A DNA stretch of 64,000 bases from a virus. The stretch lies in the IMG/VR virus record IMGVR_UViG_3300017987_000005, positions 41,157 through 105,156 of that record; one strand, 5' to 3'. Within the stretch, counting starts at the first letter, position 1, and the number at the start of each line of letters is the position of its first letter. Shown here piece after piece: positions 1 to 64,000 of the stretch. The translations under genes and the position numbers were made by a program. The notes under the pieces are model-generated. The model was not told where the DNA came from and ran no database searches. It saw only the letters and a program-made list of their open reading frames with translations.

Positions 1-374
1 TTCTTAATCTTTGTGCGCTCATCCTCATTCGTGAAATAATCGACAAGTATCTTATGGGGATTCCCGTAACTCTTTCTGAATATAATTAAAATCCCCCCTC
101 TTTTTCCTCCGCCGTCTCGATAATCAACGATTATCATATCTCCATGAACAAGTCCCGGCACAAGATTCTTTGTTGTGAATGATTTCTTGTTATACCCAAA
201 ACGCTTCTCGTACATTGGATTACGAAGAAGACGGTCAATCTTCGCACACACATTCCGTCGTATCCGCCGCTTAAACGTATGCGCAGCATGTTCCCCCGAG
301 TCAGAGTTCTTCAGTACAACACTGACGACAGCTTTAGCTGAGCGCATAAAAGCTTTGAGAACAGTATCGCTCAC
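1..374 (-). CDS. hypothetical protein, partial (runs off left edge)
   Basis: GTG at 372-374 overlaps the TGA of 371..871; my translation MSDTVLKAFMRSAK... stays open to position 1. Confidence 0.6.
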   Translation of the reverse strand, partial: MSDTVLKAFMRSAKAVVSVVLKNSDSGEHAAHTFKRRIRRNVCAKIDRLLRNPMYEKRFGYNKKSFTTKNLVPGLVHGDMIIVDYRDGGGKRGGILIIFRKSYGNPHKILVDYFTNEDERTKIK

Positions 375-871
375 GATTTACCTTTCCCCATAATGTCAAG
401 AAGTTTCTGTAAATTATCCGCATGCTGTAACAGCTTATCCAATACTTTTTTAACTGGGCTGACGTCCACTTTCATGTCGTGCTCCCCGATAAACTCCAGG
501 GCGAGCTTGCACGAAGAAAATGTTATCTGATATTCGTTGTCATCATAATGGAAGTATATCTCTTCTTCGCGATTCAAATAAAATCCGCCATGATGCATCC
601 CGTCATAAATGAGGTCAAAAAACGGGTCAAGCGATTCGTTGTCTTTGGGGTCAAGTACGAGGCATCCTTCTGCATGACCCTCGCGCAAAACCCACTCTAC
701 GCATCCAACAAACTCATCAAGAAATAACGCAGTCGCAGCCTCCTCTACTTCGGGGCTCATTTTCATTGCTTCGTCCCAGTACGGGCGAGCGAGGCCGTTT
801 GCTTTATCGTTCAACTCCTGCTGCTTCTTTCGAAGCTCCTTATATCTATCTCGTAAAGCAGACATAATCAC
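371..871 (-). CDS. hypothetical phage protein
   Basis: 166-aa ORF, SD GGAGAG upstream, tightly packed operon. Confidence 0.75.
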   Translation of the reverse strand: MIMSALRDRYKELRKKQQELNDKANGLARPYWDEAMKMSPEVEEAATALFLDEFVGCVEWVLREGHAEGCLVLDPKDNESLDPFFDLIYDGMHHGGFYLNREEEIYFHYDDNEYQITFSSCKLALEFIGEHDMKVDVSPVKKVLDKLLQHADNLQKLLDIMGKGKS

Positions 872-875
872 TCTC

Positions 876-1361
876 CTAAACTATATGGACGTCTTCGCTA
901 CCGTCAGATTTTTTGATTGTGATTTTTGCAAGTGGCGTGTTGTCCTTCGGAGGCCCGTCCTCTTTTGGCTCAATGACGGCTCCGGTCTCGGGATACTCTC
1001 CTCCGAGGGTATACTCAAGTTCCGGTCCATCAAATTCCCCGTACGCCATCCCATCCTGATACATTGCTCGCAAAATAGACAGCCACGGCTCCTGGACATA
1101 ATAATAAAACTGGTTCTCATGACGTCCGAGACTCCCGTCAGGATGACGGAGCAGAACAAGGTCAGTACCGAACGCTCCGGCTTTCTTCCTTACTTGGCAG
1201 ACATATCCGACATACATACTCCACCCGCGCTCTCCATGATGATTCCCATGCTGTAACGCGGTTATAACATATCGTCCCGGCTCGGGGTGAGTACTAAGAC
1301 CCACTCCGAACTCAGGGTCTTTTGAGTCAATAATCTTCTTAAGAACTTTTTCGTCCATCAC
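876..1361 (-). CDS. hypothetical phage protein
   Basis: 161-aa ORF, SD AGGAGAG, overlaps upstream gene. Confidence 0.75.
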   Translation of the reverse strand: MMDEKVLKKIIDSKDPEFGVGLSTHPEPGRYVITALQHGNHHGERGWSMYVGYVCQVRKKAGAFGTDLVLLRHPDGSLGRHENQFYYYVQEPWLSILRAMYQDGMAYGEFDGPELEYTLGGEYPETGAVIEPKEDGPPKDNTPLAKITIKKSDGSEDVHIV

Positions 1362-1872
1362 ACTCTCCTAATCCGTTATTAAACCACTTCCCCGATGAAG
1401 GTATCATCCGAGATGCTAATGAATACATAAATACTCTAACTTGTTCGTCAGCTTCTTCTTTTGTACTTGTTCCGAATATTGTCATATTATAACTGCCCCA
1501 CTTTACGCTTTTCAGAAATATCCTAAATACGCAGATGGCATATCCGTCGTGCGGGTCACTGACATACTCTTCCTTCTCATAGTACGGGCATATCACTGCT
1601 ATGCGAAGAATCCCCTGACAAAGGTCAATCTCCTTTATGGAATCAGCTCCGACTACAGCGTGCCCCTCCTCAAGCTCATTATATAACGCGCTAGCCAACT
1701 CGGTCTTCAAGATAGTCTCTATCTTGTCAATTATCCTGAATCCGTGTTCAAGCGCATTATCATCGAGACCGTAAATCGCTTCCTCGATAGCAAATGCTAT
1801 CGATGTCTCAATCTCTCCGAATAAGTCCGAATCCAGGGGTCGCATCCTGCTTCTCCAATTTTCCATTATCAT
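1339..1872 (-). CDS. WFNN-tag protein
   Basis: ends ...GKWFNNGLGECDGRKSS; true start uncertain because of overlap with upstream ORF. Confidence 0.7.
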   Translation of the reverse strand: MIMENWRSRMRPLDSDLFGEIETSIAFAIEEAIYGLDDNALEHGFRIIDKIETILKTELASALYNELEEGHAVVGADSIKEIDLCQGILRIAVICPYYEKEEYVSDPHDGYAICVFRIFLKSVKWGSYNMTIFGTSTKEEADEQVRVFMYSLASRMIPSSGKWFNNGLGECDGRKSS

Positions 1873-2221
1873 ACCATCGCGCTTCCGGCGCGACCATGTT
1901 CTTCAACGACACGTGCGAAATAATATACTTTTTATCAACTCTCCATCTGAATCCGATTCCCGGATTCGTAATCATAACTTTCACATGCGCATCATAAAAT
2001 TCCTCATGCCACTGCGTGCTCGGATACACTATCTGTACTTTAACTGCAACGTGGCACTCGTTCTCAATAACGGGAACTTCACTCAAACGCTTCTCAATGT
2101 GCTTCTTCAGGTTATACTCAGGCTGCTCGTCAGCCCAAACAAAATCCGATAGCTTATCAAATGAAATCTCGTCAAGAATTCGATTCACGTTAGTTTGTAC
2201 TACATCGCTCCAACTCATCAA
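1808..2221 (-). CDS. WFNN-tag protein (WYDN variant)
   Basis: ends ...ARWYDNGKLEK... Confidence 0.7.
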   Translation of the reverse strand: MMSWSDVVQTNVNRILDEISFDKLSDFVWADEQPEYNLKKHIEKRLSEVPVIENECHVAVKVQIVYPSTQWHEEFYDAHVKVMITNPGIGFRWRVDKKYIISHVSLKNMVAPEARWYDNGKLEKQDATPGFGLIRRD

Positions 2222-2583
2222 GAAACTCCGACTCCATTGTCAAACCACGCTCTGCTCATGTCGCATCTGGCAGGGTTATTCACGTCAACAAACGGCGCGG
2301 CACACTGATAGCACAACTCCGATGTCGGACTGTCAGGTCCTCCTCCGGCATAGGCGGACTTGCGAACATAATAATACTCTTCTCTCTTACGTATCTGTGC
2401 TCCACACGAATCGCAAAATTCCTCGTTATCAGATATCACTGGATTAACGATGAAGCTTGTGCGTAATCCAGAGGCGCGTCCGGCAGCAATCTTTTCAAAA
2501 GCCCTTACCGCCGTAGCAACTCTATCCCGGAAAGAAGAGCGTTTCGGGTGCTTTAGATATCGCTTCCACGCTTCTTTACGCAT
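2218..2583 (-). CDS. Zn-finger WFNN-tag protein
   Basis: CDSC...CYQC; ends WFDNGVGVS. Confidence 0.75.
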   Translation of the reverse strand: MRKEAWKRYLKHPKRSSFRDRVATAVRAFEKIAAGRASGLRTSFIVNPVISDNEEFCDSCGAQIRKREEYYYVRKSAYAGGGPDSPTSELCYQCAAPFVDVNNPARCDMSRAWFDNGVGVS

Positions 2584-2585
2584 AC

Positions 2586-2960
2586 TCAGTCCTTCTTATT
2601 ATTAAACCATCCGCGCGTACGAACACGTCCGCACGGAAACTCCATATTCAACTCGTACGTATCTCCAGCTTCCAACACTTGTATCGACACCTTCGCTCGT
2701 AACAGGTTGTTAGCAAGACTTTTCTCGGTGTTATTCCGGCGACTGCACTCAACTGTCCATCTATTAATCTTGTTTCTATTAAACAGCTCCCGACACCTCT
2801 CCTGAAGAATGGTGCGGTAATTCTGTATCGATACGATGTCCGCAGGTTCATATTCGAAATGCTTTCCGGCTTCCATGAACTCGTCCTGGAGATTCTCTAT
2901 AAAACTTTCCGCATCTATCTTGCGCGCTATCTTTTTACGCTTCGAAAACTTAGCCATCAC
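2586..2960 (-). CDS. WFNN-tag protein resembling tail-sheath C-terminal domain
   Basis: VECSRRNNTEKSLANNLLRAKVSIQ resembles the sheath motif V.CD..NNT...I..N.L.A...IQ; ends WFNNKKD. Confidence 0.6.
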   Translation of the reverse strand: MMAKFSKRKKIARKIDAESFIENLQDEFMEAGKHFEYEPADIVSIQNYRTILQERCRELFNRNKINRWTVECSRRNNTEKSLANNLLRAKVSIQVLEAGDTYELNMEFPCGRVRTRGWFNNKKD

Positions 2961-3208
2961 ATCTTCCCGTTATTAAACCACTTTTTCGGACCAGCATGAT
3001 ATTCTGAATAACAGCAATGACACACAACAACGGTGTGAACAATATCGCAATCAACGCGAGGATTGTATGTCGAGTTCTCAACTACGTGCAGCATTTCTCC
3101 GTAACCGATATTACCGGCGCACTTCTGACACGTCGAACCCTCCAAAGCTTCGCACACAATCGAGCTTCGGTCTGCATCCCTTAATAAATATCTGGTATAA
3201 CTGCTCAC
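2957..3208 (-). CDS. Zn-finger WFNN-tag protein
   Basis: CQKC...CHCC; ends WFNNGKM. Confidence 0.75.
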   Translation of the reverse strand: MSSYTRYLLRDADRSSIVCEALEGSTCQKCAGNIGYGEMLHVVENSTYNPRVDCDIVHTVVVCHCCYSEYHAGPKKWFNNGKM

Positions 3209-3756
3209 AAGCTCCTCCGGTTATTAAACCACGTCAAAGGAACGGGTACAACGAACGTCCCGTTCGGGCACTTAAGTCCAAAACGTACTGACTTATACTC
3301 ATCCGTCTCCGTCATCCCCTGGACGACAATCTTCAATACAAAATCTTCGCGAGCTTCCGTATATACGCGGAACTCGTCAATACTTATCCCATAGTATTTC
3401 GAGATAGACTTCTTTAGCGTCCTATCAAACTCAACTGAAGGGTTCTTCACTCCCGTAAACGCCATTCTGTCAAGTATGTCCTGATGCGCGTCGGCGGCTA
3501 ATTTATGCAGAGTGCTTATCAGCGTATCTGATTCAAGCATCTCCTTAAACATTTTCTTTATCGGTCCTCTTGACGCTGCTTTGGACTCTTCTCCGAGTAC
3601 GTCTTCGATAGCTGTCCACGATTCTCCCATGTACATATACATCGTATTAGTCGTAGCGTCGTAATGCAGGTCTCCCATGTTAGGCGACTTGGGAAAACTC
3701 CCGTCCCCATATCCGTACGACGGCCCTTCCTTAGACACACTCACAGCACTTCCCAT
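3205..3756 (-). CDS. WFNN-tag protein with tail-fibre-like PxxGDLHYD..MYMY.G.SW repeat
   Basis: start moved to ATG 3756 (MGSAVSV); ends WFNNRRSL. Confidence 0.65.
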   Translation of the reverse strand: MGSAVSVSKEGPSYGYGDGSFPKSPNMGDLHYDATTNTMYMYMGESWTAIEDVLGEESKAASRGPIKKMFKEMLESDTLISTLHKLAADAHQDILDRMAFTGVKNPSVEFDRTLKKSISKYYGISIDEFRVYTEAREDFVLKIVVQGMTETDEYKSVRFGLKCPNGTFVVPVPLTWFNNRRSL

Positions 3757-4180
3757 TGTTAAACCAATCCTTATTCGGTGCATGGTGATATCTGCGAAGG
3801 TAAATCCGCATCTCATCAGGCTTGTCCCCTATCTCGTTGTCATAGCAGTGTCGGCACAGGTACGCACAATCAGAATCCGTCTCAGCATCGCACTCCACTT
3901 TGACAGCAAACATGTCGGGCTTAAGCGCGTTTCCGCACAACATGCAGAACTCATCCTTCCGCATTACATGACTCTCAGTGTATACGCGGTAATCAGTCTC
4001 CTGCTTCTTATACTTCACTGCGCACAGCGTACAGACTATTTTTGAGCGGGAAGGCCCGCGTCTTTTCCCGATAATGTAAAATCCCGGCATATCACGAATC
4101 GGCACGAGACAATCCATGCACGTATACTGGTCATGGTCTTCTTCCATCCCTTTTGTCATAACGTATACTGGATGGTCCAT
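3731..4180 (-). CDS. double Zn-finger WFNN-tag protein
   Basis: CMDC..CTLC and CMLC..CRHC; ends WFNNGKCCECV. Confidence 0.75.
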   Translation of the reverse strand: MDHPVYVMTKGMEEDHDQYTCMDCLVPIRDMPGFYIIGKRRGPSRSKIVCTLCAVKYKKQETDYRVYTESHVMRKDEFCMLCGNALKPDMFAVKVECDAETDSDCAYLCRHCYDNEIGDKPDEMRIYLRRYHHAPNKDWFNNGKCCECV

Positions 4181-4605
4181 TATCGCTCACTCCTGTTATT
4201 AAACCACGCATTCGGAATAGCCGGCTCCACAGGCGGCTCGACTCTGAGATATTTAGCAGTGCACCATATGCATCTGAATCCGTCTCTCCGAAGGTCCTGC
4301 TTTCCTTTATACACGATGAACATATACTTCGGTGAATCCTCAAGCGGTATTACTTCTCCGCACGCTTGGCACGTCGGCTCTTCCTCAGACGTCCAGTCAG
4401 TCCGCGAAATAGTATACTGTCTGCTGGTCCCTTTATTGAACTCGTCTATCGCTTCACGTATCCGCTGCTGGAATACTTTCCACGGGTCAACAATACTCCA
4501 GGGGTCTCCTCCACAACGGCAGAAGTATCCCTCGTATGTCTGTTCCCCACACTCCGGGCACGGACGAAGCATTCTATCAGTCCCCATCACGCATCCCGTT
4601 ATCAA
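4180..4605 (-). CDS. Zn-finger WFNN-tag protein
   Basis: CPEC..CRC, CQAC..CIWC; ends WFNNRSER. Confidence 0.75.
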   Translation of the reverse strand: MITGCVMGTDRMLRPCPECGEQTYEGYFCRCGGDPWSIVDPWKVFQQRIREAIDEFNKGTSRQYTISRTDWTSEEEPTCQACGEVIPLEDSPKYMFIVYKGKQDLRRDGFRCIWCTAKYLRVEPPVEPAIPNAWFNNRSER

Positions 4606-4768
4606 ACCAAGCTCCCGAACACTTCCGGCGCTTCAGGTTCTCAGCATACACGATGAACTCGGTAAGGGCTTCCTCCCCCATCTCCTTACATTCGTGTATC
4701 GTCAGGTCATACTCAAAAGAAGCAAACGCTGACAATGCGTCGAAATTCACTTTTCGTTTCTTATTCAC
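4577..4768 (-). CDS. small WFNN-tag protein
   Basis: 63 aa, SD GGGAGAG; ends WFDNGMRDGD. Confidence 0.65.
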   Translation of the reverse strand: MNKKRKVNFDALSAFASFEYDLTIHECKEMGEEALTEFIVYAENLKRRKCSGAWFDNGMRDGD

Positions 4769-5193
4769 ACTGCTCTCCCATTATTAAACCAAAACATCTC
4801 CATCGGGACAAACTTAAATTCCCGAAGGACATATCTGCTCTTTCCAAACTCGTCTTTGAACGACACTTTCACAATGACTTTGTTATACAGGCGTCGTCCG
4901 CACATCGCATCATCAACAGCAAGAACAGTAAATCCCTCCGGCAGCGGAGGTCTAATCTCATTATTGAGCTTTATCTTCGCAAGGCTCCGATAACGCTTTG
5001 CATTATGAATCCATCTGTTCCTGCGGACATGTTTATTGACGCGTATCAGAGCAGCATCAATCTGCGCGTTCCAATCCTCATCCCGTACATACATCCCGGC
5101 ATCCATTATTAAACCACAACATCTTCTCCGGAACAAACTTGAACTTCCGTATGGCAAGTCGTCTGCTTCCGGCATCGTTCGTAAATCTGACAA
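4765..5193 (-). CDS. WFNN-tag protein, paralogue of 5078..5437
   Basis: ...REFKFVPMEMFWFNNGRAV; true start probably near 5100 (MDAG/MYVR). Confidence 0.65.
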   Translation of the reverse strand: MSDLRTMPEADDLPYGSSSLFRRRCCGLIMDAGMYVRDEDWNAQIDAALIRVNKHVRRNRWIHNAKRYRSLAKIKLNNEIRPPLPEGFTVLAVDDAMCGRRLYNKVIVKVSFKDEFGKSRYVLREFKFVPMEMFWFNNGRAV

Positions 5194-5410
5194 CTACGCT
5201 TACAGCAACATACGGGAAATCCGGAGTCGGCTGGATATCCGAGGTTTGTATGGTCGCGTCCCGGATACGCTCGGCATCAATAGTATCCCTCATCTCCTCC
5301 TTCACGAGATTCGCATACTCGAATGAGGCTTTCATACGCTTCTCCCGGCAGATGCGCTGATGCGCTCGGGTAATAGCGACATTAATCAGTGACAGCACGC
5401 TCTGGCTCAT
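5078..5410 (-). CDS. WFNN-tag protein, paralogue of 4765..5193
   Basis: ...RKFKFVPEKMLWFNNGC; start MSQSV at 5410 with SD GAGGAG. Confidence 0.7.
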   Translation of the reverse strand: MSQSVLSLINVAITRAHQRICREKRMKASFEYANLVKEEMRDTIDAERIRDATIQTSDIQPTPDFPYVAVSVVVRFTNDAGSRRLAIRKFKFVPEKMLWFNNGCRDVCTG

Positions 5411-5750
5411 CCCGCAACTCCTCACATCCATTATCAAACCAAGCTCCCGGAAAGTACGTCGGGTATAAATGGCGGTATATCACGCTCTCACTCTCATCGT
5501 TTTCCATGTACAGCAGCTCAACGCGAATATGCGGCTGAGGCACATTCTTGCTCTTGGTCATCTGGATACAGTCAACGCTCCATCCGTGGGGATAGTTCCA
5601 TCCCTTCACAAGCATGTTAATCATTGTCCGTATGGCTTTCTTATACGTCGTGGGGCGTCTTGACTCCCCCACACGTATCACCCACGCATGCGCTTGATTG
5701 ATAGCGTACTGCAACTGTCCGCGTATGGTTCCTCGTATCGTCATGTTCAC
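5382..5750 (-). CDS. WFNN-tag protein, first gene of operon
   Basis: SD GGAGAG, promoter directly upstream; ends WFDNGCEE... Confidence 0.75.
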   Translation of the reverse strand: MNMTIRGTIRGQLQYAINQAHAWVIRVGESRRPTTYKKAIRTMINMLVKGWNYPHGWSVDCIQMTKSKNVPQPHIRVELLYMENDESESVIYRHLYPTYFPGAWFDNGCEELRDEPERAVTD

Positions 5751-5769
5751 TCTCCGACTGTACGCTTAT

Positions 5770-5797
5770 ATTATAGCGTATAAAATACATTTGTCAA
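5770..5797 (-). promoter_or_regulatory. sigma70-type promoter of WFNN operon
   Basis: TTGACA-16-TATAAT. Confidence 0.8.
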
Positions 5798-6500
5798 GTA
5801 AAAAATGAGAAAACTTCCCATATCTTAATCTTAAAAAAGGAGACGCTCGCGATTTTAGGGCAAAATCACGTGTGCGCACAGGCGCGCGCGAAAATGGGAG
5901 GATTATGAGGGGGCAGACAGGGCAGAACAGGCATCCTGGCGCGCTGACCGGGACTGTACGGGGCTGAAAGGATGGTCGAAGGGGTAAGAGACGGCTGGAG
6001 CGGACACGGGCTTGACGGGGCAGTAAGAGGGCTGGCGTGATACAAGGGTGTTGCCGGCTCCTTTACGGAGTGATAAGAAGAGCTTTTCAGCGTGGGTGGT
6101 TCCCGGAATTTTTTGCCGGGTACGGGTGGGGGGTATTACCCCCTTTGGGACGGGCATTGGACGGGCATTGTTTCTTATGGGTTCTTATAGGGTAGTATGG
6201 GGGGACATGGGGGTGGTTGTAAGGTTCCCGACTTCTACGGCAGCATCCCCGCCGCCCTTGACAGCGTTACCTTTCGTTAAAAGCGTGATTTCACCCTTTT
6301 TGACCTCAGCCTATAGAGGTACGTGGAACGTAAAACGGGGGGTGGGGGTATCTCGGTTTTGAGGAAGCATTATTTTTTATTCTGCATTGCTTCCCCCCTT
6401 CTTCCCCTTCCCCTGCATACGGGGGGAAGGGGTTCCGGTGCGGGTTGTTTGGTTTTATCCTCTGATATTGTCCGGCGCTTCCCCCTGAATAATTACGGGG

Positions 6501-6767
6501 TCAAGTACAATCCGGCTTTCCCTGAAGGCTTCCCCCCGTTGCTGTCTGTAGTCTTTTGATATAGTCGGGTGAATGGCGGTCAAGGCTTTTCCGTATATGG
6601 TCGGCTTTGTCGATTTCTCCCGATACTGCAAGAGTGCAGGCGCGCGCGGTTAGTTCGTGATATTCTTCCATAGTGTACGGCTTGACAGGCTGATACAATC
6701 CCGATTTTTCGAGAGTGTCGGCAATTATTCCCATTGCTTCCGGCTTCGTGTAAGTGTCTTTTTTCAT
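6501..6767 (-). CDS. hypothetical early protein
   Basis: start MKKDTYT after leader AGGAGACAAGACAATG. Confidence 0.7.
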   Translation of the reverse strand: MKKDTYTKPEAMGIIADTLEKSGLYQPVKPYTMEEYHELTARACTLAVSGEIDKADHIRKSLDRHSPDYIKRLQTATGGSLQGKPDCT

Positions 6768-6843
6768 TGTCTTGTCTCCTGTTCCTGTAGTGAGAAGGAA
6801 AGAGGGGGGAAGGGGTTTTAATTCCCCTTCCCCCTTCTGCGGT

Positions 6844-7449
6844 TTATTTCTTTTCCGGCTTTTCTGACAGGCTTGTAAGTGCAAAGTGATTCCATGTCTT
6901 ACAATCCTGTGTGCAGGTGCTTTTCACGTTTGAAAAAAAGTACTTGGCGCAAGTATTCAGATTTCCGGCTTTGTTGTCGCTGTTCCTTCCCTTCCATCTG
7001 ATGACGGTTCCGGCTTTGAGTTTCTTTCCCAAAGTCTTTTTAATATAGTCGATAGCTTCCCCCCTGCGCTTTTTCGGGCTGTCGTATTCTGTGACATTCA
7101 TTTCCTGACAGGCTTTGAAGCTGTCAAGGGTTATACAGTGCTTTCCTTCTGTCTCACTGTCTGCAAGGTGTATTCCTCTGTTCTTGGCGCTTTTCCTGTA
7201 GCTACTCCCTTCCTGCTGATAAAGGTTATAGCTTTCCTGTACTTCGCTGGAAAATCCGGTTTTTGATTTCTTGGCTTTGTCTGCGGTCTGCTGTGCAAGG
7301 CTGATTCTTACGGCTTTGTCTTTTCCGGCTTTGGCTTTTTTGTCTGTCTTTTTCATTGTCTTGTCTCCTGTGTTAAAAGAAAAAATATTGTTAGTGGTTT
7401 CCGGCTCGGTTCCTTTTTCCGGCTCGGTTCTAAAGTCTCTTTTTTTCAT
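6844..7449 (-). CDS. Lys-rich early protein, paralogue of 10449..10937 (alternative start 7356)
   Basis: two in-frame ATGs, each behind a GGAGAYAAGACA leader; shares KRR..I.YI..LG...WxGRN.D.K.GN.N.CAKYFFSN.KS with its paralogue. Confidence 0.75.
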   Translation of the reverse strand: MKKRDFRTEPEKGTEPETTNNIFSFNTGDKTMKKTDKKAKAGKDKAVRISLAQQTADKAKKSKTGFSSEVQESYNLYQQEGSSYRKSAKNRGIHLADSETEGKHCITLDSFKACQEMNVTEYDSPKKRRGEAIDYIKKTLGKKLKAGTVIRWKGRNSDNKAGNLNTCAKYFFSNVKSTCTQDCKTWNHFALTSLSEKPEKK

Positions 7450-7702
7450 TGTCTTATCTCCTTGTCTATATATATTATGAAACGAAAAACGGCTTTTTTC
7501 CAACTATTCCAAAAAAACTTTGGCTTATAAAGTCTTTATTATCAATAGTTTATGAAGGTGATATATTTTATTTATAAGGTATGATTTTTCAATGGTTTAT
7601 GTCGGTTCCGATTTTCCGGGCAGGTTCCGGGCAGGTCACATGTGATTGAAAAATTTCGGAGCCCGAACATCCACCACCAACGCCACACCCATGCCGAGCG
7701 CA

Positions 7703-7830
7703 AATACACAAGACCGCCGCCACCAACCACAGCCGTACGCGAATACACATGCGCCACCACCGCCAAGGCCAAACCTCGCGCGAATACACATAGCCGTACC
7801 GCCCCGGCCCATCACGCTCACGAATACACA
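7703..7830. repeat. four AATACACA-core repeats with ~40-bp spacing
   Basis: cores at 7703, 7742, 7783, 7823 in non-coding DNA. Confidence 0.8.
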
Positions 7831-7865
7831 TAACCGACGGAGCAGGAGGTTAGTCCTGCCGCCGG

Positions 7866-8210
7866 CTACATGTTCCAAGTATTAACGTATGAGGAAAAGT
7901 CGCAATATATTGCATCCCAACAATATTTTTTATTGTCGTATATGGTGACTTCCCGAAAGTCTCTTTTTTTGTTCGTGACAGTGAGTATTAAAAGACAAGG
8001 TTTATACTCGCTGTCGGTCACTCCCTGCAATAAAAAATGTATCTCTTCCCCTTCCCCGTCTACTGCATCAATGGAATATATCTCCGTCCCGTCATGTGGC
8101 TTTGCGTCGTAAACTTGTTTTATTGTTAGAGTCACTCCCCTGTCTGTAATATCATTGACAATTCCCCCGAGTACTTCCCCGACGTCTTCCATTTTTCTCC
8201 TGTCTTCCAT
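7866..8210 (-). CDS. hypothetical early protein
   Basis: conserved leader AGGAGACAAGACAATG. Confidence 0.75.
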   Translation of the reverse strand: MEDRRKMEDVGEVLGGIVNDITDRGVTLTIKQVYDAKPHDGTEIYSIDAVDGEGEEIHFLLQGVTDSEYKPCLLILTVTNKKRDFREVTIYDNKKYCWDAIYCDFSSYVNTWNM

Positions 8211-8225
8211 TGTCTTGTCTCCTGT

Positions 8226-8510
8226 CTAAATCCAATAATCCGGCTTTGTGACTATGTCCTGCACATAGTCAAGAATTTTATTATAGTCTGAATCAGGAAC
8301 GGGCATTCCTGTATTTTCCTGTATAGGTTCCGTATAAAAATCCCCGATAAATCCCCCGTCCTCGCTGTCAATATCAAAGTATACAGGAACATCTATATTG
8401 ATTGAATCATCATTGACAGTATCAAAAGTCCATTCTACTATGTATTCTTGATAGTAAAATATCTCTATCGGTCTTCCCAAAGTTTTGATTGCTTCCGCTT
8501 CATTCCTCAT
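8226..8510 (-). CDS. hypothetical acidic early protein
   Basis: conserved leader, promoter upstream. Confidence 0.75.
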   Translation of the reverse strand: MRNEAEAIKTLGRPIEIFYYQEYIVEWTFDTVNDDSINIDVPVYFDIDSEDGGFIGDFYTEPIQENTGMPVPDSDYNKILDYVQDIVTKPDYWI

Positions 8511-8548
8511 TGTCTTGTCTCCTGTTAATGTCTTATTTGTATACTATT

Positions 8549-8577
8549 AGTATAGCATATAAAAGTGATAATGACAA
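8549..8577 (-). promoter_or_regulatory. sigma70-type promoter
   Basis: TTGTCA-17-TG.TATACT. Confidence 0.7.
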
Positions 8578-8751
8578 GCAGAAAATAAAAAAACTTCCCG
8601 CCCATCAGCTCACTCGTCTCTACCTCGTTGACTCACGCTGCCCGCGCCGACTGCAATCACGTGCAATGCCGACCACCGCCACGCTTACGCGTACACACTT
8701 ACACATCGCCTACCACAGCCACCTCGACCGCAGCCACTTACACATACAGAT

Positions 8752-8783
8752 AAAAAAGAGGCGAGGTTGTTACGCCTCGCCTC
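8752..8783 (-). terminator. intrinsic terminator
   Basis: GAGGCGAGG/CCTCGCCTC stem followed by U6 on minus strand. Confidence 0.8.
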
Positions 8784-8863
8784 AACATCTCGTTCTTTCT
8801 CGAACTGAATATCACACGCTCACCCTACTTCATAGTTATCTCCTTTCATCAGGGCATAACCGG

Positions 8864-9100
8864 TTACTCGACATAAAAGATTGAATCCAGAAAATGCTCC
8901 GTCACGCTACCACTCTGTAGTTCCTCCACCGTGACGACTCCACGTACCTCATCATCCATCTCAACGATGTCAACCTCCACAACACGGGCTCTGAGATATT
9001 TCCATCCGGCCTCAGTCTCTCTGGTCAAGGTTCGTGATTTAATCACACTGCCGGGATAAACACTCTTCGCTTGTGCTGTGACCATGCTCTTAACTCCCAT
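8864..9100 (-). CDS. hypothetical protein
   Basis: 78-aa ORF in packed operon. Confidence 0.6.
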   Translation of the reverse strand: MGVKSMVTAQAKSVYPGSVIKSRTLTRETEAGWKYLRARVVEVDIVEMDDEVRGVVTVEELQSGSVTEHFLDSIFYVE

Positions 9101-9350
9101 GAAAGTTACGATACGCTAACCTGTCCTGAGTCCCCTTACCCAGTATATTATCCATCACTCTGCCCTCCCGGAACAGAGCATCATCCGTAGCTTCTCTCAC
9201 CAAGCTGGCTACGGCTTCAAATCCCGATGCATTCAGCTTCGACCGCTGATGCAGCAATGCTTGCGATGTCTGATGCAGCAGCCCCCACCGTATCAGCAGG
9301 CTGTGCTTGTTGCACGCCTTGTTCTCAACGCTGTACTTATCATCCATCAT
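9090..9350 (-). CDS. hypothetical protein
   Basis: 86-aa ORF with SD. Confidence 0.65.
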   Translation of the reverse strand: MMDDKYSVENKACNKHSLLIRWGLLHQTSQALLHQRSKLNASGFEAVASLVREATDDALFREGRVMDNILGKGTQDRLAYRNFHGS

Positions 9351-9354
9351 AGTT

Positions 9355-9549
9355 CTACCTCACTCTCTTCGCAAACTCCGGTGCGACATACGTCCCGCCA
9401 CCGATATATTCATTGTTCTCCCGTACATATCGTAACGTCTGCCGGCTGTAATGTCGGCGGACGTTAATGGGCGCTGTGCCCCGAGTGGAACATCCGGTTC
9501 CAATCAGGGCACCCGCTACCAACAGGAGAAGACATAATCTCTTCATCAC
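9355..9549 (-). CDS. small lipoprotein
   Basis: MMKRLCLLLLVAGALIGTG-C signal peptide II pattern. Confidence 0.65.
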   Translation of the reverse strand: MMKRLCLLLLVAGALIGTGCSTRGTAPINVRRHYSRQTLRYVRENNEYIGGGTYVAPEFAKRVR

Positions 9550-9788
9550 ATTACCTCTACACTTCCGCTGTACACCTTCACGTCTATCCCGTCCGACCTG
9601 AAGACATAGTATCCATCATCACCGAGCGGCTGGAGTGACCGGTCCTGGGTCAGTCCGCCAAGCGGGTCAACGTATATATCTTCACGGAAAAAGTGCATAT
9701 CCTGCTGAGCCCGCAGCATAATGAAATGGTCACTCTCGGACGACTTGACCTCGATGTCGGTCCCGACCTTTACTGTAAACATTCTCAT
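9546..9788 (-). CDS. hypothetical protein
   Basis: 80-aa ORF, overlapping stop/start. Confidence 0.65.
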   Translation of the reverse strand: MRMFTVKVGTDIEVKSSESDHFIMLRAQQDMHFFREDIYVDPLGGLTQDRSLQPLGDDGYYVFRSDGIDVKVYSGSVEVM

Positions 9789-9791
9789 CGC

Positions 9792-9974
9792 TTACCCTTT
9801 CACTGGCTGAACGTGTCCGAGCGGGACAGTCCTGACCTCTTCCTTGGCGACTTTGACGCGCGCCAAGCAGTCAGCGGTGACTTCCTGTAGAATCCCGAAC
9901 ACTGGGCGAGCCTTCCCGCTCACGATACGAACTGCCATCCCCTTGCGTGCTTTCCGGCTTTCCTTTTTTGTCAT
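9792..9974 (-). CDS. small basic hypothetical protein (KOW/SH3-like?)
   Basis: MTKKES start behind AGGAGACAGGACA leader; KGMAVRIVSGK motif. Confidence 0.65.
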   Translation of the reverse strand: MTKKESRKARKGMAVRIVSGKARPVFGILQEVTADCLARVKVAKEEVRTVPLGHVQPVKG

Positions 9975-10026
9975 TGTCCTGTCTCCTGTAAAAAAGTGTC
10001 TTGTCTTATCTTTCTTTTCTATAAGT

Positions 10027-10055
10027 ATTATAGCATATAAAAGTGATAATTGCAA
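10027..10055 (-). promoter_or_regulatory. sigma70-type promoter (duplicated ~60-bp module)
   Basis: TTGCAA-17-TG.TATAAT; near-identical to 11034-11062 and 16048-16076. Confidence 0.75.
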
Positions 10056-10391
10056 GTAAAAAAATAAAAAGATTCTACCTGACTTCGCACCATCACCCTC
10101 CCCTCCAAACCCAATGTTTCATTGGGTGCGCCGCCGCCAGCCGCGTACACGTCTACCGAGCATACACAAGGACCTCACGCGCCCGCTCATCGCCCCACGG
10201 CCCTACCACAGTCTCGCTCGCCATTCCCGACCACCACTCCAACTACCTTACCAGCAACCGCGACCGAGCTGTACCATATCTGTCGTCACCTCAGCGCCGC
10301 GCTGTGCCCACCGGCCCTGCAAGTGATTGCAATCGGCTATCGCCAAACATGTGATTGTACCACCAACCCGTGCCAACTTTGAAAAAAAAAT

Positions 10392-10425
10392 AAAAAAAAG
10401 AGGGGCCACCACTCGGTGACCCCTC
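10392..10425 (-). terminator. intrinsic terminator
   Basis: GAGGGG(C/T)CACC stem plus U8. Confidence 0.75.
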
Positions 10426-10448
10426 CACACAGGAGATACATTCAGCCG

Positions 10449-10937
10449 TTAGGCTTCGACCTTCGTCTCGGCTGAAGTGATTGCGAAATAATTGGTGGCC
10501 TCGCATTTCTGTCCGCTCACCGAGCTTTTCGCATTGCTGAAAAAATACTTTGCGCATTTATTGACGTTACCGCTCTTGGTATCGCCATTGCGTCCCGCCC
10601 ATGCAACAACGTCGCCCTTCTTCAGTTTCCCGAGCTGACCGGCGATATAGGCGACAACCTCCTGCCGGCGCTTCTTGTTGACGTCATACTGGGAAATCCC
10701 GAGCGCCTGCACCGCGTCGTTGATGTCCAGCACCTTGGCGTCAGGATGTTCGTCAAGACGCAGCCCGTGATTGGTCTGGCCCCGCTTGTAAGAGTCACCC
10801 TGGTCGAGCCCGTCGTGGTTCACGATTTCACGATGCAGCCCCGCCTTTGTCGTGGCGGCCTCGCGTGTGCGAGTAGCAAGCGAAATGCGCTTGCCCTTGG
10901 TTTCTGATTTCTTCTTGGCTTTTTTTGTCTTTGCCAT
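10449..10937 (-). CDS. Lys-rich early protein, paralogue of 6844..7449
   Basis: MAKTKK start with GGAGACAAGAC leader; shared CAKYFFSN motif. Confidence 0.8.
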   Translation of the reverse strand: MAKTKKAKKKSETKGKRISLATRTREAATTKAGLHREIVNHDGLDQGDSYKRGQTNHGLRLDEHPDAKVLDINDAVQALGISQYDVNKKRRQEVVAYIAGQLGKLKKGDVVAWAGRNGDTKSGNVNKCAKYFFSNAKSSVSGQKCEATNYFAITSAETKVEA

Positions 10938-11033
10938 GTCTTGTCTCCAAAAATAAAAGTAAAAAACAAACAACCCGAACTTTGTCTTTGCTCCTAACTA
11001 AAGTGATAAAGAACATCTTTCTTTTCTATAAGT

Positions 11034-11062
11034 ATTATAGCATATAAAAGTGATAATTGCAA
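11034..11062 (-). promoter_or_regulatory. sigma70-type promoter
   Basis: TTGCAA-17-TATAAT. Confidence 0.75.
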
Positions 11063-11256
11063 ATAAAAAATAAAAAAACTTTCAGCCAAAGCCAAGTATA
11101 TCAACGAGTTACGACGAGCACCGCGCCACCCATCCCGACGAACCACCGCGATGTCTTCTTGAGGTCTACCGCCGCCTACGCCTATCGCGCACGTAAATAC
11201 ACATGACCACCAAGTATACCACACGCGTGCGTAAATACACAAGAAAAACTGCTGCC

Positions 11257-11484
11257 TTACGCAGGCTCGATGTTGTAGACTTTGACTGCGATGATTCCCA
11301 CCCCGAGCTGGCACTCGGAGATGTGTTCCCGTATCGCACGAGCCAACTCATACTCAGCACTCCTGCTGACTTTGATGTCGTACGTACCGTGACACTCCAT
11401 CCCATCTTCAAAGTGAACATCGTATTCACAGGTCACCCGGACTCTCTCAGGCTTCTGCTCTTTCTTCTTCAACCATCCGAACAT
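11257..11484 (-). CDS. hypothetical protein
   Basis: 75 aa, SD AAGGAGG. Confidence 0.7.
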   Translation of the reverse strand: MFGWLKKKEQKPERVRVTCEYDVHFEDGMECHGTYDIKVSRSAEYELARAIREHISECQLGVGIIAVKVYNIEPA

Positions 11485-11496
11485 AGTCTTGCCTCC

Positions 11497-11874
11497 TTAA
11501 ATAAAAACTGCATTGTCTTTGGCATTGAATCGGGCCGGCACCTTCCCGCGACAGGTCACGTTATGGCTCACAACTTTCCTGCCCGAGTGAAAGCTGATGT
11601 GGAATCGCTTTCCATCCGACCCCCGGAACATATCATCAATGTCCTCAACGTTGATTTCATACGCTACCCCGTCTATGATAGCGGTGTCACGACTCATTAA
11701 CGTATTCTCCCAGTGCCAGCACTCCAGACAGATAATTTTCTCATCCAGCTCAGCCTGCACTCCATCATCCCAATGAGAAGTCCTCTCAGCCCCGCACTTC
11801 ACGCAATGGTCTGTTCCGTCAAATGTCAGGACCGACTCCTTCTCCTCATCGAGATTCCAATAATTCTTAAACAT
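11497..11874 (-). CDS. Zn-finger hypothetical protein
   Basis: CVKC...CLEC, SD GAGGAGG. Confidence 0.7.
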   Translation of the reverse strand: MFKNYWNLDEEKESVLTFDGTDHCVKCGAERTSHWDDGVQAELDEKIICLECWHWENTLMSRDTAIIDGVAYEINVEDIDDMFRGSDGKRFHISFHSGRKVVSHNVTCRGKVPARFNAKDNAVFI

Positions 11875-11885
11875 TGTCCTGCCTC

Positions 11886-12539
11886 CTATATCAGTCTTTC
11901 CTCATCCGGAATGTCCCCACCCATGCGGCGAGTTTCCTCATCGGCTTCAGCATCAGTCCGACCATCCTCCTCATATCCCTCATCCGTGAGTGTCCGACCC
12001 TTGCATTCTCCGAGGCATTTGTTCCCCTTGCTGTAATCCCCACACCCTTCGCAGTAGTAGAAGTCGGGATGCAGATTGTCAAGAGTTTCCTCCTGCCCCT
12101 GGTAGATGCAGTCGTAACAGACTTCTTCACAGAGTTCCTGACCTTCCACATAAACTGGGTAGCGGTGATTCTTGCTCATAGGAACTGGCTCGCCACATAT
12201 CAGGCATTTGCTGTCGGGTTCTTTCGGCAGTTCAGCTTTTTCCCGCCGGCGCTCTTCGCGTCTCGCATCGAAGGCTTTCTTCCGGTCAGCACCGTGGATA
12301 GCAGCAAGCAAGCACTCTGCCGTGGTATCTGCATCATTGTGGAATTCTGTTGAGAAGCGTTCATCGCTCGGACCGCTAACATCGTAGGAGTTGATTGCGA
12401 AGCACAACCCCTCATGCAACGGTTCCATATAGTAATGGTATCCCATCACAACAATCAATCCTTCATCGGTGTGACCCGCCATTATCCCGCTGTTGTAGCT
12501 TTCTTCATCAACAACAAAAGTTACTGTGACCTCTTTCAT
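11886..12539 (-). CDS. Cys-rich Zn-binding hypothetical protein
   Basis: CLIC, C..C, CEGC motifs; conserved leader. Confidence 0.75.
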   Translation of the reverse strand: MKEVTVTFVVDEESYNSGIMAGHTDEGLIVVMGYHYYMEPLHEGLCFAINSYDVSGPSDERFSTEFHNDADTTAECLLAAIHGADRKKAFDARREERRREKAELPKEPDSKCLICGEPVPMSKNHRYPVYVEGQELCEEVCYDCIYQGQEETLDNLHPDFYYCEGCGDYSKGNKCLGECKGRTLTDEGYEEDGRTDAEADEETRRMGGDIPDEERLI

Positions 12540-12582
12540 GTCCTGTCTCCTGTAAAAAAGTTCTAATCAAACAACTATACAT

Positions 12583-12610
12583 ATTATAGCATATAAATAT
12601 AATAAGTCAA
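12583..12610 (-). promoter_or_regulatory. sigma70-type promoter
   Basis: TTGACT-16-TG.TATAAT. Confidence 0.75.
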
Positions 12611-12674
12611 GCGCTAAATAAAAGAACTTTCTACCGGGCGGCGCACAGCCGTGGAACCTTGCAATTGATTGCAA

Positions 12675-12705
12675 ATAAAAGAGCCGGCGGGGGTCACGCC
12701 GGCTC
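12675..12705 (-). terminator. intrinsic terminator
   Basis: GAGCCGGCG/CGCCGGCTC stem plus UUUUAUUU. Confidence 0.8.
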
Positions 12706-12743
12706 CAGGTGGTTGTTTGATTGTTTTAAGACAAGACTGACCC

Positions 12744-13157
12744 CTAATCTGTTTCGTCACATCCGCAGAATCCTTTCTTGCGCAACTCTTCGCGCCGCAC
12801 ATCGCGCTCCTTGATGTTATTGACTACCACTTCGACTGCTTTCTCAGTTGACTCTTTGAGTTCTTTGAGAATATCAATCTTCCTGCCACACTGCGGGCAG
12901 TATTTGTGGATACGGAGGCGGTCGCCATAACTGCTATTAAATCCGTCTGCTTTCTCAACAAGCGTCAGTACTCTGCTGTGGTTTGAACGCTGCACCACCA
13001 GCATTCTCAAACTTCCTCCGAACACTCCGAGCATGGGGTGGAAACCTCCACTGTGCTCCTCTTCGTACCACCCGAGTTCGCAATCACATTCAGGTTCTTT
13101 TTTCTGATTTCTTTTAGCAACCTTCTTTTTCTTAGCGCTACTCTTTTTCCTTACCAT
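12744..13157 (-). CDS. Zn-ribbon hypothetical protein
   Basis: CDC...YCPQCG; Lys-rich N-terminus; start MVRKK with SD GAGGAG. Confidence 0.7.
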   Translation of the reverse strand: MVRKKSSAKKKKVAKRNQKKEPECDCELGWYEEEHSGGFHPMLGVFGGSLRMLVVQRSNHSRVLTLVEKADGFNSSYGDRLRIHKYCPQCGRKIDILKELKESTEKAVEVVVNNIKERDVRREELRKKGFCGCDETD

Positions 13158-13413
13158 CACCACTCTCCTCAATCACAGTTCTTCGATTATCCCCGTGTTC
13201 GCCAACAATATCCCGCATCTCCTGCTCAATCTCCTTCACCTCGGTGAGCTTGACCTTCCTGAGCTGGCGCAACCCTTCGTACTTCTTGTTCACCCGCTTC
13301 TCAGGGTACTTGCAACGGTCGTACCGTTGGCAGGATGCGCAGTTATGGGCAAAGCGCTTCGGTGACCAACAATTAGTCCCGAGTTCACTTGACTTGATTA
13401 TCTGTGCCTTCAT
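13138..13413 (-). CDS. hypothetical protein
   Basis: CASCQRYDRCKY motif, SD AGGAGA. Confidence 0.7.
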   Translation of the reverse strand: MKAQIIKSSELGTNCWSPKRFAHNCASCQRYDRCKYPEKRVNKKYEGLRQLRKVKLTEVKEIEQEMRDIVGEHGDNRRTVIEESGDGKEKE

Positions 13414-13440
13414 AACTTTCTCCTAAAATATAGGGCGTTC

Positions 13441-13662
13441 TCACCCCTCCTGGAGCATTCCTTCCTGCATAATACGAGTCTCACCACGGGGAATAATTCC
13501 GTGGACTTCAACGCTCACCACGTCGAATCCCGCTTCCGACAGAGATTTCCTCACTGCCTCACGGAGTGCTTCAACGGCTTTAAGGTCAGAACGAACCATC
13601 CCGGTAATCTCCTCTCCGTTCTTCCCTTTAGCCGAGTACTCAATCTTCCGTGCTCGTTTCAT
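13441..13662 (-). CDS. hypothetical protein
   Basis: SD AAGGAGGGTG. Confidence 0.7.
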   Translation of the reverse strand: MKRARKIEYSAKGKNGEEITGMVRSDLKAVEALREAVRKSLSEAGFDVVSVEVHGIIPRGETRIMQEGMLQEG

Positions 13663-13686
13663 GACTCACCCTCCTTAAACGATTGG

Positions 13687-14067
13687 TTATTCTTTTCCGA
13701 ACGCGTCAGCCGCAGCAGATGCTCCCTTCGGAGGCTTATAATCACTGATGACCACGCTCACTACTTCACTCTCCGTAGTGTACGAACCCTCCTGAAGGTT
13801 CTCCACTTCCTCACGTTTCTTCACCGCGAGTCTTTTAAGCGCTTCCCCCGCCACGCCTTTCCACGCGACATTGGTTCGCTTCGTGGTCTTGATAGCGAGG
13901 ACCTTATCATCTACGATAACTTCCCCCGCTCCGACCACCAGGGTCTTCACATCGTCCTTGATTTTATCAAGGGCTTTTTTCGCGGCCTTCTCTGCTTCCT
14001 TGGCCTCGACATACTGCTTGACGAGTTCATATTCTTTCGACCCCGGCTCTACTCTCAATGACCCCAT
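13687..14067 (-). CDS. hypothetical coiled-coil phage protein
   Basis: start MGSLRV with SD GAAGGAG; YVEAKEAEKAAKK...VAWK. Confidence 0.7.
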   Translation of the reverse strand: MGSLRVEPGSKEYELVKQYVEAKEAEKAAKKALDKIKDDVKTLVVGAGEVIVDDKVLAIKTTKRTNVAWKGVAGEALKRLAVKKREEVENLQEGSYTTESEVVSVVISDYKPPKGASAAADAFGKE

Positions 14068-14113
14068 GTCCTTCTCCTTCAAAATACGGCAACTGTTGTT
14101 GAACCACGCAGGC

Positions 14114-14317
14114 TTATAACCCGAACTGTTTGAGGACTTCATCTTCCTTCGCCTCCTCTTCAAGCTCAACCTGCGACTTAGGGACATGCACCAACCCTTT
14201 GCGATGCATCTTCCATACAATATAAGCGAGTGCTTCGGCCTTGGTCAATACGGCATCTTTCGGCAAGTGATGTTCTTCCGCCTCGACCTCTGCTCTGATT
14301 TCTTCTTCAACTGTCAT
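14114..14317 (-). CDS. hypothetical protein
   Basis: start MTVEEE behind AGGAGACAAGGC leader. Confidence 0.7.
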   Translation of the reverse strand: MTVEEEIRAEVEAEEHHLPKDAVLTKAEALAYIVWKMHRKGLVHVPKSQVELEEEAKEDEVLKQFGL

Positions 14318-14358
14318 GCCTTGTCTCCTTGAAAACTGTCTAATCAAACAACACTATT

Positions 14359-14386
14359 ATTATATCATATAATAGGTATAAGTCAA
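14359..14386 (-). promoter_or_regulatory. sigma70-type promoter
   Basis: TTGACT-16-TG.TATAAT. Confidence 0.75.
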
Positions 14387-14389
14387 GAA

Positions 14390-14647
14390 CTATTTTGAAG
14401 AAACTTTGGGCCAATAATGTTTCACTTTCGAACCCTTCTTTGGTCTAACATATCCAACCACCTCACACTTGGGGCATCTCATTCGTCCGCTACCGCCGGT
14501 ACAGGATGTCATCTCATAATGATTATGTTGATGCTGGCACCGCTGGTACTGTAACAATTCGCAACTATCAGCCTTGGGGCAACGATATATCGGCTGCCCC
14601 GAGGCTATAGCTGATTCAAACCACGGCTTTTTCATTTCTTCGTCCAT
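14390..14647 (-). CDS. Cys/His-rich hypothetical protein
   Basis: CPKADSC...CQHQHNH...CPKC. Confidence 0.65.
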   Translation of the reverse strand: MDEEMKKPWFESAIASGQPIYRCPKADSCELLQYQRCQHQHNHYEMTSCTGGSGRMRCPKCEVVGYVRPKKGSKVKHYWPKVSSK

Positions 14648-14928
14648 CCGAACCGCCCCTCATTGCGGAGCATCTCGCACGCACCCCGGTAAGAAAGGAG
14701 GTCTGTGTTCTGAAACATATGTGTCACGCACCCTGGAGACAGGTACTCGTGTCCCTCATTCCCATACCGGAGGCATCCGTGAGCATTCCCGCTCACCTTG
14801 TCAGTATAAACATAGAGGTCATACTTCTCCTCATCGCCGGGACTCCTCACAACAACGAATGACCCAACATATTCCTCCGCCGCATGGTCACACTTGTTAT
14901 CCCACACAGGACCATTTATCTTTATCAT
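14632..14928 (-). CDS. hypothetical protein
   Basis: 98-aa ORF in operon. Confidence 0.65.
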   Translation of the reverse strand: MIKINGPVWDNKCDHAAEEYVGSFVVVRSPGDEEKYDLYVYTDKVSGNAHGCLRYGNEGHEYLSPGCVTHMFQNTDLLSYRGACEMLRNEGRFGWTKK

Positions 14929-15245
14929 GCCCGGCTCCTCTCCATTACTTCAGCAAGAGTATGGTCATAACCATAGTGTCTGTCACGTTCCATCGGCAGA
15001 CCCATGATATTGATGCTCTCCAGTTCACGAAGGCTGAAGTACCCCAGCTCGGGGAAATCTCCCTCAACCCATCCGAAGAACAGCCAATCCCCGTCCTCCT
15101 GCTTGCTTCCCTCAGTGGCAAACCACGTCCAATGACTGAACGGATGAAAGAACTTCACCACCACGTTAATGTCTTCCGGTTCTTTGTCCTCATTCGCATA
15201 CAGCGCCGGCAGCTTCGATTCGATTTCTTTTGTCATAAGCTTCAT
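14925..15245 (-). CDS. DUF2958 family protein
   Basis: MKLMTKEI..KLPALY...VVKFFHPFSHWTWFATE...FFGWV....ELGYFSLRELE...MERD. Confidence 0.85.
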   Translation of the reverse strand: MKLMTKEIESKLPALYANEDKEPEDINVVVKFFHPFSHWTWFATEGSKQEDGDWLFFGWVEGDFPELGYFSLRELESINIMGLPMERDRHYGYDHTLAEVMERSRA

Positions 15246-15520
15246 GCCTCGTCTCCTTCTTCCATACCAGTAACGATAAATGTTTCCCGACTCGGCGCCT
15301 CGCATACGGCATGGTACAAGTCTGCCGCGTGCTTCAGCCCTTCGGCTTCTTCAGCAATCTGTTTTGCTTCGAAGGCGACCGTGTGGGTATCCTGACTGTG
15401 CATCTTGTTGAGCCGCTTATTTATAGACGACATCTTTGATGCAACAGCTCCGCCGAGGACAGTCCTCAACGTTTTGTAATCGACCTCAATCTTTTCCGCA
15501 TCGAAATGTGATAACTTCAT
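15242..15520 (-). CDS. hypothetical protein
   Basis: start MKLSHF with SD GAGGAG. Confidence 0.65.
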   Translation of the reverse strand: MKLSHFDAEKIEVDYKTLRTVLGGAVASKMSSINKRLNKMHSQDTHTVAFEAKQIAEEAEGLKHAADLYHAVCEAPSRETFIVTGMEEGDEA

Positions 15521-15521
15521 C

Positions 15522-15761
15522 CTACCACTCCTCTCCGAACTTGAAGGCAGGACAGGCGTCATCACCCATCCCAACATTCTCACAGTCCTCAGCCCGACAT
15601 GCTGAACAATGTGGGTCACACCCGCGTTTCAGCAGGAACTCCACATAACCGGGGCTCAGATATCCCAGCCAACGCTCGATGTCCTTCTTTTTCGGATGGT
15701 CCGCCGGATAGCTGACTCTCTGATGTTCCGCATCAACCCGCTCAACTTTCAGTATCGTCAT
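15522..15761 (-). CDS. Cys-containing hypothetical protein
   Basis: CDPHCSAC...C...CP. Confidence 0.6.
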   Translation of the reverse strand: MTILKVERVDAEHQRVSYPADHPKKKDIERWLGYLSPGYVEFLLKRGCDPHCSACRAEDCENVGMGDDACPAFKFGEEW

Positions 15762-15762
15762 A

Positions 15763-16002
15763 TCATCCCCTTTGACCATAAAGGCTCATAACGAACTCGT
15801 GCACCTCGCGATGCAATCTCTGTCCCACCGTCAGACTTTCATCAGACGTCATTGCGCGCCGCAACTTCTCCGTGATTTCGGGATAGTTTATGACGCGACC
15901 TCCGGGATAGCAGTCCATGCGGACACACTTAATCTCGACCGCTACGTCCTCCCCGTCAACATTGAACGTATGCGAAAACTTGAACTCTGCCTTGTCTGTC
16001 AT
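15763..16002 (-). CDS. hypothetical protein
   Basis: AGGAGACAGGAC leader. Confidence 0.7.
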   Translation of the reverse strand: MTDKAEFKFSHTFNVDGEDVAVEIKCVRMDCYPGGRVINYPEITEKLRRAMTSDESLTVGQRLHREVHEFVMSLYGQRG

Positions 16003-16047
16003 GTCCTGTCTCCTTGTCAAAAGTAAATAACTTTCTTTTCTATAAGT

Positions 16048-16076
16048 ATTATATCATATAAATATAATAATTGCAA
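16048..16076 (-). promoter_or_regulatory. sigma70-type promoter
   Basis: TTGCAA-17-TG.TATAAT. Confidence 0.75.
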
Positions 16077-16234
16077 GCAAAAAATAAAAATTTCGTGCCC
16101 GACTTTCGACCGCAGCATTAGAGCAAAATCCCTACCTACCTCATTGGCTCAACTCACCACCACCGACACCTAACGCGTACGTAAATACACAACGCCGCCG
16201 CCTACACCTAACGTACGCGCAAATACACAAGACC

Positions 16235-16273
16235 AAAAAAAGGGCGGAATTGCAATCACGTGCAACTCCGCCC
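16235..16273 (-). terminator. intrinsic terminator whose upper stem/loop is a TTGCAA-N4-GTGCAA palindrome
   Basis: GGGCGGA..TTGCA/TGCAA..TCCGCCC plus U7. Confidence 0.75.
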
Positions 16274-16293
16274 GAAGCAGGAGACAAAACTGC

Positions 16294-16953
16294 TTATTCT
16301 TCGACGAGTTCTTTCACCTCGATAGGTATATAAACTATCTTCACTGCGATGACTTCGCCCGCAGCATTTCTTGACACAAAGGCATCGTAACTTCCATCCC
16401 CGACACCTGAGCTGCTCACGACTCCATACGGGATAAGACCCCAACTGTAGAACGACAGGGTGCGGTCACAACACAGGTTGTACCACTCCCCTCCTTCCTC
16501 CCCGTCACCCCTTCCGATATCAGTCTTGGTCAGACGAGGCGCTTCTTCCGCTACCTTATCGTCACGGAAGTGTTTCATGTCGAATATCCCGCACTGACCG
16601 CTATCCACTCCGATGTCAGCAGGTAAACGTTCCCACTCGGCCTGGGGCAACTCGCCCATATCGCGTTCGAAACTGTCCCGACAGAAATCTTCGTGGTGAG
16701 CATGAAGCTCAACGACACGATGGCCCCATCCATCAATGTTCACAACTTGTGCTCCAGGGAACCACTGTCCGTTCTTGGCTTCGACACTCCCTTGGCACCA
16801 CGTCCCTTTCGTGTAGCAGGGGTCTGAAATCATCAGTTCCCCCGACACCACTTCGAACTGGCATTTGTCATACGAAAAATCCATCCCGACCACTCCTTCA
16901 CAAAAGATAAAAAACGAAAACAGTACAACCATCATAATAACAATCTTCTTCAC
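16294..16953 (-). CDS. DUF4241-like protein, possibly with optional signal peptide (second start 16884)
   Basis: SGELMISDPCY, VDSGQCGIFD, SSSGVGDGSY...GEVIAVKI motifs; two in-frame starts each with GAAGGAG. Confidence 0.7.
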   Translation of the reverse strand: MKKIVIMMVVLFSFFIFCEGVVGMDFSYDKCQFEVVSGELMISDPCYTKGTWCQGSVEAKNGQWFPGAQVVNIDGWGHRVVELHAHHEDFCRDSFERDMGELPQAEWERLPADIGVDSGQCGIFDMKHFRDDKVAEEAPRLTKTDIGRGDGEEGGEWYNLCCDRTLSFYSWGLIPYGVVSSSGVGDGSYDAFVSRNAAGEVIAVKIVYIPIEVKELVEE

Positions 16954-16987
16954 GGCCCACTCTCCTTCACAAAAGAATAAAAAAACA

Positions 16988-17368
16988 TTACCGTTCCTCG
17001 CTCGGTATTGACTCTGTAATAACAGCCCGCATGGTCCAATCAAGTTCCACGCCATTGTGGATAAGTTTGAGGTCATAGTAATCCTCACGCATATCCGCCA
17101 TACACATTTCTGAAGCATAGTCAGTGAGTTCTGAAAGTGCTTGTTCTTTTGAATCGCACTCCACCACGCTCAGCTCCCCGTCTACATAACTGTGGACTTG
17201 CCACTCCGCGTCATGCGACTCCTTCTCCAGCTCGGCCTTGAGGTCGTTGTACTCCCCTGACAACTTGCTGGCCTCACGGGACAGTTCGTCCACTTCCCGT
17301 GCAATCTGTTCGCGCCGACGCTTATTAGCGTCCATGCACCCTTCAATTCTTTCTGATTTATCACTCAT
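16988..17368 (-). CDS. hypothetical coiled-coil protein
   Basis: 127-codon ORF in operon. Confidence 0.65.
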   Translation of the reverse strand: MSDKSERIEGCMDANKRRREQIAREVDELSREASKLSGEYNDLKAELEKESHDAEWQVHSYVDGELSVVECDSKEQALSELTDYASEMCMADMREDYYDLKLIHNGVELDWTMRAVITESIPSEER

Positions 17369-17676
17369 GACGACGCCCATCCGAAAAAGAGATATTTAGC
17401 ATTACCATCCTTGTCGGGCGGTTCCAACTGAACTGCTCCGGCAGGCCCCCACTTATCATCAATCCGTGGGTCACAATCTTCAAGCAACTGATTGGCAAAC
17501 CGTTCAGGTTTCTCCCCCTCCGGCACCTCGATGGAAACAAAGCAGTCTTTTTCTGCAATAGTTCCCGTGTACCCGGCATGTCCGTAGTCATACTGCGCTT
17601 GCTCAACCGCAGCATTAAAGGCTTTCTGCACTGACTGACCTGAAGCAGTGCACATAAATTCGCAAGCACCCATCAT
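17365..17676 (-). CDS. conserved phage hypothetical protein (GH.GYTGTIAEK type)
   Basis: MGACEF...YDYGHAGYTGTIAEK...DKWGPAGA...YLFFGWAS. Confidence 0.75.
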   Translation of the reverse strand: MMGACEFMCTASGQSVQKAFNAAVEQAQYDYGHAGYTGTIAEKDCFVSIEVPEGEKPERFANQLLEDCDPRIDDKWGPAGAVQLEPPDKDGNAKYLFFGWASS

Positions 17677-17683
17677 TGTCTCC

Positions 17684-17986
17684 TTAAATAAGTCCTTCGT
17701 CCCGCGCCGCGTGGTATCTGCGGTCGCCCTCATCCCAATAAGCATCCCGAGCTTCTTCAGCAGCCCGCTCCATCACGGCTTCCTCAATATCACAGAGTTC
17801 TGCATCGGTCAGTTCCCGACCAAGCAGTTCTTCAATATGTTCGGTATTGAGAATTTCAACTTCCGGGCCGCTGCCGGGGTATGCTCTGTCCGGTGGGTTC
17901 ATTATCATCGGCTCACCCGGCGTAATGTTGTAGTCAACTTCAAAATCGACTTCTTCGCCTTTGGTATTCTCAAGTGTCCAGTCCAT
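17684..17986 (-). CDS. acidic phage hypothetical protein
   Basis: conserved leader; first gene after promoter. Confidence 0.75.
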   Translation of the reverse strand: MDWTLENTKGEEVDFEVDYNITPGEPMIMNPPDRAYPGSGPEVEILNTEHIEELLGRELTDAELCDIEEAVMERAAEEARDAYWDEGDRRYHAARDEGLI

Positions 17987-18031
17987 AGTCTTGTCTCCTA
18001 TTGAAAAAATGTCTTGTCAAACAATATGTAT

Positions 18032-18059
18032 ATTATATCATATAAACATCATAAGTCAA
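18032..18059 (-). promoter_or_regulatory. sigma70-type promoter
   Basis: TTGACT-16-TG.TATAAT. Confidence 0.75.
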
Positions 18060-18079
18060 GAACTATTTTCAAGTAAGTT

Positions 18080-18271
18080 TCAACCATCGACATCTTCAAC
18101 GAAACGTTCGTTGACCAGCTCCCCATCCTCGTAATCGAACTCGTAGATGGCTCCGCCACCATAGTCCTTCGCCTCCTCACGGAGTTCGTTAATGTCGTCG
18201 TCCATTGACAACACCGTAGCATCGAAGCTCCCTGTCCCGCCTTTAGCTCTCGAATCAAAAAGTACAAACAT
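18080..18271 (-). CDS. small acidic hypothetical protein
   Basis: SD AGGAGGT. Confidence 0.7.
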   Translation of the reverse strand: MFVLFDSRAKGGTGSFDATVLSMDDDINELREEAKDYGGGAIYEFDYEDGELVNERFVEDVDG

Positions 18272-18328
18272 GGCTTACCTCCTATCTAGCCTACCCGTAA
18301 TACCACTCCGGCACGCAAATACACAAGG

Positions 18329-18583
18329 TCACTGCTGAATCACCACTGCTGAAGGCAGTCCGTGTACGAACGTGACTGCGTGTGGCGGCGGACCAAGTCT
18401 CTCAACCGCAGCTTTCATCAAAAACTCAATTACCTCAATGTTCTCAAACACTGAGTGTCCGCATTTATTGCAGACCAGTGCTGTGATAACTGGGACAGGA
18501 GTAATGATTGGTTTCATCTCCGCCCCGCATTTGCATTTGATTATCGGCTTCGCCGTTCCATCTACGTTTATTATAAGACTCAT
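18329..18583 (-). CDS. Zn-ribbon hypothetical protein
   Basis: CKCG...CNKCG. Confidence 0.65.
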   Translation of the reverse strand: MSLIINVDGTAKPIIKCKCGAEMKPIITPVPVITALVCNKCGHSVFENIEVIEFLMKAAVERLGPPPHAVTFVHGLPSAVVIQQ

Positions 18584-19113
18584 CGCCGTGCTCCTTCAGG
18601 ATTAGTTATCTGTGCTACAACATCCATCACCGTCTCCAGTTCAGGATTCCGCCACGCGCTCACGACATAAATATACGGCTTATTGTAATGATAACCGAAT
18701 GAATCAATGTGTTTCTGAGCAGCCTCCTCGGTGAGAAATATCTCTCCAGGCACCGGCACCCTGACTTCCTCCCATCCGAACTGGGTTAATCCCAAGTCAC
18801 CGGCAATCTCACCTGGGTCATCGCCGTCAATGGCGTCATACTGCTCCGAAGTGATGTCGCAGTTATCCATGACCTCTTCCTTGTTCTTGAACCACTCAAC
18901 AAGTTCGTCTGACGAGTGGGCGACCTCGAAGAAATCATAAGTGTTGGCAAAGTAAGCTACCTCCTGCGAATCATCAATGTCGCACCGACGCTCCTCAATC
19001 TGATAGACGTGGTACAGCGGCAACCGAGTGGCTCGATTGTCCTGCGTCTCCATCAGCTCCGCCATGTGTTTTAGGCGGTCATATTGTTCATCAGTGACTT
19101 CTATAGTTTTCAT
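18580..19113 (-). CDS. conserved phage protein with TQDNRxT motif (Ead/Ea22-like?)
   Basis: TQDNRATRLPLY...FLTEEAA...PYIYV.SAWRNPE. Confidence 0.55.
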   Translation of the reverse strand: MKTIEVTDEQYDRLKHMAELMETQDNRATRLPLYHVYQIEERRCDIDDSQEVAYFANTYDFFEVAHSSDELVEWFKNKEEVMDNCDITSEQYDAIDGDDPGEIAGDLGLTQFGWEEVRVPVPGEIFLTEEAAQKHIDSFGYHYNKPYIYVVSAWRNPELETVMDVVAQITNPEGARR

Positions 19114-19427
19114 CAGCTCACCCTTTCTTCCGAAGTAATCTGAATGTCACGAAAGCACGCCTCACAGATAATATCATCGTGCATCAAATCTTCATGCTTG
19201 ATGTCACCGCACATCTCACAGGCGTGAAATTCTTTGGATTCATCCCGGCAGCCGTCGCAGATGTTAATGCATCCGCCAAGGTCGTTGACTTCAACGAGTT
19301 TAATCTGTCCTTCCGGGACCCACTCTCCGCAACATTCGCATTGAAGTTCCCCGTCAAAAAGGTGCCGGTCAGTTTCTTCCGCTTCTTTGGCATCCGCCAT
19401 AACGTGTTCTCTGTAAACGTCTGTCAT
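19113..19427 (-). CDS. Zn-finger hypothetical protein
   Basis: CECC, CDGC, CEMC, CEAC. Confidence 0.75.
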   Translation of the reverse strand: MTDVYREHVMADAKEAEETDRHLFDGELQCECCGEWVPEGQIKLVEVNDLGGCINICDGCRDESKEFHACEMCGDIKHEDLMHDDIICEACFRDIQITSEERVS

Positions 19428-19458
19428 TGTCCTGTCTCCTTAATTAAAGTGTACTTCT

Positions 19459-19486
19459 ATTATATCATATAATTGTTATAAGTCAA
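19459..19486 (-). promoter_or_regulatory. sigma70-type promoter
   Basis: TTGACT-16-TG.TATAAT. Confidence 0.75.
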
Positions 19487-19529
19487 GGGTTAAATTAAAA
19501 AACTTCCTACCTCCTTGACTGACGCGGCC

Positions 19530-19868
19530 TCAGCCCTGGTTCGTAGGGAACATTGAGTGCTGCCGGGCTTCACTCCAATCAAGTTCGAGCCATTCTTTCA
19601 CTTTCTCCGGGCTGCCCCAGCATGATGAGGGTACCTCATTATAGATATACTGGCATATCTCCTTCAGCGCCGCATAGCTCTTATGGTCAGCAGCTCCCAC
19701 CGCAACCATCAGGTTGTTCTCCAGACACTTCTGGAGGAACCCTCCCGTGGGGCGTCCTTCATCCGCGTAAACCCGCAGCGAGTGCTCAAGGTTCTCGGGG
19801 ATAGTCGGATAACGGCGTTCGCCGTCCTTGTCGTAAATAATGTAAGGTTTTTTGTCGTTGTCGTTCAT
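19530..19868 (-). CDS. conserved phage hypothetical protein
   Basis: GGFLQ..LENNL..AVGAAD...YNEVPSSCWGSPEKV..W. Confidence 0.75.
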   Translation of the reverse strand: MNDNDKKPYIIYDKDGERRYPTIPENLEHSLRVYADEGRPTGGFLQKCLENNLMVAVGAADHKSYAALKEICQYIYNEVPSSCWGSPEKVKEWLELDWSEARQHSMFPTNQG

Positions 19869-20407
19869 AATCCTGCCTCCTGAAAATCTTTCCGTGCTTT
19901 GTTTACCTCTCCGAATCCGTTACGCATTTCGGGTGGAATAAACTCCACGCCGAGCGCATTAAATATTCCTTCTTCATCCTGGGTGCCGGGAATCCTTTCC
20001 CCTGACTCCCTATCCCACAACCCCTTCTCATTAAGTTTCATCCCTTTGTCCTTCGCCACGCTGCGCATTGCTCGGTTAAATTCCCCACTTCCCGTGCTCG
20101 CCATCATTGCGGCTCCGAAGGCTTCTTTGGTAAAGAACATCAGGTCCACCTGAACTCCATCAATCTCACCGGTCCTCTTGGGGTTCCCATTCTTGTGCTC
20201 ACCGAACTTCTCAACAAGTCTGTCGTGATATGCGTCCCACGTACCCGGCACGATGATGTCCACATCCCCCGAATCAGGCTTACCGCGTCGATAGCTTCCG
20301 CATACAATGATTGGGGCATCCAACCACTCTACAACAATATCCCGTATGCGTTCTATCTCTTTACGAGTAACGCGTCCACCCTTTCCGGCAATCTTTCCGC
20401 CCATCAT
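19865..20407 (-). CDS. polX: minimal family X DNA polymerase (palm and thumb only)
   Basis: GSYRRGKPDSGDVDII, GVQVDL, TGSGEFN..MR..A..KG..LNEKGL, EEGIF.ALG..FIPPEMR. Confidence 0.9.
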   Translation of the reverse strand: MMGGKIAGKGGRVTRKEIERIRDIVVEWLDAPIIVCGSYRRGKPDSGDVDIIVPGTWDAYHDRLVEKFGEHKNGNPKRTGEIDGVQVDLMFFTKEAFGAAMMASTGSGEFNRAMRSVAKDKGMKLNEKGLWDRESGERIPGTQDEEGIFNALGVEFIPPEMRNGFGEVNKARKDFQEAGL

Positions 20408-20583
20408 TCGTCCCTTTCCGAAATAAGCTGAACTACCTTGCGCAGCTCAACAGGATTTACTTTGGCGATGATGTCGCCCTCCTGAACGTGAGTAACGTCC
20501 CGGTCTCCGCCAAGCGGATAAAGCACTACCGGCAGCTCGGGGTCGCATTCCTGTAAACAGGCAATGAGTTCGCTGACCTTCAC
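20404..20583 (-). CDS. small hypothetical protein (absent from ORF track)
   Basis: own translation MKVSELIACLQECDPELPVV..., 59 aa, fills the gap with overlapping stop/start. Confidence 0.7.
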   Translation of the reverse strand: MKVSELIACLQECDPELPVVLYPLGGDRDVTHVQEGDIIAKVNPVELRKVVQLISERDE

Positions 20584-20585
20584 TG

Positions 20586-21047
20586 TTAATCCTCTCGGTC
20601 AAGAATGGTCACACCATCCCCGTATCCGCAGGCTCTCTGACACAACTGTTTCCCTGGATACCATTCCCCCTCATCACCGTCACTGTGAATGGCTACGTCA
20701 TCACCGAAATGATGCTTCAGCGCAATAAGGCAAGCTGTCACCACATCGTCATACGGTTTACGGGCAGTTTTGGTAAAATTGAAAACTCTGCCGGCATCGT
20801 CCTTGCTTGAGGAATATCCCCCGCCAGGCGCAACAGCAAATGTTTCGTGAGCTTCATCTCCCACCCCATTAAGACTGACTGCTCCATCAGTAATCTTGGG
20901 GTCTCCACCTTCTCCCATACCATCTCCGATGGCGATTCCATCGGCCTTGGCACATTCGACAATCTTTTTGCAATCGCTTGCAAACTTGCCGAACTTCTTC
21001 GTATCAAGTTCCGGCTTCACATAGTAATAGTGCGTATATCCCATCAC
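20586..21047 (-). CDS. conserved phage hypothetical protein (MGYTHY type)
   Basis: MGYTHY...LNG....HETF...FTKTARKPYDDVV.ACL...SDGD. Confidence 0.75.
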   Translation of the reverse strand: MMGYTHYYYVKPELDTKKFGKFASDCKKIVECAKADGIAIGDGMGEGGDPKITDGAVSLNGVGDEAHETFAVAPGGGYSSSKDDAGRVFNFTKTARKPYDDVVTACLIALKHHFGDDVAIHSDGDEGEWYPGKQLCQRACGYGDGVTILDRED

Positions 21048-21433
21048 TCGGCCTCCTTCTCAACAATGTTATGAACGTGGTTCATTGCATCGAACCATAT
21101 CGTATCTTTTCCTCTGCGGACGCACAGCGCTCCGCCTCCGAATTCATCAATGCGTGGTTTATCGCAAGTGTATGACCATGACGCGTAGAATGGTTCGTCA
21201 ATCTCCAACTCCTCGACCAGCGCTTTCGCTATCTGTTCAAGGTGGTCAATAATAACTCCATCACTGTGGAACCATACTCCGTCACCTTCCATCTCGGCTT
21301 CGACTCCGCAATACCCCCAATCTTCATCCTCGTCAAAACTCTCGACCTCCCGGTCAACGATTTGAGCAGCCTGCTCTAACTTATCAGCAGGTACATTAAG
21401 GAATGCGGAAGTCTCGCAATAGTTGTTTGCCAT
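21044..21433 (-). CDS. conserved phage hypothetical protein
   Basis: MANNY...WSYTCDKPRIDEFGGGA. Confidence 0.75.
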   Translation of the reverse strand: MANNYCETSAFLNVPADKLEQAAQIVDREVESFDEDEDWGYCGVEAEMEGDGVWFHSDGVIIDHLEQIAKALVEELEIDEPFYASWSYTCDKPRIDEFGGGALCVRRGKDTIWFDAMNHVHNIVEKEAE

Positions 21434-21473
21434 ATCTTGTCTCCTTTGTGGCTATCAATTTAACAACACTTAT

Positions 21474-21501
21474 ATTATATCATATAAATGTTATAAGTCA
21501 A
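21474..21501 (-). promoter_or_regulatory. sigma70-type promoter
   Basis: TTGACT-16-TG.TATAAT. Confidence 0.75.
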
Positions 21502-21518
21502 GTAAGAAATAATAAAAG

Positions 21519-21956
21519 TTACAGCCCCTCCTTCTTCTCGGTTTCGAGGATAAAATCCTCCCACGGACCAAAGTTAGCTGCATCCACCATTCTAAGACGA
21601 GCCTCTTCGACTGTGTATCGCACGGTCTCGTCCTCCCGTACTCCGCCATAATGATAATACACCTCCCTGGGCAACGTGGAATCATTGTTGTTGGATTTGT
21701 CAATACAAAACCACATCTCAAAGTAATCCGGGTGACCTTCCGGGAGATTCTTATGCATCTCTGCCGGCATGGGCACTTTCTCGCAATACTCCACCCAGGC
21801 ATGTCCGTGAAGGGGCACATACTCACCCTCAATAATGAATCCCCCGACAAGTCCGTGAACCACGAAATATTCCCTGTCGTCAGGAGGGCTGAGCACAGCT
21901 ACCTGCGCTGCTGCTTCGTAGCAGTTCCCGCCGTCCTTGAGTTTCTTGGTTTTCAT
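21519..21956 (-). CDS. transglutaminase/papain-like Cys-His-Asp protein
   Basis: GNCYEAA...HGHAWVE...IDKS. Confidence 0.6.
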   Translation of the reverse strand: MKTKKLKDGGNCYEAAAQVAVLSPPDDREYFVVHGLVGGFIIEGEYVPLHGHAWVEYCEKVPMPAEMHKNLPEGHPDYFEMWFCIDKSNNNDSTLPREVYYHYGGVREDETVRYTVEEARLRMVDAANFGPWEDFILETEKKEGL

Positions 21957-22231
21957 TCAGTCTGACCCTCATCACAGGTTCCCGAAGCGCAAGTCTCCTG
22001 ACCGCAGAACTCGGATTCGTCATTAGAACACATCCTGACCCCTCCGCAACTCTCCCAAAAGACGCACTCCTCACAATTGACGTCCACCTTAACGAGTCCC
22101 AGTCCACCGCAAACAGAGCATTTAATCTGCTCCGGCTTATCTTTCAAAGAACTCCCGTACCCGTTGCAGTGAGGACACTGCTCATACCCGTACTTCTTCG
22201 GGTTCATCATAATTTCCATTTTGTCAACCAT
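21953..22231 (-). CDS. DnaJ-type Zn-finger hypothetical protein
   Basis: CPHCNGYG...CSVCGGLG plus further Cys cluster. Confidence 0.65.
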   Translation of the reverse strand: MVDKMEIMMNPKKYGYEQCPHCNGYGSSLKDKPEQIKCSVCGGLGLVKVDVNCEECVFWESCGGVRMCSNDESEFCGQETCASGTCDEGQTE

Positions 22232-22235
22232 TGTC

Positions 22236-22433
22236 CTATCTCCCTTCATTCATCAACGTTACTACAGCATTGTGGTGGATGCCGTACTTCTCGATAAGTT
22301 TATTAAACGCCTCTTCGTCATAAGAGATGCTGTTGTCATTTGCTAACCTGTGCTGATTCTCTGCGTGCATCCCCATCGCCTCAATCAAAGCGCATATTGA
22401 TTGTGAAATAATATAAGCATCATTATCACCCAT
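22236..22433 (-). CDS. hypothetical protein
   Basis: SD AGGAGA. Confidence 0.7.
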   Translation of the reverse strand: MGDNDAYIISQSICALIEAMGMHAENQHRLANDNSISYDEEAFNKLIEKYGIHHNAVVTLMNEGR

Positions 22434-22444
22434 GATATTCTCCT

Positions 22445-22482
22445 AAAATAAAAGCGGGGAGGGTGTGACAAGCACCCTCCCC
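22445..22482 (-). terminator. intrinsic terminator, part of a three-hairpin element
   Basis: GGGGAGGGTG/CACCCTCCCC stem plus UUUUAUUUU. Confidence 0.75.
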
Positions 22483-22541
22483 AGGAGACAAGACAAGGTA
22501 GCCTGGCGGCTACCCGCTTGCGCAGGTGTGACAAGCACCTG

Positions 22542-22757
22542 CTATTTTTCTATGAGTTCATAGTCGTCAACAATCTCGATGCCTCTGTCCCGCAACTCAC
22601 AGCCTATTTCAATCATCCAAAGAACATCGCCAATATCAGGCGACTTATTCGTTTCATCTTCAAACCGTGAACGGAGACGTGAGTGTTCTTCAATGAGTTC
22701 GTCCAATGACCATTCAGTCATCGGCCTCTCATTTACTTTTTCTCGTGTGTCGTGCAT
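22542..22757 (-). CDS. hypothetical protein
   Basis: conserved leader AAGGAGACAAGA. Confidence 0.7.
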   Translation of the reverse strand: MHDTREKVNERPMTEWSLDELIEEHSRLRSRFEDETNKSPDIGDVLWMIEIGCELRDRGIEIVDDYELIEK

Positions 22758-22786
22758 AATCTTGTCTCCTTCAATTGTCTAATTAT

Positions 22787-22814
22787 ATTATAGCATAAAA
22801 ACTTGATTTGTCAA
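22787..22814 (-). promoter_or_regulatory. sigma70-type promoter
   Basis: TTGACA-16-TG.TATAAT. Confidence 0.8.
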
Positions 22815-22827
22815 GGACAAAATCAGA

Positions 22828-23208
22828 TTATTTCTTACCTCGTTGGCTTGGGCGACCATTGTTAAACCACTGGGTCGGAGCCTTGAACAGGTCTTCGTGG
22901 TGGTTGCGGTATCTCATGCAGACATCGCCGGCGGCAGCAAATATAGTTGGTCGAGAAGAAGAGAATGACCTCCACACTGCTTTGTGAGTCCCTGCCTTGA
23001 TAGCACTGTCAATAAGCAATCTGAAATTATCATCAACCGTCCCCCCAACATAATGTAAGTCGTCACGGTACAGCCATTTCCCCACTGCTGCCTGCTTTAT
23101 GGTAGAATGATATACTTCAACAATACCATGTTCAGGTCTTGCTATGTAAACTGTACACTGGTGTGTATGCCTACTCAACAGGACGCAGGCTTGATAGCTT
23201 TTTTCCAT
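22828..23208 (-). CDS. WFNN-tag protein
   Basis: ends ...TQWFNNGRPSQRGKK. Confidence 0.7.
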   Translation of the reverse strand: MEKSYQACVLLSRHTHQCTVYIARPEHGIVEVYHSTIKQAAVGKWLYRDDLHYVGGTVDDNFRLLIDSAIKAGTHKAVWRSFSSSRPTIFAAAGDVCMRYRNHHEDLFKAPTQWFNNGRPSQRGKK

Positions 23209-23560
23209 TGTTAAACCACTTTCCTTCTCTTACTGCTTCTGCCCGAAGTTCCCGATGTTTCGCAGCTACCTTTCTCTTGAAATAATCCCTTGCGCATATC
23301 GCTGCCCGCAGCATCGGGTGGTCAAATTCGTTAAAAATATCATACACCATGTGCTCATATTCTTTCCTATCCGCATAATCATGCGCTACCTCGTTAGCGA
23401 ACTCATGCAACGTACATCCATGCCTTGCAGCATCTCCGACATCGTACATCGCTACCTTGTTAAAACAATTCTGTGCAAACGAATGCAAAGGACTTTCATA
23501 AACAGTAATACTATGGTCACCCTGGACGATAAGGATTCCCCACTCCCCCTGTGGGCGCAT
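23171..23560 (-). CDS. WFNN-tag protein
   Basis: ends ...GKWFNNGKKLSSLRPVE; start uncertain. Confidence 0.65.
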   Translation of the reverse strand: MRPQGEWGILIVQGDHSITVYESPLHSFAQNCFNKVAMYDVGDAARHGCTLHEFANEVAHDYADRKEYEHMVYDIFNEFDHPMLRAAICARDYFKRKVAAKHRELRAEAVREGKWFNNGKKLSSLRPVE

Positions 23561-23579
23561 CTTTACCCAAAATCTTCCT

Positions 23580-23951
23580 CTACTTGGCATTGTTAAACCA
23601 CCCTTTCATCGGTTCAGGTCTGGTAACCTTAAATAATCTCTCGCCAACTTCCAACATCTCAGTCAACATCTCCGCTGCCTTCTTAGGAAGTGTGGTTCGT
23701 GTCCCTGCAACAGTTCCCATCCTACCGCAGCGGCGATGCGTCTCAAAGTATTTAACGGTCTGTTCATACGAATACCTGTCCCGTACATAAAAATCCTCTA
23801 TCGGAGTCTCACGAAGAATCTTCGCCCCGGACTTCGTATAAGGTACTCTGAAAACTCGGGCTACGCGCCCACCCTTACGTCTCAGCGGAGCAACTACAAG
23901 AAGCGTGTCTACGCGCTTACCATTACTCTCTTTGAAAACGTGGGCAATCAT
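23580..23951 (-). CDS. WFNN-tag protein
   Basis: ends ...MKGWFNNAK. Confidence 0.75.
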   Translation of the reverse strand: MIAHVFKESNGKRVDTLLVVAPLRRKGGRVARVFRVPYTKSGAKILRETPIEDFYVRDRYSYEQTVKYFETHRRCGRMGTVAGTRTTLPKKAAEMLTEMLEVGERLFKVTRPEPMKGWFNNAK

Positions 23952-23954
23952 CGC

Positions 23955-24323
23955 CTACTCCTTTGCATTGTTAAACCATCCAGCAAACACTGGCTCTGCC
24001 GGCGTTGGTTCGGGCTTTGATACATAATGACTTCCATACTTTGCCCATTTCACTGCTTTCTCCTGCAACCACTCGTGCTCCCCTTGGTCGCTGAATATCA
24101 AAACGTAATCATCCCCCTTCTTCCGCCACCCGCGCAACTTCTTCTCCAGTTGCGTATCAAACGAATGGGTATAATAAATCTGATTACTGAAGTGACCTCT
24201 GCTCAGCGTCTCATTACGTCCGTAGAAACAATCAACACCGCCTCCCCCAGGTCTTTCCATAAGGAAGTAATACTTATTGTGTCTACCGGTCGTACAAACG
24301 TAAAGTTCTGCTCTGACTTCCAT
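23955..24323 (-). CDS. WFNN-tag protein with WGR-like N-terminus
   Basis: HNKYYFL...YGRN...QLEKKLRG..K.DYV resembles WGR; ends FAGWFNNAKE. Confidence 0.7.
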   Translation of the reverse strand: MEVRAELYVCTTGRHNKYYFLMERPGGGGVDCFYGRNETLSRGHFSNQIYYTHSFDTQLEKKLRGWRKKGDDYVLIFSDQGEHEWLQEKAVKWAKYGSHYVSKPEPTPAEPVFAGWFNNAKE

Positions 24324-24334
24324 CGCTCACCCTC

Positions 24335-24826
24335 CTACGAATGCATATCTATGAGGACTATGTATCGCTTACCCTCATCCTCACCATACTCGTGTGCTTT
24401 CTGAGTTATACCGAAATTATCAAACTGATAATCAAAATAATTTACTGACCATATATCAAAGTTATCAGCCTGAGTCCCTGCTTCATATTTCGCTTTAGCA
24501 TACTTAGAAAGTTTCCACCAATCCCAGTTATCATCCGGCTCCTCACCGGCAAGAACTGTGGTCATGGTTGCGAGTGCCTCCTCCTCATTGTCAAACTCAC
24601 TGAGCGCCTTCTTCAGCATCTCCTCAATGTCTTTGATTTTATAAGACGAGGGCGTCCACCGTCCTTCTCCGGTGTCGTATGCAGTATCATCCTCGCAAAC
24701 CGACCCGCAGATACTTCTCCAGTTATTCTCATTACCCCACTCCACGATACTGCTTTCAACAGCATCACAAGCCTCCTGATGATTTTCCGCTCTGACTGTC
24801 ATAAAATGAAGATAATGCATTGTCAT
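24335..24826 (-). CDS. acidic hypothetical protein
   Basis: first gene after promoter; ends LIDMHS. Confidence 0.75.
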   Translation of the reverse strand: MTMHYLHFMTVRAENHQEACDAVESSIVEWGNENNWRSICGSVCEDDTAYDTGEGRWTPSSYKIKDIEEMLKKALSEFDNEEEALATMTTVLAGEEPDDNWDWWKLSKYAKAKYEAGTQADNFDIWSVNYFDYQFDNFGITQKAHEYGEDEGKRYIVLIDMHS

Positions 24827-24849
24827 TGTCTCCTATAAAGTATAGTTAT

Positions 24850-24877
24850 ATTATATCATATAAATGATATTTGTCAA
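24850..24877 (-). promoter_or_regulatory. sigma70-type promoter
   Basis: TTGACA-16-TG.TATAAT. Confidence 0.8.
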
Positions 24878-24895
24878 GGACTATCTGAAACAACT

Positions 24896-25372
24896 TCACG
24901 CCCGCACGGGCACGTTCTCAAACCACGGCTTCTTGGGTTTCCAATAGTACCACTCTCCCATCGGGGCATCGTGATGCGTCACTCTCACCTTAAGTCCGTC
25001 TCCGTCCTCCCACACCCACCAGTGGTAATCCCCTCCGTTTCCGAGGCATTTGCTGATGAGCGCCTTTCCGTCCGTTATGTCCTCAAAGTCAGATTCGGCA
25101 GAACGGTGCTGCCATCCCATGTTGCGTCCTTCGGCATGCCACCGTCCGTCCGGGCACAGTCTCCTGACAACATCAGTCAGATTAGCCAGCTCCGATTCAT
25201 AGCAGAAATCAAACAGGGCACCGTCCATTTGAATTTCCTGCCAGATATCGTCCTCATCCGGTTTCTCATCATAACCGAAGTCTTCCCAATTCTCAAGACG
25301 ATATTCAACCTCACCCTTCATTATCTCGTAAGTGTCCCAACTGGCTACAAGTTTTTCAGTTTCTTCAACCAT
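24896..25372 (-). CDS. hypothetical protein (degenerate tag KPWFEN)
   Basis: HHDAPMG motif; ends KPWFENVPVRA. Confidence 0.75.
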   Translation of the reverse strand: MVEETEKLVASWDTYEIMKGEVEYRLENWEDFGYDEKPDEDDIWQEIQMDGALFDFCYESELANLTDVVRRLCPDGRWHAEGRNMGWQHRSAESDFEDITDGKALISKCLGNGGDYHWWVWEDGDGLKVRVTHHDAPMGEWYYWKPKKPWFENVPVRA

Positions 25373-25374
25373 GA

Positions 25375-25548
25375 TTAGTCCTCCGTAACTATCCAGCCCT
25401 CGGGGTCGAGAGTATCACTGTACTCAAGTACATCACTGTAATCCCCGCCACCGTCAGCAACAGCTTGTTTCGCAGCCTCGGCGTCTTCCGCCTCAACTAC
25501 AACGTGCTGAAAGTGTATCTCTTTTACAAGCACCCTGAATCTTTTCAT
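25375..25548 (-). CDS. small hypothetical protein (absent from ORF track)
   Basis: own translation MKRFRVLVKEIHFQHVVVEAEDAEAAKQAV..., 57 aa, fills the gap. Confidence 0.7.
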   Translation of the reverse strand: MKRFRVLVKEIHFQHVVVEAEDAEAAKQAVADGGGDYSDVLEYSDTLDPEGWIVTED

Positions 25549-26291
25549 ACCTCTAACTCCTCTTCAAGAAGGTTCTCGATATACTGACGAATTACCTCCC
25601 AGTAAATGTCAGAGTTCATAAACGCATCGTGAAGTCTGCTCGCCAGATTGGGAAGACTGTCCCGTATAATTTCCTGCTGCGCCTTCTCCATCTTATCAAA
25701 CCCCGGAACATCGCCGGTGCTGACGATGGTAACGACTGCCCGTTCATAATCGAGTCTGTCCTGCTGATGTATGCAAGCCATCGGTTTAGGTTCGATTACG
25801 ATGTCGGGAAGCTCCTTGCGTGCCTCGACTATAAGTTTGTGGTTCTCATAGTCATCAACCGGAATACGGTATATTTCACTGAAATCCTTCGGTGCCATAT
25901 CCCATCCGCACGAATAGACGACAAGTTCTTTTTCCGCCGCGTTAATGCGATAGAAATACTCGATGTCCCCGTGGAACCCGCAGTCCTTTCCGCAAATCCC
26001 ATGACCCAGGAAATCCATTCCGTCCGGCGCGCCGTAATCTTTCCCCGAATTCCAGCGAGCCATGCTTTCAGTGCTGTGGTGAATAAGGTGAAACATCAGC
26101 CATGCGGGGAGGTACTCAACATCGGTCAGCCCCCGCTCGTCGCTGAACCGTTTCAGGAACGGAAGTATCCCATAAGGAACTCCATGCGGACCATCCGGGT
26201 AACCGTCACTGTGACGATACATCAAAACAGTCGGCTCAGCCATCGGCTGACTGTCCCGTTCATAAATCCCTATTTGACAACGTGTACTCAT
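25545..26291 (-). CDS. conserved phage protein (MSTR...Y.HSDGYP type)
   Basis: MSTRCQIG...YRHSDGYP...GDIEYFY. Confidence 0.75.
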   Translation of the reverse strand: MSTRCQIGIYERDSQPMAEPTVLMYRHSDGYPDGPHGVPYGILPFLKRFSDERGLTDVEYLPAWLMFHLIHHSTESMARWNSGKDYGAPDGMDFLGHGICGKDCGFHGDIEYFYRINAAEKELVVYSCGWDMAPKDFSEIYRIPVDDYENHKLIVEARKELPDIVIEPKPMACIHQQDRLDYERAVVTIVSTGDVPGFDKMEKAQQEIIRDSLPNLASRLHDAFMNSDIYWEVIRQYIENLLEEELEV

Positions 26292-26533
26292 GCCGTAACT
26301 CCTTCCTCTACAGGTACTAAAAGACCAGTCGCAAGGTCGGGAACTTCCGCTATCCGTGCGAACTGGTCAGCCGGCTCGAATTCGGCAATGACATCATCAC
26401 CGTAGTGCCGGTAAGCAATACTGGTCTGGTCGGAGTCGAGAAAATACGAAATCATCTCACCCCGTCTGATGCGTACATTCACACGCATCCGCCCCTCATC
26501 ATCTTCAACTAACGTAGCGATTGCTCGCGCCAT
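26288..26533 (-). CDS. hypothetical protein
   Basis: leader AAGGAGACG preceded by palindromic operator. Confidence 0.7.
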   Translation of the reverse strand: MARAIATLVEDDEGRMRVNVRIRRGEMISYFLDSDQTSIAYRHYGDDVIAEFEPADQFARIAEVPDLATGLLVPVEEGVTA

Positions 26534-26545
26534 AATACGTCTCCT

Positions 26546-26561
26546 TTGCAAGTGATTGCAA
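26546..26561. promoter_or_regulatory. TTGCAA-N4-TTGCAA palindrome between promoter and RBS
   Basis: TTGCAAGTGATTGCAA; one of at least 12 copies. Confidence 0.65.
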
Positions 26562-26582
26562 TTAACTTAAACATACACTTAT

Positions 26583-26610
26583 ATTATATCATATAAAAGT
26601 AATTAGTCAA
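26583..26610 (-). promoter_or_regulatory. sigma70-type promoter
   Basis: TTGACT-16-TG.TATAAT. Confidence 0.75.
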
Positions 26611-26759
26611 GGGAAAAATAAAACAACTTCCGACCGTATATGTGCGGATTCGACCACCATTACGAGCGATTCCGCACGCAAATACACAAGAAATAAAAAG
26701 CCCCCGTGCAGGGCAAGCAATCCTACACGAGGGCCAGGGAAAGGAGGTGCGAGGTGTGA

Positions 26760-27131
26760 TTAACTCTTTCGGTTGTTAAACCACCTCGCGGGCTTGGCAG
26801 TCTGTGGCTGTGGGTACTTCCCGAGCAAATCCTCCAGGGCCTCGGCTGCTTCTTTCGGAATTTCGTCCAGGAACCCCTGGATAACTCCGTAGTGCTTGTA
26901 CCCCAGGCGCAACAGTCTGTCAATATATCCACTATAGTCGTGCTTCTTACTGATATAAAGACTTCTCGCACTTGCCTCGCGAAGTCGGTGGACTGATGCT
27001 CGGTTAAGCTGCCCTCCCGCAACGCGTGCTCTGAATGTCGGCTTATCCTCACCCTTCTTGTGCTTCTTCATAACGACAGAGAAGTCGGCAGGTGTCTTGC
27101 CGTTATCCCGAATATAAATATGTGCTCTCAT
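26760..27131 (-). CDS. WFNN-tag protein
   Basis: ends ...KPARWFNNRKS. Confidence 0.75.
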   Translation of the reverse strand: MRAHIYIRDNGKTPADFSVVMKKHKKGEDKPTFRARVAGGQLNRASVHRLREASARSLYISKKHDYSGYIDRLLRLGYKHYGVIQGFLDEIPKEAAEALEDLLGKYPQPQTAKPARWFNNRKS

Positions 27132-27140
27132 ATCACTCTC

Positions 27141-27584
27141 CTATCCCGTAACCGCGTCCAAGAACTTCATCATACTTCTATTACCTAGCGCACTCACGCA
27201 GCCATCCCAAAAGGGCACTTCGATGTGCATTAAGACTGCATTGTCAAGTTTCCGCATCAGGTACAGGATGTGGCCCGAATACTTGTCGTTCTTCTCGAAC
27301 TGTTCATCCTGAACCGATATCATCGCGAATGCTTTGAGAACATCCGTGATAATCTGAATAGCCGGCTTCGATAGTGCGACCTCACTCTCAATAACTATGA
27401 TTGGCTGTCTACCCGACACTGTCTTGAGGTCGGTAACTACTTTCTGTATTCCATACATCCCGAGCACCGTCAACACGTTGGTCATCCGGTCACTTATGAC
27501 GACCAGCTCCCTGTATTCATTATCCGGCAACCCGTTCTCACGAAGAACGTTCAGGAGTTTCTCTACATTTTTGTTCTGCATCAA
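27141..27584 (-). CDS. hypothetical protein
   Basis: 147-aa ORF, overlapping stop/start. Confidence 0.7.
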   Translation of the reverse strand: MMQNKNVEKLLNVLRENGLPDNEYRELVVISDRMTNVLTVLGMYGIQKVVTDLKTVSGRQPIIVIESEVALSKPAIQIITDVLKAFAMISVQDEQFEKNDKYSGHILYLMRKLDNAVLMHIEVPFWDGCVSALGNRSMMKFLDAVTG

Positions 27585-28465
27585 CCACTCCAGTGAAAGA
27601 AATAGTTTTCAGGGTCATCCTGCGCCAAAACATAGTCGCAGACTTCTTCAACGACTTCAAGCGCTTCGATGTACCACTGGTATGCTTCCTTATTTTCAGC
27701 GATAGCATAAATGGTAGGTATCTCCCCGCCCATGAAATGTTTAGATGTCCCCTTTACGAATCCGAATACCTTGATTCCCTCAAGAAAATAGTCTCCCGTA
27801 CCCGTGGAATATGAGGAAAATCCGCTCGGCTTTCCATCATCACCCTTGTGATTCTCCAACTGTTTGACGAACTCCTGCATCGCCTCCTGCTTTGAATAGG
27901 CAGGTTTGCGAGGATTCTCGTCGCCTCGCTTGGTATCGCTTTCAGTCAATCCCTTCAACCACGAAATGTTGACATCCATTTCCATTGCCCGGTACTTCCC
28001 GAAGTCGCTTTCAGCAAGTTTCTTCAACTGCTCAATAGCGAGCCGGGCGCGTTCTTTCGACGCCTCCCAGTCAGGTGTGAACATATATTCATCATTATCT
28101 TTCCCGAAGATGTCATAAAGGTCGGGAACCCCCAGGTCACGAAATACTGAGTTCATCCCGCCACTGTTGTATGAACTGCGGAAATATCCGACCGTAAACA
28201 TGTGGTCAGGGTGAATTTTGCTCGGTTCGTTAACCCCTTCTTCAATATGGTCAGGGACGCTCCCCCACTCATCCAACCCGAGCGACTTAGCCAGCTCATC
28301 TGTTTTCTTGCTGACCGCATCTCGTTCTTCGTCGGTGAGGTCGTCATACTCGCCGGCTTCCTTCCACATCTTTTCAGATTTCTTCTCGTACTCTTCCTGT
28401 TTCTCGCGCCACGGCTTCAAATCCTCTGTAGCGTGATAAAGATAGATATCCAAGCCCATTTTCAC
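27581..28465 (-). CDS. conserved phage protein (MGLD.YL type)
   Basis: MGLDIYLY...GYFRSSYNSGG...FHWSG. Confidence 0.75.
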   Translation of the reverse strand: MKMGLDIYLYHATEDLKPWREKQEEYEKKSEKMWKEAGEYDDLTDEERDAVSKKTDELAKSLGLDEWGSVPDHIEEGVNEPSKIHPDHMFTVGYFRSSYNSGGMNSVFRDLGVPDLYDIFGKDNDEYMFTPDWEASKERARLAIEQLKKLAESDFGKYRAMEMDVNISWLKGLTESDTKRGDENPRKPAYSKQEAMQEFVKQLENHKGDDGKPSGFSSYSTGTGDYFLEGIKVFGFVKGTSKHFMGGEIPTIYAIAENKEAYQWYIEALEVVEEVCDYVLAQDDPENYFFHWSG

Positions 28466-28505
28466 TCTCCTTCTGAAAAAGTCCTGTCTCCAAAGTAATA
28501 CTTAT

Positions 28506-28533
28506 ATTATAGCATATAAATGTAATATGTCAA
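28506..28533 (-). promoter_or_regulatory. sigma70-type promoter
   Basis: TTGACA-16-TG.TATAAT. Confidence 0.8.
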
Positions 28534-28542
28534 GGTCAAAAT

Positions 28543-29196
28543 AAAAAAATTAAGGGCCGGTGACAGAAAGGACCGCTAATCCCTCTCCGTCCCGGCCCCC
28601 GGCAGGTCTCTGACGCTCGGCTTCAGCTTACCACTAGGGGAATCGGCTTCGCATCTATCTGACGGCACGTTCAACTGCGGCCTCTGATAGGCATGGTCTT
28701 TGGCAACGGTCTCGTTTAGGCACGTCTGCTTAATCGGAGAAACTGGCACTTAGACATCTACCCCTCGCAATGAGGCGTCTGACAGTCCCGCCCTTCATCG
28801 TCGGTCCCTATGCGCGGGCCTTGACAACTACTCGGCGACACGGGTGGGGGTTTGCGCACTGTCCACCTTTTTTTAATCACTCTAAATATAAAAGAGCTTA
28901 GCACCTTCGACCTCTCCAGGTGTACCTGGTTAATGAGGCGTAGCAGGTTCGGCTCTATTGCGGTCGTAAAGGGGGGCAAGGGCATCCCGAAGGCTCTCCC
29001 TTCGGTTTTCGGAACCACTAATCTCCGGCTCCTCCACCCCCCAGTCATACTGCATTGGACTGTTTGTATAATAGTCCACGGCTCACCCTTACGTCGAATG
29101 GAGGGAGAATCTATCAGCCCATTTATTTAAGGGCGAGTTCTATACGCCGTCGCTTGTCAGGGAGCCTAAGCAGGGGTGGTCTGTTTTCAAAGAGCT
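28543..29196 (-). ncRNA. candidate large structured non-coding RNA (~650 nt)
   Basis: no credible CDS; boxA-like GCTCTTTGAAAAC at 5' end; several hairpins; 3' long G-U-containing stem plus U-tract. Confidence 0.55.
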
Positions 29197-29325
29197 ATTG
29201 CAATCACTTGCAATAATCCTCAGAGCCGCTCAGAGGCGTTCTAAGGCTTTAATAGGTCAGTATGAATAACGGCTCATTTCAAGGTCACTTCTCTTAATCT
29301 GGGCTCATTCTGGGCTCACAGCACC

Positions 29326-29751
29326 CTAAATTAAGAACTTCTCCTTGCAACAGGAGCACTGAAACAGAGAATCATCCCTTGAAGGCAATTCGTACTCGTC
29401 CACCCGCTCTACATATTTGCAGTATGGGCAGGTGACGTCAGCCATCTCTATCCACTCGACTTCGCCACGCAAAACAGCGATGTGTTTACGTTTTCCTGAG
29501 AACTTCAGTCCCCGTACTCTGCCATCCCGGAACTTATACGTTCCGCTGAAGTGTATGCAACACTCACTTGACACGTACTCACCGTCCTGAAATACGGTGA
29601 CTTCAGCATCTTTGTGGCAAAACGGACACTCTGCCGTGTGGTGGTATGCAGATTCAGTATTTCCCGTGCACTGCGACTCGACTTCGATAGTCGTGGTGAC
29701 CAGAGCTTTCTCTTCATCCTTAACGGCTACTTCCCCAAATAATGTTTCCAT
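29326..29751 (-). CDS. Zn-ribbon hypothetical protein
   Basis: CPFC, CPYC, CSCC; start METLF with SD GGAGGGTGA. Confidence 0.7.
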   Translation of the reverse strand: METLFGEVAVKDEEKALVTTTIEVESQCTGNTESAYHHTAECPFCHKDAEVTVFQDGEYVSSECCIHFSGTYKFRDGRVRGLKFSGKRKHIAVLRGEVEWIEMADVTCPYCKYVERVDEYELPSRDDSLFQCSCCKEKFLI

Positions 29752-29755
29752 CTTC

Positions 29756-30256
29756 TCACCCTCCATATAGTCCAAACTTATTGTCGTTGCCTCCAAACGA
29801 ACTGTCAATCAGTCCGGATATCTTCCCGGACGTAGACGAATCAGTCCATGTAATCGTAACAGAATCACCGGTCCCATCATCAATCCCCGGAACCCAAGGC
29901 GCGGGTTCGTACGGAACGTATGGATAAACAGGCTCAGCCGGCACTGCTGGGATAGATATTGGAACAATCACTGGCCTGCTCTTCAGGTCTGCCACTTCCC
30001 GCTCCAGCTCCTCGACCCGCTCCTTCAACTCCTCCAGTGATAATTCCTCCGTACCTCGTGGCTTCGCGTCGCCACCAGCAGCAGGCTTGGCTTCTTTGGG
30101 TGCATCCGGCACAACGGGCTCGAACCACGGGGCAGGGCGCTGTGCCGCACAGAAATTTATCGCTACGATGTCACGTATCGACCCGTTATAATTATGTGAA
30201 ACAAGGTATGCTTTATTATCCGGCATGTACGGGTTAACCACGACTGGTATGTTCAT
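29756..30256 (-). CDS. hypothetical protein (Pro-rich, short coiled coil)
   Basis: 166-aa ORF in operon. Confidence 0.65.
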   Translation of the reverse strand: MNIPVVVNPYMPDNKAYLVSHNYNGSIRDIVAINFCAAQRPAPWFEPVVPDAPKEAKPAAGGDAKPRGTEELSLEELKERVEELEREVADLKSRPVIVPISIPAVPAEPVYPYVPYEPAPWVPGIDDGTGDSVTITWTDSSTSGKISGLIDSSFGGNDNKFGLYGG

Positions 30257-30549
30257 TGGGTACCTCTTTCCCTCAAATACTTTATCACCTGATAGATAAT
30301 GGCGAATAAAAAGCAGACTGCCATCATTGCATAAACGTCTCGTGGAGTATCGGGGTTATAATCACTGTTACCGAACTTCTCCCCCCGAGGCACCTGCTCG
30401 AATCCGAAATGTCGTTTATCATCCTCACCGCGCATAAACGAGTCGTCACGAACGTGAACGTCACCATCGCAGTCAGGAAAATCCTCACGTTTCGGTATTA
30501 CCAAGTCCTCAACATAATCTTCTTGGTCGCCATCAAGTATATCGCCCAT
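30253..30549 (-). CDS. small membrane protein
   Basis: acidic N-terminus and C-terminal TM segment. Confidence 0.7.
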   Translation of the reverse strand: MGDILDGDQEDYVEDLVIPKREDFPDCDGDVHVRDDSFMRGEDDKRHFGFEQVPRGEKFGNSDYNPDTPRDVYAMMAVCFLFAIIYQVIKYLRERGTQ

Positions 30550-30581
30550 AACTTATCCTCCGACTAATAAAGCATATTATA

Positions 30582-30609
30582 ATTATATCATATAATCATA
30601 ATATGTCAA
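30582..30609 (-). promoter_or_regulatory. sigma70-type promoter
   Basis: TTGACA-16-TG.TATAAT. Confidence 0.8.
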
Positions 30610-30618
30610 GTCTTTTTT

Positions 30619-33063
30619 TCACATCCCCGCCTTTCGCACACTTTTTAACCCCTTCAAGAAGCCGGATATCTTCGTGTACGCAGTCTTAACAAGTTCGCTC
30701 ACCTTATCAACTTTGCAATGGTTCGTATAGTAACGACCGACACTTGAGTACTGAACTCCGATGCAGAACAGATTGATTTCGCCGCTATCCTCTATCTGTC
30801 GGGCAACCTGTATCAAATCTTCATCGGGATTGTATCGAGCATACCCCGCCGGCGCTCCATCGCAGATTACGATTAACAGTTTCTTGCTTTCCTTGCGCTC
30901 TGCCAATCTCCTGGCGGCCCATCGTAAACTCTCACCGTCAAGGTTCTGATAAAGCAGTACCTCGGGCAGACTTCCCATCGCACCTTTGGTCTTATGGTCT
31001 AATTTCCGTTCAAACGGTTTTACGACATAGCCGAGCAGTGGGCTCACTCTGGTGTACCCTTCTTTGTAGTGATGGCTCCCGCCTCCGACTTGGGTGAATC
31101 CGAGAACTTCAAACGGTACCCCGACTAAGTTCAATGTTTCCGACAGAATAATAGCAACATCCGTTGCCGTCTGTATCTTGCTTCCCGACATCGAACCGGA
31201 GCAGTCAACGAGCAGAGTAACCGCAGCATCAAGTTCAATCTTCCGCCGCTTCTGCTTGAACAAATCTTCTTCTTTGAATGCGACCCTGAATAAATCCCTG
31301 TCATTAATCGTACCCTGCTTCTGTCGCTTTGTCCACTTCTTAGGATTGCCGAGCAAGTCCATCAGCAGTCTCCGCCGGAGCACATTAACATCGCCCCTCA
31401 GTTCTTGGACATTCTTAGTGTATCGCTCGAACCCCCGCTCCCTCGCGTCCGCCGCATGCGTATGCGGATATACTTTTCCCAACGCAGCCGGGTCTCTCTC
31501 AGCAACAAGGTCTACCTCCCGGTCGTCATTGATGTAAGGTATCACAGTTTCCCCACGATAGCCGGAATCAACTTTGTCAGTAATAATCAGTTTGCTAACC
31601 TTATCATAAAGCACGCTTTCAGCAGTCACGCCCCCATCTGCTCCACTGCTCTGCTGAGCAATGCCTCCGATAGTTTCATCAAGTTTATCTTTAACTTCCT
31701 GCCGCTTCTCCTCGATGCTTTTTTCTTCTTCCTCTACCCCGTCTTCTTCACTCTCCTCACCATCAGGACTCCCGTCGCCATCACCGTCCCCTTCTTCGGC
31801 TTCCTCCTCACCCTCGTCATCATCAAAATCCTCATCCTCGCCATCATCATCCCAACCATCTTCCTCATAATCCTCTTCGCCCCACTCGTCCCAATCCTTT
31901 TCCTCTTCACCTTCCTCTTCGTCCTCTACCTCCCCTTCATCATCTGCTCCACTATCAGAACCTTCTCCATCAGAGGATGAATCCTCGGCCTCGTCTCCGT
32001 CTTCGCCTTCAGCAGAATCAGAAGTTCCCTCAGCCTCTTCAGTTTCTTCACTATCATCTCCGCCTCCTCCGGATTCATCTTCCCCTTCGCCGGCTCCTTC
32101 ATCTTCGCCCTCCTCACTGCAATCACTTGCAGAACTATCGTCACCTTTATCTTTTCTCATATCAATTTCTTCAACTTCCCCCGGACCGGAACTATCCTTT
32201 TCCTGCTCCCCCTCACCTTTACCTTCCCCGTCCTCGGATTTGTCGCTCTTGCTCTTTTTCCCCTTGCCTCCCTTTGAGGACTTCCCGCCAGACTCAGAAC
32301 TCTCACTATCCCCATCAGCCTCAGAAGAACTCCCCTGTCCCTGACCGGACTGGCTTTCCCCTTCCTGTCCTTCCTCACCCTCTCCCCCATACGGGTTCGG
32401 CACTTCGACCTGACTGATATAGTCCTTCAAAATTTCAGTCATTTCCATTGAGAGGTTAACTACCTCCTCAGTACTGCGAACTGACTTCGCCCGCTCCAAC
32501 TGCTCCTTCACCATGTCCACGAATTTCGGGTACATCGGGCTGACCTCTTCTCCACGACTGTCAATATACTCAATATCGTCCGGCCTGTGGGTTCTTGTCA
32601 TACGCATACCGAGCAGAAGCAGGGCACGTTCGTTATCATCGCAACCCTCCTTGTCTCGGATATTACTGCAAATGTCCTCTTTATAGAGCGCCTGATTGTG
32701 AATGAAGTCAAGGTTTCGGGCTACGCCGAGAGCCTTCTCCCCCATCAGCTTATCGACCCTGGCATCTTCCATTGCATTACTGAAAAAATGGACAATCCCC
32801 GCGCCGATTATTTTCTTCCGTTTGTAAACACCCATGTCGGTGTCATTAACGTGACCGGACTCATGGTCAACAAGACCTCGAAGCATATTGATTGCTTCAT
32901 CACTCAAGTCCGCCGGAAGTGGTGGCAGATGTATGATACCATGCTTGTTAGGCTCAGTATATGCTCCGCCCTTCGTGTCGTAAAGGATACGAACACGTTT
33001 GCCGGCACAGACACGTGCAGCCGCTTGCTGTCCGACTTCTAACATTCTTGCTAACTTACTCAT
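30619..33063 (-). CDS. cobT: CobT-like vWA (MIDAS) protein with N-terminal HExxH domain and long acidic linker
   Basis: HESGH; NAMEDARVD; E/D/G/S-rich middle; LLVDCSGSM, EVLGFT, DGESL.WA..RL, LIVICDGAP. Confidence 0.8.
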   Translation of the reverse strand: MSKLARMLEVGQQAAARVCAGKRVRILYDTKGGAYTEPNKHGIIHLPPLPADLSDEAINMLRGLVDHESGHVNDTDMGVYKRKKIIGAGIVHFFSNAMEDARVDKLMGEKALGVARNLDFIHNQALYKEDICSNIRDKEGCDDNERALLLLGMRMTRTHRPDDIEYIDSRGEEVSPMYPKFVDMVKEQLERAKSVRSTEEVVNLSMEMTEILKDYISQVEVPNPYGGEGEEGQEGESQSGQGQGSSSEADGDSESSESGGKSSKGGKGKKSKSDKSEDGEGKGEGEQEKDSSGPGEVEEIDMRKDKGDDSSASDCSEEGEDEGAGEGEDESGGGGDDSEETEEAEGTSDSAEGEDGDEAEDSSSDGEGSDSGADDEGEVEDEEEGEEEKDWDEWGEEDYEEDGWDDDGEDEDFDDDEGEEEAEEGDGDGDGSPDGEESEEDGVEEEEKSIEEKRQEVKDKLDETIGGIAQQSSGADGGVTAESVLYDKVSKLIITDKVDSGYRGETVIPYINDDREVDLVAERDPAALGKVYPHTHAADARERGFERYTKNVQELRGDVNVLRRRLLMDLLGNPKKWTKRQKQGTINDRDLFRVAFKEEDLFKQKRRKIELDAAVTLLVDCSGSMSGSKIQTATDVAIILSETLNLVGVPFEVLGFTQVGGGSHHYKEGYTRVSPLLGYVVKPFERKLDHKTKGAMGSLPEVLLYQNLDGESLRWAARRLAERKESKKLLIVICDGAPAGYARYNPDEDLIQVARQIEDSGEINLFCIGVQYSSVGRYYTNHCKVDKVSELVKTAYTKISGFLKGLKSVRKAGM

Positions 33064-33111
33064 TTGTTCACCCTCCGAATATATGAGTATCTTAACTAAA
33101 TATACAATTAT

Positions 33112-33139
33112 ATTATATCATATAATTGCAATAAGTCAA
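33112..33139 (-). promoter_or_regulatory. sigma70-type promoter
   Basis: TTGACT-16-TG.TATAAT. Confidence 0.75.
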
Positions 33140-33226
33140 GCAGATTTTCAAACAACTTCTCACCCTTAGTTAAGGGGCGGAGGTCTGCATCCCCCGCCCC
33201 TTCATTTGCGAAGAACGGAGGGTGAC

Positions 33227-34408
33227 CTATTCTTCGCTCGTGCCCATCCTGTCGCTCATATCAATCGGGTCTTTAGCTATCCGCTGATAAATCTCAGCAA
33301 GCGCCATCGCGTCCTCGTCCGTGCATTTATTCAGCACCGCGACTTTGAACGCATCGACCATCGTCCATCCCTTCCCGATAAGCTTCGCCGTGGCGATACT
33401 TTTCCGAAGGCTGAATGTAGTCATAATATCCTGACCGAAGCTCGCACGTGCAGCCGTGGCAATCTTCGTTAATGATTTCGCTTGCGCCTGTCCGATTCCG
33501 GTTCTCCTGCGGAGCACCTTTATCTCGTCTGACTGTGACAGGTAATTGATGCGGAACACTCCCAACCATCTATCAAGGAAGGCTTCGTCAAGTATCTGCC
33601 GACTCCGATAGATGTCTGCTTGGTCACCTCGTCCTGCGGTATTCGAGGTGGCGACCACTGCGAATCCTGGAGCCGCTTTGACGCGCTCACCGTGGTTCTT
33701 GGAAACAATGAGGTCTTTACCTTCCAGAACTCGTTGGAGTACGAACAGAATTCCCTGCTCCGCCACGTCCAACTCGTCAATCTGAAGCACCAATCCCTCA
33801 CGCATTGACTGCGTAAGCGGACCATCGGTAAATACGGTTTCCATCACACCGTCACCGTTGTCTTTCAGACTGATGTGTCCGATGAAGTCATCGACCGTGG
33901 TTTCCTCGGTCATATTGAATGGAAGTACTTTCCGACCGAGCTTGTGTTTGATAACACGTTCAAGCAGGTCTGTTTTCCCCGTGCCGGCAGGTCCGATTAA
34001 GAGAACGGGAAACCCCTCCTCAATCAGTTCGACTACCTTGGGGGTGCATTCGGGATAGATATAGAAATCCGAATCGGCATCGCCGTCGAACTCCTTACCT
34101 TCCCTGAGTGTGGGTGTCGGCTGACCCTTAATCCCTTTATAGGATTTAGGAGTAACCTTGACATTGAGAGTACTCTCAGTCACCCACGCAAGTTTCACAC
34201 CGGGAATCGTAAGGTCGGTTATTTCAGAAATGACGTCTGCCTTGAGACCCTTCTCACGCAAATCATCATCCGCGACCTCGAAATCGGTGCACCCGACTTC
34301 AGCGATAAACTCGTGCAGAACGAGCTTCGCCTCTTCCTTACGCATCTGGTCGATTGCCGACTCAGACTTTGTGGCAAATCCTGCCAGTTTTTTGTCGTCC
34401 ATCTTCAC
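33227..34408 (-). CDS. cobS: CobS/CbbQ/MoxR-type AAA+ ATPase
   Basis: GPAGTGKT Walker A, LQIDELD Walker B, ATSNT.G.GD, LDEAFLDRW, FSLRK; next to vWA partner. Confidence 0.85.
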   Translation of the reverse strand: MKMDDKKLAGFATKSESAIDQMRKEEAKLVLHEFIAEVGCTDFEVADDDLREKGLKADVISEITDLTIPGVKLAWVTESTLNVKVTPKSYKGIKGQPTPTLREGKEFDGDADSDFYIYPECTPKVVELIEEGFPVLLIGPAGTGKTDLLERVIKHKLGRKVLPFNMTEETTVDDFIGHISLKDNGDGVMETVFTDGPLTQSMREGLVLQIDELDVAEQGILFVLQRVLEGKDLIVSKNHGERVKAAPGFAVVATSNTAGRGDQADIYRSRQILDEAFLDRWLGVFRINYLSQSDEIKVLRRRTGIGQAQAKSLTKIATAARASFGQDIMTTFSLRKSIATAKLIGKGWTMVDAFKVAVLNKCTDEDAMALAEIYQRIAKDPIDMSDRMGTSEE

Positions 34409-34436
34409 CCTCCTTTAGAAAAAAGAAATGGACTGG

Positions 34437-34979
34437 TTATTCTTCACCCTCCTCGGCATCCTTGCCGGTAAGGGCATCAACATCATCATTGAAATCCGTA
34501 CTGAACACGACCCGAACGAGAACTGTAGCGGTCTCGCGACCTTCGTCAATCGGCACAATTACCGATGTCCACATCAGTTTCCGTTCATCACTTTCCGAAA
34601 CGATGTCAAACCGTTCCGCTATGCCGTCATTCTCGGGGCAGTATTGAACAAAATCGTTCCCACCGAACTGCTCCTTGGCATAATTTTCAAGGAACTTCTT
34701 CACCGCTTCGATTTGGTCTTCGCCCCGCAGTCTCGTCTGATTATCTTGCGGAGATACTTTTCCCCCGACCATCTCGATGTGTTTACAGTGACCACGGTTC
34801 TCAAATCCCTGACAGTCACAAGAGGCAATACCTTCCTCGGTTTCCTCATTGTATTCTGTAGTGATAGAATACGTGGCCTCCGTCTTTACAGTTCGCTTGT
34901 TGACTTTGCGAACCTCCCACTTCCCGACCTCTAGGAAGTCACAGATATACATTAGGTCTTTTTTAATCTCGCCTCCCAT
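34437..34979 (-). CDS. SWIM Zn-finger protein
   Basis: SCDCQGFENRGHCKHI. Confidence 0.75.
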   Translation of the reverse strand: MGGEIKKDLMYICDFLEVGKWEVRKVNKRTVKTEATYSITTEYNEETEEGIASCDCQGFENRGHCKHIEMVGGKVSPQDNQTRLRGEDQIEAVKKFLENYAKEQFGGNDFVQYCPENDGIAERFDIVSESDERKLMWTSVIVPIDEGRETATVLVRVVFSTDFNDDVDALTGKDAEEGEE

Positions 34980-35035
34980 TTGCTCACCCTCCTATAAAAG
35001 AATTATGGGAAACATTAAACTTAAACAACACTTAT

Positions 35036-35063
35036 ATTATAGCATACAAAAGTAATAAGTCAA
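35036..35063 (-). promoter_or_regulatory. sigma70-type promoter
   Basis: TTGACT-16-TG.TATAAT. Confidence 0.75.
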
Positions 35064-35083
35064 GGATTATTTCAGAAAACTTT

Positions 35084-35323
35084 CTACCCCTCCGATTCCT
35101 CGCTACCCCGTGACTTCACGTGACCACCGCCCATAGCTTGTCCCACTGCGGTCAGCACATATCCGGTTAGGAACATAAGCATGACCACCAGGTCCATAAT
35201 AGCTTCCTGGGTATTCTGTGGTACGAGGTTACCTCCGTACGTGATGGTCAAGGCGAGACCCAGTAATACTGCTCCTATCAGTAACTTGACTCCCGCCTTG
35301 AATAACGCGTGACCGTCCATCAT
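35084..35323 (-). CDS. small two-TM membrane protein
   Basis: two hydrophobic stretches. Confidence 0.7.
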   Translation of the reverse strand: MMDGHALFKAGVKLLIGAVLLGLALTITYGGNLVPQNTQEAIMDLVVMLMFLTGYVLTAVGQAMGGGHVKSRGSEESEG

Positions 35324-36129
35324 TTATCCTTGAACTCTTTGTTGGAATAGATTACACCATCCGCATCCGCAACAAGCACTTTCACGCCGGCAGCTCCTTC
35401 AAGCTCCTTCACCAGACGCTTAATTTCTTCCCGCTTGTCACCGTGCACGTGTGACGCAATGAATGAAGTACAGATATAGTCAAGGTTGGCACCCGACTTT
35501 TCACTGGTAGAGATTTTCTCAGACAACTCGAGCGCCGTCTTGAGATTCTCGGCCTGCTCTTCAAACAGGTTAAACGTGATACGCACGACCTTCTCGATTT
35601 TTCTCCCGTCCTTGATTGCTTTCGACCGGAGTGTCAGCGCACGTTCCCGCACCGTCTCAACAGTAATGCCGGAGCTGTCCTCAATAAGGTCTACGATGTC
35701 GGAAGTTTCGATGGCCTCTTCCTGTGCGATACTCGCAATCTCTTTCAGCTTCGACCACCCTTTATTCCGGATTACTTCAAGCGGTATGCCCCGCTTATTC
35801 CGGAGTTGGTCCCATATTTTAATGAGATACATCGCCTTGCGGTACTGAAACTCCAGTTCCGGACTTTCAATATACTGCTGAAAACTGTCGTACTCTTTGC
35901 CGGTCTTGGGATTAATCCAATCCCGCCAGTACTCCTCCCCGTTAATAACGAAGAGCGCTTCAGCCAGCGCAATATTGGCCTTGTCGTGAAACGTGACCAG
36001 GTCCTTCGCGGCTTTCCGGAATGCCTCATCCCGTGTAAGACGCTTCCCATCCTCGCCAAGGAGGTACGGGGTAAAGTCACCGTTCTGAAGAATACTCATC
36101 GCCTTTGTACTGTCTTGTGTCTCAGACAT
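35320..36129 (-). CDS. hypothetical (putative DNA-binding) phage protein
   Basis: 269 aa; YDSFQQYIE...RKAMYLI...GWSKLKE. Confidence 0.7.
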   Translation of the reverse strand: MSETQDSTKAMSILQNGDFTPYLLGEDGKRLTRDEAFRKAAKDLVTFHDKANIALAEALFVINGEEYWRDWINPKTGKEYDSFQQYIESPELEFQYRKAMYLIKIWDQLRNKRGIPLEVIRNKGWSKLKEIASIAQEEAIETSDIVDLIEDSSGITVETVRERALTLRSKAIKDGRKIEKVVRITFNLFEEQAENLKTALELSEKISTSEKSGANLDYICTSFIASHVHGDKREEIKRLVKELEGAAGVKVLVADADGVIYSNKEFKDK

Positions 36130-36188
36130 CGCTCACCCTCCAAATAAAAGAATGTATGACAAATAAAAGTATCTGATTAAACACTTCT

Positions 36189-36216
36189 ATTATATCATAC
36201 ATTCTATATTAGTCAA
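36189..36216 (-). promoter_or_regulatory. sigma70-type promoter
   Basis: TTGACT-16-TG.TATAAT. Confidence 0.75.
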
Positions 36217-36235
36217 GAAGTTTTTGAAATTATTT

Positions 36236-36607
36236 TCAACCAGTAAAGCTCTTTCTCCATATCTCATAATGCGTACACAGCGAGCCGTAACTCACTTCGA
36301 GTTCCTTCGCCATGTCCGTCTTCGCCATATCAGCGTTGCGTCCAAAAAAGTCATTGCGGTCAACATACCCATGCGCTTTCAACTGCTTCATGAAATCCTT
36401 TCCACCCCCGGACGCCTTCATCTCGATTTTGAACGCCCGCAGCAATGAACGCACTGTTGCGGCTCCTACATCAAAGCGCTCACCTATCTGGCCCGTACGT
36501 AACCCCAATTCATGATACAAATACACAAGATACTCACGCACCGCATCATCATCATGCGGTTTCTTCTTACCCTTGAGTTCCTCCGAAATACGCTCCTTAA
36601 GCGTCAT
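36236..36607 (-). CDS. HTH DNA-binding protein (two HTH-like segments)
   Basis: LRTGQIGERFDVGAATVRSLL and KTDMAKELEVSYGSL. Confidence 0.7.
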   Translation of the reverse strand: MTLKERISEELKGKKKPHDDDAVREYLVYLYHELGLRTGQIGERFDVGAATVRSLLRAFKIEMKASGGGKDFMKQLKAHGYVDRNDFFGRNADMAKTDMAKELEVSYGSLCTHYEIWRKSFTG

Positions 36608-37148
36608 TTTCCATTCTCCTTAACATCTGAATAACGGGGGCATCCTTCGCCGCTACCGCAGCTCCTAAAGCATCTGCTACGTGCTCCCGTTGAGTCTTAT
36701 TCACACCATCCAGGATGTCCGGTATCATTTCCACTGCACGTGATTGCACTTCCTCCTTCGAGGCGGACTTCTTACCCGTCATGGCGACCTTAACGTCGGT
36801 GGGTGTCGCATACAAGAACGGCAGGTTCTCATACACCACATCCAACGCGGCGATTATCCCACTAGCCAATCCCATCGCTCGCATAGCTTTAGCACTCTTA
36901 GAGCCCATACTCGGCATCTCCAGCACGACCGCAGCGGGCTCATACTCGTCGATGACGCGGCGTACCGACCTCGTGATTTCACGACACCGCCTCACATTGT
37001 CATCAGCAGACCGAATACTCAGCTTCTTGGGCGACGGCTTGGTCGATATCACTTCTTTATACACAAGACCTAAATCACGCGCGCGAATACACAAGACGAC
37101 AATGCCCATACTCGCAAATCCAACATCTATGGCTACTATATTGTTCAT
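36597..37148 (-). CDS. ruvC: RuvC-like Holliday junction resolvase
   Basis: IDVG..SMG, VLEMP, TPTDVK..MTG..SASKEEV, HVADALG. Confidence 0.9.
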   Translation of the reverse strand: MNNIVAIDVGFASMGIVVLCIRARDLGLVYKEVISTKPSPKKLSIRSADDNVRRCREITRSVRRVIDEYEPAAVVLEMPSMGSKSAKAMRAMGLASGIIAALDVVYENLPFLYATPTDVKVAMTGKKSASKEEVQSRAVEMIPDILDGVNKTQREHVADALGAAVAAKDAPVIQMLRRMENDA

Positions 37149-38008
37149 TTCTTAAAGCTCCAGCACTCTTCTCTAAAGGGACATTCGCGGGCCCGCGTCG
37201 TCGATTTTCTGCTGCACTTACGCTGGCACATGATGACTGGGTCCGGTTCGCCGGCTGCTACACACTCTTCGATGGCGTCAATGGTCCTGAATGCATTCTC
37301 AACCAGGTCCTCACGTTTATCCTCAATGACGGCACGGTATCTGTAGTCATCCCGGCAAATAAATAGGTATACGCACTTATCCACACCCAGCAGCTCCATG
37401 TAAATACTCGCCTGGGTCCTCTCCCTGGCGTTGGGGGCATGAGTCTTCTCCCAGGTGTTCCTGGATTTACTCTTCATCTCAAGAATCATGTCATCCAGGG
37501 AAGGTATCCTGATGATTCCATCAGAATGACCCCGAATCTTGTGTTCGTGGCTGAGAACTTGTGGTTCCAGGTATTGCAATCGATTGCAACTGCACTCCGG
37601 GCACTTCCCAGGGAGGAACGTCTTCTCAAACTCTGCCCCGCATTTGGGGCATTCCCAACTTCCCCACAGGATTCCCGCAGGTCCCAGGACCCGGTCCTGG
37701 AAAAAGTTGTGGGCCTGGGTCCCCGCAGCAGCCATTAACGACAGCGGCAGGTTAGGCTCCTCAATAAGAACTGGCGGGCGGCGTATCCGCAACCAGAACT
37801 CCGCGACTGGGCACATGTCGTGGATACGACTGGGATGGTAATAATCGTCGAATATCCGTCTCTCCGGCTTCGACATCAGCTCAGTGACAGCCTTCTCGAC
37901 GGTTTCCTCCGGCGTCTCCTTCACCCACTCCGGCTCTTCGTAAACCTCCCCGGCGCGTTTTTTCTGGTTATGCGTTCTCAGGTCGCCGAAACTGAATCCA
38001 TCACTCAT
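37145..38008 (-). CDS. Cas4-like PD-(D/E)XK exonuclease with Zn-ribbon insert
   Basis: PS...MCP, GTQAH, GHSDG..ILEMK, QASIYM, C-terminal C...C..CPF...C; start ATG 38008 coupled to upstream stop. Confidence 0.85.
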   Translation of the reverse strand: MSDGFSFGDLRTHNQKKRAGEVYEEPEWVKETPEETVEKAVTELMSKPERRIFDDYYHPSRIHDMCPVAEFWLRIRRPPVLIEEPNLPLSLMAAAGTQAHNFFQDRVLGPAGILWGSWECPKCGAEFEKTFLPGKCPECSCNRLQYLEPQVLSHEHKIRGHSDGIIRIPSLDDMILEMKSKSRNTWEKTHAPNARERTQASIYMELLGVDKCVYLFICRDDYRYRAVIEDKREDLVENAFRTIDAIEECVAAGEPDPVIMCQRKCSRKSTTRARECPFREECWSFKK

Positions 38009-38282
38009 CAGATGCAGCCGGCTTGCTCGGTACGGCGGCAGCGGCATCTGAATCGATGAGCTTAACCGTCACCGTCGTCTTGGTCTGGAGGGTGAACTTC
38101 TTGCGCAGCGACAGGATTGCGAACTCACCTTCGAGTCCAGCTCCCTCTTTCTTCGCCTGGGCTCTCACCCACTTCTCACACTCATACGTGTTGGCGAAAC
38201 CGCCCTTCTTCAGGACGAGGTTATCCCCATCAATCTTATAAACCCCGTAATCACTCTTTCCGACTTTCTTAGCCATGCTCAT
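38001..38282 (-). CDS. small basic hypothetical protein
   Basis: SD AGGAGAG. Confidence 0.7.
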   Translation of the reverse strand: MSMAKKVGKSDYGVYKIDGDNLVLKKGGFANTYECEKWVRAQAKKEGAGLEGEFAILSLRKKFTLQTKTTVTVKLIDSDAAAAVPSKPAASDE

Positions 38283-38385
38283 TCTCTCCTCGAATCTAAT
38301 ACCTCACGCACATGCGCGAATACACATGGCGCATTTTAATAGCGCAGTGTGACGACCTCACACGCGCGCGCAAATACACATGAAC

Positions 38386-38760
38386 CTACTTACGGTCCAT
38401 GCAAAAAATAGCAATAGTCATCAGGATGACGATTAACCATCCCATATTCCCCATAGCACACCCCAGTGCTGCTGCGGAGATGTAAGCGAAGGTCCCAATA
38501 GTATTGATGAGCAGCAGACGCTTCTTGCGGCGCAGCTCTTCCTGCTTCAGGTCCATCTCATCTGACTCCTCATCAGGGTCCTCACGCAGCTCCCAGGGAA
38601 TCTCCTCAGCAACAACATTCCCATCCTCATCTGCACTTACGTGTATCCAGGGACGGTCCTGGTCATCCGGGTCCGTATGGGTTGATGCGACGGTCATCTC
38701 GCTGTAGGGCACTGGCTTCTTGAGGGATTCCTCATCCTGAATAAAATTGGTTGCAATCAT
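38386..38760 (-). CDS. membrane protein
   Basis: acidic N-terminus, two C-terminal TM segments. Confidence 0.7.
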   Translation of the reverse strand: MIATNFIQDEESLKKPVPYSEMTVASTHTDPDDQDRPWIHVSADEDGNVVAEEIPWELREDPDEESDEMDLKQEELRRKKRLLLINTIGTFAYISAAALGCAMGNMGWLIVILMTIAIFCMDRK

Positions 38761-39140
38761 TGTACTTTCTCCTTCCAAGCTTGGTACATCTCGCGAAACA
38801 GTTCGACAGGCACAGCAATCCAGTCAGAAGGAGCTGGGCTCTTTCCCTCCAGAAAACTGAAGGCGAGCGCTGCTTCCTTGTCCTGCTGCTTCGCTTCTTT
38901 ATAAATCTTCTCGAGTACTTTACGACGAACAGCAATCGATTGGGCTCTCGTCGCTTTTTCCTCTATCTTAAACATTCCGTCCAATTCCCGGTCCCCCTTA
39001 TATCCAGACAGCCGTCCAGATGCAGGCGTGGGCTCTCCTCCGAGACTGCGGTCGAGTCGGCGATTCTGCTGCTTCTCATGAGGAGGCTTTCCCCAACGGT
39101 CCACTTTCGCTTTCTCGGCAGGTCTGTCCCAGTCAGTCAT
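38757..39140 (-). CDS. Hjc-like PD-(D/E)XK nuclease/resolvase
   Basis: E.......LGG..TPASG....KGD......IEEK.T. Confidence 0.75.
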   Translation of the reverse strand: MTDWDRPAEKAKVDRWGKPPHEKQQNRRLDRSLGGEPTPASGRLSGYKGDRELDGMFKIEEKATRAQSIAVRRKVLEKIYKEAKQQDKEAALAFSFLEGKSPAPSDWIAVPVELFREMYQAWKEKVQ

Positions 39141-40291
39141 CAGGTAACATCTCCAAACATGAAATCAAGGTTGAATCGCTTCAGGCACTCGTACTCGTTA
39201 CGATTCTCGATGAAGAACTGCTGGACATCCTTGTTGTTAGTGATTCCTTTCGGCAGCTCAAACCCGGCTTTCGGATGAACGCAATAATCCTTTCCATCCT
39301 TGAATATGGTCTCGAGGTCCATAGAATCCCTGAACAGCATCGGGGTCTCATCGATGACTCCCTTCTGGAAGAAGGAGGTCCGCTTGGTCACTAAGTTGAA
39401 CTTGGCGATATCCCCGAAGGTGGAGGTCAGTTTAGTCTTCTTGACTTCACACTCAACTCCAGCCATTTTCCCGATATCAACAGCATCCTGCTTACATTTC
39501 TTAAAGCGCAACTCAAAACTGTTGGCATACTCCTTGGTTTTCCCTCCCGCCTTCTCCTCCGTCGGGTGGAATCCTCCAATCCCGATGTTGATGTGGCAAA
39601 CTATAAAGATAACGAGTCTACGCTTAGCTAACATCCCCATCTCATTCTGTGCCATCACAATCCGGCGGATGAATCTGTTGATTTTGCGGGCGCGCAGCGC
39701 CATAACGTCTTCTTCCATACTCTTCTCCAGGTCAGCTTTGGGCGTCAACATGGTGAGAGTATCGATTACAACAAAGCTGGCGTCTGCTTCGCGAACGACT
39801 CCATCAACGATATCAAGTCCGGCTTCAGCATTATCGGGCTGCGTAACCCACATCAAGTCGTTGTCAACTCCGCAGCACTCAGACCAATCCGCGTCGTACG
39901 CTCCCTCAACATCCAGCCAAATAGTCTCAAACGGCTTGGGTGTCTTGCATTCGCATGCGGGTTCCCCCGGATAAAAGATGCGGTCCGGCTTAACGCGAAG
40001 GCAGTGGCGGCAATAACGCTGAGCATTTGCAATCGAGTGCAATAATGTCGTAGTCTTCCCTCCAGACTCCTTCCCGTAAATCTGAACAATGCGTCCCAGG
40101 GGCCAACCCCCCTCCAGCAGCTTATCCACTCCGTATATCCCACTGGGAATACGTTCAATACGCACTGCTGGTGACTTCGATGCCTGCGCTATCGAGTCAT
40201 TCCCGTATTTCTTCTTGATATTGCTGACAATTTCCCCGATGCTGGCCTTTTTTACGGGTTTTGGGGACTCATCATCCTTCTTCTTGCCCAT
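39140..40291 (-). CDS. recA: RecA/UvsX recombinase with Cys-rich insert
   Basis: IPSGI..VD.LL.GGWPLGRIVQIYGKESGGKTT, LDVEG, VIDTL. Confidence 0.92.
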   Translation of the reverse strand: MGKKKDDESPKPVKKASIGEIVSNIKKKYGNDSIAQASKSPAVRIERIPSGIYGVDKLLEGGWPLGRIVQIYGKESGGKTTTLLHSIANAQRYCRHCLRVKPDRIFYPGEPACECKTPKPFETIWLDVEGAYDADWSECCGVDNDLMWVTQPDNAEAGLDIVDGVVREADASFVVIDTLTMLTPKADLEKSMEEDVMALRARKINRFIRRIVMAQNEMGMLAKRRLVIFIVCHINIGIGGFHPTEEKAGGKTKEYANSFELRFKKCKQDAVDIGKMAGVECEVKKTKLTSTFGDIAKFNLVTKRTSFFQKGVIDETPMLFRDSMDLETIFKDGKDYCVHPKAGFELPKGITNNKDVQQFFIENRNEYECLKRFNLDFMFGDVT

Positions 40292-40630
40292 TTACTTCTC
40301 CCCACGAAGGTTGTCATCAACTTCCTTCTTAATCTGGATGAGCTTCTGTCCAGCAAACTCGCGGGCTGAGGCGTACGCGTCCTCGAGTCCCTCCACAGGA
40401 GTGGGCAGTGTACAGGTAACTGATATCTTGGCGGACTCATAGTCCCCGAGGTTCAGGGTCAGTCCCAGGGTAACGCTTATGCGTGCGGGCTCAACCCCTT
40501 CAGGAAAACGCACTGGTTCCATCGTATCCTCATCGGAACTCAACGGTTCCCAGGGTTTTCTGACTCCCTTGCGGTACATGGTGTGACAGGAATAGCCTCC
40601 TGCCTCGGCTTTTTCGCCTTTCTTCGACAT
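40292..40630 (-). CDS. conserved phage hypothetical protein (TLNLGDYES motif)
   Basis: LTLNLGDYESAKISV. Confidence 0.7.
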   Translation of the reverse strand: MSKKGEKAEAGGYSCHTMYRKGVRKPWEPLSSDEDTMEPVRFPEGVEPARISVTLGLTLNLGDYESAKISVTCTLPTPVEGLEDAYASAREFAGQKLIQIKKEVDDNLRGEK

Positions 40631-40657
40631 CTCACTCTCTCCTTAATGTCTACAGGG

Positions 40658-41131
40658 TTAATCCGTCTCGATATTGCTCCCCTCATCGTCGATGAGTTCG
40701 CTGGCGACGAATTCTTCTTCAATCATCTTCCCGAACTGTTCCAGGCTTCCGCGAAGACGCTTCTTCAGCACACGACGCATCGCTTCGATATAATCCCAGG
40801 AATACCAATCCCTGTCGAGCGAATCTATCATCGTGGGCGCAGGAAGAATCCCTGCTTGCTTCCAATTCCATATGGTCATCCGGGATATCCCGAGGAAATC
40901 ACAAAAGGCTGCACTGTGAAAAACTTCCAATCCTTTATATAGGCGTGGTTTCCACAGTCCTTCCCCGTCGCGCTCATCCTCGAAATTCCGAATCTCCTGG
41001 AGACGCTCCTGGCGTCTTTCTTCTGATAACTTGCGGCTGTTCTCGCGGGCTTTTTCCGCGAACTCTTCGTCCGTACGATATTTCCGCCCCATACGTGACA
41101 GTTCTTTTAAGGGCTTTAGTTGTCTAGGCAT
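40658..41131 (-). CDS. MerR-like HTH protein
   Basis: FCDFLGISRMTIWNWKQAGILP...RDWYS. Confidence 0.75.
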   Translation of the reverse strand: MPRQLKPLKELSRMGRKYRTDEEFAEKARENSRKLSEERRQERLQEIRNFEDERDGEGLWKPRLYKGLEVFHSAAFCDFLGISRMTIWNWKQAGILPAPTMIDSLDRDWYSWDYIEAMRRVLKKRLRGSLEQFGKMIEEEFVASELIDDEGSNIETD

Positions 41132-41173
41132 TGCTCATTCTCCTCATGGATTACCGGACAAATCTATATGTTT

Positions 41174-41201
41174 AGTATAACGTAAAAATTTGATTTGTCA
41201 A
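41174..41201 (-). promoter_or_regulatory. sigma70-type promoter of recombination operon
   Basis: TTGACA-16-TATACT. Confidence 0.7.
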
Positions 41202-41250
41202 GGAAAAAATCGGAAAAAATTTCGTTTCGTTATATTATACGAAATGAATT

Positions 41251-41304
41251 AAAAAAGGGGATGGCGGGAGGAGAGAGTGAGCAAGAGCCTCCCGGCACAT
41301 CCCC
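41251..41304 (-). terminator. intrinsic terminator with anti-leader loop
   Basis: GGGGATG..GGGAGG/CCTCCC..CATCCCC plus U6. Confidence 0.7.
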
Positions 41305-41336
41305 ATGCGACCTACTTCATCGGAGGGTGAAGTGGT

Positions 41337-41528
41337 CTAACTTTTACGCTTGGTCTCCACATAAAGATACCCAAGCCCCAGGACGGTCACACATATCATC
41401 CCCGTGATAACCACACTGGGTACAGCAATGTTCTTGATAATCGTGTACAGACTGATTCCCCCAATCCCAAGCGTCATCAGCGAGCGCTTAGACGAAATCA
41501 TCTTAATTGCGTTCTTCAACTGTTCCAT
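41337..41528 (-). CDS. small two-TM protein (holin-like?)
   Basis: 63 aa, two TM segments, basic C-terminus, SD GAGGGAGG. Confidence 0.6.
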   Translation of the reverse strand: MEQLKNAIKMISSKRSLMTLGIGGISLYTIIKNIAVPSVVITGMICVTVLGLGYLYVETKRKS

Positions 41529-41529
41529 A

Positions 41530-43030
41530 TCAATACCTCCCTCAAAAAAAGGTTAAAAGAGCATTTGCAATCACTTGCAATCCTGCTCACTCGAACTCTA
41601 TCCAGAATTATAAACCTACCTGGTCCATCTTCCATTGTCTACTCCTACACGGTGGAAACCACCTGAATACCTGGGGCCGGCGTATCCGGGTGCCGGCTAA
41701 TTTGCAATTGATTGCAATCTGCCGGTGCCCGACCAATATCAAACCATACGCGCCTCATGCTGCCTGCCCCATTGCAATCATTTTCAAACGGCCTGGAAGA
41801 CCTGAAGATGAAATGACCGCCGGCTTAAATAACCCGCCTGAATCTAATTCCACTTTTCCGGGCCCGACCACCGGGATAAATTGGTTGATTTTCAAATAAT
41901 TAAATACCACACGCAAAGCCGAATACACACGGGCCCTACGTAATCCGCGTAACCGAATACACATGGGCCTTAGAACCGACTCTAAAAGCCGAATACACAT
42001 GGCGAAAATACACATGAACCATTTAATTTCTTTTTCACCCCGAATTACCGACTGATAAATTAGCGGAATTTCACTTAATTTATTGCTGGCGCATACGAAT
42101 TGCTGGTCACGGTATCCCGATTTGCCGGTCCTTATAACGCCAATGTTAAATACACATGGGCTTATTAATGTTTTCAATTCGAAATGATAATATAATTCTC
42201 TAAGACCGCCAATACCCCCATTTATAATATGTGACATTTTTGTCACCATTCGCCTGCACGTAAACCGGTTGATAACATTTTTTACGAACTGATAAATGCC
42301 ATAAATCGCATTTATATGCCTGTAGCGCACACAAATTGCTAGAACATAGAGGGTATATAGTACCGTTTTATGGGCATAATACCGCATATAGGGGCGTATT
42401 TGAGCGGTTCGGTGTAAAGCGGTGTGTAAAGTATGGTATACTGTGGTCGTGTGGGGGGACGGTATGGTAAGCGGGACTGGGGTAGTATGTTTATTATTTA
42501 TAGGGGTTGTTCTTGTTTCCCGACTTTCAGGAGCGTGGACGTGAGTGCTTAGAAGGGCTGTGGGCATTGCAATCGATTGCAACGGGTTCATTACGCTCCT
42601 CTCTGTAAAGTTACCGGCTATCTGATGCGGATATTGAAATAAATACTGTAGTAGTACGTTATCCCTCTATGGTATGTGTATGTATAGTTGAGGTAATAGA
42701 TTCCCGGTAAAGCGGTTCCTATCCACTCCTCATCGTGTGCAAAATCGTGGTGTCCGTTGGTATCTTCCTGGGGTGGTCTCGGTATAAGATTGTCCCGACT
42801 CCGTGGACGCTTATCCCGGTCATTATCCCGCATCTATACTCTCCAGACGATTGCAATCACGTGCAAACAAAATCCAATATTGTGACATCGCTGTGATATG
42901 TCACAACGCTTAAAACCCCGCTTTTCTAATATAGAACGTTACGTATTGAGAAATACTGTGATTCCGCTGTGACAAAGCGAAATGTCACAAAACCTCACAG
43001 TGACATAAACATTTGACAATAATTTCAAAT
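41530..43030. repeat. repeat-rich non-coding region
   Basis: 5 TTGCAA-N4 palindromes, 5 AATACACA cores, 3 GTGACA/TGTCAC inverted repeats. Confidence 0.65.
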
Positions 43031-43269
43031 TATGAATCCGGGTTCCCAACGGTAATATGCAGCTCCCCTGCGTACGTATTAACGTTGTTTTCTGATGCAT
43101 CTGCAATAGGCTCATAACCCATACACTTCTTCAGCCAAATCTCCTCGCTGTCCCGAAAATATTTATAGAATACATCACGCATCTTCGGGCAGTTCATAGC
43201 CAGTCTCGTGTCACCGAATACACATGACTCGCATGCTCCCGAGATAACTGTTCCCCACTCTACGTTCAC
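43030..43269 (-). CDS. small Cys-containing hypothetical protein
   Basis: CESC...CPK...CMGY; overlaps upstream stop. Confidence 0.6.
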   Translation of the reverse strand: MNVEWGTVISGACESCVFGDTRLAMNCPKMRDVFYKYFRDSEEIWLKKCMGYEPIADASENNVNTYAGELHITVGNPDS

Positions 43270-44150
43270 GGTGTAATCTTCTCCACACGATGTTTATCTT
43301 TGATAGCACTCACAAGTTTATGTACTTCCTCGTTTCCAGATTCAGCTAACTCTCTGTGCAGAATGTCCATTGCTTTTTCTAAAGCAGCCTTTTCCTCAGC
43401 GGTAGCTCCGTTCTCTTTTTCATTATGTATCTTCACGCGAGCAGATTGCAGTCCTTTAACTATTTGGGTAAGTCCTTTAGCGGCAGACTTTCCCCCAAAA
43501 GCAGCAACCTTAAACGGTAATCCAGCAGCCCACCGCGTAAATACTTGATATGCGTACCAAACTACGCCAACTATAAATAAAAATACGAGTAATCCCCCGA
43601 GAAGACGCACCCACCAAGAAAACCGAGCACTCCATTTCCCATCGTTAGCAGCAAGCTCGTCTTCTTTGCTCTTTACTGCTTTTTCCTTCTCCGCTAATTT
43701 AACCGTGAAGTCCTGTACGTCTTTTTCAAGCTCGAGTGCTCTATTTCTTTCATTCTTCAGAGCTTCCTCCATCTCCTTCTGTTTTTCTTCGGCCTGCTTG
43801 AAAAATTCTTCGGGGTTATCCCAATCAATCTTGTCCCAGGCGACTCCAAGGAAACCCATTATGTTATATGAAAAATCTACTAGAATATCGAGACGGGGTT
43901 GGAATTTCTTTATGCGTTCGATGAATTTAGTCGGCTCTATATCATCCACCAGCTCCACGATGGTGTTCAACTCCATCAAACCCTTATTAATTTCAGTTCC
44001 CCCTACAGCTACAGCTCCCACATCGTCAATACTTATTTGTCCCTTTTGCGGAAGGTCGGGAAGCTGGCGTTTATAGTGAGACTGCGTGACGGTAACGAGA
44101 CTACAAGATGATAGAAACACGCACAGTAAAACTAATACTATATTCCGCAT
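43266..44150 (-). CDS. lipoprotein with coiled coil and internal TM segment (u-spanin-like topology)
   Basis: lipobox LSS-C at 16, coiled coil, TM WWVRLLGGLLVFLFIVGVVWYAY. Confidence 0.6.
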   Translation of the reverse strand: MRNIVLVLLCVFLSSCSLVTVTQSHYKRQLPDLPQKGQISIDDVGAVAVGGTEINKGLMELNTIVELVDDIEPTKFIERIKKFQPRLDILVDFSYNIMGFLGVAWDKIDWDNPEEFFKQAEEKQKEMEEALKNERNRALELEKDVQDFTVKLAEKEKAVKSKEDELAANDGKWSARFSWWVRLLGGLLVFLFIVGVVWYAYQVFTRWAAGLPFKVAAFGGKSAAKGLTQIVKGLQSARVKIHNEKENGATAEEKAALEKAMDILHRELAESGNEEVHKLVSAIKDKHRVEKITP

Positions 44151-44266
44151 AATAATTACTCCTTAAACAACAAAAATTTGTCCTTTTTGCGTTTCAGAAA
44201 AAATCCTGGCGTTCCGTACATCCAGTCCCCAAACTCTAAAGCATCGTCTCTTCTTGAAACACATAT

Positions 44267-44632
44267 TCATGGCGTACCTCCTCCGGAGCCAGAATGAATA
44301 GCATATATAAGTGAGCCGATAGCAATCAGCATCATAATAGCATTGATTATAATTCCCATCCAGTCACGTCCAGTTTGCTTCTCCGCAGCTTTTTCTTCGG
44401 CACGCTTCTGTGCGCACGCAGAATTATGCGCAGAAATCATAATATCAAACGCCTCGTTAGCGACTTCCCTAAAAACCTTCTCCTCACTTCTCGATAATTC
44501 ACGGTTCTTCAGGATTTCGTAAACAATCTCTTTAATTTCACGGCGAACATCCTCTGGTTTACGTCCCATAAAATGACAATCATACGGGGGTAGTACGCGA
44601 GTTGGCCCACCTTCATTGGGAACGTCACTCAT
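44267..44632 (-). CDS. C-terminal TM protein (holin/XhlA-like?)
   Basis: helical N-terminus, TM GIIINAIMMLIAIGSLIYAI. Confidence 0.6.
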   Translation of the reverse strand: MSDVPNEGGPTRVLPPYDCHFMGRKPEDVRREIKEIVYEILKNRELSRSEEKVFREVANEAFDIMISAHNSACAQKRAEEKAAEKQTGRDWMGIIINAIMMLIAIGSLIYAIHSGSGGGTP

Positions 44633-45084
44633 TTGCTCCTCCCATTAGAGATAGCCTTCTTCATAAACACGGTCTCAGAAATTACGGTAGCTCCCGAAAC
44701 TCCGTTACCGTTGAATACTTTCATCGGATTACGCTTAACAACATCCATCATCAACACAGTTGCGTAATCTTCGTGGTAAAATTCCATGCTGTCATGCGCC
44801 AAAAGAAACATCCGTCCGGCATAGGCGTTCCGAAGAAGGTTCTCACTAATGGATATACTCATCATCCCCGCACCTAAACTGAAATCAATCATTACGACTT
44901 CAAAATCCTTATGATGCTTAACAAGTTCCTGCCAGCGGTCTGAAGTGAACCAGTAGCACTTCAACCCGATAGATTCAAAAGATTTCTGAAGCTCTTTGTA
45001 ATCACTATCGTTATTCCCGATAAAGGCTACTTTACGTTCTTCAATCTTCGTAGGCGGCGGAGTCTTCTTCTTAAATGCAAACAT
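44629..45084 (-). CDS. CheY-like receiver domain protein
   Basis: KVAFIGNND, DFEVVMIDFSL, MFLLAH resemble receiver beta1, beta3 (Asp) and beta4. Confidence 0.6.
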   Translation of the reverse strand: MFAFKKKTPPPTKIEERKVAFIGNNDSDYKELQKSFESIGLKCYWFTSDRWQELVKHHKDFEVVMIDFSLGAGMMSISISENLLRNAYAGRMFLLAHDSMEFYHEDYATVLMMDVVKRNPMKVFNGNGVSGATVISETVFMKKAISNGRSK

Positions 45085-45101
45085 ATACCGAGTCCTGACA
45101 A

Positions 45102-45887
45102 TTAAGGAGCAAATTGAATATCAATACGAACCTCACCCAAATCCCCGCCATTCGCTATAACAGTCGATATGCAAGTTTCAGGAACAGAAGTAAGCATGAC
45201 AGCAGCTTCTCCGTTCACCAGGTCCACTTGGAGGTCGGAGAGCTTTCCGCGAGTACATTCCAGTGTAATTGTATCATTATCTTCAGCAGCGGTCTTATAC
45301 GCTCCTGAGCGGTCTTTTTTCTTAAGGGTTATCGTGCAATAACTCGTTCCATCAGCAGTGATATCCGGAACTCCGTCAACGGGGCTGGCAGTATCAGTTG
45401 CATCAGTGCTGATTTCCAACAAACATTGAGCGAGAAGTCCTTCCCTTGTTAGCTGAGAATTCCCTGAACCGCACGTCATTCCCATCTTCCCCATAGTTAT
45501 CGCGTAATTTATGGAAGGGATAGCTTTGGTTATAGCGGCATCGAGAACACTCTGTACGAGTCTTTTAACGTAAAACTCAGTAGTAGCTCCGTCGCCAGCG
45601 AGAATAAATCCGTGGGCATCGCGTACAACTACCCCGTCAGCAGGCGGAGAGTCAAAGACTATTTTTGTCTTAGGAGCAATAGAATCCCCGTCGCACCCCT
45701 TAAAATTGCACGATTCGACAACAGTATCCCAAGTGCAATTATTGAACTGGCAAACAACAAAGCTAATAGCTTCTATAATATCACCGCCAGCAGTTTCTTC
45801 AAAAGTGCAGTTAGTGAATATACTCCCAGCTATATCCCCCTGTAAATCATCTACAGTGAGTGTAGCATCAGTAAAAGTAGTTCCCAT
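45102..45887 (-). CDS. structural protein with C-terminal Big-1/invasin-like Ig domain; paralogue of 61864..62703
   Basis: DITADGTSYCTITLKKKD.SG...TRGKLS...NGEA.V.LTS. Confidence 0.7.
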   Translation of the reverse strand: MGTTFTDATLTVDDLQGDIAGSIFTNCTFEETAGGDIIEAISFVVCQFNNCTWDTVVESCNFKGCDGDSIAPKTKIVFDSPPADGVVVRDAHGFILAGDGATTEFYVKRLVQSVLDAAITKAIPSINYAITMGKMGMTCGSGNSQLTREGLLAQCLLEISTDATDTASPVDGVPDITADGTSYCTITLKKKDRSGAYKTAAEDNDTITLECTRGKLSDLQVDLVNGEAAVMLTSVPETCISTVIANGGDLGEVRIDIQFAP

Positions 45888-45907
45888 ATATATGTTCCTT
45901 CAAAAAC

Positions 45908-48900
45908 TTAAAGTTCGTTACTCGCATTCGTACGTCTGGTATAACTTCCAGTCCATCCCGTTACATTGGTGTACGTACATCCGGAATATGCGTCTGCGAT
46001 GGCGGCAGATGTACTATTATATGCGCCAAGCGAGGACTGAGTATCAGTACACCCCACGCAATTCTGAGCATTGTGGAACCCATACCCATCATTGACATTG
46101 GATTGACAAGCTGCTATCCTGGCGCACTGATGGTACCCGTGCGAATTATTATCTGTAGCTTGACATCCTGACATGCGCGCACACGCATAAAATCCGCACC
46201 CGGCTTCTCCGCTGGACTGTGCATTTCCTTCCGCTTTACATGCACTCAATTGATAACAGGTCTGAAATCCGTGCAAGTCATTGTACTCAGCATAGCATGC
46301 GGATAACTGGTCACAAAGGTAGAACCCGGTCCCTTTCGACGTATCTCCGTCATTATCTGTGAAATCAGCTCCACAAGATGATAACTGATAACATTCACGA
46401 AAACCGTAATCAACAGCGTTGTAAGAATAACAATCAGTCAGATAATAACACTGATAAAATCCTGCTTCGAAGCCCGAAGAATGTACGCGACATCCATTAA
46501 GGTGCCTGCAATCCTCGAAACCACATCCAGAAGCGCTTCCAGAATAAGCATTGGTCACATGGTCACACCCATTAAAATCGTAAGCCCCTGTCGCATTATA
46601 CGACGTGACATTAGTCAGATACGTACAGTTTATAAAACCATGCTCTGCTCCCTCAACTTCTACATTAGATACGCGACTACAAGTTGAAAACGCTATCTCA
46701 TTCCCGTTGCCGTACACATATGCGTTACTTACTCGTGAGCATCCGTTGAAAGCAGAACTCGTACACTGTATAGCTATGCATCCAGATAAATTATAGAGCT
46801 GTTGGAACCCAATCGCTGCTTCACCGACCCAACAGTCGATTACTTTGGTCCCGTAATTTCCATAGTTCCCCTGGAATCCTATTCCGGCAGTTCCGTCCCC
46901 GGAAAATGTACACATGACGACTCGAGCTGCACCATTGAGGTCAAACCCGTCTGCTCCCGACCCAGTGACTCTGTCAATAGTCATTCCAACGACAGTACTT
47001 CCACCTTGAAGAGCAAAAACGCCGCTGGACCCAACGGGTCTCTTCATTACTACAGACGGCTCGCATAATACATACTGAACAGTACTTTGAGTTATTCCGG
47101 CTCCAGTAACTTCGTAGGTACCGGTCTTCACAAATACGCTTTTGTATGACCCGCTCTCCAGCGCAGCTCGCAATGCATCGCCAGCAAGAATATCAGTCGC
47201 ATAATCTGCGCGGTCAACAACAACGTCAAACTGTCTTACCTGCGTAATATCTATTCCCGAACTTACGGGAAATCCAGAAGCATTAGTAAGGACAACTTCA
47301 TCAACAGCAGTAAATCCAGTAAGCGGATTATGGTCAGCAGCATCATCAAAACTATGAAGTCTGTCATGATGGTCATCCTCTGTAATACTGAGCAAATCGG
47401 CATGAGACACTTGATTCGGGTCACCAGCACTATGGTCATGTGCTCCATACGTAGTTATCTGCGCATCGAGATTCGCATCAACCTCATCAATTGCTGACTG
47501 CACTTCAGTCGCAGAAAGTCCGGAAGTCGAGTTATCATAACTGACATCAGAAGCAGTCTCAACTTCGACAGCAAACTGCCATACCCAGTTACCGGATATA
47601 TTTTTATAGAATCCGGCAGGGTTCGGCGGCGCATCATCGTCAACTTTACGGGCAATATACCACGCACTCGGCGGAGTTCCCGCAGGAACTTGAGGCCATC
47701 CTCCAACTGAATCGACGGGAATATTATCTCCAGGCGTACTGTAATTAGCATACTCCGCAGAACCGAGAATATTAAATGCTGTAATTGCTGCTCCGAACGC
47801 AAGCGGAAGATTAGTAACCATGGCATTTGTAATCGTATCGTCGCCGGCTATACGCTCAATTTCAGCGAGCTTTATTACATAATGCAGGTTCCCATCCACA
47901 TCCTCGTAACGATAATGCTGTCCGACAACATCAATCTCAGAAAGCCAATCTCCATTCAGCGCAATGTCCTCGCGAACATAGATTTCCTGAATTACCTGTT
48001 CACGAATTTGAGCTTCGGTCGATGTTGACAGCGGATGAAGAAGATTCGGGTCTTCTTCTGCATTTATTTGGTCAAGGTATACATTCAAATATACTGCGTC
48101 AGCGCGCGTCGCTCCGTCATACGAATCATACAACGTACCATCAGCAGTCGCACTCGGGATAGCTTCAGCTACTTCCACATCAGTCTCATCATCGCCGACA
48201 TCATACGTCGCAGTAACGACAGTATATGTCCCGTCATTCCCGGTACTACCGGCAATACTTATCGAACGCCCCGCTACAAAACGCGAAGCCCAGTCCCCAC
48301 TGATATGAAACAGCTTGCTTCCCTGTGTCACGTTAACGACAGTTTCCCCAATAGGGTCAGTCAACCTAATAACATAGCGGTCATATACATCAATAACACT
48401 CGAGTAACTCCCTGCTACGGTTATTGAGGTCGCGGTATTCGATACAATATCAATAGGCGTCAGCGTCCCGTTCAGAATATGAATCTGTCGTCCTTTGAAT
48501 TCATCGACCTTATATTTCTGCGCCGAATCATGTATTATCGTATTACCGCCAGTCTCTTCAACTTCAGTAACGCGTGGGAATATCGACCTTGCTGATTCCG
48601 GTTCCGCTTCATTCGGAGGCGCAGGGAACGTCGCATCAGGCTTATACTCCACATCCCCGAATAACGCACAACGAAGTCCTTCAAGAAGGAACGCCCCGCC
48701 AAGAGAGCCATCATCAATATCAGCTCCCTCAAGTGCTCCGCCCTGCTCACTTCCGGCAACAACAAAGTTATTAACGTTATCGCTCGTACGGTGATAACCT
48801 CCCCCTGGAGTCCCGTCAGCTTCGACAATCCGGAATCCATCATTAATGTATCCGTCACCGAGCCCGAGCTGTAGCGTCCTCTGGACATACGTGCTTAGCG

Positions 48901-49021
48901 ATTCGGTCGCATCATTCTCGTCAGCGTCTACCCAGGGGACACCCTGCTGAACTATCGCACGGCGATATCTTTTCTTTTCGTCGTAAATATCACGACTTAT
49001 ATTAGCATCAGGTGCGCCCAT
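45908..49021 (-). CDS. tail fibre/tailspike with DUF6519-like N-terminus and Cys-rich beta-helix
   Basis: SRDIYDEKKRY..AIVQQG.P.VDAD.ND; C-terminal GFxxCxxLxxCxA repeats. Confidence 0.75.
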   Translation of the reverse strand: MGAPDANISRDIYDEKKRYRRAIVQQGVPWVDADENDATESLSTYVQRTLQLGLGDGYINDGFRIVEADGTPGGGYHRTSDNVNNFVVAGSEQGGALEGADIDDGSLGGAFLLEGLRCALFGDVEYKPDATFPAPPNEAEPESARSIFPRVTEVEETGGNTIIHDSAQKYKVDEFKGRQIHILNGTLTPIDIVSNTATSITVAGSYSSVIDVYDRYVIRLTDPIGETVVNVTQGSKLFHISGDWASRFVAGRSISIAGSTGNDGTYTVVTATYDVGDDETDVEVAEAIPSATADGTLYDSYDGATRADAVYLNVYLDQINAEEDPNLLHPLSTSTEAQIREQVIQEIYVREDIALNGDWLSEIDVVGQHYRYEDVDGNLHYVIKLAEIERIAGDDTITNAMVTNLPLAFGAAITAFNILGSAEYANYSTPGDNIPVDSVGGWPQVPAGTPPSAWYIARKVDDDAPPNPAGFYKNISGNWVWQFAVEVETASDVSYDNSTSGLSATEVQSAIDEVDANLDAQITTYGAHDHSAGDPNQVSHADLLSITEDDHHDRLHSFDDAADHNPLTGFTAVDEVVLTNASGFPVSSGIDITQVRQFDVVVDRADYATDILAGDALRAALESGSYKSVFVKTGTYEVTGAGITQSTVQYVLCEPSVVMKRPVGSSGVFALQGGSTVVGMTIDRVTGSGADGFDLNGAARVVMCTFSGDGTAGIGFQGNYGNYGTKVIDCWVGEAAIGFQQLYNLSGCIAIQCTSSAFNGCSRVSNAYVYGNGNEIAFSTCSRVSNVEVEGAEHGFINCTYLTNVTSYNATGAYDFNGCDHVTNAYSGSASGCGFEDCRHLNGCRVHSSGFEAGFYQCYYLTDCYSYNAVDYGFRECYQLSSCGADFTDNDGDTSKGTGFYLCDQLSACYAEYNDLHGFQTCYQLSACKAEGNAQSSGEAGCGFYACARMSGCQATDNNSHGYHQCARIAACQSNVNDGYGFHNAQNCVGCTDTQSSLGAYNSTSAAIADAYSGCTYTNVTGWTGSYTRRTNASNEL

Positions 49022-49034
49022 TATCTATTCTCCT

Positions 49035-49439
49035 TTATGACTTTGTAACTTCTATTTTTTCAAGCTTATCTTCTTCGATATACGAATCAATTTTATCCTG
49101 CATCCGGGACAATACTCCATCGCGCTTTTCCTCAAGTTCGGAAATAACTACTTCCGAATTTTCCGCCCCGTCTTCTTCAGGGGTACGCGGCATTTCACGC
49201 TTACGAAATATATTTTTTCTGATATCCTTTAATTCGGCTGCATCGGATTCAAAAGACTCGACTATACTTTTCGTGGAACGCGTCTTAAACTTATAAAAAG
49301 AAAAAGCAGCGTTATATGTCATATCATTAACAACTATACGAACGCCATCTTCGTCAAAAGAAATATCAGACTCTTTAACATCAGACTGTGTTCCAATATT
49401 TCCAATATCGGGATTAAAGCATAAAATCTTCATATTCAT
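49035..49439 (-). CDS. hypothetical protein between tailspikes
   Basis: 134 aa, SD AAGGA. Confidence 0.6.
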   Translation of the reverse strand: MNMKILCFNPDIGNIGTQSDVKESDISFDEDGVRIVVNDMTYNAAFSFYKFKTRSTKSIVESFESDAAELKDIRKNIFRKREMPRTPEEDGAENSEVVISELEEKRDGVLSRMQDKIDSYIEEDKLEKIEVTKS

Positions 49440-49444
49440 TTCCT

Positions 49445-52400
49445 TTATATATTATCATGAGAGCGAACCCAAGTACCGGTAGTGCTCCCGCCAATATAAT
49501 TATCAGTAAGGTGGCTCCCACCTCCGGAAACATTCCCTAGTATACTATTATTCGATACGTTACACCCGATACTGCTCCCATTACCTACCACATTGTCTAA
49601 CTGGTTTCCAACTATGTGGGCATAAACACTCGACGTAACTGTAATATCCCCAATTATCTGGTTTCCAGACGCCTCTCTTACACTAATAATATCTCCGGTT
49701 ACATAAGAGCCGGTTATCTTAACTGAAGCCCCTATTATATCTCCATCTATATAACATGTGGATAAATGCGAAGTGTCAATATATAAAGGCACAGCACCCA
49801 TGTTGCGGAAATAGCAGAGAGACATATAATTAACGTTCCACACAAACACGCCATTACCGGTTCCCGAATCTGTAAAACCTGTCCCCGTAGTCCAGCACAG
49901 ACAATTAGACAACCTCGACTGATTAGACAAGTTGAAAATATGCAAACGAATATTATTACCCGTCCACGCATTTCCGCAATTTAAGGTCATAGTTACGTTA
50001 GATATAGCTCCTCTGTAACTTTGAGTAATAAAATGCATAACCTTACTACTAGTACTCCAGGTCTCTCCCATAAGATTCGCATAAAATTTAATTCCAGTAA
50101 TAGTGCAGTCCTGCCCTTGCTTTATAACGTGAGTACCTGATTCGACAGGGTTATAGTCGGTAACATGAAAAGAAGACGCAAATATATGAGAATTATCTCC
50201 TTGTTCAATCCAATGATAATCCCCTGCCTGTAGACAATAATCCCCAAACAGGCGGGCTTCGGTAGCACTGAACTGAGAATTATCTCCTTGAGTCAACTGA
50301 TGGAATCTGTTTCCGTCGCCAACAAGAATGCACCTGCCCCCATCCCCCTGAATAATATCAATGCTCGTATTATACAAGAAAGCATTCTCAATAGTCCCAC
50401 TATTCCCCTGAGTAATAGTTATGGGATTATCTACCCTACAGTTAATAATTTTACCTTCACTCAACTGAGTAACAGCTCCCCCAAGCTCTCCGCAGTTAGA
50501 TATAACTCCCCGCTCACCCATCGAAACTACTCCGAGACCTCCGTTGCAGTCCGTTATAATACAATCATTACCCGCAGTAATATCGACGCGCGTCCCGCCT
50601 TTAATATTCGAAATATAAGCGTTGTTATCAACAACTATCCTGCAATCATCGAAAAGCTCGATATTAGTAATCGTGGCAGCATTTCCAGCATTAATGAGAG
50701 TCATATTAATTCCGCCAGCACTCCCGTCGAGATACATATCTTCGAAATGAGAGCCGTAAGAATCGCAATCAAATATGATGTCGCTGTTATGGTCCCAGTC
50801 TCCAAGGTCTCCAAGATTAATACCAAAAACTCTAAATTGATAATTGCACGCAATAGCTGTCTGTATTGACTGCCCTGCATTCTTATTGAAATTAACATTA
50901 GTAACCTGTCTTCCATAACTGGTTATAGTCACATAATGACTTCCGAAATCCCAAGCTACGGCTTGATTGGGGCAACTTAAATTGTAACTTCCCGGCATAA
51001 ATGTAATCTGATGTCTTGTCCCGCTCCCGGAAGCAACTATAGCATCTACAATAGCTTGCCACTCGGTAATTCCGTCTCCGGGCTCCATAGTATACTGAAT
51101 TACATTATTATCAATAGCGTCACTCAATTCTGATAATACGGCATCGACATTACTCGGAGATGTAATGTGATTATCCGTCCCTCCGCTTACGTTAGTGTAC
51201 GCAATTTCACTCGCGTCATCACTTGCCGCAGCGATGGTATCCATCCCGGCACTTATCTCTGACAGGACGGTATCTAAATCAGCAGGCGAACTAATCCACG
51301 TATCCAGCCCCGAACTCTGGTTCGTATAGTTGACATCAGAAGCATCTTCAACTTCCACGTTATACAAGTATACCCAGCTACCTGCGGTATTTCCGTAAAA
51401 CCCGGCTGGGTTCGCATTGTCGTCCTCTTTCCGCGCAATATAAACAGCATTAGAAGGATATCCTTCCGGAACTTCAGGCCATCCGTTTACACTATGTACG
51501 GGGATATTATCCGGGTCAGTCGTATGGTCAGCATATTCAGCAGAACCCATCAACAGGAACGGCGAGTTTGTAAGTCCGAACGCAAATTCCCCCTGAAGAT
51601 TTGTAATCATCGAGTTTCGAATATTCGCATTATCAACATGACCAGCACCAGCACGCTCAATCGAAGCGAGCTTAACTACATAATGAAGATTCCCGTCAGC
51701 ATCCGTATAACGATACTGACCATCGACGTCGTCAAGCTCGTTAATCCAGTCGCCATGTGTCCCGATATCCTCGCGTACAAATATCTCCTGGATTACCTGC
51801 TCACGAATCTTGCATTCAACTGCTCCTCCGATAGCGTGATACAACGAAGGGTCTTCCTGAGCATTTATCTGGTCAAGATACATATTAAGGTATACTCCGT
51901 CCTCACGTGTTCCTGGGTCTGCGATTGTCGGCGCAGTGAGTGTGATGACATATCGGTCATACCTGTTTATACTAGATGAATGACTTCCGGCAAACGTAAT
52001 CTCGGTAGCAGTGTTCGCAGTAATGGCTTGAGGAGCAAGTCCACTTCCCAATACGTGAATACTACGACCTACCAGCTCATTTACTTTATACTGCTGTGCG
52101 GTATCCACTACAGTAGTATTCCCACCGCCTTCGTTAACATCCTCTACTCTCGGGAAAATAGACTGGGCTGATATTGGTTCGGGGTTCCCCGGAGGGTCGG
52201 GGAAAGAATCGTCAGGTTTATACTCAACGTCCCCAAAAAGAACGGCTCGCAATCCCTCAAGCATAAACGCACCGGTCAGGTACGGGTCATCAATGTCCTC
52301 TCCGGCATGCGCACTCAGGTCACTACCAGCAACTACAAAATTGTCTGCGGGGTCACTTGAACGGTGCCCTGAACTGTCAGCCTCAACGATTTTGAATCCA

Positions 52401-52582
52401 TCATTAATCCATCCATCGCCGAGTGCCTGCTGCATGATTCTCTGTGTATATGTTGCGAGCGACTTACTAGCGTCATTCTCATCAGCGTCTACCAGAGGAA
52501 CTCCCTGCTGAGCAACGGCTCTGCGGTACCGCTTCCTTTCGTCGAAAATGTCTCGACTGATATTAGCGTCGGGTGCTCCCAT
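49445..52582 (-). CDS. tail fibre/tailspike, paralogue of 45908..49021 with different beta-helix C-terminus
   Basis: near-identical N-terminal ~480 aa; G/N/I-rich parallel beta-helix. Confidence 0.75.
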   Translation of the reverse strand: MGAPDANISRDIFDERKRYRRAVAQQGVPLVDADENDASKSLATYTQRIMQQALGDGWINDGFKIVEADSSGHRSSDPADNFVVAGSDLSAHAGEDIDDPYLTGAFMLEGLRAVLFGDVEYKPDDSFPDPPGNPEPISAQSIFPRVEDVNEGGGNTTVVDTAQQYKVNELVGRSIHVLGSGLAPQAITANTATEITFAGSHSSSINRYDRYVITLTAPTIADPGTREDGVYLNMYLDQINAQEDPSLYHAIGGAVECKIREQVIQEIFVREDIGTHGDWINELDDVDGQYRYTDADGNLHYVVKLASIERAGAGHVDNANIRNSMITNLQGEFAFGLTNSPFLLMGSAEYADHTTDPDNIPVHSVNGWPEVPEGYPSNAVYIARKEDDNANPAGFYGNTAGSWVYLYNVEVEDASDVNYTNQSSGLDTWISSPADLDTVLSEISAGMDTIAAASDDASEIAYTNVSGGTDNHITSPSNVDAVLSELSDAIDNNVIQYTMEPGDGITEWQAIVDAIVASGSGTRHQITFMPGSYNLSCPNQAVAWDFGSHYVTITSYGRQVTNVNFNKNAGQSIQTAIACNYQFRVFGINLGDLGDWDHNSDIIFDCDSYGSHFEDMYLDGSAGGINMTLINAGNAATITNIELFDDCRIVVDNNAYISNIKGGTRVDITAGNDCIITDCNGGLGVVSMGERGVISNCGELGGAVTQLSEGKIINCRVDNPITITQGNSGTIENAFLYNTSIDIIQGDGGRCILVGDGNRFHQLTQGDNSQFSATEARLFGDYCLQAGDYHWIEQGDNSHIFASSFHVTDYNPVESGTHVIKQGQDCTITGIKFYANLMGETWSTSSKVMHFITQSYRGAISNVTMTLNCGNAWTGNNIRLHIFNLSNQSRLSNCLCWTTGTGFTDSGTGNGVFVWNVNYMSLCYFRNMGAVPLYIDTSHLSTCYIDGDIIGASVKITGSYVTGDIISVREASGNQIIGDITVTSSVYAHIVGNQLDNVVGNGSSIGCNVSNNSILGNVSGGGSHLTDNYIGGSTTGTWVRSHDNI

Positions 52583-52608
52583 TATAACTTCTCCTCATAA
52601 AATATCGT

Positions 52609-53205
52609 TTATGTATTGACGACAATATTAAACTGAATGAAACGTTCCAGTTTTACATTGTCCTCTTTTCTTATCCTACTGTGACGTATCGTATTAACGA
52701 TATGTCCGCTATCGAGTCCGGTCGTAGCGTCACCGCCAAAAATCCCCTGTTCACGAATCCACTCACCATTGGCTTCACTGAAGTCAAATGTCGTCTTTAT
52801 GCGGATTCGATTTGTAATCGTAAGCGTCGGGTTCCCGGTTCCGTCAATATATTCAATCAGGTCCGGGGCTTTTCTGAAATACTCATCGAGCAATGTCGTG
52901 TTCGACTTATCGGGCGAAGGCGGAGTCGGGGACGTATCCCAAGCAGAATTTCCACGACTAAGCGCATGATACAGAATACCGCCAGTAAACGTCGTCTCAT
53001 TCTTCAGAAGTCCGGCGATAAGATTGGCGACACTATCCATAATGGTATTGTGAACTTTCTCAGTCTCGGTAATTATGATGCTACCGTCATCCTGGAGGGT
53101 GTGTATTTTATCCCACCAAATACCCTCCATCCCCACGCTGACGACTTCAATCTTACGCCGCTCGCGCTTGATGATAGGTTTTCTATCTACTACTGGATAT
53201 CTCAT
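52609..53205 (-). CDS. tail/baseplate protein (tail-collar/fibre N-terminal-like)
   Basis: HNTI....G...W...P....T.L..E..RK...FDFSEANG..IRE.GIFGGDA. Confidence 0.65.
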   Translation of the reverse strand: MRYPVVDRKPIIKRERRKIEVVSVGMEGIWWDKIHTLQDDGSIIITETEKVHNTIMDSVANLIAGLLKNETTFTGGILYHALSRGNSAWDTSPTPPSPDKSNTTLLDEYFRKAPDLIEYIDGTGNPTLTITNRIRIKTTFDFSEANGEWIREQGIFGGDATTGLDSGHIVNTIRHSRIRKEDNVKLERFIQFNIVVNT

Positions 53206-53218
53206 TACTCACTCCTTA

Positions 53219-53698
53219 TTATATAACATATGTTGAGTCTATAAATAATTCGACTGCCAAGTTCCCGACAACTCCGTATTCAATGCTGGCATCATGTGAA
53301 GAATTAACATACATATTAATCTCACCTTCATACTCATACTGGTCTCCAGGAACATCGGGACATCCGGATGGAGCGGTACCATAGATAGTCACTTCAAAAG
53401 TCTCTGTATCTTCAAGCACTCCTGTTCTTGACAACTGAATTTCAGCATAATAGATGCCGAGCCTATCAAAATCTCCGTCCTTCACAAGATAAATACACTC
53501 ACCCTTATCAGCATCGTGTATTCGGCATTCGCCGTCAAGATATACTTCGGAACTCCCAGGTACCCACATCAAAAACTTGGCATCATATCCCGTCAAGTCT
53601 TTCGGTTCCTGCGTGTCCGCTTCTGTTATCTTGAATAATATATTGAACCCAAAATTATTGAGTTTGTATCTCTTTTTGTGTCGTATGACTTCTGCCAT
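53219..53698 (-). CDS. BppU N-terminal-like baseplate protein
   Basis: P.DLTGY.AKF...G.C.Y....GDFD..GIYYAEIQL. Confidence 0.7.
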   Translation of the reverse strand: MAEVIRHKKRYKLNNFGFNILFKITEADTQEPKDLTGYDAKFLMWVPGSSEVYLDGECRIHDADKGECIYLVKDGDFDRLGIYYAEIQLSRTGVLEDTETFEVTIYGTAPSGCPDVPGDQYEYEGEINMYVNSSHDASIEYGVVGNLAVELFIDSTYVI

Positions 53699-55048
53699 TT
53701 AACTCACCTCTAATTCTATATATTTACTCGGAACTTCCAGCTCGACAACGTCTGCAATCACCTGCAAATCAGAACGGTACTCAGATTTAAGTCCCATTAC
53801 AATCTCAAGCTGACCAACGTGCCCTCTTTCAAAAACGATTGATGACGCTTCAGGCAGCAGGCTCATTCCAATCGAACCAACATACGATTCCTCATGCTCA
53901 TGCTTGTAATAATCAGAAGCAGGAGTAAGCGATAACGCAAGATTCCCGGCATACACCATTTCAGCTATAGCGGCAGATTCCGGCGTAAGCGTTACTCCAA
54001 GGTCCCCCTCGTATACATACTCGAGACTTGAATCGCTGTCCGGAGTCAATTCAAGGGGTATGTTTCCAACATATTCGAATTTGTTATCCGTCTTAAAATA
54101 CGAAGATGCCGGCAATAAATCTAGTTCGATATCTCCATTATATATAAATGTCTGCTCGGATTTTTCTGTGTGCGAATTCGGGATAAAGCTGAATCCGAGG
54201 TTACCTTCAAAAACGTGCGTGAAGGATGCCTCAGACTCCGGAAGCAGTGATAGCTGCACGTTACCGGAATACGTCCACTCACGCACGTACTCTGATGCAA
54301 GCGCAAGCTCCAGCGGAATATTTCCGGCATAATCTTCTCCTGCGTCCTGCTTCTGATACAAACTATCCGGAGTAAGCAGTACGTCAACATCTCCGGCATA
54401 CGAGTGCGTTCTGTTACGCTCAGATGACGGGGTCAGATTGAACCCCATGTCTCCTTCAAAAGTAAATACGTTATGGTAGCTGGAGTCAGAATCCGGGAGG
54501 AGGTCAACCTCCAGGTCTCCGGTACGTACCCATTCCCGATTCCTCTCCGACGAGGGGGTCAAGGTCACACCGATATCTCCAGCATACGCAAAGAGCTGGT
54601 CATAGTGGTCATAGACGCTGTGCGGCGTCAGCGATAATCCAATATTCCCCTCAACAACAAACTCGCGTACACGGGTTGATGATGGCGTCAGGGATACATC
54701 TAAAGAACCCCCATACACGTAATCCCGAACAACTTCGGATTCGGGCATCAAATGTATATAAAGCTCTCCGTTATACTCCCATTCCTGCTGAACTTCTTCA
54801 TATATAGAATCCGGAGTAAGCGTGACGACTGTTCCCGATATCCCGCTAATAGCATTATGTATCTGATAATATTTCTTATAAGGACTTCCCGGATACTGTG
54901 GGATTATCATATCGATTCCGAGAGTTCCGGTATAGTCCCCCCTGACCATCCCTGGTTTCATCTCGACGGTCAGGTTACCGACAATAGGAGTTATACTCCC
55001 CTTATTGACAGCAGATACAGACTCTTCGTTACCGATAAATACAGGCAT
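53699..55048 (-). CDS. beta-rich repeat structural protein
   Basis: about 17-19 repeats of [YF]xG[ND][IL]x[LV]xLxPxS. Confidence 0.7.
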   Translation of the reverse strand: MPVFIGNEESVSAVNKGSITPIVGNLTVEMKPGMVRGDYTGTLGIDMIIPQYPGSPYKKYYQIHNAISGISGTVVTLTPDSIYEEVQQEWEYNGELYIHLMPESEVVRDYVYGGSLDVSLTPSSTRVREFVVEGNIGLSLTPHSVYDHYDQLFAYAGDIGVTLTPSSERNREWVRTGDLEVDLLPDSDSSYHNVFTFEGDMGFNLTPSSERNRTHSYAGDVDVLLTPDSLYQKQDAGEDYAGNIPLELALASEYVREWTYSGNVQLSLLPESEASFTHVFEGNLGFSFIPNSHTEKSEQTFIYNGDIELDLLPASSYFKTDNKFEYVGNIPLELTPDSDSSLEYVYEGDLGVTLTPESAAIAEMVYAGNLALSLTPASDYYKHEHEESYVGSIGMSLLPEASSIVFERGHVGQLEIVMGLKSEYRSDLQVIADVVELEVPSKYIELEVS

Positions 55049-55638
55049 TATTTACCAATCTTCACTTTATTAAATTCAACTTCATTCTCAGCAACAGGCA
55101 GATACCCCTGCCATACACAAGTAAATTTCGTATTACTTAAAAAATGCGCGGGCATAACATTCTTCGGCTCTTCAAATGCATCGGGATACTCCTTACACAG
55201 CGCCCACGCGCACAAGTAAGAACATATCGGTCGCTTCTTCGATACAAACGGATTTATTCCAGGAAATAACCAGCTATTCAGGCGATGCCAAATAGCTCCG
55301 AGAAAACTGTACGGAAGATTCGCGCGAGACGAACCAAAGAACCCGACCTTCGCTGAAGGTCTTCCGTCATAATCTTCTCCGTTATATTTCATAATCTTAA
55401 TATATCTTCCTGGATACTTCTTTATAATATTAATAAGCTTTGATTTCGGAAAAAGCGCACCGACAGTCCACGGCCCACCGCCACTAACTTCAATATGAGT
55501 ATAATCAGAATCAGTCTGGTCAAATCCGAGGTCACGCTGAACCTTGCGAATCTGATTGCAGAAAAAAGAATTGTCGCCCTTGTATACGACAAAATATCCT
55601 ATTCTTGGGATGTCTAGATTAAATTCTGGATAATCCAT
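55048..55638 (-). CDS. permuted papain-like amidase (YiiX/YaeF, NlpC/P60 superfamily)
   Basis: YTHIEV before PY.F and ICSYL (His-then-Cys order). Confidence 0.75.
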   Translation of the reverse strand: MDYPEFNLDIPRIGYFVVYKGDNSFFCNQIRKVQRDLGFDQTDSDYTHIEVSGGGPWTVGALFPKSKLINIIKKYPGRYIKIMKYNGEDYDGRPSAKVGFFGSSRANLPYSFLGAIWHRLNSWLFPGINPFVSKKRPICSYLCAWALCKEYPDAFEEPKNVMPAHFLSNTKFTCVWQGYLPVAENEVEFNKVKIGK

Positions 55639-55643
55639 TAACG

Positions 55644-56063
55644 TTAACCTTCAATACAAGAATAAAGTATATCGTGGTCAGCTTGTATGATGTCACCATT
55701 CGACAGTGCTATATCGGCTTGTAGCTTAGCTAAATCAATATTGTTGTTATCAAGGGCCGCAATGAACATAGCTCCATACTTATTCATAGCTGTAAACATC
55801 CTTGTTTGCTGTTCTCCAGGAGTGGCACTACTAAGAATATCTCTTATAATTTTATACCTATCCAGTCTTTTTACAGGGTCACCTTTATCGAAGGTCTCAG
55901 TGGTTTCATTCCAAAACCACTCCCTCTCATGGACCGATTCATCAAACATAAAATCAGTTGTAAGCATTTCTTCTGTTTCAGAATCAAACTGCCCATCATT
56001 TTCAAAATCTACGTTACCAAACCGCTTAACTTGATTCGTATCCTTATCTATTACTACGTTCAT
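55644..56063 (-). CDS. hypothetical, possible fibre assembly chaperone
   Basis: follows fibre gene; W.WNETTETF; start moved to ATG 56063. Confidence 0.5.
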   Translation of the reverse strand: MNVVIDKDTNQVKRFGNVDFENDGQFDSETEEMLTTDFMFDESVHEREWFWNETTETFDKGDPVKRLDRYKIIRDILSSATPGEQQTRMFTAMNKYGAMFIAALDNNNIDLAKLQADIALSNGDIIQADHDILYSCIEG

Positions 56064-56064
56064 T

Positions 56065-57939
56065 TTATAAATCCTCCCAGTAGCCTTGTACTCGGACTTC
56101 AGCATCATCTCCAGACGTCACATAATACTCAAATATCTGATTCTCATCTACGGGAATGAAAATATGACCCCCAATATCAACATAGGCGTACTCTCTGTCT
56201 GGAATTGCCGCTGTATTTCCATTTTCTCTGAAAGTGAATTGTGCGAAACTTGTTCCATCCATATTAAGGCGTACATACAGTAATCTGCTTGATGGGGGAG
56301 CTGAATCTGACGCATCGACATCTGTATAAGAAGTCGAGCTTCCTCCTGAAAGCACAAGAATATCATCATCCCATATCCAGTACCTTCTTGAACCTGAGCC
56401 TTCATACCTGCCAGGAAAGAAATCTGAACCAGAATCATTATAGATTGACCCTATCCTTCTTTTCTTCGTGTATCCCGAGGGTAAGGTCGGAGATGTAAAA
56501 GACTCTGAAAGAAGCCCTCGAACATTTCCGTTAGTCGGATTTTTTATTATCCACACAGCATACCATGTGCTGGATGACTCCGAACCCGTATCAAGTCCAT
56601 TAACACCGGACGCTGTTATATCTACTGTTATATCTGAATCTGAAACAATAAAATCTGTTCCATCATCTGAAACACATCTTCCAGCTCCAATATCTACCTG
56701 ATAATCGGGGTTGGAATCATTCATTGACATTAGGAGATTATGGATGAATCCCTTCATGGCCCCTGCTATAAAGCTGTAGTCTACTACAGGGTTTGCTTCA
56801 GTTAGAGAATTTGGGGCATTATCGAGTGCATCCTTTTCATCATCGGTTACATGTTTAATATCAGTCTCAGCATCTTTATTAGCTAAATCTGCATGATTCA
56901 ATGCTTGGAAATTAGCTGCGGTAGCTCCAGACGCTCTCAATACATCTCCTGCGGTTGCTCCTGAGATAGTATGGTCAGGTCCTAAAGCTGTCTCTGTAGC
57001 AAGAACATGAGATTGATTATGATGGTCATTCGCAGTCTGCCCAGTAGTAGATGCATGAGTAACAGTTACAGAAGCTTCTGTATGGTCATGCAATGAATCA
57101 GCATTGCTTCCATCAGTAAGTGTGTCGAGTTCCGCGCCAGTAGCTGACGTATCATTATGGCTTGCAATCGAGTGCAATTCGTTATGATGCGCATTAGCAT
57201 CACCAGCATGAGTAGATATAGATGAATCGACTTCCGAACCCGACTGGTAATCAGCATCATTATTAAGAAGGCTTACATTTTCCCCTTCTTTCATTATAGT
57301 AGAATCAGCAGGCTCGGCTCCAACATCGGCAGGGTCTAAGTTATGTGGATTTCCTGTCGTAGTCTGACTATGCGTATATGCTGTATCATAAGTACTGTGG
57401 TCATAAGTAGTCTCATGGGCGCCAACTTCATTAGCAGCTTCTCCGGCAGGGTCAAAATCCCCTACGTCATAACCACTATCCTTCGGGCGCCCGTTAGCAT
57501 CAAAAGATACAAGGTTATCTTCAGTCGCCCCTGACACCCCATTATGGTCAGAGCCGTCAATATCGTGAACTTGGTCATGTACGCGGTCAACTGCGTCTTT
57601 GACTTCAGCAGCAGTAGATGCATTGCCCACACCGTCGTCAACAGTAGCGGCACTATCAGGTATTCCATCATCGTTAGAGTCATACGTTTCTTTGTTCATC
57701 TGTGCTGGCGGGTCTGTTATGGGATTTCCGTACTTATCTTCAACAGTAATGTGTCCCGACCCTATAGCGTCCTGCACATCAGCAGATTCATATATCTCCT
57801 GCTCCGTAAATTCTTGCAGCAGGTCATAATCAACAGTAGGGTGGACGAAGCTCCTGGCTCCGAGGTCATCAAACACAACAGGACTCAGCGTTCCTGTAGT
57901 AGTTATTTTATACTGGTTATCAGGTGTAGGTGCAGGCAT
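56065..57939 (-). CDS. tail fibre protein with His-rich stem repeats
   Basis: H..xH repeats (HDQVHD, HNELHS, HNQSH); C-terminal GLDTGS..SSTWY..W...RRIGSI domain. Confidence 0.7.
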   Translation of the reverse strand: MPAPTPDNQYKITTTGTLSPVVFDDLGARSFVHPTVDYDLLQEFTEQEIYESADVQDAIGSGHITVEDKYGNPITDPPAQMNKETYDSNDDGIPDSAATVDDGVGNASTAAEVKDAVDRVHDQVHDIDGSDHNGVSGATEDNLVSFDANGRPKDSGYDVGDFDPAGEAANEVGAHETTYDHSTYDTAYTHSQTTTGNPHNLDPADVGAEPADSTIMKEGENVSLLNNDADYQSGSEVDSSISTHAGDANAHHNELHSIASHNDTSATGAELDTLTDGSNADSLHDHTEASVTVTHASTTGQTANDHHNQSHVLATETALGPDHTISGATAGDVLRASGATAANFQALNHADLANKDAETDIKHVTDDEKDALDNAPNSLTEANPVVDYSFIAGAMKGFIHNLLMSMNDSNPDYQVDIGAGRCVSDDGTDFIVSDSDITVDITASGVNGLDTGSESSSTWYAVWIIKNPTNGNVRGLLSESFTSPTLPSGYTKKRRIGSIYNDSGSDFFPGRYEGSGSRRYWIWDDDILVLSGGSSTSYTDVDASDSAPPSSRLLYVRLNMDGTSFAQFTFRENGNTAAIPDREYAYVDIGGHIFIPVDENQIFEYYVTSGDDAEVRVQGYWEDL

Positions 57940-58643
57940 TATGTCTTCCTCCTACGGAAATACAGCCCCACGGACGGACGTGGTATGCTGGTTCCGTTCA
58001 TATAAATTTCTATACGGTCTCCCGCATCAAAATCCGTATTCTTTGTGAAATCATAATTCGTATATTGATTAGCTATTGACAGCGAATCTTCAACAGCAGC
58101 TACTCCATTCTTACGTACTTCTCCTGTCCACGATACGGTGTTGCTGGTACACGACAAAGTCATCCCTACAAGTGTCGCATCAAAAGGAAGTACGTACGGA
58201 ATCAGGTTACTGGGACCCCTGTCGTAAAGACTTAAATATATGTCCGTGACGCTATTATTATTTCGAGCGCCGTTAACAAATACCTGATGAAGCGATAACC
58301 ACTTATCCCCCCTGGAATTATCCTTGTAATAAATGTCTCCGCCATCCTGAATATACGGCACGGCGATGAATATGTCATCAATAACAATAGACGTATGTCC
58401 GGATTTGGTAATTTCAATTTTAATGCGGTCAGCATCTTCATCTATATCAATCCAGAACTCATACTCGCCCTGGTCGTCCGTCAAAATTGTCGAAGGAGAC
58501 GCAGCACCTTCGGTAGCGTACTGATTGATAGGCGTCGAGGTCCCGGCTTGGTACGCACTTACCGTAGCCCCGTCAAATATAACAAGGGTATTATCAGTAC
58601 CTTCTTCGGTAGCAATACCGAATATCTTTTTCCTATTTGCCAT
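57939..58643 (-). CDS. structural protein sharing N-terminal domain with 59165..61834
   Basis: GA.V.AY.AGT.TP...YA......G.YEFW. Confidence 0.7.
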   Translation of the reverse strand: MANRKKIFGIATEEGTDNTLVIFDGATVSAYQAGTSTPINQYATEGAASPSTILTDDQGEYEFWIDIDEDADRIKIEITKSGHTSIVIDDIFIAVPYIQDGGDIYYKDNSRGDKWLSLHQVFVNGARNNNSVTDIYLSLYDRGPSNLIPYVLPFDATLVGMTLSCTSNTVSWTGEVRKNGVAAVEDSLSIANQYTNYDFTKNTDFDAGDRIEIYMNGTSIPRPSVGLYFRRRKT

Positions 58644-58704
58644 TAAAAATTCTCCTCAGTCAGATGCAGGGGTGGGGAATAACCCCCACCCCCACGAAAA
58701 CTGC

Positions 58705-59103
58705 TTAGCTAACGGTCACCTTGGGGGTGATTTTGACGCTATCGCCATCGCCCACATTGTACGGTCCGTCACTGAAATGCTCAACAGCTACCAACCTTCC
58801 GGTCGTGCCGCTCGCAGCATCAGTAATAAAATACCCATACTGGTTACCCCACGCTGCTCCCGCAGCAGTAAAAGTAACCTGCGCGTACTCAGCCGTATCG
58901 TCAGTGATAGTCCAGCTTCCACGGTCGAGCTGTATACGGGCGTACCCGTCACCGCTCTGCTCCGTAAGGTCGCTGAGCCCATCATCCTCAGCAGGCTCCG
59001 TTCCGTTTTCGTACAGTCCGATGTAGAGCGGGTCTACGGGGGACAGGGTTCCGAAAATGGTGTCAGCTACCATGTTTTCTCCATCATCGCACCACTTAGG
59101 CAT
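58705..59103 (-). CDS. conserved small tail protein
   Basis: LYIGLY...P....E.SG.GYAR...W.....FI.DAAS...G. Confidence 0.7.
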   Translation of the reverse strand: MPKWCDDGENMVADTIFGTLSPVDPLYIGLYENGTEPAEDDGLSDLTEQSGDGYARIQLDRGSWTITDDTAEYAQVTFTAAGAAWGNQYGYFITDAASGTTGRLVAVEHFSDGPYNVGDGDSVKITPKVTVS

Positions 59104-59164
59104 GTTCTATCTCCTTATGAAAAAAGTGGCGGTTACAAAATCGCGTTCCACTATAAAACGCTCA

Positions 59165-61834
59165 TCAAGAAGTGTTGTTCGCATTGATTTCAACACTTCC
59201 ACTAATACTTCCAGTTACGTGACATCCGTTCACAATCGTATCTGCTCCTGATGTAAGTACTCCAATATTTCCTTCTATCTGGCTCCCTGTTACTTGGCTC
59301 CTATTTGAAAGGGTTAATGAATTGCATATTATTCTACTTCCCGACACCTGGCAATCCAAGGCAGTCGTCGCATATATTTGAAAATCAGGCTGATGCCCGA
59401 CTAAAGTACATCCTCTGAACGATGCTGCTGAAAATTCGGCTCTGAGATTCAACGCAGTAAAAGTAAGCGGCCCGCCTGAACGGAAAAACTCATAAGCTAA
59501 ATTATTCAGGTGCACGTACGCTCCCGAATCGCTCAGACGTATCTTACTGTTATCGTCCATTATATCAAAACCGTTCGCATCGAAACGGATAATACAATCG
59601 GACATGTACACTTTTCCTCCGGCACCGCTATACTTTATGAATGTAAGCGTAGAAGCTCCTCCGATAACATCCCAATTACTATCATACAGCTTCGGTAGAA
59701 AAGTAACTCCGTTAATATTCCACGCTGAATTTCCTGTAGAACTGTATACTTGAATCAAATCCATCACAGTCTGTCCGGGGTCTATCGGCATTCTAATGAC
59801 TCCACCTTGGATACTGGCGTTATCATTAAGAATTATCATCGGATTCCCGGAACTATATGACATCGAAATATATACCTGTCCCGGATAGAATATAGATTCA
59901 CTCCCTAATGTAATGCTCGCTGTATTCAAAAGCGAACCATTAAGATGAAACTCACACGATGATGAAAAATTCATCACTCCGGCAGTTCCGTCCATATGCA
60001 TTACGCCATTACCGCCTACCGTCCAATTAGAACTGAGATTATATATCCCAGTAAGTACTGCTGCTGCTCCGACTACGTTCGTAATTCCAGAACCGGTAAA
60101 CTGACAGTTGGAAATATTAGCATAATTCCCAAAACTGACATTACTGCTCGGCATATAGCAGTCGCTCATAAACGTATACGTCGTCGCTAATATTGTCCCA
60201 AGAGACAGTCTCAGTCTGGTGAAGCGCGAAACAGTCCCGCCATCAAATATATAAGTCTTTTTCCCTAAAGCGTTCACGTACATGTCGTTGACGGCAAGCT
60301 TTCCTGTAGTCTTCATCCACGAACCAGTGTACGTCGTCCCGGTTATACTTATTTGAGTAGCTTCGCCATAACCTTCAATCGTTACATCGGCAGCTCCAAA
60401 ATCAAAATCATTCCCCGCCCCTTTAGTTGTAAATGAGTATGCTCCAGGCATGAATGTAATCTTCGCCTGACCGCTCCCGCCGATGTCAGTAATTATCGCG
60501 TCAAGTTCAGAATTACTATCTCCGGGATACATTACATACTGACTGACTCCGTCTACAGCGGCACTCAATTCCGACAAAATAGTATCAACATCGGAACCAG
60601 AAATATGATTATCAACTCCTCCGCTTACATTCGTATATGATACGTTGTCAGCAGACGGCGCACTTCCCATCAAGTCAGAAGCATGGTATCCGTCAAGCGT
60701 ATCGGCATCAAGGTATGAATGAGGCGAGCTTCCTTTCGGAACCAGCGAATTAAATCCACCGGTAACCTGATATGCATTGTTAAATTTCTTCCACCAGTTC
60801 GTAGAACCAGCATCGCGGCTGTTCCAAAAATGAGTGTGGACAGAATTAATCCAGAACACTCCCTTTCCATCGTCAGCATCGTCATCAATGACCATGTTAT
60901 ACCAGCCATCAAAAATGACTTTATTCAGGAATATCCCGTCAATATAATTTCCAGAAGGCATCACTTCAATAAACACGGGGTTAGTTATATTACTGCTGTT
61001 AACTTCAAAAATACAGTTGGTAAAATCAATAGATGACAGCCAATTATACGAAGACCCCATATACTGTCCGAACGAGAAAAATCCCCCTTCACCAGCTCCA
61101 TTATCAATGGAGATGTACATATTCTCGAACTTCCAGTCATAATCATCTATATTAGCTCCGGGCTGAATCCTGAAGAATCCCTGCTCCTGTGGGGCCATTG
61201 GTCCAACTGCGGTAAAATCGACATTAATTTTAATCCCGTATTCAAACCATACATATTTATCAGCAACATTAGTGATATACATGTACGCACTTGTCGTTAT
61301 ATGGTCAAACGTCAGGTCATTCGTTCCGATTACGGCAATAGTTCTCTTTGTGGCATCCTGCATCGCAGTAATGAAGTCACCTTCAGGGTCGGCATCGTTT
61401 TCCGTATCAATCACAGCATCCCACACAACTACTCCGCTGGCAGACATCGGTCCAGGACGATACTCTCCTTCAGTATCATTATAAATCAGAACCTCTCCGT
61501 CATTCGGTACAATCGTGCTGCTTACATCCTCGTGGTCTTTGATGCTTCCGTCATCGCCATGCCCAATATATACAAAATCCCGCTCAATCGGGTCAAACCC
61601 GAGCTTATCAATATATACTTTCAATGCTCCTTTGTATTCGACCCAAAACTCATAATACCCGTTGAGCAATGTCTGAAGTGAACCGATAGGTGAACCGCCC
61701 GTCTGATTTGCATACATATCAACAGGTGTCGTGGTTCCGGCTTCGTACGCATTGACATCAGCTCCAGCGAGCGTAGTCATTACGTTATTAGCCCCCTCAA
61801 ACCAAGCGGTTCCGAATACTTTAACTCGTGCCAT
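59165..61834 (-). CDS. tailspike/fibre with two beta-helix regions
   Basis: shares YTNVSGG.DNHI..VD..LSELS...ITFMPG.Y segment with 49445..52582. Confidence 0.75.
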   Translation of the reverse strand: MARVKVFGTAWFEGANNVMTTLAGADVNAYEAGTTTPVDMYANQTGGSPIGSLQTLLNGYYEFWVEYKGALKVYIDKLGFDPIERDFVYIGHGDDGSIKDHEDVSSTIVPNDGEVLIYNDTEGEYRPGPMSASGVVVWDAVIDTENDADPEGDFITAMQDATKRTIAVIGTNDLTFDHITTSAYMYITNVADKYVWFEYGIKINVDFTAVGPMAPQEQGFFRIQPGANIDDYDWKFENMYISIDNGAGEGGFFSFGQYMGSSYNWLSSIDFTNCIFEVNSSNITNPVFIEVMPSGNYIDGIFLNKVIFDGWYNMVIDDDADDGKGVFWINSVHTHFWNSRDAGSTNWWKKFNNAYQVTGGFNSLVPKGSSPHSYLDADTLDGYHASDLMGSAPSADNVSYTNVSGGVDNHISGSDVDTILSELSAAVDGVSQYVMYPGDSNSELDAIITDIGGSGQAKITFMPGAYSFTTKGAGNDFDFGAADVTIEGYGEATQISITGTTYTGSWMKTTGKLAVNDMYVNALGKKTYIFDGGTVSRFTRLRLSLGTILATTYTFMSDCYMPSSNVSFGNYANISNCQFTGSGITNVVGAAAVLTGIYNLSSNWTVGGNGVMHMDGTAGVMNFSSSCEFHLNGSLLNTASITLGSESIFYPGQVYISMSYSSGNPMIILNDNASIQGGVIRMPIDPGQTVMDLIQVYSSTGNSAWNINGVTFLPKLYDSNWDVIGGASTLTFIKYSGAGGKVYMSDCIIRFDANGFDIMDDNSKIRLSDSGAYVHLNNLAYEFFRSGGPLTFTALNLRAEFSAASFRGCTLVGHQPDFQIYATTALDCQVSGSRIICNSLTLSNRSQVTGSQIEGNIGVLTSGADTIVNGCHVTGSISGSVEINANNTS

Positions 61835-61863
61835 TATCTATCCTCACTTTGCAATCAATTGCA

Positions 61864-62703
61864 TTATGTCGTAGGAGCAAACTGAATATCAATAGTCAGC
61901 GGCTCCTCTCCTTCTATCTCTGCTGTAACAGTAGCGATAGTCGTTTCTGTAACTGACGTTAAATCTGTTTCGGCTACTCCATCAGTCATCGTAACCTGTA
62001 ACGAACTTAAGCTTCCCCTGGTTGTCTTAAATACGACTACTGTCGTATCATCATCTTTGGTATCTCCTGCGCGGTCTTTTGCAGTAACGGTAATTGTACA
62101 TGAGCTTGTCCCGTTCGCTGGAATATCTGGAATACCATCGTAAGGCTGGTATGAATCAATAGCATCTGTAGATATTTCAAATGTAGCCACAGCTAACCAC
62201 TCAGTTCTCGAAACTTCCCCAGCATATATCGGGCAATCATAATGAGCTTTCCCCATAGTCAATGTATAATCATCTGCTGTAAGATATTCTGGATTCTCGT
62301 CATCCATATTTATAGGGGTGTTCTCAAAAGCATTTCGAACAGCAGTCTCATCAATACGGGCAAAATCCCACTCAGTTTCTTCCCCCGTACCCCTGAGAAT
62401 AGTGTTAATGTCATCTGCCGGGAGCCATTTATCAGGAGGAGCTGAATCGAACACGACATTACATATCCCCGGAACCGCTCCTTCAGCAGATACGAATAAA
62501 CAATCTTTAACAGGGTTGCTCCATGTACAGTTGGTAAACAAAGCATATGAAAAATCAACATGCTCAATCATAGCATCGCCAGCAGTATTTTGGAAAACGC
62601 AATTAGTAAACGTTGACCCGCGCTCATCCCGATAAAACCCACCATCTGTCAAATCTGAAGTAAGGTCGTCAATTGTCAAAGTTACATCACTATAATTATT
62701 CAT
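61864..62703 (-). CDS. structural protein with Big-1-like Ig domain; paralogue of 45102..45887
   Basis: DIPANGTSSCTITVTAKD.AG...TRGSLS...DGVA...LTS...IDIQFAP. Confidence 0.7.
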   Translation of the reverse strand: MNNYSDVTLTIDDLTSDLTDGGFYRDERGSTFTNCVFQNTAGDAMIEHVDFSYALFTNCTWSNPVKDCLFVSAEGAVPGICNVVFDSAPPDKWLPADDINTILRGTGEETEWDFARIDETAVRNAFENTPINMDDENPEYLTADDYTLTMGKAHYDCPIYAGEVSRTEWLAVATFEISTDAIDSYQPYDGIPDIPANGTSSCTITVTAKDRAGDTKDDDTTVVVFKTTRGSLSSLQVTMTDGVAETDLTSVTETTIATVTAEIEGEEPLTIDIQFAPTT

Positions 62704-62714
62704 ATACTAATCCT

Positions 62715-64000
62715 CTATTGGGTCTCTATGGAGGACAGGGTCTCTGCGGCTCCGGCTGACATCCTCACATAAGAATTCTGCTTAACCACTGCCTGAGTAC
62801 CACCCCAATTCATTAGAATATCCGGGTAAAACCAACCCTCTACATCTCCACACTCGTACATCAACCATACATGCATTGGGAAAAAATAATAGTATGATGT
62901 GCTCAATGTACCTATCTGTGTGTGAAAAGTTACCGTGCCAGTGACTCCCGCAGTGCTATCGTTTCCAGAAGACCGCACCCATATATCTTGCCCGGTCAAA
63001 GCATTAAGCCCCCAACTCTTATAACCACCAACCGATGCTGTCGTCCTATAAGCTCCTGGGCCACCAAAATAATCACTGCCGACCGAAACATCAAGGTTAT
63101 GCTCCTCAGTAAACCCATAAATACCCCCAAAACTGTCTGTTTCCATGCTCGGAAAGTTAAACCTGAGCTGAATGATTCCTGTTGAGGTTCCCGGCCTACC
63201 TACTACGAGAATAAAATACTCTATAATATAGGTTACTCCGGCCTCTACCCTGACTCCCAACCGATTTCCCGTATTTCCTACCGACGTCCAAGAATTGTCA
63301 CTTAGACCAAAATCAGTGCGCAGGACATTCCCCCTGAATCTAAGCGGGCTCCATGAAATACTCCCAACACTCTCACTTGCATATGCAGATGAGCTCATCC
63401 TGAGATTATTGCGAAACCGGTCATAAGAAGGGCTATAATAATAAGGAGCTACATAAGTATCTGCATAAGAAGTAACTCCTCCCGTATCAACATAAAAAGT
63501 CCCATCACAAGTAACTTCACGCCACCTTACGGTATTATACAAATACATATTTCCTGTGACGTACACACGGCTACAGGAACCTTGCGGTCCCGGCTGATAA
63601 TAATCTCCGTCTACAAGTCCATGAGATACATCGCAAAATGTTCCCAGTTGGATTTCATACGTAAACTCACCAGAACCAGAAGACATATAAAAATCATGTA
63701 GACCGACCCACGTCGAACCGTAAATACGTCCACAGCTATTTACCATCTTTACTCCACGTGCAGACGCGTACGCACCAAGATTAAGAGTCGCTATATTACT
63801 GCATACGATATTAGATACTTGAGCACCTTGTCCCATCTGCACTTGATAAGAAGACGATATATTCAAAAACGTACAATTGCTAACATTAATCGGATATGAT
63901 ATCGAACTGCCAAAAATTGCTGAATTACAACTATCATTTCCATCTATCCTAATATTATCGTAAACCACGCCATAGCCTGACGGCGTTCCAAAACTGCATA
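62715..64000 (-). CDS. tail fibre/tailspike C-terminal part, partial (open to right edge)
   Basis: frame stays open upstream of GTG 63968 to position 64000; beta-helix-like S/G/Y-rich sequence. Confidence 0.7.
   Translation of the reverse strand, partial: CSFGTPSGYGVVYDNIRIDGNDSCNSAIFGSSISYPINVSNCTFLNISSSYQVQMGQGAQVSNIVCSNIATLNLGAYASARGVKMVNSCGRIYGSTWVGLHDFYMSSGSGEFTYEIQLGTFCDVSHGLVDGDYYQPGPQGSCSRVYVTGNMYLYNTVRWREVTCDGTFYVDTGGVTSYADTYVAPYYYSPSYDRFRNNLRMSSSAYASESVGSISWSPLRFRGNVLRTDFGLSDNSWTSVGNTGNRLGVRVEAGVTYIIEYFILVVGRPGTSTGIIQLRFNFPSMETDSFGGIYGFTEEHNLDVSVGSDYFGGPGAYRTTASVGGYKSWGLNALTGQDIWVRSSGNDSTAGVTGTVTFHTQIGTLSTSYYYFFPMHVWLMYECGDVEGWFYPDILMNWGGTQAVVKQNSYVRMSAGAAETLSSIETQ

Follow-up and report, generated by a model that had tools for sequence, protein, structure and literature searches.

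An uncultured, tRNA-rich phage with a genome of about 184 kb and its closest relatives probably carry the gene for a multi-domain structured non-coding RNA of about 670 nt that belongs to an uncatalogued family. Its sequence and predicted fold make a new family of large structured RNAs of phages the most likely reading, one that is comparable in kind to GOLLD and ROOL and unrelated to both; the comparison had been drawn in an earlier note on this DNA and is apt, and the RNA matches neither of the two models. Few RNAs of bacteria and phages combine a length above about 500 nt with a complex conserved fold, and each new class (OLE, GOLLD, ROOL, HEARO, raiA) opened new biology or structural principles. 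The reading as a structured non-coding RNA, which the earlier note had put forward, is adopted here because the stretch is conserved, its mismatches are flat over codon positions, its helices covary and its G·U pairs are in excess on the minus strand specifically.

The DNA analyzed, called the window, is a stretch of 64,000 nucleotides that corresponds to bases 41157-105156 of the 183,648-bp IMG/VR virus record IMGVR_UViG_3300017987_000005, which is rated complete. The genome encodes 45 tRNA genes, all on the minus strand. The gap between the genes flanking the RNA covers window positions 28460-29325 (866 nt), and both flanking genes are whole, with ends and starts as in the relatives. The locus is organized as follows (window positions):

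30582..30609, minus strand: nearest upstream consensus early promoter, TTGACA-16-TGnTATAAT
29326-29751, minus strand: upstream flanking gene, 141 aa, with two CxxC pairs (Zn-ribbon)
29213 to 28538, minus strand: candidate RNA gene, about 670 nt
28506..28533, minus strand: perfect sigma-70 promoter of the next early unit, outside the RNA and marking its 3' boundary
27581-28459, minus strand: downstream flanking gene, 292 aa

The 141-aa protein remained an orphan in the protein homologue search. Searches for the functions of neighbouring genes (Pfam, PHROGs, ESM Atlas) gave nothing useful beyond CobT-like and CobS/MoxR-like genes 1.3-5 kb upstream. These lie within 30619-34408 on the minus strand, immediately upstream of the operon with the RNA at its end, and encode a CobT-like VWA protein of 814 aa with an acidic low-complexity insert of about 250 residues and a CobS/MoxR-like AAA+ ATPase.

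The gap had been described earlier as poor in ORFs, and indeed TAA, TAG and TGA occur in all six frames of its 866 nt and no reading frame is conserved. Recoding of stop codons was rejected as no single recoding opens any frame. Counted by position modulo 3, mismatches between the RNA stretch and three relatives are flat (45/48/50, 27/22/29 and 15/24/25), whereas in the neighbouring gene the third position is in excess, as is usual for coding DNA (78/64/133, 72/66/129 and 85/72/138). Insertions and deletions in the RNA stretch are mostly not multiples of three and every frame is broken. Public gene calls inside the RNA consist of a 57-aa ORF and a 75-96-aa ORF (28576-28749 and 28758-29048, minus strand; a called gene in L011 and P0129 in the protein library). 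Both are probably false gene predictions; neither is kept in the relatives, and in a search of 1.84 billion representative proteins the sole match of the 96-aa ORF was the ORF itself. The comparison with the relatives demonstrates that the stretch codes for no protein and evolves under purifying selection.

As for known RNAs, no Rfam 15 family matches at the gathering score anywhere in the 64-kb window, and this holds for GOLLD, ROOL, OLE and HEARO, the models that had been recommended for the search. Within 28400-29400 three chance-level matches were obtained (E = 2.8-8.2, 11-15 bits), and across the four homologues described below none of the matches (E up to 5-10) recurs. By this measure the RNA belongs neither to GOLLD, ROOL, OLE, HEARO or raiA nor to any other family of Rfam 15, a library that we take to contain GOLLD and ROOL. 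A tmRNA was rejected: ARAGORN found none in the window or in the whole genome (-m, permuted forms included) and the tmRNA models of Rfam are silent. The stretch GGGCUGAU...AUUCGACG presumably recalls the 5' end of tmRNA; these words are not kept in the relative L013, and a tRNA-like domain is missing. RNase P RNA and group I and II introns were rejected as well, the one Rfam match being a 15-bit match to group II domain 5 (E = 3.1), a 41-nt model whose stem is much shortened here; an intron would need a split host gene, and both flanking genes are intact. The earlier statement that the stretch could not be assigned to tmRNA, RNase P or a group I intron therefore agrees with ARAGORN and Rfam 15. 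It is extremely improbable that the stretch arose by decay of a protein gene, or that it is a tmRNA, RNase P RNA or group I or II intron too divergent for the models to see: such an origin could appeal to the 57-aa and 75-96-aa ORFs placed here by gene callers, to the tmRNA-like words and to the weak domain-5-like match, but the ORFs are not kept in relatives, the words are not kept in L013, no Rfam match recurs, no tmRNA is found genome-wide and no host gene is split.

Relatives were reached through homologues of the 292-aa protein in short ENA contigs, and a search with an N-terminal fragment of the same protein gave L018. A homologue search had been proposed in the earlier note; blastn of the stretch against the phage collection gave no match, but the route via the 292-aa protein yielded four homologues with compensatory changes. 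These are metagenomic contigs that keep a homologous gene-free stretch upstream of the same 292-aa gene:

L013: full length; the C-terminus of the upstream Zn-ribbon gene is conserved too
L012: 3' two thirds of the RNA, positions 1-365; without K1 and D1, keeps D2 and D3
L014: 3' third of the RNA
L018: short variant, positions 1-276; domain C runs almost straight into the terminator, with about 300 nt missing

So far the family numbers five sequences, all environmental (sediment and seawater) and two of them full length; the samples behind L012-L014 and L018 are ERZ25073487, ERZ27256808 and ERZ27256810. Nucleotide identity in aligned columns is 71-78% for the RNA stretch vs 64-69% for the adjacent 292-aa gene, and the neighbouring proteins are 46-58% identical between the window and the relatives. 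The natural deletion variants L018 and L012 help to define a minimal core. More distant relatives of the 292-aa gene (e.g., L015) have no gap upstream, and in other contigs with this gene (L019, L020, L028-L030) there is no gap or the flank is too short. Neighbour proteins have no close relatives in IMG/VR, and the RNA is missing from nine distant loci there that have no more than the CobS-like ATPase in common with this region. IMG/VR was also scanned for patterns, and the terminator loop, loop plus promoter and palindrome plus boxA gave no match or five chance matches in unrelated DNA. A scan of JGI metagenomes with the domain C pattern gave two chance matches, both inside genes, and a scan of species-representative genomes with the hairpin 1 pattern gave seven chance matches, none of which was confirmed by the covariance model. 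The core covariance model did not match any of five distantly related phage records. Within the phage genome no paralogous copy of the RNA was found, the repeats being the promoter and the palindrome-boxA composite only. No RNA sequencing runs are listed for the sequence, and in four DNA runs it was found without variants, only as identical contigs or as three scraps of 151 nt.

The predicted architecture of the RNA, read from 5' to 3' on the minus strand, comprises the following elements:

29049..29183, minus strand: 5' domain, partly resolved, covered by two sequences only
29077-29057, minus strand: hairpin in the 5' domain, GGACU/AGUCC, in L013 GGUUA/UAACU
28971..29042, minus strand: domain B, three-way multistem closed by G6/C6 (z = -2.7)
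29027-29010, minus strand: hairpin 1 of domain B, loop AUUAGUGG closed by G·U
29005-28987, minus strand: hairpin 2 of domain B, CCGAAGG/CCTTCGG
28893..28956, minus strand: domain C, long hairpin of three helices split by conserved internal loops (z = -2.3)
28843..28867, minus strand: K1 hairpin, GGUGG/CCACC, with a conserved 13-nt loop
28789..28837, minus strand: D1 hairpin, UUGUC/GACGA, in L013 GCCAC/GUGGU
28601..28787, minus strand: variable 3' domain (D2/D3), closed by 28787-28782 with 28678-28673
28552..28600, minus strand: terminal 20-bp hairpin with several G-U pairs, the terminator stem
28580-28573, minus strand: conserved apical loop AUUAGCGG of the terminal hairpin
28538..28551, minus strand: U tract of the terminator, UUAAUUUUUUUAUUUU, kept in 5/5 sequences

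All structural elements that the earlier note had picked out by eye were recovered on the minus strand, exactly or shifted by at most 2 nt, namely the hairpins at 29077-29057, 29005-28987 (CCGAAGG/CCTTCGG) and 28929-28916, the last of which lies within the coordinates of domain C (28893-28956, minus strand), the G6/C6-closed multistem (29042-28971) and the terminal stem of about 20 bp with several G-U pairs (28600-28552), followed by the U tract down to 28538. The folding energy of the whole region is ordinary (z = -1.2 vs shuffles), but single parts do fold better than shuffles, namely the terminator (z = -4.8), the multistem (z = -2.7) and the internal-loop hairpin (z = -2.3). The case for more structure than expected by chance is made mainly by the relatives, which keep the helices through compensatory changes, so that the strongest support is comparative. 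The closing helix of domain B is GGGGGG/CCCCCC in the window vs AGAUGG/CCAUCU in L013, and the stem of hairpin 1 is CGGAG/UUCCG vs CAGGG/UCCUG, with an 8-nt loop AUUARUGG that is closed by G·U in both. In domain C, 7/14 pairs are compensatory across four sequences and the helices change in concert, from AGAGC/GCUCU to AUGGC/GCCAU, from ACCU/AGGU to AUCU/AGAU and AUCC/GGAU, and from GCCUC/GAGGU to GCUCU/AGAGU; its internal loops do not change, and the GCUAA in the 3' strand is invariant. Outside these domains, six nucleotides of the K1 loop (28859-28854) can pair with six of the D1 loop (28815-28810) with two double changes, GUGCGC with GCGCAU in the window and GCGCAC with GUGCGU in L013, and K1 and D1 are missing together from L012 and L018. 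The variable 3' domain is shortened in L013 and absent from L018, where the 3' half of the RNA is apparently dispensable. The core that is kept in every relative covering it consists of multistem B, hairpin C and terminal hairpin E. Its most conserved single-stranded parts are two AUUAGYGG loops, the apical loop AUUAGCGG of the terminal hairpin repeating the loop of hairpin 1, and the invariant GCUAA, to which UUAGC is complementary. A search of the phage genome for complementary targets of the AUUAGYGG loops gave 11 octamers and no pattern. A reading of the GGA hairpins as a CsrA sponge was rejected, as L014 is without GGA and GGA sits in a stem.

Aligned to a covariance model, the core (B and C) has 95.6% of its cells paired, and both sides changed in 11 of 32 pairs vs 3.6±1.5 in shuffles, none of 500 of which reached 11; in a control in which the partners were slid by 1-3 columns, 0-2 pairs had changed on both sides. 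A single sample series supplied two of the five sequences, which do not differ over about 85 nt, and L013 and L018 are identical across domain B, so that the independent covariation events behind these counts are few. In the alignment of window and L013, two or more compensatory pairs are present in six helices of 5 bp or longer, vs 0.54±0.78 such helices in column shuffles. Over four blocks with 72 pairs, 26 are compensatory and 7/244 cells are non-canonical (97% canonical), the structures having been predicted from the same alignments that were later used for this count and those given above. Compensatory changes beyond relatedness, the generic mark of a structured non-coding RNA, were thus found among five sequences. 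The helix cells of the four blocks contain 36 G·U vs 3 A·C, which argues that the fold belongs to the transcript of the minus strand and not to the DNA or the opposite strand. Taken together, the alignments establish predicted helices and one loop-loop pairing that are kept by compensatory changes fitting a minus-strand transcript alone.

The RNA appears to be embedded in a very regular array of short early units. Genome-wide there are 22 near-identical, near-perfect sigma-70 consensus early promoters (TTGAC[A/T]-N16 with TATGATATAAT), all on the minus strand, spaced by about 2 kb and each directly past a U-rich terminator. Besides the two promoters listed above (28506-28533 and 30582-30609), examples in the window, where they occur at 5770-36216 and beyond, are:

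24850-24877, minus strand: consensus early promoter
26583-26610, minus strand: consensus early promoter
33112-33139, minus strand: consensus early promoter

The RNA ends in the same manner. Its terminal hairpin has a folding energy of -35.5 kcal/mol (z = -4.8), with 6/19 pairs compensatory over five sequences and 19 G·U cells, and together with the U tract it is a strong predicted intrinsic (Rho-independent) terminator with both features expected of one, a G+C-rich hairpin and a U tract directly behind it. A simple terminator scanner missed the stem at 28552-28600, presumably because the stem is bulged. The promoter at 28506-28533 begins 5 nt past the U tract. Promoter scans revealed no evident promoter of the RNA's own, and a sigma-70 promoter conserved in the 115-nt spacer upstream of the RNA was rejected, since none is common to the window and L013. 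Between the promoter at 30582-30609 and the RNA no terminator-like site was predicted. This promoter is probably the source of the transcript, which would contain three small genes (for proteins of 98, 166 and 141 aa) and then the RNA, so that an early operon with the RNA at its promoter-distal end is probable. With this arrangement the stretch could also be a long structured 3' UTR that acts only in cis, either stabilizing the upstream three-gene early mRNA against 3' exonucleases or insulating units from each other, with no independent RNA. The position directly behind the operon, the use of the operon's terminator, the failure to find an own promoter and the general layout of the genome, in which each early unit closes with a terminator placed right in front of the following promoter, all speak for it. 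However, a short terminator suffices for the other early units, while this stretch extends over about 670 nt and has conserved loops, several domains that covary and a loop-loop pairing that covaries too, the structure goes far beyond the needs of mRNA stabilization and the region is more conserved than neighbouring coding DNA. A function in cis alone is therefore quite unlikely.

At its 5' end, the RNA gene is preceded by a series of short sequence elements, one of which, the palindrome, recurs elsewhere in the window (last line):

29298..29316, minus strand: direct repeat GAGCCCAGA-AT-GAGCCCAGA, in the 115-nt spacer just past the stop of the upstream gene
29198..29213, minus strand: 16-bp palindrome TTGCAA-GTGA-TTGCAA, TTGCAAGTGATTGCAA, identical in L013
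29184..29195, minus strand: boxA-like word GCUCUUUGAAAA, identical in L013, the sole relative covering the 5' end
29196-29181, minus strand: sequence AGCTCTTTGAAAACAG holding the boxA-like word
12659-12674, 26546-26561, 37574-37589, 41565-41580, 41702-41717, 42567-42582: palindrome sites (examples of the 15 at 10317-61864 in the window)

The earlier note had reported a boxA-like 5' element right after a palindrome, and this order was found, with the palindrome at 29213-29198 followed by AGCTCTTTGAAAACAG at 29196-29181, both identical in L013. As RNA, the palindrome is predicted to form a hairpin of 6-9 bp with a GUGA loop. That it adjoins the RNA had been taken as a feature of the candidate; its presence and its identity in L013 stand, but it is not specific to the RNA. 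TTGCAA-N4-TTGCAA occurs at 15 sites in the 64-kb window vs 0.21 expected and at 28 sites genome-wide (at most one mismatch), with a centre that varies around TCGA (consensus TCGA/TCAC), in both orientations and often between early promoter and ribosome-binding site. Any copy would also form a 6-bp RNA hairpin. The palindrome resembles an operator in DNA to which a dimeric regulator encoded by the phage would bind, and the copy beside the RNA may concern the control of transcription rather than the RNA itself. Within the direct repeat, AGCCCAGA occurs at no other place in the genome, and L013 has a similar repeat; the repeat may serve to bind a protein or may extend the RNA at its 5' end. An element acting at the level of DNA, i.e., a replication origin, a packaging site or a cluster of protein sites whose hairpins are incidental or formed in single-stranded DNA, could draw on the unique direct repeat and on the one copy here of the operator-like palindrome that is found genome-wide. 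Yet the body is single-copy and repeat-free apart from these two elements, a terminator with U tract is present and the ratio of G·U to A·C cells shows that the fold works on one strand only, so that such an element is very improbable.

The BoxA consensus of gamma-proteobacteria is GYTCTTTAANA and has an anti-Rho role (PMC5725501). GCTCTTTGAAA agrees with 10/11 positions of this consensus, with G for A at position 8; the consensus is gamma-proteobacterial and may not be that of the host. G at position 8 is presumably found in Bacillus-type boxA. The pattern GCTCTTT[AGT]A[AC] has four distinct copies in the genome, all on the sense strand and all in untranslated DNA, located before the RNA, in the leader of a leftward operon and in two inter-tRNA spacers of the 45-tRNA array:

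41553-41562, minus strand: boxA-like word of the second composite, TTGCAAGTGATTGCAAT-GCTCTTTTAACC (41553-41580, minus strand)
record positions 183571-183580 (= 46-55): boxA-like word GCTCTTTGAA in an inter-tRNA spacer
record positions 183196-183205: boxA-like word GCTCTTTGAC in an inter-tRNA spacer

By chance about one copy is expected on the minus strand, mostly inside genes, and the count in the window alone (2 vs 0.74 expected) is not above chance. All four copies are placed as BoxA elements are, promoter-proximal to long untranslated or Rho-sensitive transcripts. Since the boxA-like words all lie in untranslated stretches, their distribution is the one expected if the phage uses host Nus factors against Rho, and it fits a Nus-type protection of untranslated transcripts. 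A palindrome with GCTCTTT(G/T)AA within 1-2 nt occurs at two sites, the 5' end of the RNA and 41565-41580, and L013 has the same composite. The second composite is located in the leader of the first gene leftward from a 1.5-kb non-coding hub, where it heads a long operon in the way of a nut site. The tRNA island, with 45 genes for nearly all amino acids at record positions 62-4953 and 178191-183558 on the minus strand, crosses the ends of the record. The record's 'direct terminal repeat' measures only 123 bp (1-123 = 183526-183648) and interrupts the tRNA array, with tRNA-Pro on one side and tRNA-Leu on the other; instead of a physical genome end, it may represent the overlap of a circular or permuted assembly.

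A hairpin and boxA upstream of a terminator, as at lambda nut sites, could also belong to a regulatory leader or attenuator, in which the fold or a bound factor decides between a stop at 28552-28600 and read-through, with the boxA-like site as nut-type antitermination signal. The same composite heads the leftward operon at 41553-41580, and UUAGC in the apical loop of the terminator is complementary to the invariant GCUAA of domain C. However, this pairing involves no competition with the terminator stem, the genes downstream are served by a perfect promoter of their own 5 nt past the U tract, and size and modularity exceed those of any known attenuator, which makes such a role highly improbable.

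For the preferred reading, an independent structured RNA, the following course can be proposed. Early transcription would start at the promoter at 30582-30609, with the RNA as promoter-distal part after three small genes. The hairpin and the boxA-like word at the start of the RNA would load host Nus factors on RNA polymerase, sparing about 800 untranslated nt from termination by Rho and letting them fold during transcription, in the manner of rRNA operons, the same word being present in the phage tRNA array; the Rho-resistant elongation complex would perhaps assist folding. The RNA would be released at 28540-28550, possibly after 5' processing near 29213, and the mature RNA would act in trans as a folded particle, in which the AUUAGYGG loops and GCUAA may be docking points for tertiary contacts (UUAGC/GCUAA) or for a dimeric protein partner. 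A 45-tRNA phage invests heavily in translation, and the RNA is presumably early and shares its rRNA-style boxA-like signal with the tRNA array. If true, this would be a compact example of a phage borrowing the host Nus machinery for its own stable RNAs, and the RNA would be a new target for structural work on tertiary and quaternary RNA contacts.

A more tentative and rather unlikely extension is that the RNA self-assembles into an RNA-only particle (dimer, ring or cage) in the way found for ROOL and GOLLD, which would be a third solution, unrelated to these two, in a phage that has a near-complete set of tRNAs as well. The K1-D1 pairing and perhaps UUAGC/GCUAA between the two AUUAGYGG loops and domain C would then be intermolecular bridges. 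K1 and D1 are only about 5 nt apart and span, with the kissing helix, about 25 bp; a straight intramolecular kiss would be strained by this short spacing, which makes an intermolecular reading possible.

Among known systems, phage phi29 encodes a structured early RNA, the prohead RNA (pRNA), which needs covarying loop-loop pairings between hairpins to function. The RNA described here resembles it as a phage-encoded, presumably early structured RNA with a covarying loop-loop pairing; pRNA differs in that it has about 170 nt and a defined role in DNA packaging, whereas the present RNA shows no similarity to it in sequence or fold and no link to packaging genes. In rrn leaders, a hairpin is followed by boxA, the same order as here, and as in the boxB-boxA of rrn leaders and in lambda nut sites a short hairpin adjoins a GCUCUUU-type word before a long untranslated structured transcript. 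The present element differs in position 8, which is G or T and not A, and in its hairpin, which unlike boxB is a DNA palindrome found genome-wide in both orientations. GOLLD and ROOL, which are large ornate RNAs encoded by phages and prophages, usually lie beside tRNA islands, whereas the RNA described here is located about 65 kb from the tRNA island and ends a protein-coding early operon, matches no sequence or structure model of Rfam 15 and belongs to a tiny family of five environmental sequences. With GOLLD and ROOL it shares a length of several hundred nt, the encoding by phages, a multi-domain architecture with a conserved core and a variable region, covarying loop-loop pairings and the lack of a known function. 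The kissing loops of ROOL and GOLLD were first read from covariation as tertiary contacts and proved to be intermolecular bridges (PMC12286853).
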